Positions 1 to 64,000 are shown, counted from the stretch's first letter. The stretch is 64,000 nucleotides of DNA from Macrostomum lignano (GCA_002269645.1 NIVC01000293.1:496001-560000); one strand, 5' to 3'. A program made the numbers and translations. Notes: generated by a model not told the origin, from the letters alone.

Positions 1-7171
<7,171 letters not shown>

Positions 7172-8329
7172 GATCTGGAAATGGGGCAGATGTAGTTGGT
7201 GGTGCCGACAATCTGGCGCTTATTAAAATTATTACAGAAACTACAAAAACTTACCAAAATGGCAAACTTTTACAATAGGAATAAAATTATTCAGCAAATT
7301 AAATTTCTGTCCAGGCTGCAAGCAACAGTGATAAGAGCGGGCGGACGACTTTTTTTAAAGACAAAAACCAGGGGTAATGAGCCAACAAGCTCTCTCGATC
7401 TTCCTGCGTTATTTGCTAACTAATCATTTTTCTGCAAAAAAGAGCAACTTTGAAGTCAGACTGCGATAAGATACTGCCAGGCCAGTCGAGTCAGTTCTGT
7501 TACATAGTCAACAGTAACGACTGCATGCAGCAGTAGAAGCAATGCGCAGAAATAGCTGCTTAAATAGCTTCTGGACTAATTGTTGAAACTGATGACTATT
7601 TAAGGTGTAGATAATGTCAAGATGAAACAGGTCGATAGTAATAGCCATCGTAACTAATTTTATTTTATAAGTCTATGAATAAACTTTCTAATTAACAGTG
7701 CAGCTTTCTGGAATAGAAATCAAATTAAATATACACGCATGTAAGGTGCGATCCGTGTGTACTGGTACATTCAATATTTTAGAGCTTTGAAGCTTAGGAT
7801 CGATTACAATGCCTTAAACGGGTCTTACTTATAGTCAATTCCAGCATCAGTTTCATTTCCTTATCCTGCAGGTGCGCAATATAGCATAGCGCAGAAAAAT
7901 GTTTTCAGACATGCACCCATTCAAATCTATGCAGCTGTCCATCAAATTTAGGCATTTTACAATTTCCGCTTTTATCAGCCTAGTGAAACAAATTAATCAT
8001 GTAAAGTTTACTTGATTAACAAAGAAATCGAGATCGATATGATTCCGCCAACCATAAGAGATTTGAGTCTTGACCACGCAGTGTTCATGGTAGCGACAGT
8101 AGGATCGGTTTTCATACGAATGAATTTACCCAAAAATCGCTTTTTCGATCTACATAGGCTCGTACATGTACATAGATATGTACGTGTAAATTTCGCTCTA
8201 CATAAGCACTATACGACTGATTTTTATTTACAATATACCCTGACGAAGTCCCGGTTCGGGTCGAAATTTTTTTCTTAGAATTAAAGAAATTGTGAATTTG
8301 CTTCAACTGTGTGCGTGGTTTCATTTCGC

Positions 8330-8330
8330 C

Positions 8331-8385
<55 letters not shown>

Positions 8386-8502
8386 GAACCTGCCTTAATC
8401 GTTTCCGGTGATCTTGTGTGCGTGCATTCAGCTTGATTGGCTGCGGCAAGCAAGCTCGAAAGAGCTCGCTTCACTCGCTCTTTCTCGCTATCTACTATCT
8501 AC

Positions 8503-8551
<49 letters not shown>

Positions 8552-8590
8552 CATCTATCTATCCATCTATCTATCTATCCATCTATATTG
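8330..8590. repeat. Two (CTAT)n tracts (8330-8385 and ~8490-8590)
   Basis: Direct observation. Confidence 0.95.
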
Positions 8591-11039
8591 ATACTACTGA
8601 GCAGTTCGCAACAAAAGTAGTGCGCACGAATTTTAGTTCAGAATCACGAAAACTGCTTGATTCGGCATTCTTTCTGTGTATAATTTCTGTCTGTCCAGTC
8701 GATAGCTTCCTCGGCCCTACTAGGTGACTAAGAACGCTCAGACAGCTCCATTCATGCAGCTCCCTCACATGTGTTCTCATGGGATATCGAAGGTAAGAAA
8801 GGATAAATTGTAATTTACGACCTGGCCGCTTCAATGGGACTATGGCGCTATTGCGGCTTTAGAGGTGACACACTAGGCTGATCCAACCGTCTGTGCATCG
8901 AATGGGACCGATGGGAGGTACTTGGCAGTTTCGAAGAGAACTGCCAATGTGCCAAGACGTCCGATGTGCTTCAGCAGCAAAAGAGTGTACATGGTCTGTG
9001 GTTGGCGAATCGATTTCTCGAAGGCGCGGTAGGCTGCTATGCCTGCGACAAGAGAAGAGATCCAAGAGCGACAGAAGATCGATCAGAAGACTCGGTGTTG
9101 AGAGGAGGAAGTGGCGTTGATATTGCGATAGGTATACACATGTAGATCAATCTACCAAATCGATGTACATGTAATTGTGATGAATGGCCCAAGGACAACT
9201 GAAGTTACTTCAGTTGTCCTTGGAATGGCCCTGTGCGTATTGGTCCACTCTGTTACCAGGCAAATTATATAATAATTAGCCAGTCAAATTAAACTGCCAA
9301 CTTATGCAGGGATAAAGGCATGAATTCGAGTCGAATGTAGTGATTACTTTCGAAAGACAGCTGAGCTCAGCCCCAACACTGGGTCCGTCGGTTACAAAGA
9401 TGAAAAAGCCCTGCTTTACAATTTCTAATCACAACAGCACACAGGAAATGCAGATATGGTTAACTTTTTATCCACTGGGGGTTCTGTCATCCCAGCTAAT
9501 CAGAAAACAAACAAATCAGAACCATGTTAACCTTATCACGCAAATCAGATCTGTGTGACTCTCCAAAGAATTTCTTTTGATTTTTATTAATTTTTGTTAT
9601 ACTAGTGTATTTTTTATTTTCCAAATCACCGCTAGTAACAAATTAAAGTTTAAATTATAAGTAGGAAGATGAAATACTACACACGAACTCTGATATGCCG
9701 TATTTGGAGATAAAATAGGGCGGGAAATGGGACACGATTTGTTGGATAGCAACCAATGAGAATTAGGAACAACCGAATTTGAAGAAAGTCGCATTGGCAG
9801 AGCTGCTCCGCCTGAAGAATTTTTTGAAGGAACAGAATCACAACCGACGGACAAAAGCACAAAAAAGTTACAACAGATTCATCTACGGGTTTTCCATAAT
9901 ATCCGATGGAAATTGACACGTCACACGAGAACATTGGCTTATAAATCGCAAACAAAAATTGCAACAAACAGTACAAGAGCAACTGGCAAAGACGATAAAG
10001 TTCCGAAAAAATACTAATATGAAAGAATTACTTTTATATAGTCAGAGCGCATGGAGCAAGCATTCGAATATGCGGCTGAAATTTAGTGGCATTTCAAGGA
10101 TGAAAATCATTAAAACAAATAGCAAGTGACAAGAAACTCTTATAGAGTATTGCATATTCTTACCAACAAAAACTCGAATCACAACTACATATTTGAACGT
10201 TTTCAAGCAAAATACTAGCAGTAATATTATTGTTGAGGTTGGCAACTATTTTTAGTGAATTAAAAGCTTCAGAGATGTCTTAAATTAATTAAACTATACG
10301 GAAGAATAGGTATTTTAAATTTCAAAGTGGATCAGAAACAATGCATGGATTAAAATTAAAGAATAAGATAAACCTGGAGCAATTTATCCACAAAAATAGT
10401 AGTTTAATAAAGAATTCATTTCATTTATGCGAAAGGCACCAACACGCTTCTGAAATTCGTGAATTGAACCACAAAAATTTTAACAAATAAGAAAATAAGT
10501 GATGATAAATTATGTTATATATGCCTTTCAAACAATAAGACATTTACGAACAAACATAAACAAGTGTTTAAAAAAATAAATTTTAGCATTTGAATAATTT
10601 TGTCTGCAAAAGTCGAAACTTCATCATCAAAATGGCTTTGCAAAATCGCGTTCACTTGAGCAGTGAGTCCTATCAGTTGAGTATGTGTTTTAATGAGCTT
10701 TTGAATATAAATTTCAAAGTTTCCCCAGAGAAAAGAAAAGAGTTTCGTCCCGATTAAATAATCTGACTTCTAAAAATCTATTTTGTTATATAGGTATCCT
10801 CAAAGAGAAGCCTATATACTTCTGTTAGTTTGACTACTGAAAAGGTGAACTTGACTAAATCCAAAGGGATTTCAAACTCAAAGGGAAAATAGCACAGCTC
10901 GTCGTTGCATTATCAACATAAGCTACTACACTACTTATAAGTATTTAAGTAACATGTAGCTAAACATACCCGTACGGAAGAAACCTTACGACGAAAAATC
11001 TGCCCCCCATTTAATTTAGTTATACTTGCAATCCTAATA

Positions 11040-14000
11040 TTAATAGTTCCTAGTACTCGAGTTAATTGAGGATCCCCTTTCGCGAAGCGCATCAGCCGCA
11101 GCAACGGCAGTGCCTGGCTCCACCTCGTCAGGCATAGGCAAGTCCAGCTGTTTCACCAGCTCATATTTGTGACCGCCCACCCCGGCCGCACTTCTAGCCG
11201 CCAGGCGTTGCATTATGATGGCGGTTAGTAGGGCCAGGAATTTGAAGAACATCAGAAAGCCCTGGATGACGAAAAAGTAACGATACTCGTAGCGTTCGGC
11301 TATCATGGCGGTGACGGACGGCGATAGCGCCATGCCGACACCCATGCCGGCCAGGCTGAACGGATACGCCAGGTGTCCCGGCAGCATCGTCATCTCCTCA
11401 CCGGCCGGGAACAGAAACGTTATACTCGGACCCATGCAGAATCCGGACAGGTAGGCCAAGAAATAGCTCAACGTCTCGTTCGAGGCGACAACTTCCCAGT
11501 AGATTAGCGAGCAGGACATCACGAAGGTTGTGGAGCTCAGAATATATTTGAGTCGATTTTTCAACAGGTTCTTTGTGAGCACGGCGATCACCGCTGCAAT
11601 GGCGTAGGTGGACGCTTCTCCGGATGCGAACAGCAGCGTCAGATGGGAGCTCTTAGTCAGCGAAGCCTCCCTACGCCTGACATAGTCAGCTAGGTTCAGC
11701 AGCATGCCGTACGTAACAATACTAGTCATAATTCGATCGAAGAACCAAAGCACTAAATAGGGAACTTTATCCCGTTCAACATCCCAAATAGCACCCAGGC
11801 ATTTCTTATCGTTAGCGTACGGTGGCAAATCTTCGCGTTTCGTAAAAAAACAACTGCCAGTCAGAGTGACAAAGAAGTAGATAACGCCAAGAATTAGGAA
11901 GGCATTTCTCCAGTTGTAAACCTCTATCAGATAGGCGTACAGTTGCACAAACAATATGGACGCTATGGAGCCTCCACTGACTAGTGTCGTAGCCAGAATG
12001 TGGTACGGATGCTGCTTATCGAAGTGTTCGTTGACAACCAGACCAACTACGCTGAGGATTAGCGACGATCCAATGCCGTGAAACAGCGTGTGCGTGAGAA
12101 ACAGCCAGTGCGGATTTGGTACGAACGCGCTGGTGACGCAGGCCAGCAGGATTGCAAGAGTGCCGAGCAGTTGGAACAGCTGGAATCTGCGGCCGTAGGC
12201 TAAAATGATCGACGTGCTCAGCGTGGTGGTCATGTAGCCGAATGCGGCGTACGAGTCGCCGATCCAGTTCAGCTCGGCCAGCGTGATGGTTTGATTGAAT
12301 TCGACGTGCAGTTGGGCTACGAAGACGCCGAATGCGCGCCGTTTGCCGCCCAGAAAGATGACATTGATGGCGGCGAACGCCAGGATTAGCCATGCCCAGG
12401 TCTGCTGGGGTCTCTGCGGGCTGGGCAGTGGCACGAGAATGACTGCTGTTTAGATAATTTAAAAACCATTTTGGCTCACAAAAGTGCAATGTACATGTAT
12501 GTCCTATTCAATGTAGCTACCAAATTCATTACCCAATAAAGGAAACCCTACTCCCTCAAAGACAGGGTGTAAATGTACATCTGATCTGAAGACATGGGTA
12601 CCTCACTAAGAAGACAGGAGTGCCTCACTATAAGAAGACAGGAGTGCCTCACAATAAGAAGACAGGAGTGCCTCACTAAGAACACCAGGAGTGCCTCACT
12701 ATAAGAAGACAGGAGTGCCTCACTTAGAAGACAGGAGTGCCTCACTATAAGAAGACAGGAGTGCCTCACTATAAGAAGATTGGAGTGCCTCACTATAAGA
12801 AGATTGGAGAGCCTCACTTAAAGACAGGAGTGCCTCACTATAAGAAGACAGGAGTGCCTCACTATAAGAAGATTGGAGTGCCTCACTATAAGAAGACAGG
12901 AGTGCCTCACTATAAGAAGACAGGAGTGCCTCACTATAAGAAGACAGGAGTGCCTCACTATAAGAAGACAGGAGTGCCTCACTATAAGAAGACAGGAGTG
13001 CCTCACTATAAGAAGACAGGAGTGCCTCACTATAAGAAGACAGGAGTGCCTCACTATAAGAAGACAGGAGTGCCTCACTATAAGAAGATTGGAGTGCCTC
13101 ACTATAAGAAGACAGGAGTGCCTCACTAAGAAGACAGGAGTGCCTCACTATAAGAAGACAGGAGTGCCTCACTAAGAAGACAGGAGTGCCTCACTATAAG
13201 AAGATTGGAGTGCCTCACTATAAGAAGACAGGAGTGCCTCACTATAAGAAAACAGGAGTGCCTCACTATAAGAAGACAGGAATGCCTCACTAAAAAGACA
13301 GGAGTGCCTCGCTAAGAAGACAGGAATGCCTCACTAAGAAGACAGGAGTGCCTCACTAAGAACACCAGGAGTGCCTCACTATAAGAAGACAGGAGTGCCT
13401 CACTTAGAAGACAGGAGTGCCTCACTATAAGAAGACAGGAGTGCCTCACTATAAGAAGATTGGAGTGCCTCACTATAAGAAGATTGGAGAGCCTCACTTA
13501 AAGACAGGAGTGCCTCACTATAAGAAGACAGGAGTGCCTCACTATAAGAAGATTGGAGTGCCTCACTATAAGAAGACAGGAGTGCCTCACTATAAGAAGA
13601 CAGGAGTGCCTCACTATAAGAAGACAGGAGTGCCTCACAATAAGAAGACAGGAGTGCCTCACTAAGAACACCAGGAGTGCCTCACTATAAGAAGACAGGA
13701 GTGCCTCACTTAGAAGACAGGAGTGCCTCACTATAAGAAGACAGGAGTGCCTCACTATAAGAAGATTGGAGTGCCTCACTATAAGAAGACAGGAGTGCCT
13801 CACTAAGAAGACAGGAGTGCCTCACTATAAGAAGACAGGAGTGCCTCACTAAGAAGACAGGAGTGCCTCACTATAAGAAGATTGGAGTGCCTCACTGCCT
13901 CACTATAAGAAGACAGGAGTGCCTCACTATAAGAAAACAGGAGTGCCTCACTATAAGAAGACAGGAATGCCTCACTAAAAAGACAGGAGTGCCTCGCTAA

Positions 14001-14205
14001 GAAGACAGGAATGCCTCACTAAGAAGACAGGAGTGCCTCACTAAGAACACCAGGAGTGCCTCACTAAGAAGACAGGAGTGCCTCACTAAGAACACCAGGA
14101 GTGCCTCACTAAGAAGACAGGAGTGCCTCACTAAGAAGACAGGAGTGCCTCACTAAGAAGACAGGAGTGCCTCACTAAGAAGACGAGTGCCTCACCAGAA
14201 CACAT
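11040..14205 (-). CDS. SLC16/MCT-like major facilitator superfamily transporter (~470 aa). Main exon ~12445-11040; probable start mini-exon 14205-14196 (ATG TGT TCT G|GTGAG).
   Basis: 464-aa ORF with about 12 hydrophobic segments and MCT-like motifs (AFGVF, WIG, GIGSSL, VNEHFDK). The ORF begins at GTG just after a CAGCAG tandem acceptor, and the phase-1 mini-exon restores an ATG in frame. The start exon is inferred. Confidence 0.8.
12600..14195. repeat. 24-bp minisatellite (GGAGTGCCTCACTATAAGAAGACA, with 21-bp variants), ~65-70 copies, with a ~680-bp internal block duplication
   Basis: The rare variant AGATTGGAGAGCCTCACTTAAAG recurs at 12801 and 13481. Confidence 0.95.
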
Positions 14206-16049
14206 GGCTGCTCATTAGAAGATAGGGGTGCCAAGTTCAAAAAGGTATTTTCAAAACTCACATATATGAGTAACAATTATCAAAGAGATTTATTTTAAAC
14301 TAATCAACTAATTATCCTATACACTGCTTACCGATTTTCTTGTAAATCAGCTCCGCTTCGGCATGCTTGTTTCATGAAATTCACTTCAACAGCAACTCTA
14401 TTTTAACCAAAATATTTCTAGAAACTGTTTTGTCAGAACTCAGGCAACAATATTTTCTCCAGTTTTGTCCGCCTCACATGCGTCTTATAAACAGTCTGCC
14501 CCCCTCTCTCATTCTTCATCACTCTGTACTCGCTCGAGCTTCAAACTATAATAGAAGATGTACATTAATAAGTAGCTACCTGGTATAAATGCCTAATCTA
14601 GAGAATGCAGCTTCCATTCTCTTCTCTCTACCTTAATGACGTATATTTAAAACGTATTTCTTCATTCGAGCTTTCGGAAGACTCACATGAATACTGCTGT
14701 TTGTACAGAGCTGACTCGTGCTACACTGAGAGCTGCCATCTGCACAATTGTGCACAGCATTTTTAACCATTCCTTAGCAGAAAGGAAACTGTGTACTGTA
14801 GTTTGTAGCTAAGGCCTTAGCAACCTTTCTTATAATACACACGAGCTAGTAAGTACACTACCGTATGTATACAGTATACGCTCCAATGTTGCGTATTTTT
14901 CATACGACGTAGACAGTTAAGCAACTTGATGACTTAATCACAAGTTACAAATATTATTTTTGCTAGCATGCTAGCATATTTTTGCTAAAGCCCCTTGGTG
15001 TTAATTATGACATTATACTTTACATTGCCACGAGTTATTGAGGTTGGGATTCAGCTTCTGCTGCGTACACAATTTTTACAGTAAAACAAAGCAATTCAAA
15101 GAAACACATGCAAGTTAAAAACATAAAACTCATGAGACTTACATTGCAACAGAAACTGGCATAGCTAAAGTTCTGTGCTGTTCCAAAAGCTCCAATTAGG
15201 TCGGTAGATCAGGACGCGATTCTAGTTGCTACCCTGAATGCCAAGTTGAACCGAATGAGAAGAGATGTCTAAAAATTTACCAGAGAAAATGTAAACAATA
15301 CTCCTACAATTTTCCTATAGAAAATAGGAAAATACCCTAGGTTAAGAACAAATGTGTTCTCAACGAGCTACCGTTGAAGGCCATATGCATATATATAATA
15401 TCCATGTATAAAATTTCTCATATTTTCCTTCGATTAGAAATTTCCTCCACACTCTCAAACACCCCCCCCCCCCAAACCTCCCATAGGCAGAGTTGCTCAC
15501 CACACCGCGCTCACTTGTTCACTCTGGCTGATTCGACCCCCTTTCTATAGAACGTTTGTCTCGTGGCTTAAAACCTACAGGCAAGGGGGGGTTGGTGTTG
15601 TTGCAACTTGCAGTCACGAGCAGCTGTCTTGTATAGCCTTGAAGTCAACTGACTGACTGACTCTCTCTCTCTCCCTCTCTCTCCTCTCTCTCTTTCTCTC
15701 TCTCTCCTGACTCTATAACTGACAAACTTGCATTCAGAGTTGAGAATTCGAGACCAATATATATGATTACCAATATTGGAGCTTTGAGTCTTTTGGGGTA
15801 GGTTTGAGTCTTGCGTTGGCCTGTTTTAAGGATTTTGGGGGAGAGCAGGCAAGCTCAAACTCATATGCCGTGTGAGTTGGCGTTGGAATCTTTCCTTACT
15901 GCGTCTTCAAACTTTATACGTTAGAATTGAGTTGGAGTTTCTTAAAAAATCAATAGCTTATTTGAGAAATGCAGAGTTTGCTGCAGTGTGGGAACTCGGT
16001 TATAGTCAGCCTATCTAAGAGTGTACATCTGGTTGGCGGACATTGGATT

Positions 16050-17312
16050 GTGTCAGTGGGACTCTATCCACGGATTGTGTGTCAGTGGGACTCTATCCAC
16101 GGATTGTGTGTCAGTGGGACTCTATCCACGGATTGTGTCAGTGGGACTCTATCCACGGATTGTGTCAGTGGGACTCTATCCACGGATTGTGTGCCAGTGG
16201 GACTCTATCCACGGATTGTGTGTCAGTGGGACTCAATCCACGGATTGTGTGTCAGTGGGACCCTATCCACGGATTGTGTGTCAGTGGGACTCTATCCACG
16301 GATTGTGTCAGTGGGACTCTATCCACGGATTGTGTCAGTGGGACTCAATCCACGGATTGTGTCAGTGGGACTCTATCCACGGATTGTGTGTCAGTGGGAC
16401 TCAATCCACGGATTGTGTCAGTGGGACTCAATCCACGGATTGTGTCAGTGGGACTCAATCCACGGATTGTGTCAGTGGGACTCTATCCACGGATTGTGTC
16501 AGTGGGACTCAATCCACGGATTGTGTGTCAGTGGGACTCTATCCACGGATTGTGTGTCAGTGGGACTCTATCCACGGGTTGTGTGTCAGTGGGACTCTAT
16601 CCACGGATTGTGTCAGTGGGACTCAATCCACGGATTGTGTCAGTGGGACTCTATCCACGGATTGTGTCAGTGGGACTCTATCCACGGATTGTGTGTCAGT
16701 GGGACTCTATCCACGGATTGTGTGTCAGTGGGACTCTATCCACGGGTTGTGTGTCAGTGGGACTCTATCCACGGATTGTGTGTCAGTGGGACTTTATCCA
16801 CGGATTGTGTGCCAGTGGGACTCTATCCACGGATTGTGTGTCAGTGGGACTCTATCCACGGATCGTATGTCAGTGGGACTCTATCCACGGATTGTGTCAG
16901 TGGGACTCAATCCACGGATTGTGTGTCAGTGGGACTCTATCCACGGATTGTGTGTCAGTGGGACTCTATCCACGGATTGTGTCAGTGGGACTCTATCCAC
17001 GGATTGTGTGTCAGTGGGACTCTATCCACGGATTGTGTGTCAGTGGGACTCTATCCACGGATTGTGTGTCAGTGGGACTCTATCCACGGATTGTGTGTCA
17101 GTGGGACTCTATCCACGGATTGTGTCAGTGGGACTCTATCCACGGATTGTGTGTCAGTGGGACTCTATCCACGGATTGTGTCAGTGGGACTCTATCCACG
17201 GATTGTGTGTCAGTGGGACTCTATCCACGGATTGTGTGTCAGTGGGACTCTATCCACGGATTGTGTGTCAGTGGGACTCTATCCACGGATTGTGTCAGTG
17301 GGACTCTATCCA
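16050..17312. repeat. 27/29-bp minisatellite (GTCAGTGGGACTCTATCCACGGATTGT[GT]), ~45 copies
   Basis: Tandem copies; source of three 425-495 aa repeat ORFs. Confidence 0.97.
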
Positions 17313-17869
17313 CGAGTTGAGTAACTGTGCGCGAGTCCAGGACCCCCCGCAGAGGGACAGATCGAGTTGCACTGTCAGTTTAGCTGCAGCTGTCTACCCC
17401 TGGTCCAACCTTTGCAATCGGTTAATTTTTTCAAGTCAAGGCTTTGTCCCAAAAACTTTCCCTTTTTTTAGGCACTTGTTCATGTACTTGATCTCAAATA
17501 AGCTTTGACTACTGTGGAACATTGCTATCCGTATTGGAGAAAGATTTTGCTAAAATCGAAAATGCACATTGTAGAGCTTGATACACAACTTTATACACGT
17601 AGCTCTGCTGCAGGATAGCTAGTCAGGGGCTATTTATTTCTATAGGTACAGTGTAGCCAATTGATTTTAATCTGGGTAGACAGTGGTCTCTTTAAACAAA
17701 AAATATAAAATATGTATGAATATTATTTGAAATTTTTGTGCTGTTCGCACAGTGGTGTAGGGAAACCTGCTCAAATAAGATTAAAAACTTTCTCGGGTCA
17801 GATGAAAGATTGAAAGACAGGTAGCTTTTAACTGGTTAGTCTCTTTATTAGTTTAGCGAGAGATTAGCG

Positions 17870-18960
17870 AGGAGGGATTAGTGAATAGAGATTAGCGAGG
17901 AGGAATTAGGGAGGAGGGATTAGCAAGGAGGGATTAGCAAGGAGGGATTAGCGAGGCGAGATTAGCGAGGATGGATTAGTCAGGAGGGATTAGAGAGGAG
18001 GGATTAGAGCGAAGGGATTAGCGAGGAGGGATTAGAGAGGAAAGATTAGCGAGGAGGGATTAGCAAGGAGGGATTAGAGAGGAGGGATTAGAGAGGAGGG
18101 ATTAGGGAGAAGGGATTAACGAGGAGGGATTAGAGAGGAGGGATTAGAGAGGAAAGATTAGCGAGGAGGGATTAGCGAGGAGGGATTAGCAAGGAGGGAT
18201 TAGAGAGGAGGGATTAGAGAGGAGGGATTAGAGAGGAGGGATTAGCAAGGAGGGATTAGCGAGGAGGGATTAGAGAGGAGGGATTAGCGAGAAGGGATTA
18301 GCGAGAAGGGATTAGCGTGGAGGGATTAGAGAGGAGGGATTAAAGAGGACGGATTAGCGAGAAGGGATTAACGAGGAGGGATTAGAGAGGAGGGATTAGA
18401 GAGGAGGGATTAGCAAGGAGGGATTAGCGAGGAGGGATTAGAGAGGAGGGATTAGCGAGAAGGGATTAGCGAGAAGGGATTAGCGTGGAGGGATTAGAGA
18501 GGAGGGATTAAAGAGGACGGATTAGCGAGAAGGGATTAACGAGGAGGGATTAGAGAGGAGGGATTAGAGAGGAGGGATTAGCAAGGAGGGATTAGCGAGG
18601 AGGGATTAGAGAGGAGGGATTAGCGAGAAGGGATTAGCGAGAAGGGATTAGCGTGGAGGGATTAGAGAGGAGGGATTAAAGAGGACGGATTAGCGAGAAG
18701 GGATTAACGAGGAGGGATTAGAGAGGAGGGATTAGAGAGGAGGGATTAGCGAGGAGGGATTAGAGAGGAGGGATTAGAGAGGAGGGATTAGCGAGAAGGG
18801 ATTAGCGAGAAGGGATTAGCGTGGAGGGATTAGAGAGGAGGGATTAAAGAGGACGGATTAGCGAGGAGGGATTAGAGAGGAGGGATTAGCGAGGAGGGAT
18901 TAGAGAGGAGGGATTAGAGAGGAGGGATTAGAGAGGAGGGATTAGAGAGGATGTATTAGC
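17870..18960. repeat. 14-bp purine-rich minisatellite (GGGATTAGCGAGGA) with a 168-bp (12-mer) higher-order repeat
   Basis: The GCGTGG variant occurs at 18315, 18483, 18651 and 18819, each exactly 168 bp apart. Confidence 0.95.
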
Positions 18961-19866
18961 CAGGAGGGATCAATGAGGGAAATTATCGTTGGGATGAGCT
19001 AGAGACACAAGCGAAAAAGGAATTAACCCTGCAAGCAATAAACTTACATTGAAGAGGAGCCGGAAGTCTACCTGAAAAAATAAATTCCTTAAATATCCTA
19101 AACTGAAACTGACATTTTCAATGAGATTATATAAGGAATTGAAGTTTTTCCTCTAATGTAGATTTCAAAATTTAGGACAGTTCAAACAGATTACTTAGTT
19201 AGTGCATCCGTGTTGTTGACTTGAAATAAAGTTGGTCTAAACTACGATATTCTTATCGGTGGAGACATTAAACCAAGTTAAACCGGTTTATCAGTATTAA
19301 TGTAAACAATTTCAAATGATTTCCTAGAAACTTGCACTACTTTCCGTTTTGCACTGAAAGAATTAGCATTTTAAGTCACTACAGATTTTACAGGCATAAA
19401 TTTTTATTAGTCAGCGTGGTTCCGATAACAAATATAGTAACTTACCAGTTTGGAAAACGTTTGATTTAACAGTTGCATCCTGGCGTCAAGGCAGACCTTA
19501 AAGCTAAACGTCAGATTGGCTAATCATTTGGCTTAATCATCATTTTAAAGACTCTAGAAGGATTCTAGATTGGGAAAAAAGAGTAGTTAAGCTGTCATAA
19601 TGTAATTTAAGATCAAGGTGCTACTTATTTATATCAAATGTGAGACTTAATGAAACTTCTTAGCATTCAGGCACTTCAAATAATTATTGTCTATGGTAAT
19701 TTATGTCAACATATACAACTATATAAAATACGATTGCTTATTTAATCGTTAAAAAATTGTACTATTCTGAGCCGGGAATGTGTTGTCTGTGGTAATTTTT
19801 AACAAAAACTAGGATATTATATCATATAATCTCCTCGAAATCAGGAGCAATCGAATTTAATATATG

Positions 19867-20011
19867 ATAAACGCCGTTTAATTCATCATAGTCTATGGTT
19901 AGAATATCCTCGGCTGCAATCAATGGTCCTCGGCTCGCTACGCTCGCCTCGAGACCATTAAACGCAGCCTCGGACATTCTAACCACAGAATGTGAATTAA
20001 ACGGCGTTTAT
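19867..20011. mobile_element. ~145-bp imperfect palindrome (MITE/foldback-like)
   Basis: ATAAACGCCGTTTAATTCA (19867) is a perfect 19-bp inverted repeat of TGAATTAAACGGCGTTTAT (ends 20011). Inner arms GGTTAGAAT/ATTCTAACC, GGCTGC/GCAGCC and AATGGTC/GACCATT also pair. Confidence 0.6.
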
Positions 20012-20056
20012 TATTTACATATAGAACTATGGCCGAGACTAATTAAGTCGCTTCAC

Positions 20057-22232
<2,176 letters not shown>

Positions 22233-22554
22233 ATAAATGAACAGGACTTCAATTCTATTAAAGGATACATCAGCATCAAATGCTTTCAACCTGATTTCTA
22301 AAAGTGCGTTTTTCGTTGGTGAATTGCGCTGTCGAGGCCTACAACTGGAAACCTTGAAAACAGAAGTAGCCAAGCTGATGAGGAAGAGAGCCTTCCTTCA
22401 TTAGTCATTTCCCCGACAGGTCTGCGCAGCCCCCCCCCCCCGCGTGCCCGGTAAACAACCAGCCATCGGTGCCGCAGACCCAAAAGCCTTACGAACTGGT
22501 GCACTTTCAAGACATCGTAGCTCGAATGCAACTTTTATTCTTTTGCCTCGCCTC

Positions 22555-22875
22555 GCCAGCACCAAGGAGTGCCAGCACTAAGGGGCGCCAGCACCAAGGG
22601 GCGCCAGCACCAAGGGGCGCCAGCACCAAGGGGCGCCAGCACCAAGGGGTGCCAGCACCAAGGGGCGCCAGCACCAAGGGGCGCCAGCACCAAGGGGCGC
22701 CAGCACCAAGGGGTGCCAGCACCAAGGGGCGCCAGCACCAAGGGGCGCCAGCACCAAGGGGTGCCAGCACCAAGGGGCGCCAGCACCAAGGGGCGCCAGC
22801 ACCAAGGGGCGCCAGCACCAAGGGGCGCCAGCACCAAGGGGCGCCAGCACCAAGAGGCGCCAGCACCAAGGGGTG
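22555..22875. repeat. 16-bp GC-rich minisatellite (CCAGCACCAAGGGGCG), ~20 copies
   Basis: Tandem copies. Confidence 0.95.
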
Positions 22876-23871
22876 TCCGGAACATTACTGAATTCACAAC
22901 GAAGTGATTCCAGTGTCTGCTGTCTGCACTGCCACACAGCAATGTCTGGCTACCGAATACATGCTGGATGATTCGGCCACCTAAATGCCAACCTTGCAAT
23001 CCTTGTAATCAATAACTTTCTGTTGCTCCTGTCGGTAGGAAAGAACTTTCAAATAATAGCTATGGTACTTGTAAATCACAAGGGCTTCGGTTAAAAGCAT
23101 GCGAATCAAGGTAGGTTAGAGTGCTGTTTTGCTAATCTGCAGCCAAGTTGCGGTGGCTTCTACAAGAGAGAGACAGCAAAGCTATTGTACATTTTACGAA
23201 ATAAGGCCTCAGTTTCATGAGGAGCTTGTCAGGTGTCTAAGTCATAGATAGATATGGGGCAAAAGGCTCATGGAGAATTACGCGAAAGTCAAGACATGGC
23301 TCAAAGTGAACTGTTGAAATGCCTCAAGACCAAGGGGAATTGCTGAGATGTCTAAGGATCAAGGGGAATCGCTGAGATGTCTAAGGATCAAGGGGAATCG
23401 CTGAGATGTCTAAGGATCAAGGGGAATTGCTGAGATATCCATATGCTCGAAAGGAATTGTACAGATTTCTATAAAGGATCATAGGGACTTATTTACTTTC
23501 ACTTGTCTAGTCGTTGACATTAATTTATTTATCGTTTTCTCCATAGGTCTCTGTGTTTATTCGAATACCTTGAATGTAAAGTTTAGTTTCACGAACTTTC
23601 AACGCGACTATTTTAGTGCAAATTTCCAGACAGAATTTCCAATGGGGAATATTTACAAGTACACGCACTGTAGAGGTCCAAAACCATAGGATGCAGATAA
23701 ATCTGCATCCTAGCAACTATTCGTACAAAATTTCTTCACCAATTACATTCGTTTGCAGCAATGGCTATTCTTCCTTTTTCGTAGCCATGCGCGTCATCAG
23801 TGAGACGAAGATTAAACAGACTTGGGTTCTAGAAATCCTAAACTAGGCTTTGTCAGTAGTTTGGACTAAGT

Positions 23872-25967
23872 ATGCAAGGCCCTAAAGAGATGGCGGAGCC
23901 ACAGAAAAGACCATGGAAGCCGGACCTTCCACCAGCACCTCCTCAAAACTATCCGCGCAGTCAGAATCGACCAAAATCAGCGGCCGAAACGGCGCAAATG
24001 TTGATCAGCGAGTTCAACGACTACGGGCATCGAACCACGGTGCACGGCCTGGGCCACATGTACCAGTCTACAGACATGAGACGCAAACTGTTCTGGCTAG
24101 CGCTCACCGTTATTGGTTCAATAGCCTGTGGAGTTCACATCTACTTCATTGTAGAAAACTACAACGAGACTCCAGTCAATTCCGTCATTCTCAACGGTGG
24201 GATTCGAGTGACCTTTCCAGACGTGACCCTCTGCAACATGTACCCGATCTCTGAGTCGGTGCAGAACCACGGAGCCGGTGAGATCCGGGGTCACATTAGA
24301 AAATAATTCAAATTCAAAGCTTCATCAAAGCTTCGACGGGATATGAAAATAGCACCAGGAATCGATTTCAAATGGCCAGGAAGTTCTTTCAAATTTTCTG
24401 GGCATCCGAGGACACAAGAGACCTGGCTCACGATGACGACCTATTTCTAGTCTACTGCAGGTACAAAAACCGTAAGTGCACTAGCAAGCATTTCAAAATG
24501 GTGCAGAACATTGTCTACTGGAACTGTTACACATTCACGCCAAAGTTCGATGGAGAGGAAGATGAGGACAGGCGCGTGTACAGTGGCAATGAAGACGACG
24601 GTCTCAACATGATTCTGTACACAAATTCGCACCTCAGAAATATCCATGCGAACAACAGCCTCACGACTGTAGACGGAATTATAAATCTGACACGAAGCGA
24701 AGCAAAACAGGGGTTGCGTCGAGATCAGTCTAATTTTCTCGAACGCTACCTGGTGAATTACAGTCTTTCTTTGAACCAGCTGCTAGCCGGAGACAGGTTG
24801 GAGCCCGATGGAATTCGGGTGATTCTCCACGAGAAAGGAACTTACCCCCACATGGACATGAACAGCGTGATCGTTGGTAACGGAGACTACTCCAAAGTCG
24901 TCTTCTCAATGGAGCGCAAGATTTCCAAGAACCGGCCGGATTTCCCGTGCCGAGAAACCTCCGAGGACGCCGCCGATGAGGAGGTGGAGTACGTTTCCTA
25001 CTACCCTGGCGTCGATGTGAGGTACACCACCAAGAGACCGCCACCGAACTTCAAGAAGTTCAAGCGCGATCGACTCGACTACGTAGTGACTCGAGTCCAG
25101 GACCTGTTCTGGTCGAGCTGCAGCTGCTACACCCACGTGGTCCCGTTCTCGCACTTCAACTCGAAGCTGTGCTACTTTTGCAGAAACGGCACGGACCCAG
25201 TGGAGATCCGACGCACTCTCGAGCGAGTCCACTGCCACGACAGAGTCTACCAGAACCAGCTGAAGAAGAACATCCTCACCTACTTCAGCGACTCGCAGCG
25301 CTTCCAGCCGTGCACTGGCGACGAATACGACGTGAAGATGGGCAGCTCAGCGTGGCCCAGCCAGCGCGACATCATGTTCCTCGTCGACCAGTACGTGATT
25401 CCCGCCTTCCTGCACGAGAGCGTCGGCAACCGGTCCTACAACAGCATCCTGAAGAACACGAGAGTCTACCCGATCCGCGACATCGTCGGGACGACGCCCG
25501 AGCAGGCGATCGGCTCAAAGACTATCAAGTCGTTCAACTGGACCGTGGACGAGTTCCTCATTCGCAAGAGCTTCCTCAAGGTGGCCATCCACGCCGACAG
25601 CCCGACGGGAACGCTCAACGAAGAGGTCGAGAGCTACTCGTTCGCCGAGGCGCTGTCGGAGATCGGCGGCATCTTCGGCCTCTACGCCGGCGTCTCGCTG
25701 CTCACCTTCTTCGAGTTCGTCGAGCTCGCCTACCTGATGGCCACGAAGCCGAAGGAGGTGACGCGGCATGAGAAGGACGGCAAGTCGAAGTTCGCCATGC
25801 TGCAGCAAACCATGGAGGACGGAGAGCTGCCAGCCAGCGAGGTGCTCAAGTACAAGCAGCTGTTCGACCGCGGCAACTGCTGCGCCCTGCCAACGGCCAG
25901 CGCCTCCCAACAGAGCAGGAGCTTCATCATGCAAGCTGAGAGGGAGGACTCTTTTTTCCTTGCTTGA
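23872..25967 (+). pseudogene. DEG/ENaC family channel, intronless, disrupted by a frameshift and in-frame TAA at ~24304-24320
   Basis: ORF 23872-24306 carries the HG motif (TTVHG), TM1 and FPDVTLCN. ORF 24372-25967 carries WNCYTF, GIRVILH, the thumb Cys residues and TM2 (SEIGGIFGLYAGVS). Against the paralog, 21 nt are replaced by 17 nt, with no GT-AG to rescue the frame. Confidence 0.8.
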
Positions 25968-26784
25968 GTTATCGCTGAATTATTTATAAGTGCTTATTTC
26001 GTTAATCATTTAAACTACTTGTCTGTAGCAACGGATGTAAAGTGCAAAAAACAATATAAGTTTCATTGAGCATAACCAGACCACCGTCTTCAGACTTCAA
26101 CAGCAATTTAGGTACAGCTGATAAATAAATTACCCACATAGCACTACTGTCTAGTAGTGCAGATTGATTCGACGTAAGGTCCAGTAGAAAAAGCAATAAA
26201 TAAAGTCTCTAGTTTGTCGAACTGCTGCATCCTAGAAGTTTCAGAGCGTTGGAAGTTGTTCATTATTCAATAAAATGCTATGTAAAACTTGATGTATTAT
26301 AAATGTATAATTTATTACAGAAATTAAAGACAACTTAAATAGTTGTAGTTGTGTTGTGTTTTTGTTATCCCTAGCAGGAGTTTTTAACTGTTGACTTTCA
26401 TTGAATTTACGCCTAAGTTATTGCACTTTCATGTCACTCATAAATCACACAATACTTATTGAATTCTACACTAATTTCCTGCAATAAATGCAAATATATG
26501 TCCGTGCATCGGTTGTCTGTACCAGCCAATATGCTGCTGTCTACTCGTAACTCCGTTATCAATGAAGTTTCGTGGATTTTGTGGATGCTGAATAGACAGA
26601 AAAAAACGATAAATTTTTGGAACTGATTAGAAATCCAAATAATAGAGGTTTTGTTTCAACAAAATTATTCTACTAATTTTAATTAGAAGTTAACAGCGAA
26701 AAAAATTTCTATACATATCGGAAGCTAAGTTTCAGCCTCTGCCGTAAGCATTGAAAACGAAGTGATTTAGAGTTCGTTAAAATC

Positions 26785-27150
26785 CTTCTCTGCCTTCCCC
26801 TTCTGCCTCTGCTCCCCACTCTGCCTCTGCCCCCCCCTCTGCCTCTGCCCCCCCTCTGCCTCTGCTCCCCACTCTGCCTCTGCCCCCTCTGCCTCTGCTC
26901 CCCACTTTGCCTCTGCTCCCCCTCTGCCTCTGCTCCCCCTCTGCCTCTGCCCCCCCTCTGCCTCTGCTCCCCACTCTGCCTCTGCTCCCCCTCTGCCTCT
27001 GCTCCCCACTCTGCCTCTGCTCCCCCTCTGCCTCTGCTCCCCACTTTGCCTCTGCTCCCCCTCTGCCTCTGCTCCCCCTCTGCCTCTGCCCCCCCCCGCC
27101 TCTGCCTCTGCTCCCCCTCTGCCTCTGCTCCCCCTCTGCCTCTGCTGATC
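26785..27150. repeat. 18-19 bp pyrimidine-rich minisatellite (CTCTGCCTCTGCTCCCC..)
   Basis: Tandem copies in the spacer between the two ENaC genes. Confidence 0.92.
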
Positions 27151-29511
27151 CCCCTGCCTCTCCCACTGCGTTTGCTTAACCCACCACCCCACCCTGACTG
27201 CCCCGGCCCCTTGGCAGTCCAATACTAATTGGCTGCCGCACTACATTGTGGTTAGCCGTTTTACGTGCAGTCCCCTGCAGTGTCACCTCCTAGCATATCA
27301 GGTACCTCTCTACCCTAAGCTTGCCCTGATTGGCCGGCTGCTTATGGCGGTTGCGGGTCGGTGCACTGCGGATTAAAGGGTCTTGACCAAATATATACTT
27401 ATTCGCGCAGTGAGCCAGGGGAGACAATCTGGAATCTATAATCGCTCAGTGTCACAACTACAATACATGTAGATTTAAGACTATTGTTTCAAGCGTATCT
27501 TTAGCATGGACAACTAAAGCAACGTATATACAGGACGCGAAACTCACGTTTCATGGAAAAAAAGTTTTGAAGGCCACTTTTCGTCGAAAAATACACTACG
27601 GGGATAAGAAATTTTCACTTTTTCATTATTAAAATTGTATTTGCTTTTGGTAGTAGGCAGACCCAATGTTCATCTTTTGATATGTTGTGCCTTTTTTACA
27701 GCTCTATTGACGTTTGTAAAGCTTTTTGTTCAGAAAACTATGATTCTGTGTTAATTTTTATTCTACGTACAACTGCACATGTCCTGTGTCTAAAAACGAT
27801 TAAAGTGGCACAGCTCGGCTTATTGGTTTTATGAATCTATTTTGTCATTCTTATAGCTGACTGTGTAGCAGTATGTGTAGCATTTTTTAGCATTTTTAGG
27901 TGCAGGTAATGTACGTAGAATGCAAAAATAACATATAGAATCCTAATTTTCTAAACAAAAGCTATATAATTATCAATAGGGCTATAGGAAAGGCACAACA
28001 TATCAAAAGATAAACATTGGGTCTGCCTCTTATCGAAAGCAATAACAATTGTAATATGTAAAAAGTGAAAACTTCCTATTTCCGTAGTGTTGTTTCTTTC
28101 TACGTCCCACGGCTCATCCGGTTCCTCCGGGCCACCAAACGAGCCTCCGTCTTCCCCACCGAGGACAACGCTGCAGACAGGACCGGCAGACCTCCCAGAC
28201 CGGCCCCTCGCCCTAGCCTATGCGGGTCTCTCAGGGATTAGCGGAATGGGCGACGCTCGCCTCCCCGCTGAGTCTTCGGACCGCCCTGCAGCTAAGTCAA
28301 GTAAGTCAAAAGGCCTTTAAAACAGTTTCCATAGATTTCGAGTGTTGCGTTCTTCTACTTTAGTAGTTCTTGATCTTTATCTGACAGGCGATTACAAATT
28401 GCAACTTTCTGCATCAATAACGTACTATAAGGCTTACAAGCTATTTCTTGAATTTCAGTTTTAGGAAAGCAAAATACCAAGGTACATATAAACGCATTTT
28501 GGCTTAGTAACATCCTTCTATAGATCACTATTCCTCAACATATTCGTCCAGAGGTAAGGAAATTTCTGTCTAACAGCAAGGCAGTGTATTAAGGCGGCTC
28601 TTGAAGTAATTTTTGCTCTCTTGAAATGCCGCCCTTCATACTGCAGCAGTTCCACCATATGCTGTACATGCATATAGCTGTAAGGTATTATTCCAGCTAA
28701 GGGGTGCACAGGGATTCACATTGCCTACATGCCCTCTGCCCCAGCCTCGCTGGAAGCACACATTATTTAGGCCAATCCGATCAATCATTCTGACCGTGGT
28801 GAAGATCTTCTTTTTAGCTGCAGTCCACCTGTGAGCCACTCGCATGCAGTGCTCTGGCTGCGTGGGCCTTTTACTGCTTTTCTTTTTTTTGAAGCCGGTT
28901 TGCTGCTCTCTTAGCAAAGTATAACAAACTATCAATTAAATGATTGCAAAAACAATAACTTATATATGTAAGGAAACATACTAAAATTTATTAATTGACA
29001 ATTAAATGAGCAATACTGTTAAGGTTTTATCTGTCCAAATAGCGGTAAAAATGGTATCAACGTGAGTCAAAGGATCAAAAGAGTTCGCATTAATCCCATT
29101 TACAGTGTACCAAAAAAGTTAAAAACCGACGCCCAAACGAAAACGCGAAAGTAAAAATGGCAGCACTTTATAGAACAGTAATGTACAATATATCAAGGGA
29201 TAATACAAAAACATACCAAGCTGCATATTTTTGCTGAAACGTCGTTCGGTAAGATATTTATATTTAGTTCACGGATACACTTGCAAAATTATTCAGAGCA
29301 AGGCAATAGTCAACTTGCAATCCGTTAGGCCCATCATACGAGTTACTGACCTCTAACAACGCGCACCTGACTTTCTCTTCGCAAGGCATGTACAAGCCGC
29401 GCACATGTGCACCGATGAAGCTATTCTGCTTCAAAGTCAACACCAATAATACAATGAACGGGGAACTCAGCCTTCTGAATGCGTGAAAAATTGCGGCCAA
29501 AATTATTCGGG

Positions 29512-31731
29512 TCAAGAAACAATCACCGGACGTCGAACTGAACCCTCCCTCTCAGCTTGCATGATGAAGCTCCTGCTCTGCTGGGAGGCGCTGGCCGTTG
29601 GCAGGGCGCAGCAGTTGCCGCGGTCGAACAGCTGCTTGTACTTGAGCACCTCGCTGGCTGGCAGCTCTCCGTCCTCCATGGTTTGCTGCAGCATGGCGAA
29701 CTTCGACTTGCCGTCCTTCTCATGCCGCGTCACCTCCTTCGGCTTCGTGGCCATCAGGTAGGCGAGCTCGACGAACTCGAAGAAGGTGAGCAGCGAGACG
29801 CCGGCGTAGAGGCCGAAGATGCCGCCGATCTCCGACAGCGCCTCGGCGAACGAGTAGCTCTCGACCTCTTCGTTGAGCGTTCCCGTCGGGCTGTCGGCGT
29901 GGATGGCCACCTTGAGGAAGCTCTTGCGAATGAGGAACTCGTCCACGGTCCAGTTGAACGACTTGATAGTCTTTGAGCCGATCGCCTGCTCGGGCGTCGT
30001 CCCGACGATGTCGCGGATCGGGTAGACTCTCGTGTTCTTCAGGATGCTGTTGTAGGACCGGTTGCCGACGCTCTCGTGCAGGAAGGCGGGAATCACGTAC
30101 TGGTCGACGAGGAACATGATGTCGCGCTGGCTGGGCCACGCTGAGCTGCCCATCTTCACGTCGTATTCGTCGCCAGTGCACGGCTGGAAGCGCTGCGAGT
30201 CGCTGAAGTAGGTGAGGATGTTCTTCTTCAGCTGGTTCTGGTAGACTCTGTCGTGGCAGTGGACTCGCTCGAGAGTGCGTCGGATCTCCACTGGGTCCGT
30301 GCCGTTTCTGCAAAAGTAGCACAGCTTCGAGTTGAAGTGCGAGAACGGGACCACGTGGGTGTAGCAGCTGCAGCTCGACCAGAACAGGTCCTGGACTCGA
30401 GTCACTACGTAGTCGAGTCGATCGCGCTTGAACTTCTTGAAGTTCGGTGGCGGTCTCTTGGTGGTGTACCTCACATCGACGCCAGGGTAGTAGGAAACGT
30501 ACTCCACCTCCTCATCGGCGGCGTCCTCGGAGGTTTCTCGGCACGGGAAATCCGGCCGGTTCTTGGAAATCTTGCGCTCCATTGAGAAGACGACTTTGGA
30601 GTAGTCTCCGTTGCCAACGATCACGCTGTTCATGTCCATGTGGGGGTAAGTTCCTTTCTCGTGGAGAATGACCCGAATTCCATCGGGCTCCATTTTATCG
30701 CCTGCCAGCAGCTGGTTCAGAGACAGATTGTAGTTCACCAGGTAGCGCTCTAAATAGTTTGACTTATCACCGTTTGAACTGTCTTTACCGTTATTTTCCT
30801 CATCGTAGAAGCCCTTTGTCGTTGTCAATGCGTTACTAGCGTGAATATTTCTGAGGTGTGAATTGGTGTACATGATGAGGTTCAAGCCCTCGTCTTCGTT
30901 GCCGCTGTACACGCGCCTGTCTTCCTCCTCCTCTCCGTCGAATTTTGGCGTGAATGTGTAGCAGTTCCAGTAGTCGATGTTTTGAACCATTTTGAACTGC
31001 TTGTTAGAGCAGGGACGACTTTTATACCTGCAGTAGACTAGAAATAGGTCGTCGTCGTGAGCCAGGTCTCTTGTGTCCTCGGATGCCCAGAAAATTTGAA
31101 AGAACTTCCTGGCCATTTTAAATCTATCCTTGGTGCTGTTGTCCATTCCGGCTGAGGCTTTGATGAAGCCGCGAAAGAATCTCCAGTATTTTCTAATGTG
31201 ACCCCTGATCTCACCGGCTCCGTGGTTCTGCACCGACTCCGAGATCGGGTACATGTTGCAGAGGGTCACGTCTGGAAAATTCACGTGGACTCCACCGTTT
31301 AGAATGACGGAATTAACTGGAGTTTCGTTGTAGTTGGCCACAATGAAGTAGATGTGAATGCCGCAGGCAAAGCATCCAACGATAGTGATGAGGAGCCAAA
31401 ATAACTTTCGTCTGACATCTGTGGACTGGTACATGTGGCCCAGGCCGTGTACCGTGGTTCGATGCCCGTAGTCGTTGAACTCGCTGATCAACAACTTGAC
31501 TGTTTCAGAGGATTTTTTCTTCTTTCGCTGGTCCATACGCGCCTGCTGAGGTCGATAGGCAGCAGGTTGTGCAGCTGGTTGTTGCTGCTGTATGATGCCT
31601 TCTTGTGGTTGCTGAGCCGTCGATTGGGGCGAAATCTGCGACGCCTGCTGCGAGGCTTGCTGCGATCTGTGATCGCTTGCTTCTTCAGCATTGCTGCTGT
31701 TTCCATCAGGCATGATCGGCTGCAGTATCAT
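29512..31731 (-). CDS. DEG/ENaC (amiloride-sensitive sodium channel superfamily) subunit, 739 aa, intronless coding region
   Basis: HG motif (HRTTVHGLGH), TM1, FPDVTLCNMYP, WNCYTF, PDGIRVILHEKGTYP, QPCTGDEYDVKMGSSAWPS, TM2 with the GxS selectivity filter (GVS). Confidence 0.93.
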   Translation of the reverse strand: MILQPIMPDGNSSNAEEASDHRSQQASQQASQISPQSTAQQPQEGIIQQQQPAAQPAAYRPQQARMDQRKKKKSSETVKLLISEFNDYGHRTTVHGLGHMYQSTDVRRKLFWLLITIVGCFACGIHIYFIVANYNETPVNSVILNGGVHVNFPDVTLCNMYPISESVQNHGAGEIRGHIRKYWRFFRGFIKASAGMDNSTKDRFKMARKFFQIFWASEDTRDLAHDDDLFLVYCRYKSRPCSNKQFKMVQNIDYWNCYTFTPKFDGEEEEDRRVYSGNEDEGLNLIMYTNSHLRNIHASNALTTTKGFYDEENNGKDSSNGDKSNYLERYLVNYNLSLNQLLAGDKMEPDGIRVILHEKGTYPHMDMNSVIVGNGDYSKVVFSMERKISKNRPDFPCRETSEDAADEEVEYVSYYPGVDVRYTTKRPPPNFKKFKRDRLDYVVTRVQDLFWSSCSCYTHVVPFSHFNSKLCYFCRNGTDPVEIRRTLERVHCHDRVYQNQLKKNILTYFSDSQRFQPCTGDEYDVKMGSSAWPSQRDIMFLVDQYVIPAFLHESVGNRSYNSILKNTRVYPIRDIVGTTPEQAIGSKTIKSFNWTVDEFLIRKSFLKVAIHADSPTGTLNEEVESYSFAEALSEIGGIFGLYAGVSLLTFFEFVELAYLMATKPKEVTRHEKDGKSKFAMLQQTMEDGELPASEVLKYKQLFDRGNCCALPTASASQQSRSFIMQAEREGSVRRPVIVS

Positions 31732-34166
31732 GTCCGCAGTCTTTTCTTACAATCCGATTGACAGACTGCAAAACTGAGAAACGGTTTTGGTTTATTTATC
31801 TCGCGCAACGCGATGGATGCAGTCGAGGGTGATGCAAGAACTGTGCGAACAGTTATTTCGCCAGGGTTCCCGGTTGAAAACAACGTCGATAGAGTCGGAG
31901 GGAAAGAGGGGCTGAAGGCCAGTATGTTGGTACGATGCCTCGTGTTCATTGGTAGCCGGCAGAATCGTTCGGGGCTGAGGATGTTCAGGATTGAAAGGTT
32001 TTAGAAGTTTTTTACCTTCGGCGCGTACATCGGCGTGACGCATCTGTGCACGCAGCTTACTACTAGTTACGGTTCCGAACGCTGCATACATGTAGTAGCT
32101 TTTATCGGAAGATCGGTGTACGAAAAATACATTCGCTAGTACGCTAGTGCAGTCGATGCTGCGGAAAAGTCAATGCCGCATCTACCTTGAAGTAGTCAAG
32201 TTTACAGGTTTGTCCTAGTCAATTCACAGGTACGTATTATCAAAGCTATTAAATAAGCCAGCCGATCTCTATACCGATACGTGTTAAGCTGTATAAACAC
32301 GGATTACGCAAAACTTGACGTTATTTGATGGCGTACGTGCATAATATATCACCTCTAAATGAGGTTACCTTTGCGTGTTTTTGGCTGGAGTGATTTGATG
32401 GCGAGGTGAACGAGTACTAAAAGATATATTTAAAAAACGACCTTTCACTGTACATGTTTCTCATACACTTTGGGCTGCAATCGGAGAAAGGGATGTACAA
32501 GGTTATAACCACGATTCTGAATTTTTTAGGAACCCAAACTTGGATCCTTATAAACACCAGACATCAGAAGCGCAATAGCCAGGATTTGTATGAGGCGCCA
32601 TCGAGAACGCCCGCACCAGAGGCTCCATTGTGAGTGCCAGCACCAAAAGGTGCCGCAGCTGATGTGAAGGGGTACTTTACTCAAAGTCCACTATTTTAGT
32701 AGGACCATAGGACCATGGAGACAGGCGTACTTATGGCTTGCTCAAAAAGCTCGCAAGCTGACCTAGTTATTCTAGTATCTGTGGCTAATACCCAGACGGT
32801 TGCCAAACTTTTCTTCTGCAGAGAAGGAGTTACGCTCGAATAAGTGGGACTTTGCAACTTTGCAATCAATCCTAAGAGTGACCATAAAATCGTTTGAGAA
32901 GCTGTCTTTTGCGTAAAGTTATAAGAGATCGTAAACTAAGTTGCGTTGAGCAAGCCATAAGTGCGGCTTCCCTAATCCCTATCCGACGCCCAAGGTCCGA
33001 CGTAAGTAGTTTTCGTAAAAGACCTCCTGGCTACGCGCCTCTACAGAACACCCCGACCAGAAACAATTACACTGTAAATACAGTACGTGGATGCAACATT
33101 AATATGCGTGTCGCTACTTAACATATACACGTATATGTAGCTACAATCGCGCCGTCCTTGACATGCCTACATCAACCTCGTCATGCATACTAAAAAGAAA
33201 ACTTTTACTTCTTGCTAGAATAACACAGTTAGACGTGTACATGCGCACGCATCTGCAGTAGAAATGGGAATCTGCAGCATCATTGTGAGAAAAAACAGGA
33301 AAAGGCCTCCCCTGTCCGGGCTCGATGGAACGAAAATGTCAGTCTAATTACCGAATGAACTGGGGCGCTTCCAACAGGCTATCTGTAAGCCCACGCGTAC
33401 ATGTATATAAGCCCGGGGATTCTAAAACATACATGCACATATAGAAGCTACACGTCAAGAGGAAAATGCAGAGGGCTCTTCCAACTGTTAGTGCGGCTAT
33501 ATTGCCCATGATATTCTAGGTGCCGCGTGGCTTGCAGACCAGCTTCACCAACAACATCGGTGCTTGGATCTGTTCGGGGAGGAAAACTGAGATAAAAAAG
33601 GAAAAATCTCTTTCCGATAAATTCGCTTCCTACTACCCGACAACCAGTCATTCAGCATGAGCCTAGATCTAGAGGATCAGGGACCAGTGAGGATTGCCAT
33701 GCCATGCCTAAAGCTATTTTCTGGTGTGGAAAATTAACTTTGCACTTTAATATTGTGCAACTGCCGGCAATATTAATTGTCACGGTATAAATATATTATA
33801 GGACCCGTATTTCAGCAAGTCAAGGATGTTTATATAAAAAAGGAGACAGCAGACACAAGCAGGCCATTGTAAACTTTGCTTGTAGCAAACTGTTTTCCTC
33901 CAGAAAGCAGACGACGTTCTGCAGCAGACAGACTTTTCCTAGCTAACGTGTGCTCCGTGTGTATTTTTACTGCATAGAATATACATGCACAGTTCACTGT
34001 GTGCACCACACTGCAGCACAACGGCCAGGTAATAAAAATTGCATCTGATGCATAAGGTTAGCGATGCATCAGACATCAAATATTTCAGCATCTAACAGGA
34101 AAAAAATTCCCAAGAAAAATATAATCAACCAATTCATATCAGTTTATAAGTACACATTAACGAGTT

Positions 34167-37100
34167 TTAGTCCAAGAACACTAAAAGAAGTTTTGCCGCA
34201 CTTAAAGCATCAAATGTTAGCGGCAAATTTAAGAGTTCTTGAATTCCTTCGCAGCGATCTTTAGGAAGACAGGCAGCCACTTGGTTAGTTGAATCACTGA
34301 TCAGCTCGTTGAGAAGATCGCTAGCGACAACCAGATCGTGAGCGACTAGCCAATTTTGGACAACTTTGGTAGCTTTAGCTTTACCAATCCATTGATTTAA
34401 GCGACGTCGAAAAATGAACGATAGAAGGTCAAACCACTTTGGAATGTTCAGACCGCTGTGCGCCAGCAGCAGTGACTGTAATAAAAGTTAATTGGATCAG
34501 TGGTAATAATGATCATATTCGCAGAAGAGCTGTAGGCACCCTTGGCCTAACGCCTTCGGCGACATCATCCTACAACCAGCGTCAACGTTATTTCTGAACA
34601 TTCCGTTCACTTCTTGAGCACACACAAGCGCGCCAATACTGTACACATTAACCAGTCAGGCTCATTGGGAAATAGCTGAGATGTCAAGACTTATGAAGAG
34701 ATTGCTGAACTGCTGTGGCTCATGGTGGGGAGTTGCTGAGATGCCAAGAGTCAATTGGGAGTTGTTGGTAGGTTACAAATTATTTTCCTTAGAATGCTAA
34801 CCATAGCGACTGTAAAAGATCAAAAGCCGCATGTATAGTTTATCCCAAAAACGTGCTAGTTTTTCCACTAGAAAGCAACACACCTGAGCGGCCTCATCAA
34901 AGCCAGGCGTATCTCGAACGTCGCTCAGGGATTGTAAAACGTCAGTTAAATCCAACAACAATCGGTCATGACAATGTCGAGCATTGCATGCGTTGAACCA
35001 ATTGTGATTGATGCTGATGCAGGCTTCCAAATTAGCCACTTGATGATGCCAGCCAGATGGGACAAACAGAACGTCTCCTGGCTCTTGTAGCAACCGGATC
35101 CCGGATAGACTTGAGAGCGTTTCACTGCTGCACTCTCCCAGATCCCAGGGCAAACGGTTTCTACAGAGCAGCTTTTTCTCTTCACCTGGCGGTAGCAGAA
35201 TCCACAGCTTCCTGCCTGCAATGTTGGCCGACCAACTGTAGGAACCGAACACGTCGCAGTGAAATGGCGTCCTGAAGTATTTGAGTCGGAATTGTTTCTC
35301 CAAGTTAATCGATAACTCATTTCCCGTAACAGTTAATATGGTACTTCTTAAGGATTTGAGAGCAATTTACTAAAATAAAAAAATTCTTCTTCACAAGATT
35401 TGAATCTCAATGTGGTTTGATAAAAATTTCAGAATCTTCGTTCTTTAAGTGATTCTCAAGAGTGCTCAGTTTTGATTCTCAAGTCCTCAAGAGAGTGCTC
35501 AAGAGTGATTCTCAAGAGTGCTTAATAGAGATTTTTAAAAGTGCTCAATAGCGATTCTCTAGAATGCTCAATAGTGGTTTCAAGAGTGCTCAATAGTGAT
35601 TTCAAGAGTGTGATGTAACCACGCTCTGGTCGCGGGATAGGGCATGGGAACTTTTTCGAAAGTGCCTCCTATCCCGTGCACCCTCTGCACAGAGCTGTCG
35701 AGACTCGGCCAGGTCTCCGACCGGGCCTGGAGACTCCCGCTCTGCTGCACCCCTCCTGCTGCCTTGGTCCCGTCTCTCCTGCCGCCACACCTGCCTTTCC
35801 GGAGCCCCCTACCCCTTTCTGTACCTCCCCCTCTACCCTATCTCTTCTGTTCCCGCCCTATTCTTCCTGTACTTTCTCTACCTCCTCCCTTTTTTTTTGT
35901 CCCCCTCTGCACTCTTTTCCTGCGCTGTCCCCTCTTTCCCTGTGTCTACTTACAGTACTTTGTGTGCTCACCGTCTCCCCATCCCCTCTCAAACTCCCAA
36001 ACGGTGACGCAAGTCGTGTGACCCCTTCTCCCCCTCGGTGACTCATCGATGACTCATCCCCCTCTCTTGCGCAACCTTTTCTCACGCCATTGTTCTCCTC
36101 CCCAAATTTCTCATGTGACACCCACCCCTCCTCCGCTTCTATTGTTCTCGTTTTTGCTTCTTTTGTTCTCTCGACCCCCACCAATTATCACATTTTCTCC
36201 GATTTTCTCTTTCTTTTGTTCTCGTTTTCGCACCTAATTATCACCTTTTCTCCAATGTTTACTTTTCCATTGTTCTCAGTTTTCCCCAATTATCCCCGAT
36301 TTCCAATTCCTTTGTTCTCGACCCCAGCCCTATTGTTCTCAATGTTTGCTTGCGCAACACTTTCGCGACCACCCGCTGCGCCAATTATCCCCCACCCCAC
36401 CTCCGGATTGCGCAATTTCCCGATTTCTCATGTTGCTATGCCGGTCTCATGCTTCTCATCATGACTCATTCTGACGTCATTCTGCCGGCAGCCAATCAGA
36501 GAGAGGGAGCCATGGTAACGACCTTGAGGAGGCGGCTGTGAGGTCTATAAAAGGAAGCGATTTCGGCATGAGAATACTCAACTGAGTTTATCTCTGTTCC
36601 TCTCCTCGTCCTTCTTTGGACTTGCTGTCAGATTGAGTTCTGACCCATTCGTCTATAAGACGAATCCCTGCCGGTCCGCGGTCTGTTACCGCCAAGTTAT
36701 CCTTAGCTCCCCAAGTGAGCTCGCCTATCGGCCAGCGGTCTGATACCGCCCAGCATCATCAGCATCGCCTGATCTACATCAGCGCCTCGTCGCTCCAGCG
36801 CATCGCCGCTTCACCGTCTGCCTGACTGCAGCCTACAGCCGCCCTCGGTCACTCCGTCTCTCTCTCTCTCTGTGCAGCTGCCGGTAAGTTCCTGCCACTA
36901 ATTTGTGCTCTAATTGCCTTTGCTTATCCGGGGTTTGCCTATTTTCCATTGTCTGATTAGAGAACTGAGCCAATTGTGATACCGTATCTTTTGCTGTATT
37001 TTACTCAATAGTGAAGCCGCCTAATTGCCTGCTTATTTGCCCAAGGGCCTAATTATTAACTATTAACTAACTTCATCATTATTCAATCTTTCACCATCAT

Positions 37101-40100
37101 TTCACTCATGGCTTGCTAAGCCTTTCTCCCGGGGTGGCAAAGCATAAGGAAGTTTGGGTAAGCTAATGGCCTCTCCCCGTGCAAAGCCCGCCTGTGAGTG
37201 CGTGCTGCGGGGCCGCGTGTGCGTGCAGTAGAGGGATTAGCGAGTCTTGGCACAGAATGGCAGTAGGAAGGTTGCAACCCCATGCTAACGCGTCCCTTCG
37301 CCCTGAGCAATCTAAACTGTAGACAGTACATGTTCGCCTCATACTACTCTTAGTAATCAAAGTCGCAAGCCAGCCTCGCTCACAGCCACAAAGGATCCCC
37401 TGCTGAGAAATCCTCCAGGATTGAGCCCAGAGTTCCCGATCATGCCCCAAGCAGAGTCCCTGTACTCGGCTGCATGCGTCTCCCCTGTTAGCCTAAATCC
37501 CCTGGTAACCAATCCAGGCGGGGCTCTAGCCTCGAGAGGTCTGGTAGAAAGATCCAGGTGCGCCAGGTCACATAGAGTGGTGGCAGCCACTCGGTCATAC
37601 CATGACCGAGTGACCAACTATTGCACCTTGGCTACAGGTGGGGTCCATGTGGGTCCTTGGCCCTCTGGTCACGAAGCGCTACCAAAGCTACTAATCATGT
37701 GGGCGGGACAGTCTGGTGCTGGAGGTCCGTCAGGTCATTGCCCGGTCATAGGCAGCCTACGGTCATTGCCCCCTCTAGCCATGCGTTCGTCTCTCTACGG
37801 AGCGGACAGGCGACAAGGGCGGTTACATCAAGTGCTCAATAGCGATTCTCTAGAATGCTCAATAGTGGTTTCAAGAGTGCTCAATAGTGATTTCAAGAGT
37901 GCTCAATAGAGATTCTCAAGAGTGCTCAATAGAGATTCTCAAGAGTGTTCAATAGTGATTCTCTGGAGTGATTAACAGTGATTATGAAGAGAGATTAATC
38001 ACGTTTCAATATGCTTTTTTGATGCTTCAAAATTACAGTAGGAACGGATCGACAAATGCATTATTTGGTTTTCGAAGAATTAGAAAAAGAACGATTTTTT
38101 ATGATTTTAAAACAACCAACAAGTCAAACTCGGTCTCACCAAGAGTGCTGAGGTCCCAGGTACACAAACCGATAGTCGCTATCAGTCTGGTCTAGACAAT
38201 ATTCATTCAGCCAATCAGATGTGAAACAGTCTGGCACTGTGTATGCGTGATAATCTGGATATAGCAATTGAAAATGCCAATCCTTCAAATACAGAATTTG
38301 ATTATGCTTTGCAGTTGCTTCTCCGAACTGCGAACTACTAATAGCTGACCAATATTCGCCAAAATAATCACTGGCCGACATGCGAATCACTGGGTGACTG
38401 TCGCATTCTTCTCGATTGCACTGCGACACGGGCAGATCTCGGCTGTCTGAAGTTCCAATTGAAACAGTTAAGATTTTTTTAAGATTTCGAAAGATCTCAA
38501 AGATCTCTAGATGCGCGGCGCATTGAAGGCTGCGTACGGCTGTTCAGTCCAAGGACTGCTGGGGGGTCGCCACACAGCCTCAATTACCCCAGCTAATGCT
38601 GGCACCCATTTTACAGCTGGGTGAACTGAAGCAATGCAGAGTTAAGTGTCCTACTTAAGGACACAAATTTTTTCGAGTGGATCGCGAAACAGTGAGTCCG
38701 ATGCTAATAGGACAAGAATCACTCGCACACAGGGGCGTCGCCATGGATTTTATGGTGGGGGGGACAAAGCCAATAATTATACACATAAATGACTAAATTC
38801 TTGTATATGTACATTATTTTAAGAATCGGTGTTGTAGGCACTCATTTTAGCGCCGAAGGCACTCATTTTAGCGCCGCAGGCACTCATTTTGGCGCCACAG
38901 GCACTCATTTTAGCGCCGCAGGCACTCATTTTAGCGCCGCAGGCACTCATTTTAGCGTCGCAGGCACTCATTTTAGCGCCTCAGGCACTCATTTTAGCGC
39001 CGCAGGCACTCATTTTGGCGCCGCAGGCAGTCATTTTGGCGCCGCAGGAACTCATTTTAGCGCCGAAGGCATTCATTTTAGCGCCGCAGGCACTCATTTT
39101 GGTGCCACAGGCACTCATTTTAGCGCCGCAGGCACTCATTTTAGCGTCGCAGGCACTCATTTTAGCGCCTCAGGCACTCATTTTAGCGTCGCAGGCACTC
39201 ATTTTAGCGCCTCAGGCACTCATTTTAGCGCCTCAGGCACTCATTTTAGCGCCGCAGGCACTCATTTTAGCGCCTCAGGCACTCATTTTAGCGTCGCAGG
39301 CACTCATTTTAGCGCCTCAGGCACTCATTCTAGCGCCTCACGCACTCATTTTAGCGCCTCAGGCACTCATTTTAGCGCCGCAGGCACTCATTTTAGCGCC
39401 GCAGGCACTCATTTTGGCGCCGCAGGCAGTCATTTTGGCGCCGCAGGAACTCATTTTAGCGCCGAAGGCATTCATTTTAGCGCCGCAGGCACTCATTTTG
39501 GTGCCACAGGCACTCATTTTAGCGCCGCAGGCACTCATTTTAGCGTCGCAGGCACTCATTTTAGCGCCTCAGGCACTCATTTTAGCGTCGCAGGCACTCA
39601 TTTTAGCGCCTCAGGCACTCATTTTAGCGCCTCAGGCACTCATTTTAGCGCCGCAGGCACTCATTTTAGCGCCTCAGGCACTCATTTTAGCGTCGCAGGC
39701 ACTCATTTTAGCGCCTCAGGCACTCATTCTAGCGCCTCACGCACTCATTTTAGCGCCTCAGGCACTCATTTTAGCGCCGCAGGCACTCATTTTGGCGCCG
39801 CAGGCACTCATTTTAGCGCCGCAGGCACTCATTTTAGCGCCGCAGGCACTCATTTTAGCGCCGCAGGCACTCATTTTAGCGCCTCAGGCACTCATTTTAG
39901 CGCCTCAGGCACTCATTTTAGCGCCGCAGGCACTCATTTTAGCGCCGCAGGCAGTCATTTTGGCGTTGCAGGCAGTCATTTTAGCGCCGCAGGCACTCAT
40001 TTTAGCGCCTCAGGCACTCATTTTAGCGCCGCAGGCACTCATTTTAGCGCCGCAGGGACTCATTTTGGCGCCGCAGGCAGTCATTTTGGCGCCGCAGGAA

Positions 40101-42187
40101 CTCATTTTAGCGCCGAAGGCACTCATTTTAGCGCCGCAGGCACTCATTTTGGCGCCGCAGGCACTCATTTTAGCGCCGCAGGCACTCATTTTAGCGCCGC
40201 AGGCACTCATTTTAGCGCCGCAGGCACTCATTTTAGCGCCTCAGGCACTCATTTTAGCGCCTCAGGCACTCATTTTAGCGCCGCAGGCACTCATTTTAGC
40301 GCCGCAGGCAGTCATTTTGGCGTTGCAGGCAGTCATTTTAGCGCCGCAGGCACTCATTTTAGCGCCTCAGGCACTCATTTTAGCGCCTCAGGCACTCATT
40401 TTAGCGCCGCAGGCACTCATTTTGGCGCCGCAGGCAGTCATTTTGGCGCCGCAGGAACTCATTTTAGCGCCGAAGGCACTCATTTTAGCGCCGCAGGCAC
40501 TCATTTTGGTGCCACAGGCACTCATTTTAGCGCCGCAGGCACTCATTTTAGCGTCGCAGGCACTCATTTTATCGCCTCAGGCACTCGTTTTAGCGTCGCA
40601 GGCACTCATTTTAGCGCCTCAGGCACTCATTCTAGCGCCTCAGGCACTCATTTTAGCGCCTCAGGCACTCATTCTAGCGCCTCAGGCACTCATTTTTGCG
40701 CCTCAGGCACTCATTTTAGCGCCGCAGGCACTCATTTTGGCGCCGCAGGCACTCATTTTAGCGCCGCAGGCACTCATTTTAGCGCCGCAGGCACTCATTT
40801 TAGCGCCGCAGGCACTCATTTTAGCGCCTCACGCACTCATTTTAGCGCCTCAGGCACTCATTTTAGCGCCGCAGGCACTCATTTTAGCGCCGCAGGCAGT
40901 CATTTTGGCGTTGCAGGCACTCATTTTAGCGCCGCAGGCACTCATTTTAGCGCCTCAGGCACTCATTTTAGCGCCTCAGGCACTCATTTTAGCGCCGCAG
41001 GCACTCATTTTGGCGCCGCAGGCAGTCATTTTGGCGCCGCAGGAACTCATTTTAGCGCCGAAGGCACTCATTTTAGCGCCGCAGGCACTCATTTTGGTGC
41101 CACAGGCACTCATTTTAGCGCCGCAGGCACTCATTTTAGCGTCGCAGGCACTCATTTTATCGCCTCAGGCACTCGTTTTAGCGTCGCAGGCACTCATTTT
41201 AGCGCCTCAGGCACTCATTCTAGCGCCTCAGGCACTCATTTTTGCGCCTCAGGCACTCATTTTAGCGCCGCAGGCACTCATTTTGGCGCCGCAGGCAGTC
41301 ATTTTAGCGCCACAGGCACTCATTTTAGCGCCGCAGGCACTCATTTTAGCGCCTCAGGCACTCATTTTAGCGCCGCAGGCACTCATTTTAGCGCCGCAGG
41401 CACTCATTTTAGCTCCGCAGGCACTCATTTTAGCGCCGCAGGCACTCATTTTAGCGCCGCAGGCACTCATTTTAGCTCCGCAGGCACTCATTTTAGCGCC
41501 GCAGGCACTCATTTTAGCGCCGCAGGCACTCATTTTAGCTCCGCAGGCACTCATTTTAGCGCCGCAGGCACTCATTTTAGCGCCGCAGGCACTCATTTTA
41601 GCTCCGCAGGCACTCATTTTAGCGCCGCAGGCACTATGTTTTGTCGCCCTGCAGCAAAATTATTGATTTCCATAACGGGTCTCAAGGTGGGGTGGGGAAG
41701 AATTGGCAATGTCCCCCATAGCTTTTACTGAAGGGGACATGTCCCCCCTGTCCCCCCCATACATTTTTTCAGTCATAGTCCTGCTATGTAGTTTTAAACA
41801 AGCCAAACTTTACCTTTGCACAGACGCCACAGGAAGCCGTAATTCACTGAGCCATCCGAGTTAATCCAGTCAGTTCGAGCTGGCCAACCGGCCGTGGCGA
41901 AATGTTTTAACAAAACCGGTTGATTTGCGTGTAAATATCTGCGGTGAATCAGAAGTTTATATACGAAGTTCTTTAGTCAAAAATGGTTTAAGGGGGTCTA
42001 GTTACATGTACAAGGAGCAATGGACAGTGATTATTTCTAACTTTCTACCCTTTCAATTGCATAAAAAAGCATCTACAAACCTGCGATAAATCTCTTTCGG
42101 ATCACACTCCTCAGTTAAAACCGTCACGGGCAGTTTCTCTCCGAGTTGTAGTTTCTCAAACCTCGCAACTCGATCGGCAGAATCCAT
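34167..42187 (-). CDS. JMJD4: JmjC-domain 2-oxoglutarate/Fe(II) oxygenase JMJD4. Exons 42187-42081, 41938-41814, 38446-38140, 35271-34884, 34475-34167.
   Basis: LYLKDWH, FTSDWLNE, DYRFVYLGP, W|TPFHCDVF (HxD), VPSGWHHQV, SINHNW. All junctions are GT-AG with matching phase. Confidence 0.93.
35450..35610. repeat. ~21-bp minisatellite (GTGCTCAATAGTGATTTCAAGA), left part; resumes at 37831-37990
   Basis: The same unit occurs on both sides of the 2.2 kb insertion. Confidence 0.88.
35611..37830 (+). mobile_element. 2220-bp non-coding insertion with TG..CA ends and a 10-bp terminal inverted repeat (solo-LTR-like or non-autonomous TIR element) in a JMJD4 intron
   Basis: Begins TGATGTAACC and ends GGTTACATCA. 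Flanked by an exact 71-bp direct repeat (35540-35610 = 37831-37901). Carries an internal Pol II promoter motif cluster and no long coding ORF. Confidence 0.8.
36462..36552 (+). promoter_or_regulatory. Compact promoter inside the insertion: AP-1 (TGACTCA 36462), CRE (TGACGTCA 36472), CCAAT (36492), TATAAAA (36546)
   Basis: Consensus motifs in canonical order. Two further TGACTCA at 36039 and 36050; splice-donor-like CCG|GTAAGT at 36884. Confidence 0.55.
38552..38666 (-). mobile_element. CORE-SINE-like fragment (headless)
   Basis: CCCATTTTACAGCTGGGTGAACTGAAGCAATGCAGAGTTAAGTGTCCTACTTAAGGACACA resembles the recalled MIR/CORE consensus. The adjacent ~60 bp match 48208-48265 in inverted orientation. 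Confidence 0.6.
38836..41634. repeat. 21-bp minisatellite (GCACTCATTTTAGCGCCGCAG), ~133 copies, in a JMJD4 intron
   Basis: Tandem copies with recurring variant blocks; source of the 980-aa and 925-aa repeat ORFs. Confidence 0.98.
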
Positions 42188-42789
42188 CTCATTAAAATAT
42201 GATTGTGTTTTGTTATTGAATTTCAACTTCTTGTAGTCGTCTCTGAAATAAGATGTACTTTTAAGCTTCTGAAAGTCATACAGACCGAACGCGTAATCAA
42301 TTCAACTTTTTTCCTAGTTTGAAATAGTTAAGCTACAGAACAGCCGACGATGTGCCTGTGTCCCCATAATGAAGACTTTTAAAAAAGAAACTTTAATGTC
42401 AAAACCTTCTAGCCTAGGAAAAACTAATTGCATACCAATACAGACGTACAAAGGATGTGAGAGTTTAAACTCTTTGAACTTCTCTCAATATTCGCGGTGT
42501 CCAGCGTTAAAAGGTTCTGCAAATACGTATTTCCGTATATATATATACCTGTGTAAGCATTTTTAAGTGAATTTTGCGAATCGGCTTTACTTTTAAGACG
42601 ATATCCCTAATAGTATTTAACCTATGCAGGAATGTTCACTGTCGACACTCAAAAACCTAACCAAGGACGTTTCGCTTACACCAGCTCGAAAGTTCACATT
42701 TACGAAATCGTGAAAATTTGTGAGCTAGCGGAAATGACTGTGTAGCAACACGTTTCGGTGATGTGAAATTTGGAGCTTTTGACATCTCG

Positions 42790-44030
42790 AGCTTATGAAG
42801 TCTCGAGCTTATGAAGTCTCGAGTTTGTGAAGTCTCGAGCTTGTGAAGTCTCGAGCTTGTGAAGTCTCGAGCTTGTGAAGTCTCGAGCTTGTGAAGTCTC
42901 GAGCTTGTGAAGTCTCGAGCTTGTGAAGTCTCGAGCTTGTGAAGTCTCGAGTTTGTGAAGTCTCGAGCTTGTGAAGTCTCTAGCTTGTGAAGTCTCGAGC
43001 TTGTGAAGTCTCTAGCTTGTGAAGTCTCGAGCTTCTTGTGAAGTCTCGAGCTTCTTGTGAAGTCTCGAGCTTGTGAAGTCTCGAGCTTGTGAAGTCTCGA
43101 GCTTGTGAAGTCTCGAGTTTGTGAAGTCTCGAGCTTGTGAAGTCTCGAGCTTCTTGTGAAGTCTCGAGCTTGTGAAGTCTCGAGCTTCTTGTGAAGTCTC
43201 GAGCTTCTTGTGAAGTCTCGAGCTTGTGAAGTCTCGAGCTTGTGAAGTCTCGAGCTTGTGAAGTCTCGAGCTTCTTGTGAAGTCTCGAGCTTGTGAAGTC
43301 TCGAGCTTCTTGTGAAGTCTCGAGCTTCTTGTGAAGTCTCGAGCTTGTGAAGTCTCGAGCTTGTGAAGTCTCGAGCTTCTTGTGAAGTCTCGAGCTTCTT
43401 GTGAAGTCTCGAGCTTGTGAAGTCTCGAGCTTGTGAAGTCTCGAGCTTGTGAAGTCTCGAGTTTGTGAAGTCTCGAGCTTGTGAAGTCTCGAGCTTGTGA
43501 AGTCTCGAGCTTCTTGTGAAGTCTCGAGCTTCTTGTGAAGTCTCGAGCTTCTTGTGAAGTCTCGAGCTTCTTGTGAAGTCTCGAGCTTCTTGTGAAGACT
43601 CGAGCTTGTGAAGTCTCGAGCTTGTGAAGTCTCGAGCTTGTGAAGTCTCGAGCTTGTGAAGTCTCGAGCTTGTGAAGTCTCGAGCTTCTTGTGAAGTCTC
43701 GAGCTTGTGAAGTCTCGAGCTTGTGAAGTCTCGAGCTTGTGAAGTCTCGAGCTTGTGAAGTCTCGAGCTTGTGAAGTCTCGAGCTTGTGAAGTCTCGAGC
43801 TTGTGAAGTCTCGAGCTTGTGAAGTCTCGAGCTTGTGAAGTCTCGAGCTTGTGAAGTCTCGAGCTTGTGAAGTCTCGAGCTTGTGAAGTCTCGAGCTTGT
43901 GAAGTCTCGAGCTTGTGAAGTCTCGAGCTTGTGAAGTCTCGAGCTTGTGAAGTCTCGAGCTTGTGAAGTCTCGAGCTTGTGAAGTCTCTAGCTTGTGAAG
44001 TCTCGAGCTTCTTGTGAAGTCTCGAGCTTA
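42790..44030. repeat. 16-bp minisatellite (GAAGTCTCGAGCTTGT, 19-bp variant with extra CTT), ~73 copies
   Basis: Tandem copies between the NUDT8 stop and the JMJD4 start. Confidence 0.97.
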
Positions 44031-44519
44031 CAATATGAAACGCCCGCTATTCAAGGATCACTAACAAGTCTCATAATCCCAGCCAGAACACCAGATACTA
44101 AGACCGTACACCCTGCATCATATCCTGATCAACCTCTTTCTTTAAGATATGCTCGCAGATTAAATTTTAGTAAAACACTTTCAGAAAACCAAAAAGTGAT
44201 TGCTTTACCTAATGGCTGTTCTGGTTATTAAAAACAGTTAAACAGTTATTGTTTATTTGATATTGAATCGAAAATATATTCGGAACAAACAGACAATCGA
44301 AATAAGTATGCAAATAAAATATAATTAAAAGAGCTAACTGTGTACCAGATAAGAGACAATCAAGGAACTGAAAAAGCGCAATACAAGTTAAAACAAAAAA
44401 ATCTACATTTCATGGCGCACAAAATGATACATCAAAATAGAAAAAAAACTCTATTGAATAAAATAGTGCTAAAATAGGGCTATAGTACTTATAGTAAAGC
44501 AGCAAAGTTAAAAGGATGT

Positions 44520-47500
44520 CTAAGAGCCAACCAATGGTTTCGACTTTTTCAAAACAGCTTCACCTTCAATCTGCATTCGGTTGAGCCGCTGAGGGAATTC
44601 CGGCCCCAGCAATAATCGCAGGGCAACAAAAGTGAACACAGCGGTCAGACCCCAGATCCTGGGCAGCTGATCCCTGAGAACAGGCACTGCGTACCGACCA
44701 TAACCTGGCCTGTCAAATACTGTGTAGCCCCAGGCACCCGACTTGTCCAACAGGTGTTCCAGCGATCGAAACAGAACAAGCGACACCTCATCGGGATTTG
44801 CTCTCAGCTCACTTAGGCTGGCCAATTCACCGCAGTATCCGATCACAGGTGTGACTGCGAATTTGGCAGATGTCTGAAATTGCACAGGGCTAGATTAGAT
44901 TAGATTAGATTGGATCAGATTAGATAAGATTAGATAAGATCAGAATAGATCAGATTAGATCAGATTAGATTAAATCAGAGTAGATTAGATTAGATTGGAT
45001 TAGATTGGATCAGATTAGATAAGATTAGATAAGATCAGAATAGATCAGATTAGATCAGATCAGATTAGATTAAATCAGAGTAGATTAGATTAGATTAGAT
45101 TAGATCATATTATATAAGATTAGATCAGAGTAGATTCGATTCGATTAGATCCGATTAGCTCAGATCAGAGTAGATTCGATTCGATTAGATCAGATTAGCT
45201 CAGATCAGATTAGATTAGATCAGATTAGATTAGATAAGATTAGATCAGAGTAGATTTGATTAGATTAGATAAGAGTAGATTAGATTAGATTAGATTAGAT
45301 TAAACCAGAGTAGATTAAATTAGATTAGATCATATTATATAAGATTAGATCAGAGTAGATTCGATTCGATTAGATCAGATTAGCTCAGAGTAGATTAGAT
45401 TAGATCAGAGTAGATTAGATTAGATCAGAGTAGATTAGATTAGATCAGAGTAGATTCGATTCGATTAGATCAGATTAGCTCAGAGTAGATTAGATTAGAT
45501 CAGAGTAGATTAGATTAGATCAGAGTAGATTAGATTAGATCAGAGTAGATTCGATTCGATTAGATCAGATTAGCTCAGAGTAGATTAGATTAGATCAGAG
45601 TAGATTAGATTAGATCAGAGTAGATTCGATTCGATTAGATCAGATTAGATCAGAGTAGATTCGATTAGATCAGAGTAGATTAGATTAGATCAGAGTAGAT
45701 TAGATTAGATCAGAGTAGATTAGATTAGATCAGAGTAGATTCGATTAGATCAGAGTAGATTAGATTAGATCAGAGTAGATTAGATTAGATCAGAGTAGAT
45801 TAGATTAGATCAGAGTAGATTCGATTAGTTCAGAGTAGATTAGATTAGATCAGAGTAGATTCGATTCGATTAGATCAGATTAGCTCAGAGTAGATTAGAT
45901 TAGATCAGAGTAGATTAGATTAGATCAGAGTAGATTAGATTAGATCAGAGTAGATTAGATTAGATCAGAGTAGATTCGATTAGTTCAGAGTAGATTAGAT
46001 TAGATCAGAGTAGATTTGATTCGATTAGATCAGATTAGCTCAGAGTAGATTAGATTAGATCAGAGTAGATTAGATTAGATCAGAGTAGATTAGATTAGAT
46101 CAGAGTAGATTAGATTAGATCAGAGTAGATTCGATTAGCTCAGAGTAGATTAGATTAGATCAGAGTAGATTAGATTAGATCAGAGTAGATTAGATTAGAT
46201 CAGAGTAGATTAGATTAGATCAGAGTAGATTCGATTAGTTCAGAGTAGATTAGATTAGATCAGAGTAGATTCGATTCGATTAGATCAGATTAGCTCAGAG
46301 TAGATTAGATTAGATCAGAGTAGATTAGATTAGATCAGAGTAGATTAGATTAGATCAGAGTAGATTCGATTCGATTAGATCAGATTAGCTCAGAGTAGAT
46401 TAGATTAGATCAGAGTAGATTAGATTAGATCAGAGTAGATTAGATTAGATCAGAGTAGATTCGATTCGATTAGAGTAGATTAGATTAGATCAGAGTAGAT
46501 TCGATTCGATTAGATCAGATTAGCTCAGAGTAGATTAGATTAGATCAGAGTAGATTAGATTAGATCAGAGTAGATTCGATTCGATTAGAGTAGATTAGAT
46601 TAGATCAGAGTAGATTCGATTCGATTAGATCAGATTAGCTCAGAGTAGATTAGATTAGATCAGAGTAGATTAGATTAGATCAGAGTAGATTAGATTAGAT
46701 CAGAGTAGATTAGATTAAATCAGAGTAGATTAGATTAGATCAGAGTAGATTAGATTAGATCAGAGTAGATTAGATTAGATCAGAGTAGATTAGATTAGAT
46801 CAGAGTAGATTCGATTCGATTAGATCAGATTAGCTCAGAGTAGATTAGATTAGATCAGAGTAGATTAGATTAGATCAGAGTAGATTAGATTAGATCAGAG
46901 TAGATTCGATTCGATTAGAGTAGATTAGATTAGATCAGAGTAGATTCGATTCGATTAGATCAGATTAGCTCAGAGTAGATTAGATTAGATCAGAGTAGAT
47001 TAGATTAGATCAGAGTAGATTAGATTAGATCAGAGTAGATTCGATTCGATTAGAGTAGATTAGATTAGATCAGAGTAGATTCGATTCGATTAGATCAGAT
47101 TAGCTCAGAGTAGATTAGATTAGATCAGAGTAGATTAGATTAGATCAGAGTAGATTAGATTAGATCAGAGTAGATTCGATTCGATTAGATCAGATTAGCT
47201 CAGAGTAGATTAGATTAGATCAGAGTAGATTAGATTAGATCAGAGTAGATTCGATTCGATTAGATCAGATTAGATCAGAGTAGATTCGATTAGATCAGAG
47301 TAGATTAGATTAGATCAGAGTAGATTCGATTAGATCAGAGTAGATTAGATTAGATCAGATTAGAGTAGATTAGATTACATTCGATTAGAATTTCTTTTTT
47401 ACAAACATATTGAATAGGAACTTCACTGTTAAAACATTTTATGTTTTAATGAAACTAAGAATAATGACTATTCAAGGCTTTATACAAGCACACTATGAAC

Positions 47501-48618
47501 TTTTATTTAATTTACCCTTTCTTAGCTGACAGATAAAAGATTGCTAGTTCAATCAATAATCTACACTAATAATAGTAAGTATATCCCCAGGCAGCAACTA
47601 TCAACAGTCAAGCAATATTGTACAAATCAACAGTTTCTCACAGTATGCGACCGATGGGCGCCCCAAACGTCGACCCGACCAGCCGACAAGCCAATCTCCT
47701 CTTCGGCCTCCCTCAGAGCTGTCGCAGCCGCCCAGCTCAACTCAAGGTCGAAGTCGCAGTCCCTTCCGGTGGAGTTTAATTCGCGCACACCGCCAGGGAA
47801 GCTGACCTACAATGCAGTGTAGCGCAATTTGATTTATAGGTCTGCGGCCCAGCGGTATCGCGTCTGTCTTCGGTTCAGGAGGACCCGGGTTCGATCCCTG
47901 GTCCAACTTGCAATAATTTTAGGAAAAATATTTTTTTAATAAAAAAACTCGTATTATTACTACTAGTAGAGTATTAAAAATATTTTCTTGTTAATTATTT
48001 ATCATATTATTTTATATATTTTTTATTATGAGTAGAGTATTCAATAAATTTTCATTCTTACTTTTTTGGTGCATGTAATATTTCGCCATTTCTACTGTTT
48101 AGTAGAGTGTCGAGGAAAGGCTATGTGTAGAAATATCGATATTTATTTAATTTTAACATGTACACAATGATTTAATCAGACTTTGCTACTTAGAAACAAT
48201 CCAAATTAAAAATGGGTGCCAGAATTAGCTGTGGCAATTGAATGTGTATGTAGCGACCCCCATCTGACCCATTAGGGCCGGTGTAATCAATTATTATTAT
48301 TATTATTAATATGCCAATCAATTTTGCCAGCTAGCTGCCTACCTGCCCACTGTGGCTCCTGAGCTGGCCGGAACGCACGGTGTACAGGAGCCCGGGTCCG
48401 ACGTCCTTCAGCACGCAGAACGGCACCAACACGCTGGCCTGTCGATGATCTGCGGAAGCTGGGACGGACACTGGATGAGGCAGCCGCTGAGCCTGCTTCT
48501 GCAGAGCTTCAATGCAGCGTAGGCGGTTGGCACCTTCGAACAGGTGGCAGCGATGCATGCGGCTGAAGGGCGGGGGAGTGTCTTGAGAGACCTCTGTGGC
48601 ATCTGGCCTAAGGGACAT
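44520..48618 (-). CDS. NUDT8: Nudix hydrolase 8 (CoA-diphosphatase subfamily). Exons 48618-48343, 47806-47642, 44873-44520.
   Basis: ASVLVP, LLYTVRS..LRSHSGQ|VSFPGG, TALREAEEEIGL, DEVSLVL, RIWGLTA; phase-0 GT-AG junctions. Confidence 0.9.
44890..47390. repeat. (ATTAG)n-derived composite satellite, mainly the 20-bp unit AGATCAGAGTAGATTAGATT, ~2.5 kb, intronic
   Basis: Direct observation. Confidence 0.97.
47839..48308 (+). mobile_element. tRNA-Arg(TCG)-derived SINE: head 47839-47907, ~300-bp AT-rich interruption, body/tail 48208-48308 ending in (ATT)n
   Basis: A-box-like CGGCCCAGCGG, B-box GGTTCGATCCC, anticodon arm TCTG-TCTTCGGTT-CAGG resembling tRNA-Arg(UCG). The acceptor stem does not pair, so this is not a functional tRNA. 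The 3' part is homologous to the CORE-bearing copy at 38552-38612. Confidence 0.62.
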
Positions 48619-48679
48619 GCCAATTACGCTTTGTATGCAACTAAGGCTTGAGACTTGGGATTCAAAGTGTGATTCTTAG

Positions 48680-49130
48680 AAAAGCAGTGTGATTCTTAGG
48701 ATATTCAGTGTCATTCTTAGAAAGTCAGAGTTTGATTCTTAAAAAACCAGGGTGTGATTCTTAGAATTATGCAGTGTGATTCTTAGAATATGCAGTGTGA
48801 TTCTTAGAAAACCAGGGTGTGATTCTTAGAATTTGCAGTGTGATTCTTAGAATTATGCAGTGTGATTCTTAGAATATGCAGTGTGATTCTTAGAATATGC
48901 AGTGATTCTTAGAATAGGCAGTGTGATTCTTAGAATATGCAGTGTGATTCTTAGAATAGGCAGTGTGATTCTTAGAATATGCAGTGATTCTTAGAATAGG
49001 CAGTGTGATTCTTAGAATATGCAGTGTGATTCTTAGAATATGCAGTGTGATTCTTATTATCTTTAATAACTCTCAGACTATTTGAATAGATTTCTTATAA
49101 AACTTCTAAAAGCGTGATTCTTAGAATACA
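48680..49130. repeat. 21-bp minisatellite (GTGTGATTCTTAGAATATGCA)
   Basis: Tandem copies just upstream of the NUDT8 ATG. Confidence 0.92.
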
Positions 49131-49529
49131 CTTGGCTTCGTGAAAAATGATTAAGATTTAAAAATGATAAATTGGTATTCTTCAAGTAAAAGCATTTTTA
49201 ATTTCAAAATAGATCTTATTAGTACTACTTTATTACTATAAATTAAAATTCTTAGAATAAAACTCTTCAAGATATTAAAACAATAAACGTACAACTGGAT
49301 TAGGACTTTAAAAAGCTTAATTGTTTAAAGTTTAATTTCAACACATTATAAAAAGAAACAACAAATTTATATATTTGAAATTTTATCAAATAATTTCACG
49401 TAAGTTTCATTTCTAATAATTCATAAAGCCTAAAATGCACTACAAAAATGGTTGGAAATCGCATTGCACTACAAATACCATACGAGCCTACAACCAAGTT
49501 AATAAATTATAATAAGTAATTTTCTATTT

Positions 49530-52082
49530 TCAAGATTTATAAACCGATTTCAGTCGAGCAACCACAGCGGCAGGGTCTGGGCTCTTGATCAGGGCGGTGC
49601 CGGACACCAGAACGTTGGCACCGGCTGATGCGCACTGGGCAACATTGTCTGGCGTTACGCCACCATCAACTTCGATATCTAACGTGGCGTATCGATCGCG
49701 GAGCGACTTCACTTTGGGCATCATGTCAGACATGAACGATTGACCCCCGAAGCCTGGGTGCACCGTCATTACTAGGATCTGCGAGGTATATAGGATTTGG
49801 GATCGGAATGGTTAGGGTAGGAATCTAGATATTGAGATTGCGATCATTGATTTTGATTTTGAGATTATTGATTTGGAGATTGGGATTATTGATTCTGAGA
49901 TCAGGATTATTGATTTTGAGATTGGGATTATTGATTTTGAGATTATTGATTTGGAGATTGGGATTATTGATTTTGAGATTATTGATTTGGAGATTGGGAT
50001 TATTGGTTTAGAAATAGGGATTGATTCAGGGAGTAATAGGGAGTATTGATTTTGAAACTGGGATTTTTTATTTTGAGATTGAGATTGTTAATTCTGAGAT
50101 CAGGATTATTGATTTTGAAACTGGGATTTTTTATTTTGAGATTGAGATTGTTAATTCTGAGATCAGGATTATTGATTTTGAAACTGGGATTTTTTATTTT
50201 GAGATTGAGATTATTGATTTTGAGATTGGGATTTTTTATTTTGAGATTGAGATTGTTGATTCTGAGATCAGGATTATTGATTTTGAGATTGGGATTATTG
50301 ATTTTGAGATTGAGATTGTTGATTCTGAGATCAGGATTATTGATTTTGAGATTGGGATTATTGATTTTGAGATTGAGATTATTGATTCTGAGATCAGGAT
50401 TATTGATTTTGAGATTGGGATTATTGATTCTGAGATTGAGATTGTTGATTCTGAGATCAGGATTATTGATTTTGAGATTGGGATTATTGATTTTGAGATT
50501 GAGATTGTTGATTCTGAGATCAGGATTATTGATTTTGAAACTGGGATTTTTTATTTTGAGATTGAGATTGTTGATTCTGAGATCAGGATTATTGATTTTG
50601 AGATTGGGATTATTGATTCTGAGATTGAGATTATTGATTCTGAGATTGAGATTGTTGATTCTGAGATCAGGATTATTGATTTTGAGATTGGGATTATTGA
50701 TTTTGAGATTGAGATTGTTGATTCTGAGATCAGGATTATTGATTTTGAGATTGGGATTATTGATTTTGAGATTGAGATTATTGATTCTGAGATCAGGATT
50801 ATTGATTTTGAGATTGGGATTATTGATTCTGAGATTGAGATTATTGATTCTGAGATCAGGATGATTGATTTTGAGATTGGGATTATTGATTCTGAGATTG
50901 GGATTATTGATTCTGAGATCAGGATTATTGATTTTGAGATTGGGATTATTGATTTAGAAATAGGGATTGATTCAGGGAGTAATAGGGAGTATTGATTTTG
51001 AATCTTGGATTTTTTATTTTGAGATTGAGATTATTGATTCTGAGATCAGGATTATTGATTCTGAGATCAGGATTATTGATTCTGAGATTGAGATTATTGA
51101 TTCTGAGATCAGGATTATTGATTTTGAGATTCGGATTATTGATTTTGAGATTCGGATTATTGATTTTGAGATTGGGATTATTGATTCTGAGATTGGGATT
51201 ATTGATTCTGAGATCAGGATTATTGATTTTGAGATTCGGATTATTGATTTTGAGATTCGGATTATTGATTTTGAGATTGGGATTATTGATTCTGAGATTG
51301 GGATTATTGATTCTGAGATTGGGATTATTGATTCTGAGATTGGGATTATTGATTCTGAGATACGAATTCTTGATTTTAAGATTGGGATTTCTTATTTTAG
51401 GATTGGGATTCTTGATTTTATGATCATACATTTCATGACATCTTGAAAAGGGGCCTAAATGACATTGATATCAGGAATAAAAACTACAGCCCTAGTGATT
51501 AATAGAATGAATTATTTATTAAATTTTCAATAACCTGGTCAACAGACTCCACAAAGGGAAACACCAAATGCACAGGCGTGTCCGGGCTGATCCCAAGTCC
51601 CACTCGCATCCCATTCTCTCGGATATGCCGAATGCACTCGCTGCAAGCTTCGGTGTCAACATTCCCAATGGCTGGCGAAGAAGAGTCGCTGCCGCCACCT
51701 GTGGAGCCGATTTGACAGAATGGCTCCAGGTGGAATGTGTACTGATTGGCCCCCGCACTGGCCATGGGCTGCACCCACTGGCGCGGCTTAGAGACCATCA
51801 TGTGCACCTGGGAGTCAGGGTGAGAATGATGGGTGAGAAGGACATTCCTGGCTACGCGCAAAACTATTGAACTGAAATTACTGCCTAATTGTCTCTCTGT
51901 CTGTCTGCCTGCCTGTCTGTCTGTCTGCCTGCCTGCCTGTTTTTCCGTCTGCCTGCCTGTTTTTCCGTCTGTCTGTCTGTCTGTCTGTCTATCTGTTAGT
52001 CTGCCTGTCTGTCTGCCCGTCTGCCTGTCTGCCTGCCTGTCTGTCTGTCTGCCTGTTTTTTGTCTGTCTGCCTGCCTGTTTT

Positions 52083-52113
<31 letters not shown>

Positions 52114-52446
52114 GTTAGTCTGCCTGTCTGTCTGCCCGTCTGCCTGTCTGTCTGTCTGTCTGTCTGCCTGCCTGTCTGTCTGTCTGCCTGTTTTTTTGTC
52201 TGTCTGCCTGCCTGTTTTTCTGTCTGTCTGTCTGTCTGTCTATCTGTTAGTCTGCCTGTCTGTCTGCCCGTCTGCCTGTCTGTCTGTCTGTCTGTCTGCC
52301 TGCCTGTCTGTCTGTCTGCCTGTTTTTTTGTCTGTCTGCCTGCCTGTTTTTCTGTCTGTCTGTCTGTCTGTCTATCTGTTAGTCTGCCTGTCTGTCTGCC
52401 CGTCTGCCTGTCTGTCTGTCTGTCTGTCTGTCTGCCTGCCGTTTTT

Positions 52447-52477
<31 letters not shown>

Positions 52478-53408
52478 GTTAGTCTGTCTGTCTGTCTGCC
52501 CGTCTGCCTGTCTGTCTGTCTGCCTGCCTGTCTGTCTGTCTGTCTGCCTGTTTTTTTGTCTGTCTGCCTGCCTGTTTTTCCGTCTGCCTGCCTGTTTTTC
52601 CGTCTGTCTGTCTGTCTGTCTGTCTATCTGTTAGTCTGCCTGTCTGTCTGCCCGTCTGCCTGTCTGTCTGTCTGTCTGCCTGCCTGTCTGTCTGTCTGCC
52701 TGTTTTTTGTCTGTCTGCCTGCCTGTTTTTTGTCTGTCTGCCTGCCTGTTTTTCTGTCTGTCTGCCTGCCTGTTTTTCCGTCTGTCTGTCTGTCTGTCTG
52801 TCTATCTGTTAGTCTGCCTGTCTGTCTGTCTGCCTGTCTGTCTGTCTGCCTGCCTGTCTGTCTGCCTGCCTGTCTGTCTCTCTGTCTGTCTGTCTGTCTG
52901 CCTGCCTGTCGGTCTGTCTGCATTTTTCATGCCCAGTAGTATCTCATCAAATATCATAAATTTCTTATAACTGTATTCCTAACGACTATTTTCTCTCTGT
53001 GCCATTCTATTGCATCAAGCAAGCAAGCATCAAGCAAGCAAGCATCAATGCATCAAGCATAGTCATCAATCCAACTGTCCCAGTGTCTGCATGCACATCT
53101 TATTAGTGTACAGTGCAGTCATATAAGCTTAGTCCAGTGGTATCAATGCCAGCCCGAATCAGCACAAAGCATCAACTGCTAACCTCAAGAAGTACACCTG
53201 GCAGCTTTGGACGAAGGCACTGCACAACAGGATGACCAAATGTTAAATTTGGCACAAAGTGGCCATCCATGACATCCAGATGGAGAAAATCAGAACCAGC
53301 TGAAATCATTCTGTTGCATTCCGAGTGTAGCTCGGCCAGGTCTGAGTTCAGAATGGAAGCAGCAACCTTCACTGGTGGTGAATGAGGCTGACACTGTTGC
53401 GGCTGCAT
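49530..53408 (-). CDS. RPE: Ribulose-phosphate 3-epimerase. Exons 53408-53184, 51807-51535, 49778-49530.
   Basis: [24 protein letters not shown]|[46 protein letters not shown]. Metal ligands H/D/H/D are present. Confidence 0.96.
49840..51420. repeat. 21/27-bp AT-rich minisatellite (ATTATTGATTTTGAGATTGGG family), two blocks with a duplicated junction
   Basis: TTTAGAAATAGGGATTGATTCAGGGAGTAATAGGGAGTATTG occurs at ~50007 and ~50952. Confidence 0.95.
51890..52920. repeat. Compound (CTGT/CTGC)n microsatellite with longer-period blocks, in an RPE intron
   Basis: Direct observation. Confidence 0.96.
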
Positions 53409-55432
53409 TAGGACTTGGTGTTTATTAAATATGAGCAAACTTAACAAGATAGTTTACCAATAGAAGATTTTCTCATGAATAAAAAGGTAATTTGCTTATT
53501 TCTCTAAGTATAATATTTAGGTCCTAACAAACAAGTATGCCATTTTATAATAGGGGTTAATAGGGAATAATAGGAATAAACTACGAGATTAGCTAATACA
53601 TATATTACTATATTATTATAAAAGCATATGCCTAGCTAAAAGCGGACAAGAAATAATATAATAATAGTGAAGTGTATTGAAAATTGGAAATGCATCTATA
53701 ATTTTTTTAGATGTATGTATGCATATACATATGTTTTCATTCTTTGAACTTTTTGCATTGTATAAATGAAATTTTTGTTGCAGTAAACATTAATTATTGG
53801 GCCCAATAACTGAAACCTTTTTTGATATATTTTTATATAGATAGGCCTAGGATTCATTCAAAATTGACCTTAATAGTGAAATAAAAATATGATGTAGTTT
53901 ACAAGTATTTATCAAAATTACTTCAATTTGTTTTATCTATATAGATACATATATACATATATACATACTATATTGGCATATAATCTTATATCTAAAGCTG
54001 AGTAGACCAACTAGGTTTAAGTTTAATGTGTATCTCCCTCTAGATGACAGGCAACTCAAATGCCATAATTTAACAGTATTATCTCAAGTTAACAGAGGGA
54101 GTCTTGATTGACTACAATTTAATAGAGATAGTATTGATATTAAATTGATAAGATGCAATTTATTAGAGGATTTTGATGAAGGATTCTTGTTTCACAGAGA
54201 GGATTTTGATAGATTTCAATTTCATAGAGAGTTAAAATGTGAAAGAAAAATGAATAGAAGAAAGAGAAAAAATTAAAAAAGAGAAAAAGATAAGAGAAGA
54301 AGGCAAGAAGAGAAATAAGAGCAAAGAGGAAAAGAGAAGAGACAATAGATTATACCAATTTTTCTAGTGCAAATCAACAATTTCTCTGACATATTTGCCA
54401 CATTTATAGTGCAGAACTGCATAGTTGGATGAATATAGGCCTATTCTATTAATTAGTAATTATTAGAATTTTGCTGATTATTGTAATATATAATTCTTTG
54501 CATCTTTTAGATGTCTTTGTATTATAATTATAGTAATAACAATAATAATAATAGATTACACCTGCCCCAATTGGGCCAGATGTGCAATTGACAGCTTAGC
54601 CGCAGTTACACATTTTGTCAAGTGAGAAGTCGGTTTCGTAGATAAGTAACATTTTAAAAAAGCAACTACAATAACAAAAAAAGATAAAGTATTTTATGTG
54701 ACCTTAAAGTATAAAAAAGTTTTATAATTAGCAACTTTTATAGCTAAAAGATTATTATGTCTTTCTTTAACATATTTTTAAGTGGGAATAATCACAACGA
54801 TAAATCATTTTTTCTAAGACATCAATCATCATCCAGTCGTTAATCTAATATCACGACGACGGTTTTCTACTTTTCTAGTGATGATTTGCTTTTGCTAGTG
54901 TAGAAAAACTTTAAATAGACTAAATAGTCCTAAGCATTAATAGAGATCTAATTAAGATCTCAACAATAGTACGTGTTACTTTATATTTATATTTACGAAG
55001 TACATTCAATTTTATCGCCAGCTGATTCAATAAAACTTAAAAGTAGTCGTCAAAGTTAAAACTGGCGACATTGTTAGTCTAAATAGAAACTGCAAATTTA
55101 CGTAGCACTTCCATCTAATTTTCTCTTATAATAAATTGCTACTGAACAATATTCAGCTAATCAGCTCTACTACAGCTTAATATACATAGCCTAACATAGA
55201 TGATTTTTCCTTCTTCAGATTGCTAATTTTCACTACACAACACTACACAAGCTGGACTAAACATTTTGTTTCGATTTTTTAACAATTTGTATTCTTTATA
55301 AATAATATAGTTCTGTTCAGAAGTAGTATTAAAGCTAAGCATCATTGTAATTTGTAGTCTGAAAGCAAAAAGTTTATAAACCTAAATTAAAACAAACTAT
55401 TTCATGTGGAATGCAGTTTTGTAAAAAGAAAA

Positions 55433-58400
55433 ATGTCACTATTTGACTTTCAATCAAGAGAGGTTGTTCATGTCAAAGTAAAGGTAAGTGTCAGTAGTTT
55501 ATTACTTTTTATCATAAACTAAATATACTTAATAAAGATAGTTACATTTCAATTCTACTAGGCAAAGTATTTCAAGCATTCCCATGGATGGAAGTTTAGT
55601 TGGATAGGCCCCTATAAAATTTAAGCAAAGTTGCCATGGGGACTATATATAATTCAACCTAATTTTTTTATTTAAAGTTTAGTAACAAAAAATGCCAAAA
55701 TTAAATTAATTAGGCCTATTAATTTAATTTAATTTAACTTTAGGATAATATATTTGCTTTATATCATAAATTCCTAGCCTAGATAAAGCTAATGTAATTA
55801 TTAATATTTAGCTGTATATAAGCCTTTTGTGCACAAGCAGAAAACAAGTCATTTTATTTATATAAATATTAAAGGATTTTTAGCATAAGACTTTTATATT
55901 CATACATGTGCAACCTCCAAAATTCGGTCGGCCATGTGACTTAGTTTTAACAAAAATGCAACATAGTTTTTGGCCAAAAATGTGACTTACATATAAAAAA
56001 CCCTAAGACAAAATTAATGCAACTTTAGGTAAATGGCAGGAGTAACTATGACTGTCTTATTAAGTTGAAATGTCTCATCAGCTACTTGGTACTACTACTT
56101 TGGTATTTTTTCGGGTGGGCATTTTTGCGACTTCCTTGGTTAGCCACCAAATCAGTTGGCCAGATTGGCCGACTATTGGCAGTATTGCGCATGTATGTTT
56201 ATATTAATCAAATTTATATAGCAAAAGAATATAAATATTTGAATAATTATCTTTAATATCCATTAGCACTCATATAGGTAGCACTATATTTAAGAAAAAA
56301 TATCTTTATTATTAAGTTTTTTATTATTAATTTAGTTCAATATACAATCATTAGGAGTTTACTATGTTTTTACTAGTAAAACAAGATCTTTAAACTAACT
56401 TTGTTGATACAAATAAAATCAAGGTTTCAATAAAAAGCTTAGCCAAGATAGGGAGGGGGGCTAAAGACTTGCCCCCCCAGAGAGGGAATTTTTTATTGCC
56501 TTTGTATTTTGCTTCTATGGCTAATGTCAAAGATAGATTAATATTATTTGTCCCCCTATGACATGAATCCTGGCTATGCACCTAGTTTCAATTATAAATT
56601 AAATTAAATATAACATGTAATGATACAAAATACAGGTATATCAAAATTTCATTAAAACCAATGCATTTATTTTAGTTGTGCAGTTCAACTGATGATGCAG
56701 TATACAAGAAGTTTAGCATTGATCCTGGCATCACAACCTTTGAAGTACTACAGCGACTTTTGTCTAGAGCATTTGATATCAAGTGGTAAGTTAAATCTTA
56801 TTGCTCAATAGGATTCCCATCAATGCAATCCCAATTCAAGTCAGATTTGGGGATGTGGGATTTGAATCCCATTGTCAGAGTTGGGATTTGAATCCCATCT
56901 GTCAGAGTTGGGATTTGAATCCCATCTGTCAGAGTTGGGATTTGAATCCCATCTGTCAGAGTTGCGATTTGAATCCCATCTGTCAGAGTTGGGATTTGAA
57001 TCCCATCTGTCAGAGTTGGGATTTGAATTCCATCTGTCAGAGTTGGGATTTGAATCCCATCTTTCAGATCGGGACATGTGGATTTAGTACATCCTTTCTC
57101 TCTGCCTTCGTTTTTCACTTTCTATGCTTTGTTTAATTTTCCAGCGACTTTACCATATCCTACCTGGTGACAGATGACATTGGGGAGAAGGTCTACCTAT
57201 CTATGCTGTCAGACTGGGATCTTGATGCGGCTATACTTAGCGCTTCAGATCCCATTCTAAGGCTGAAGATAACATTGAGGAATTTTGACAATGCAACTCA
57301 TGGTAAGGTTATAAAATTTTGTTTTTAATGAGCAAATGAAAAATGTCCTTTCCTGATTTTTCATACTTTTTGTTTGCACAAGCGCTGCTTAATTTCTATT
57401 GAGGTTCCTTTATTTTTATTTACTAATTGCACAGCAACTCATGGTAAGTGACTGTGACTGATGATGGAAACCTTCAGTACAAAAATAATGATATTATGCA
57501 ACTTTGATATTAATCAAAATGCTTTTCTGTTGTACGAGGCCAGAGGTGAATTTATCTACAAAGATAAATCTAGTGTTGCACAGTTACATACTTGCATAGG
57601 CTGTTATATAGTACTTTTGTATATAAGTAGTATGTTAAAATATGACAATTTATAATTAAATAATTAATTTCAGGCCTAGATAGTGGAGTATTCACCTTTC
57701 ACCAGTCGTACAATCAGAGCTTTGAAGACGGGCTCAATCACGAGGATGAGTCTAAAATGGCTTGTAAATAATCTCGCTATAATATACGTATAAAAATGAG
57801 ACTAATAAGAATTAATTATTTGCCGTGCACTTTAAAGGGGTGAATTTGCGTGCTTTTTTATGGAACAACTGCTACTCTCACAGCTTTGAGTTTTGACTTT
57901 TCACTTTTGCGCTATTTTTACTTTTCACCAGTTTTTCCCACAGTTACAACAGAAATTGTTCTCGTTACAGTTGGTTGCAGCTTTAACTCAACTTTAATTG
58001 AATGCTTTAGGACATTGTAATAAAGCATTGCTTTTTTGCTGTTATATTGGCGTGTTTCTTAATTGTTGGTTTGGGTATGGCGGTGCTGCCATGTTAAGAT
58101 TTTTACAAAATTAGTTATTTTGTTTATTGTTTTTTTTCGCTATTATTCATATTTATCGAGAAGATAAAATTTAGTGTAGCTTATATCTATCTAAATCATA
58201 CTTTATTAAATCCGATATGTATCGAAAGTATACTTAATCGTAGCCGATATGTATTGAAAAGATACTTTAGTAAAGCCGATATAAATTATAGGATATTTTT
58301 GCTAAGCTAAAATGTATCGAAAGTGTACTTTAGCGTGGCCGATACGTATATAGAAGGGATACTTTAAAGTAGCCGATATGTATCCAAAGGATACTTTAGC

Positions 58401-61400
58401 GTAGCTGATATGTATCGAAAGTATACTTTAGCGTAGCTGATATGTATCGAAAGTATACTTTAGCGTAGCCGATATGCATCGAAAGTATACTTTAGCGTAG
58501 CTGATATGTATGGAAGAGATATGCTCGTATCAATACTTTAAAGTTGCCGATAGGTATCGAAAGTATACTTAAGCGTAACCGATATGTATCGGAAGGTGAT
58601 AGTTTATCCGAACCGAAATGTATCGAAAAAATAATTAACAATAAAAAAAATCGACAGGCATGGACAAAGATTGGGATATCATATCCCGAGGCGAGCTGCC
58701 GCTTCAGTCCCAAGCCGGTCTGTTGGCTCTTCAGCGACAACAACAGAAAGAGCAGCAGCAACAACAACAGCAGCAAAATCACCAAGTGGCCTTATCGAAT
58801 AGTTCCAGCGTTGTTGCCAATGGCAACAGCAGCGTCAGCCAGCAGCCGCCGCAGCAGCAGTCGTCAAGTTCAGGCGGCAGCGGGCCCAGTCAGTTCTTCT
58901 CTCAGTTGGGCAGCCACGTCGGCAAGTCGATGATCACGCAGATGCAGAAAGCGGTTGGCGGCTGGAAGCTTTTGCCCGAGCTGAATTTGCCCAGCAGCAG
59001 CTCGTCCGGTCCGGCGCTTCCGTTCGCTCGTCAGGACGCGATGTCGGCTCCGCCAAGGCCGCCTGTGTCTGACAGGGAGTTCCAATCGCATCTGGACTCG
59101 GCTGGGCGGGTGCGCGACTTCTGGGCGTTGAAGCAGGCCGTGTTTCTGGGAGGCCTGGATCCTTCGCTGAGAAAGGTCGGAGAACGGCAATCTAAGTTGT
59201 TAATTTAAACAAATAATTTTTTTAAAAAATTGACAGCAGTTTCTTTTTTTGACTGCACTATAATAGTTTTTTCAGATTTTTGGTGCTAATTAAAACTTTA
59301 TTTATTTTGGCGCCATTTTAAATTTCTTTTTTGGCACCAATTTAAATTTCTTTTTTGGCACCAATTTAAATTTCTCGGTTTTGGAACCATTTTTCCAATT
59401 ATTTGATTTTGACACCAGTTCCAACATCTTGATTTGGTGCCAATTCAATCTTTTAGTTTCAAATTTACCAATTCAAATTTTAGGTTTTAGCCCCAATTTA
59501 AATGTATCGATTTTGGCACCAATTCAAATTTCTAAGTTTTAGCGCCAATTTAAACTACTAGATTTTGGTGCCAATTCAAATTTGACTCAAATTACTTTTG
59601 CGTTATTTTCAGATTAAATGAGAAAACTTTAGAAGCATCCATAAAGCACAATCAATTTAATTCTTGGCTACAGGTTGCTTGGCGCCTTCTGCTTCCGGTG
59701 TTCCCCAAGGGCAGCACCGGTCAGGAGCGCATTGCCTTCATGAAGCGCTCAGCTCAGCGCTACTTCGAAATGAAGCGCTGCTGGAAGGAGACTTACGCAG
59801 CGGGTCAGATGAGTCAGGCGCATCTGGCTCTGATCACAGCTATTAGCAAGGATGTTATTAGAACTGATCGAGGTGCGTTCGTGCTCCATTCTTGTAACAT
59901 CCATTATTTTATTATCTTGATTCTGGTTATGCTTCTGTGTCTTGTGTTCTGGGGAGAATTACACGAAATTTTACTGCAGCTTTTGGTCAGTTGTAAACAC
60001 AAATCTATGTAGTCTGTCTGCTTTGATCTCTTCCTCTCTTCCTTCTCTGTCCTTTTTCTCTTCTCTCCATTCATTTCTCCCTTCACTCTATGCCCTTCAT
60101 TTCTTCTCTTCGTCTCTTCCCTTCTTCTCTTCCCTTTTTCTCTTCCCTTCATCTGTTCCCTTCTTCTCTTCCCTTCTTCTCTTCCCTTCATCTGTTCCCT
60201 TCATCTGTTCCCTTCTCTTCCCTTCTTCTCTTCCCTTCTTCTCTTCCCTTCTTCTCTTCCCTTCTTCTCTTCCCTTCTTCTCTTCCCTTCTTCTCTTCCC
60301 TTCATCTGTTCCCTTCATCTCTTCCCTTCTCTTCCCTTCTTCTCTTCCCTTCATCTGTTCCCTTCATCTCTTCCCTTCTCTTCCCTTCTTCTCTTCCCTT
60401 CTTCTCTTCCCTTCATCTCTTCCCTTCATCTCACCCATTCTTCTCTTCCCTTCTTCTCTTCCCTTCATCTGTTTCCTTCTTCTCTTCCCTTCATCTGTTC
60501 CCTTCTTCTCTTCCCTTCATCTGTTCCCTTCTTCTCTTCCCTTCATCTGTTCCCTTCTTCTCTTTCCTTCATCTGTTATCTTCTTCTCTTCCCTTCATCT
60601 GTTCCCTTCTTCTCTTCCCTTCATCTGTTCCCTTCTTCTCTTCCCTTCATCTGTTCCCTTCTTCTCTTCCCTTCATCTGTTCCCTTCTTCTCTTCCCTTC
60701 ATCTGTTCCCTTCTTCTCTTCCCTTCATCTGTTCCCTTCTTCTCTTCCCTTCATCTGTTCCCTTTTTTCTCTTCCCTTCTCTTCCCTTCTTCTCTTCCCT
60801 TCTTCTCTTTCCTTCATCTGTTCCTTTCGTATTTTTCCTTCATCCCTTTCTTACTGCGCATATTTTGTTTGCCATTTATCATACTTTAATTCACCATCAT
60901 CGTGAGGTTGTAGTGAACCTAAGTTTGTATACAGGCTCCTTTATCTTCAATGCTTAATTTTGCTTTAATTCATTTCTTTATATCACCTACCAAAACGATA
61001 GCATAGTACGCTATCGTACTCGTATTACTCAATGTCAATTACCATTGATAATGATTATTAAATTTATAATAACCGTTAGTTTGTATAATCGTACTAAATA
61101 TAATCTGAAATTAAAACGAACACAGACCAGTCGTATTATGCCTATCCGTCGGTTAATAACCCGAGCCAATTAACTCACCTGCACCTGATGAGCCTGTTGC
61201 GAAATGGCTACAGCGGACCGCATCAATCTGCGGCAGCGAAATTTAATGATCACTTGGATTCAGGTGTTTTGCCGCTGCGATGTCAATTTTGAGTTTCATT
61301 AAGTAGAGAATTTGATTCATTATCCCCAGGTGTTACTTTTATTCATGATTACTGTTTTATGCAAAATTGTGAATTCTTTACAACTTCCAGTTGCGTCTCT

Positions 61401-64000
61401 CTCCACCCTCTCACTTCTGTCACTCTCCACCCCTCAGCTCTGTTCTGTCACTCTCCACCCTCTCACTTCTGTCACTCTCCACCCCTCAGCTCTGTTCTGT
61501 CACTCTCCACCCTCTCACTTCTGTCACTCTCCACCCCTCAGCTCTGTTCTGTCACTCTCCACCCTCTCACTTCTGTCACTCTCCACCCCTCAGCTCTGTT
61601 CTGTCACTCTCCACCCTCTCACTTCTGTCACTCTCCACCCCTCAGCTCTGTTCTGTCACTCTCCACCCTCTCACTTCTGTCACTCTCCACCCCCTCAGTT
61701 CTGTCACTCTCCACCCCCTCAGTTCTATCACTCTCCACCCCCTCAGCTCTGTCACTCTCCGCCCCCTCAGTTCTGTCACTCTCCACCCCCTCAGTTCTGT
61801 CACTCTCCACCCCCTCAGTTCTATCACTCTCCCCCCTCTTAGTTCTGTCACTCTCCACCCCCTCAATACTGTCACTCTCCATACTCTCACTTCCGTCACT
61901 CCCCATACTCTCACTTCCGTCACTCCCCATACTCTCATTTCCGTCACTCCCCATACTCTCACTTCCGTCACTCCCCATACTCTCACTTCCGTCACTCCCC
62001 ATACTCTCATTTCCGTCACTCCCCATACTCTCACTTCCGTCACTCCCCATACTCTCACTTCCGTCACTCCCCATACTCTCACTTCCGTCACTCCCCATAC
62101 TCTCACTTCCGTCACTCCCCATACTCTCACTTCCGTCACTCCCCATACTCTCACTTCCGTCACTCCCCATACTCTCACTTCCGTCACTCCCCATACTCTC
62201 ACTTCCGTCACTCCCCATACTCTCACTTCCGTCACTCCCCATACTCTCACTTCTTTCACTCTCTCCCTCATTCCGTCACGCTCTCCCTCATCCTATCACT
62301 ATCCCTCATTACGTCACTCTCCTTTATTCCGTCACTCTCCTTCATTCCGTCACTCTCTCCCAAATTTCCGTCACTCTCTCCCACACTCCGTCACTCTCTC
62401 CCACATTTCCGTCACTCTCTCCCTCATTCCGTCACTCTTTTCATGGTTTTAAAAATGATTTTAACAAAGGTAAGTAATGTTAAATTATTTTCAGCTTTCA
62501 CTATAGCCAACTAATTAGAGTTTTACTCCCCGATACTCTTATTTGAAATGAATTGATTTGCATCCTTTAAATCATCATTGAGTAAAAACACAGTAAATGA
62601 ATTTGAATATCTTGACTCTACTCTTGCCTACTAACTAAGTAGACAAATAAGCATCTGTAGCTAATATTGTATTTTATATTAACATTCTATTAGCTCGTAT
62701 ATTGATTATTGATTTGCGTTTTTTTAAATACTCCAACAGGTCACCCGTTCTATTCCGGCGGCAACGGCAACGTAGCCACAGGCGGGAGTATGGCTGACGC
62801 AGCTGAGAGCGAATATTCTCCGCATATTCTGCAGCTGTTCGACCTTCTAGTGACCTACGCTATTTATCACCCGTCTGTTGGCTACGCCCAGGGTTAGAAA
62901 AGAGTTTGTTACTCTGCTAGGGATTGAGTCTGTCACTCTGCTAGGGATTGAGTCTGTCACTCTGCTAGGGATTGAGTCTGTCACTCTTCTAGGGATTGAG
63001 TCTGTCACTCTCCTAGGGATTGAGTCTGTCACTCTCCTAGGGATTGAGTCTTTCACTTCTAGGGATTGAGTCAGTCACTCCTCGAGTCTGTCACTCTTCT
63101 TGAGTCGGTCACTATTCTTGAATCTGTCACTCTTAGGGATTAATTAGGGAGTCTGTCACACTCTTATTAGGCTTGAGTGAGTTCACCCCATGCTATGGTC
63201 AAATCTGTCACTCAATCTTCCTAATAAAACTTGTCACCCCGCTGGCCTCAGGCTAGATAAATCATTTCTACAGCTGTACAATCACACAATTACTCCTCGT
63301 TGACGTTCCCGCAGGTATGAGCGACTTGGCAAGCCCTCTACTAGTGGTGCAGAAAGACGAGGCCTACGCGTACATCTGTTTCTGCGCCCTGATGTGCCGA
63401 ACCATGGACAATTTCCGACGCGAGTCAACAGCTATGCTGACCAAATTCCAGCACCTTCACGACCTCATCGTGCACATGGACGCGGAACTGGCGGCGTTCC
63501 TTCGCTGCCACGGCTTGGCCGATATGTTCTTCACGCATCGCTGGCTGCTGTTGGAAATGAAGCGCGAATTTCAATTCGATGACACTCTGAGAATGCTGGA
63601 GGTTCAGTGGGCTGGGCTGCCGCACCTGTTCACCTTTCCCAAGAGTGCCGATGGTGTACCGCTGCAGGAGGATGCCTGCATCGGTGTGGCTTCTCCAGCC
63701 TCCGCCAGCACCAGCGCCGCGGCCGCCGTGTCTCCGCCGTCGCCGAAGGACACTCCCTACCTCCGACTGCAGTCCATGCTGAGACAGTCTCGCGAGGAAG
63801 CCTCCGCTGCCGCTTCTAGTGGCGCCTCGGCCACGGCCGCCGTGGTGCTGAAAGACGGCGTCGTTGAGCTGCCACCGCCCGAGGTTCTGGGCTGCGGCAA
63901 CCCCTTCCTGCTGTTCATGTGCGCCAGCATGCTGCAGGAGCATCGTGACCGGGTGATGCGTTCCTGTCACGATATGTGCGAGATTGTCATGCACTTTAAT
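55433..64000 (+). CDS. TBC1D25: TBC1 domain family member 25 (OATL1)-like Rab GAP, continues past the window. Exons 55433-55483, 56676-56785, 57145-57302, 58658-59175, 59674-59872, 62740-62892, 63315->64000.
   Basis: REVVHVKVK, FSIDPGITTFEVLQRLL, YLSMLSDWDL, DWDIIS, GGLDPSLRK|VAWRLLL, Arg finger ISKDVIRTDR, Gln finger YAQ|GMSDLASP, RWLLLEMKREF, GCGNPFLLF. All junctions are GT-AG and in phase. Confidence 0.93.
56857..57060. repeat. 27-bp minisatellite containing the palindrome GGGATT-TG-AATCCC, ~8 copies
   Basis: Near-identical units with no spacers. Confidence 0.93.
58215..58625. repeat. Degenerate ~32-bp minisatellite (GCCGATATGTATCGAAAGTATACTTTAGCGTA)
   Basis: Tandem copies, each with the palindrome AAGTATACTT. 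Confidence 0.88.
60050..60830. repeat. Polypyrimidine minisatellite (CTTCTCTTCC / CTTCATCTGTTCC units)
   Basis: Almost purely C/T on the + strand. Confidence 0.95.
61395..62440. repeat. Compound minisatellite with a CTGTCACTCTCCAC core, switching to the 24-bp unit CACTTCCGTCACTCCCCATACTCT
   Basis: Direct observation. Confidence 0.94.
62900..63130. repeat. 24-bp minisatellite (CTAGGGATTGAGTCTGTCACTCT.)
   Basis: Tandem copies starting just after the donor at 62893. Confidence 0.88.

What the first reader, a model, noticed from the sequence alone, without database searches (positions are those of the whole stretch)
23872..31731. Tail-to-tail DEG/ENaC pair with constant pore halves and variable finger halves
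Seen: two intronless channel genes converge across a ~3.6 kb spacer. About 1.15 kb (+24799-25947 versus -30690-29544) is nearly identical; I saw only a couple of synonymous differences, at its 5' edge. The N-termini and the finger region differ strongly (NNSLTTVDGIINLTRSEAKQGLRRDQ versus SNALTTTKGFYDEENNGKDSSNGDK). Established: the finger domain sets ligand or stimulus specificity in DEG/ENaCs, and palindrome arms are homogenised by gene conversion. Inference: an inverted-repeat system that keeps thumb/TM2 constant while the sensing region diversifies. Read-through could also form long dsRNA.
Basis: partly seen in the sequence, partly recalled or inferred. Interest (0 to 1): 0.75.

Follow-up and report, generated by a model that had tools for sequence, protein, structure and literature searches.

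The report
Inverted flatworm sodium-channel gene pair, part-homogenised
Two copies of a sodium-channel gene in the flatworm Macrostomum lignano face each other tail to tail, and DNA copying between them has kept their back halves almost identical while the front halves drifted apart; this is a clear but ordinary case of gene conversion, not a new kind of system.

Summary
The window is Macrostomum lignano contig NIVC01000293.1. Two intronless DEG/ENaC genes (Pfam ASC; closest solved relative FaNaC) converge across a 3.6-kb spacer. Arms 24799-25947 and 29544-30692 differ at 3 of 1149 bases, all synonymous. Synonymous divergence steps from 0.6-2.0 to 0.012 at one sharp breakpoint (0 of 2000 permutations). 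Constraint does not explain this: against a singleton paralogue the identical block evolves faster than the 5' half. A sister subgenome contig has the same palindrome, the same two arm-specific differences, and two variants shared by both arms of one locus only, so arm-to-arm conversion continued after the subgenomes split. GC3 is raised in the block, as GC-biased conversion predicts. Corrections: the + copy here is broken by a clustered lesion at 24304-24318, but is intact (699 aa) in the sister contig; it has no gene model in either. The finger helices are conserved. Hypervariability is confined to 26 codons of the beta6-beta7 loop, and that loop is equally variable in the singleton paralogue. 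TM1 lies in the diverged half. Best reading: multi-epoch, heterology-limited gene conversion in an inverted duplicate, a known phenomenon. An adaptive constant/variable system is not shown.

The parts
29512..31731 (-). Copy B: intact intronless DEG/ENaC gene, 739 aa. It is identical to P0003 and 99.7% identical to PAA71250.1 / BOX15_Mlig030741g1.
   Evidence: Single ORF. Pfam ASC E = 2e-51 over residues 88-656. Gene model present in three contigs. Profile aligns end to end with FaNaC 7yvb and 8on7.
23872..25967 (+). Copy A: the inverted paralogue, disrupted in this window into ORFs 23872-24306 (144 aa) and 24372-25967 (531 aa). It is intact at 699 aa in sister contig NIVC01001178.1 (L001 15608-17707, minus strand).
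   Evidence: No gene model in either contig.
24304..24318 (+). Lesion private to this contig: an in-frame TAA, 7 clustered substitutions and a 4-nt deletion within codons for K-Y-W-R-F-F-R-G at the start of the finger helices.
   Evidence: The four-gene alignment shows that A in L001 matches B across this site. It may be a real mutation or a Pilon mis-correction.
24799..25947 (+). Near-identical block, arm A (beta7 through thumb, knuckle, palm and TM2 to the C-terminal tail). It has 3 synonymous differences from arm B.
29544..30692 (-). Near-identical block, arm B.
23986..24647 (+). Diverged 5' homologous half of A (pre-TM1 HG motif 24034-24057, TM1 24085-24153, finger helices, beta-ball). It pairs with B 30841-31506 at about 84-85% nt identity.
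   Evidence: dS 0.61, dN 0.08. Mosaic of synonymous divergence with an old island at TM1.
24648..24728 (+). Hypervariable segment of A (27 codons, ANNSLTTVDGIINLTRSEAKQGLRRDQ): the beta6-beta7 loop plus the start of a clade-specific insertion. It includes a 3-nt indel relative to B.
   Evidence: dN 0.76 with dS saturated.
30763..30840 (-). Hypervariable segment of B (26 codons, ASNALTTTKGFYDEENNGKDSSNGDK).
24729..24800 (+). Bridge (24 codons, SNFLERYL...GDRL). The protein is conserved but synonymous sites are saturated (dS about 2). It ends at the conversion breakpoint and pairs with B 30691-30762.
25948..29543 (.). Spacer of 3596 nt, GC 0.43. It holds the unrelated last codons and 3' flanks of both genes, AATAAA signals at 26124 (A) and 28992 (B), a 17/35-nt tandem array at 26796-27146, and an imperfect hairpin core at 27588-28095.

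Best explanation
An intronless FaNaC-like DEG/ENaC gene of Macrostomum lignano was duplicated in inverted, tail-to-tail orientation long ago, about as long ago as its split from the nearest singleton paralogue. Since then the two arms have exchanged sequence by intrachromosomal (arm-to-arm) gene conversion in several epochs.

- The inner 1.15 kb next to the spacer (beta7 to the C-terminal tail, including TM2) is still being homogenised.
- Most of the 5' half was last homogenised at an intermediate time.
- Two islands, TM1 and the beta6-beta7 loop with its flanks, have escaped conversion since the duplication.

The outer limit of the active tract is set by the heterology of the hypervariable loop region: more than 50% mismatch, a 3-nt indel, and saturated synonymous sites in the bridge. 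Strand exchange cannot cross this. The inner limit is the end of homology at the spacer. The 'constant back / variable front' mosaic is therefore a mechanical outcome of heterology-limited conversion, not a dedicated system.

Shown: the anatomy, the dS step, the post-split shared variants, the GC3 contrast, and the domain map. Inferred: the heterology barrier as the cause of the boundary, recurrence rather than one or two events, and the evolutionary timing.
For: - **Same structure in independent contigs:** the palindrome is present and colinear in two contigs representing different subgenomes, at 95-98% identity. Three homeologous subgenomes are documented for this assembly (PMC10733133).
- **dS step:** dS is 0.61 in the 5' half, about 2.0 in the bridge and 0.012 in the block. 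The breakpoint falls at KM/RL|EPDG with 0 of 2000 permutations reaching it.
- **Not constraint:** against the outgroup the block has dN 0.29 and omega 0.29-0.30, higher than the 5' half at dN 0.21-0.23.
- **Old arm-specific differences:** 24878 and 25910 are arm-specific in both loci, and both lie near the block edges.
- **Exchange after the split:** 25485 and 25502 are G/G in both arms of the window and A/A in both arms of L001, and the outgroup has A at 25485.
- **GC bias:** GC3 is 0.62-0.68 in the 5' half against 0.86 in the block (p < 1e-7), rising towards the centre. The singleton outgroup is flat at 0.78/0.84. The non-converted parts show net S>W decay, 61 against 28. GC-biased arm-to-arm conversion is documented in palindromes (PMC8981503, PMC3723533).
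- **Mosaic 5' half:** A-B synonymous-codon difference is 0.44-0.52 at TM1 and near the loop, equal to the outgroup level, but 0.15-0.21 elsewhere.
- **Both copies long functional:** omega is about 0.13 for B and about 0.26 for A in the 5' half.
Against: - The assembly was polished with Pilon using short genomic reads and RNA-seq reads. The count of only 3 differences may therefore be an underestimate, and the 24304-24318 lesion may be an artefact.
- Post-split conversion rests on two linked sites 17 nt apart, which could be a single event.
- The GC3 contrast could also arise from a single replacement of the block.
- The heterology-barrier cause of the boundary is inferred, not shown.
- There are no population, read-level or expression data.
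Confidence: 0.8

Rival explanations
1. Adaptive modular system. Selection maintains two channel subunits with different sensing parts (beta6-beta7 loop, TM1) and a shared thumb/TM2/C-tail. Conversion is tolerated or favoured in the back half, for example to keep assembly interfaces matched, and selected against around the diverged sites.
For: - Divergence islands at TM1 and around the loop coincide with the amino-acid differences, while flanking regions are homogenised. This is the pattern modelled for duplicates under divergent selection with gene conversion (PMC3924837, listed).
- The loop aligns with the FMRFamide-pocket loop of FaNaC1.
- Both copies show long-term purifying selection.
Against: - The same correlation is expected neutrally, because differences persist wherever tracts happened not to reach.
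- The loop is equally divergent in the singleton outgroup.
- Copy A has no gene model in either contig and is broken in one.
- Omega in the loop cannot be estimated because dS is saturated.
- Three other paralogue loci show no such pairing.
Confidence: 0.12
2. A single recent event rather than recurrent conversion. One replacement of the 3' 1.15 kb of one copy by the other (a long conversion tract or a template-switch duplication) occurred shortly before the subgenomes diverged, with little exchange since.
For: - The two arm-specific differences are shared by both loci, so the main homogenisation predates the subgenome split.
- Only one short post-split tract is seen.
Against: - The post-split shared variants show that at least one later exchange occurred.
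- The GC3 gradient rising towards the palindrome centre, and the mosaic 5' half, suggest repeated events over a long time.
Confidence: 0.2
3. Assembly or polishing artefact. The identical block reflects a collapse, or Pilon homogenisation of two diverged paralogues, or a chimeric join.
For: - Pilon polishing used multi-mapping Illumina and RNA-seq reads.
- 36% of the assembly length is reported to lie in chimeric scaffolds.
- The third contig ends about 0.2 kb before arm A.
Against: - Two independently assembled contigs carry the same structure, the same boundaries and the same two arm-specific SNPs.
- Polishing cannot turn about 85% identity into 99.7% with a codon-sharp edge.
- The whole 7.9-kb unit is shorter than typical PacBio reads.
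- The GC3 shift is a long-term signature.
Confidence: 0.04
4. Hairpin or dsRNA-producing locus. Read-through across the spacer yields a 1.2-kb perfect stem that feeds small-RNA pathways.
For: The arms are 98-99.7% complementary over 1.2 kb on one strand if they are co-transcribed.
Against: - Canonical AATAAA signals lie 157 nt (A) and 520 nt (B) past the stops, far from the opposite arm.
- No transcript model spans the spacer.
- No small-RNA data were available.
Confidence: 0.04

Closest known systems
Arm-to-arm gene conversion in genomic palindromes (human Y and X palindromes; PMC3723533, PMC8981503, PMC3403216)
   Same: Inverted arms around a unique spacer. Arm identity is far above what the age predicts. 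Paralogous variants are transferred between arms. There is a GC-biased signature. No spacer inversion is needed.
   Different: The arms here are about 2 kb rather than tens to hundreds of kb, and each arm is essentially one coding sequence. Only the inner 1.15 kb is currently homogenised. The locus is autosomal, in a hermaphroditic neopolyploid flatworm.
Partial concerted evolution of duplicated genes with divergence islands (reviews PMC3924837, PMC3924832; Caenorhabditis paralogues PMC3966223). From my own knowledge: the tail-to-tail RHD/RHCE pair, and the inverted Hsp70 and Amy pairs of Drosophila.
   Same: Mosaic genes in which conversion tracts homogenise part of the coding sequence while other parts stay diverged. 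The inverted orientation favours conversion over deletion.
   Different: I found no earlier description for a DEG/ENaC gene. That rests only on reading the titles from two literature searches, neither aimed at this question; the one search aimed at it failed on syntax. Here the tract boundary coincides with a ligand-pocket loop.
FMRFamide-gated sodium channels (FaNaC; PDB 7yvb, 8on7)
   Same: Best solved-structure match (phmmer 2e-23; family profile 1e-158 and 2e-101). HG motif, FPxVTxCN, the conserved cysteines and the G-x-S filter all align.
   Different: Only about 25-30% identical. There is a clade-specific insertion of about 31-37 residues in the beta6-beta7 loop. The ligand is unknown. 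The closest relatives are almost all M. lignano paralogues.

Membership tests
DEG/ENaC (Pfam ASC, PF00858) | Full-length match to the family model above the curated cut-off | tested here: met
   B scores 175.9 bits (cut-off 23.6) over model positions 1-455 of 455. Both ORFs of A also match.
DEG/ENaC (Pfam ASC, PF00858) | Two transmembrane helices around a large cysteine-rich ectodomain, a pre-TM1 His-Gly motif, post-TM1 FPxVTxCN, and a G/S-x-S filter in TM2 | tested here: met
   H95-G96, FPDVTLCN and G644-V-S646 align with the equivalent motifs of FaNaC (GIS) and ASIC1 (GAS). Ten conserved cysteines are invariant or nearly so across 32 relatives.
DEG/ENaC (Pfam ASC, PF00858) | Trimeric amiloride-sensitive Na+ channel activity | not testable with these tools
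   This needs heterologous expression. The AlphaFold model was unusable (mean pLDDT 29).
FaNaC (peptide-gated subgroup) | Gating by FMRFamide-type peptide, with conserved pocket residues in alpha1-alpha3 and the beta6-beta7 loop | tested here: inconclusive
   FaNaC is the best structural relative. However, pocket residues are poorly conserved even among true FaNaCs, and the loop here is hypervariable and carries an insertion. I make no membership claim.
Palindrome / inverted duplicate with arm-to-arm gene conversion | Inverted arms on one molecule separated by a unique spacer | tested here: met
   The arrangement is reproduced in a second contig.
Palindrome / inverted duplicate with arm-to-arm gene conversion | Synonymous identity between arms far above that of adjacent homologous sequence, and not explained by constraint | tested here: met
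   dS is 0.012 against 0.61-2.0. The outgroup shows the block is not slow-evolving.
Palindrome / inverted duplicate with arm-to-arm gene conversion | Derived variants shared by both arms of one lineage but absent from a sister lineage | tested here: met
   Sites 25485 and 25502. These are only two linked sites, so at least one event is shown.
Palindrome / inverted duplicate with arm-to-arm gene conversion | GC-biased outcome | tested here: met
   GC3 is 0.86 in the block against 0.62-0.68 outside it, and the outgroup is flat. The one polarised conversion-fixed change is A>G. This is suggestive, not proof.
Palindrome / inverted duplicate with arm-to-arm gene conversion | Conversion events observed in populations or pedigrees | not testable with these tools
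   No read-level or population data were available.

The most novel reading that the evidence does not exclude
The mosaic is maintained by selection. A and B would encode two subunits of a peptide- or ligand-gated channel that differ in the pocket-lining beta6-beta7 loop and in TM1. Arm-to-arm conversion keeps their thumb, palm, TM2 and C-tail identical so that they stay co-assembly-compatible. That would be a natural 'constant region / variable region' arrangement for an ion channel, with the divergence islands protected from conversion by divergent selection.
Probability: 0.1. Interest if true: 0.6.

Novelty: new member of a known kind. Interest (0 to 1): 0.35.

Why it matters
- It is a compact, well-resolved example of partial concerted evolution. 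One 2-kb gene carries three age classes of sequence, a codon-sharp conversion boundary, and a GC-bias signature.
- The three subgenomes of a neopolyploid act as built-in replicates that time the events.
- It is a caution for anyone building DEG/ENaC phylogenies or dating duplications in Macrostomum, because the 5' and 3' halves of these genes give different trees and ages.
- It flags an unannotated paralogue, intact in contig NIVC01001178.1.
- It points to a lineage-specific, FaNaC-like channel clade with a hypervariable pocket loop. This clade could be worth testing for ligand specificity in a flatworm that is tractable for transgenesis.
- It does not reveal a new mechanism.

Tried and rejected
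2. **Direct sequence alignment of the middle region to solved structures.** It found nothing relevant. I replaced it with a 32-sequence family profile, which aligned end to end.
3. **Word-indexed homologue searches.** Both the single-sequence and the profile search returned only the two M. lignano clusters. The exhaustive search was needed.
4. **Looking up the + copy's 531-aa ORF in public assemblies.** It is not on record.
5. **'The + copy is an old pseudogene'.** Rejected. It is intact in the sister contig, and its branch has omega of about 0.26.
6. **'Identity is due to constraint or codon bias'.** Rejected by the comparison with the outgroup.
7. **'The spacer is the decayed centre of a larger ancient palindrome'.** There is no significant residual inverted homology outside the central hairpin: SW score 17 against shuffles of mean 13.3 and maximum 18.
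8. **Hidden frame-shifted homology in the hypervariable segment.** The nucleotide alignment shows three mutually divergent sequences with only the flanks conserved.
9. **Literature search on DEG/ENaC plus gene conversion.** It failed on term syntax and I did not repeat it.
10. **My first assumption that the window was contig NIVC01001178.1 (P0001).** This was wrong and was corrected.


Full report
**1. Identity of the sequence**

The intact minus-strand ORF (29512-31731, 739 aa) exactly matches a Macrostomum lignano protein (P0003). The reverse complement of window 19512-41731 is identical to locus L003, which is contig NIVC01000293.1 of assembly GCA_002269645.1 (Mlig_3_7). The window is typical of this repeat-rich flatworm genome, with large microsatellite and minisatellite arrays on both sides.

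**2.

- The repeat finder reports inverted arms 24723-25947 / 29544-30768 (1225 nt, 98% complementary, 3596 nt apart). Weaker outer arms of 84-85% reach 23986 / 31506.
- The base-by-base alignment shows that 24799-25947 pairs with 30692-29544 and differs at only three positions: 24821, 24878 and 25910. All three are synonymous, and the 382 encoded residues are identical.
- Homology ends abruptly at 25947/29544, 7-10 codons before the stops. The last codons and the 3' flanks are unrelated.
- Both genes are DEG/ENaC: Pfam ASC with E = 2e-51 for B, and both fragments of A match.
- Correction: in this window copy A is not a single ORF. A clustered lesion at 24304-24318 (TAA, seven substitutions and a 4-nt deletion) splits it into ORFs of 144 and 531 aa.

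**3. Natural replicates**

Mlig_3_7 is known to contain three homeologous subgenomes (S, L1, L2) with about 1.9-2.4% SNP divergence (PMC10733133). I found three copies of this locus.

| Locus | Contig | Relation to the window |
|---|---|---|
| L003 | NIVC01000293.1 | The window itself |
| L004 | NIVC01003962.1 | About 99% identical; the contig ends about 0.2 kb before arm A |
| L001 | NIVC01001178.1 | 95-98% identical, colinear over the whole palindrome, no spacer inversion |

In L001 copy A is an intact 699-aa ORF that reads KYWRFFRGF, exactly like B, across the site that is broken in the window. So the lesion is private to one contig.

The assembly was polished with Pilon using both Illumina and RNA-seq reads (PMC5730564), so I cannot exclude that the lesion is a mis-correction. 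Copy A has no gene model in either contig, although the annotation is transcript-based. Copy B has a model in all three contigs.

**4. The identity is due to exchange, not constraint**

Nei-Gojobori estimates for the two intact genes of L001:

| Region | Codons | dS | dN |
|---|---|---|---|
| 5' half | 222 | 0.61 | 0.08 (omega 0.13) |
| Bridge | 24 | about 2.0 | 0.10 |
| 3' block | 382 | 0.012 | 0.002 |

- A maximal chi-square scan on synonymous codons puts the breakpoint exactly at KM/RL|EPDG (chi2 = 110; 0 of 2000 permutations reach it).
- Against the nearest paralogue (P0005, 688 aa, an intact singleton in L005), the block evolves faster at the protein level (dN 0.29, omega 0.29-0.30) than the 5' half (dN 0.21-0.23). 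Its dS to that paralogue is about 1.0. Selection therefore cannot explain the near-identity.

**5. Timing, from the four-gene comparison**

- Sites 24878 and 25910 are arm-specific in both loci. The main homogenisation therefore predates the subgenome split. Both sites lie within 80 nt and 38 nt of the block edges.
- Sites 25485 and 25502 are G/G in both arms of the window and A/A in both arms of L001, and the outgroup has A at 25485. This requires at least one arm-to-arm transfer after the split. The tract is at least 18 nt long and lies within 24879-25909.
- The remaining differences are singletons on single genes.

**6. Signature of long-term, GC-biased conversion**

- GC3 in A and B is 0.62-0.68 in the 5' half but 0.86 in the block (p < 1e-7). 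It rises from about 0.72 at the boundary to 0.9-1.0 near TM2.
- The singleton outgroup is flat (0.78 vs 0.84, p = 0.08).
- The non-converted parts show net GC decay, with S>W 61 against W>S 28.
- GC-biased arm-to-arm conversion is well documented for palindromes (PMC8981503, PMC3723533).

**7. The 5' half is itself a mosaic**

| Region | Fraction of same-amino-acid codons that differ, A vs B |
|---|---|
| Around TM1 | 0.44 |
| Flanking the hypervariable loop | 0.50-0.52 |
| Rest of the 5' half | 0.15-0.21 |
| Either copy vs the outgroup | mostly 0.4-0.55 |

The contrast between 'near the loop' and 'far from it' gives Fisher p = 0.012. So the duplication is roughly as old as the split from the outgroup. 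Most of the 5' half was homogenised at an intermediate time, and two islands have never been converted.

**8. Domain map**

A 32-sequence family profile aligns end to end with Aplysia FaNaC (7yvb, E = 1e-158), Malacoceros FaNaC1 (8on7, 2e-101) and ASIC1 (1e-71). I mapped B onto the same profile.

- The FaNaC1 beta6-beta7 loop D234-G241 lines the FMRFamide pocket together with finger helices alpha1-alpha3 (PMC11026163). It aligns with B 298-307, which is the start of the hypervariable segment.
- The hypervariable segment continues into a clade-specific insertion of about 31-37 residues. The second half of that insertion is conserved.
- The conversion boundary lies immediately before beta7 (EPDGIRVILHE).

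So 'finger region' is right in the broad sense (the proximal finger). But:
- The finger helices differ at only about 6 residues between A and B.
- TM1 and the HG motif sit in the diverged half.
- The 26-codon loop is equally divergent in the singleton outgroup, so its variability does not depend on the palindrome.

**9. Copy A**

Polarising the 5'-half substitutions with the outgroup gives 18 synonymous and 18 nonsynonymous changes on the A branch, against 22 and 11 on the B branch. That is omega of roughly 0.26 and 0.13. A evolves faster but has been constrained for most of its history.

**10. Family context**

- The closest relatives are almost all M. lignano proteins at 29-39% identity. Only 13 proteins in 1.84 billion representatives reach E <= 1e-30. 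This is a lineage-specific expansion.
- A, B and P0005 are intronless, whereas P0006 and P0010 have 1 and 5 introns.
- None of the loci of three more distant paralogues (P0005/P0002, P0006, P0010) shows a second copy within +-10 kb.

**11. dsRNA idea**

AATAAA signals lie at 26124 (157 nt past the stop of A) and at 28992 (520 nt past the stop of B). No transcript model crosses the spacer. A hairpin transcript is physically possible, but nothing here supports it.

**12. Verdict**

This is a real inverted DEG/ENaC gene pair undergoing partial concerted evolution through heterology-limited, probably GC-biased, arm-to-arm gene conversion. It is a known phenomenon in a new gene family and organism. 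The adaptive 'constant pore / variable finger system' is not demonstrated. It survives only as a minority reading, because the divergence islands coincide with TM1 and a pocket loop. Read-level validation, sister-species loci, expression data and oocyte recordings would settle the open points.

Noticed in passing
window 27560-28120 (L001 13631-14191, L004 13610-14170): The spacer core is an imperfect hairpin: arms 27588-27726 / 27957-28095 at 81%, and about 500 nt self-complementary at 72%. Its centre (27841.5) is only 96 nt from the centre of the large palindrome. All 561 nt are 100% identical in all three subgenome copies, although the surrounding spacer differs by about 1% plus indels. It could be a foldback element or a remnant of how the inverted duplication formed.
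   Followed up: partly
L001 15608-17707 (minus strand), contig NIVC01001178.1: An intact 699-aa DEG/ENaC ORF, the sister-subgenome version of copy A, has no gene model in the public annotation and is absent from the protein collection.
   Followed up: yes
L002 11560-11760 vs L005: The outgroup paralogue shows the same pattern of one damaged subgenome copy. P0002 (L002) has indels through the TM2 region and ends early, while P0005 (L005) is intact at 688 aa. These may be real decay after genome duplication or assembly and polishing errors.
   Followed up: partly
window 23872-31731; L005, L006, L007: A, B and P0005 are intronless, whereas the more distant M. lignano paralogues P0006 and P0010 have 1 and 5 introns. 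This suggests a retrogene origin for the subclade.
   Followed up: partly
L004 (contig NIVC01003962.1), end of contig, equivalent to window ~26170: The third copy of the locus ends about 0.2 kb before arm A would begin. This is a contig break at the inverted repeat.
   Followed up: no
window 38836-41648: A 21-nt-period tandem array of about 134 copies (about 92% identity between copies) lies inside a 980-aa ORF (38789-41731, + strand). It has only weak low-complexity Pfam hits and no gene model.
   Followed up: no
window 20039-22373 and 22554-22873: A 2.3-kb microsatellite with 8/12-nt period and a 16-nt x 20 array lie immediately upstream of copy A. These arrays produce long spurious ORFs.
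   Followed up: no
window 11040-12434 (minus strand): A 464-aa ORF matches the Major Facilitator Superfamily (MFS_1, E = 1.3e-19). It is probably an exon or an intronless transporter gene.
   Followed up: no
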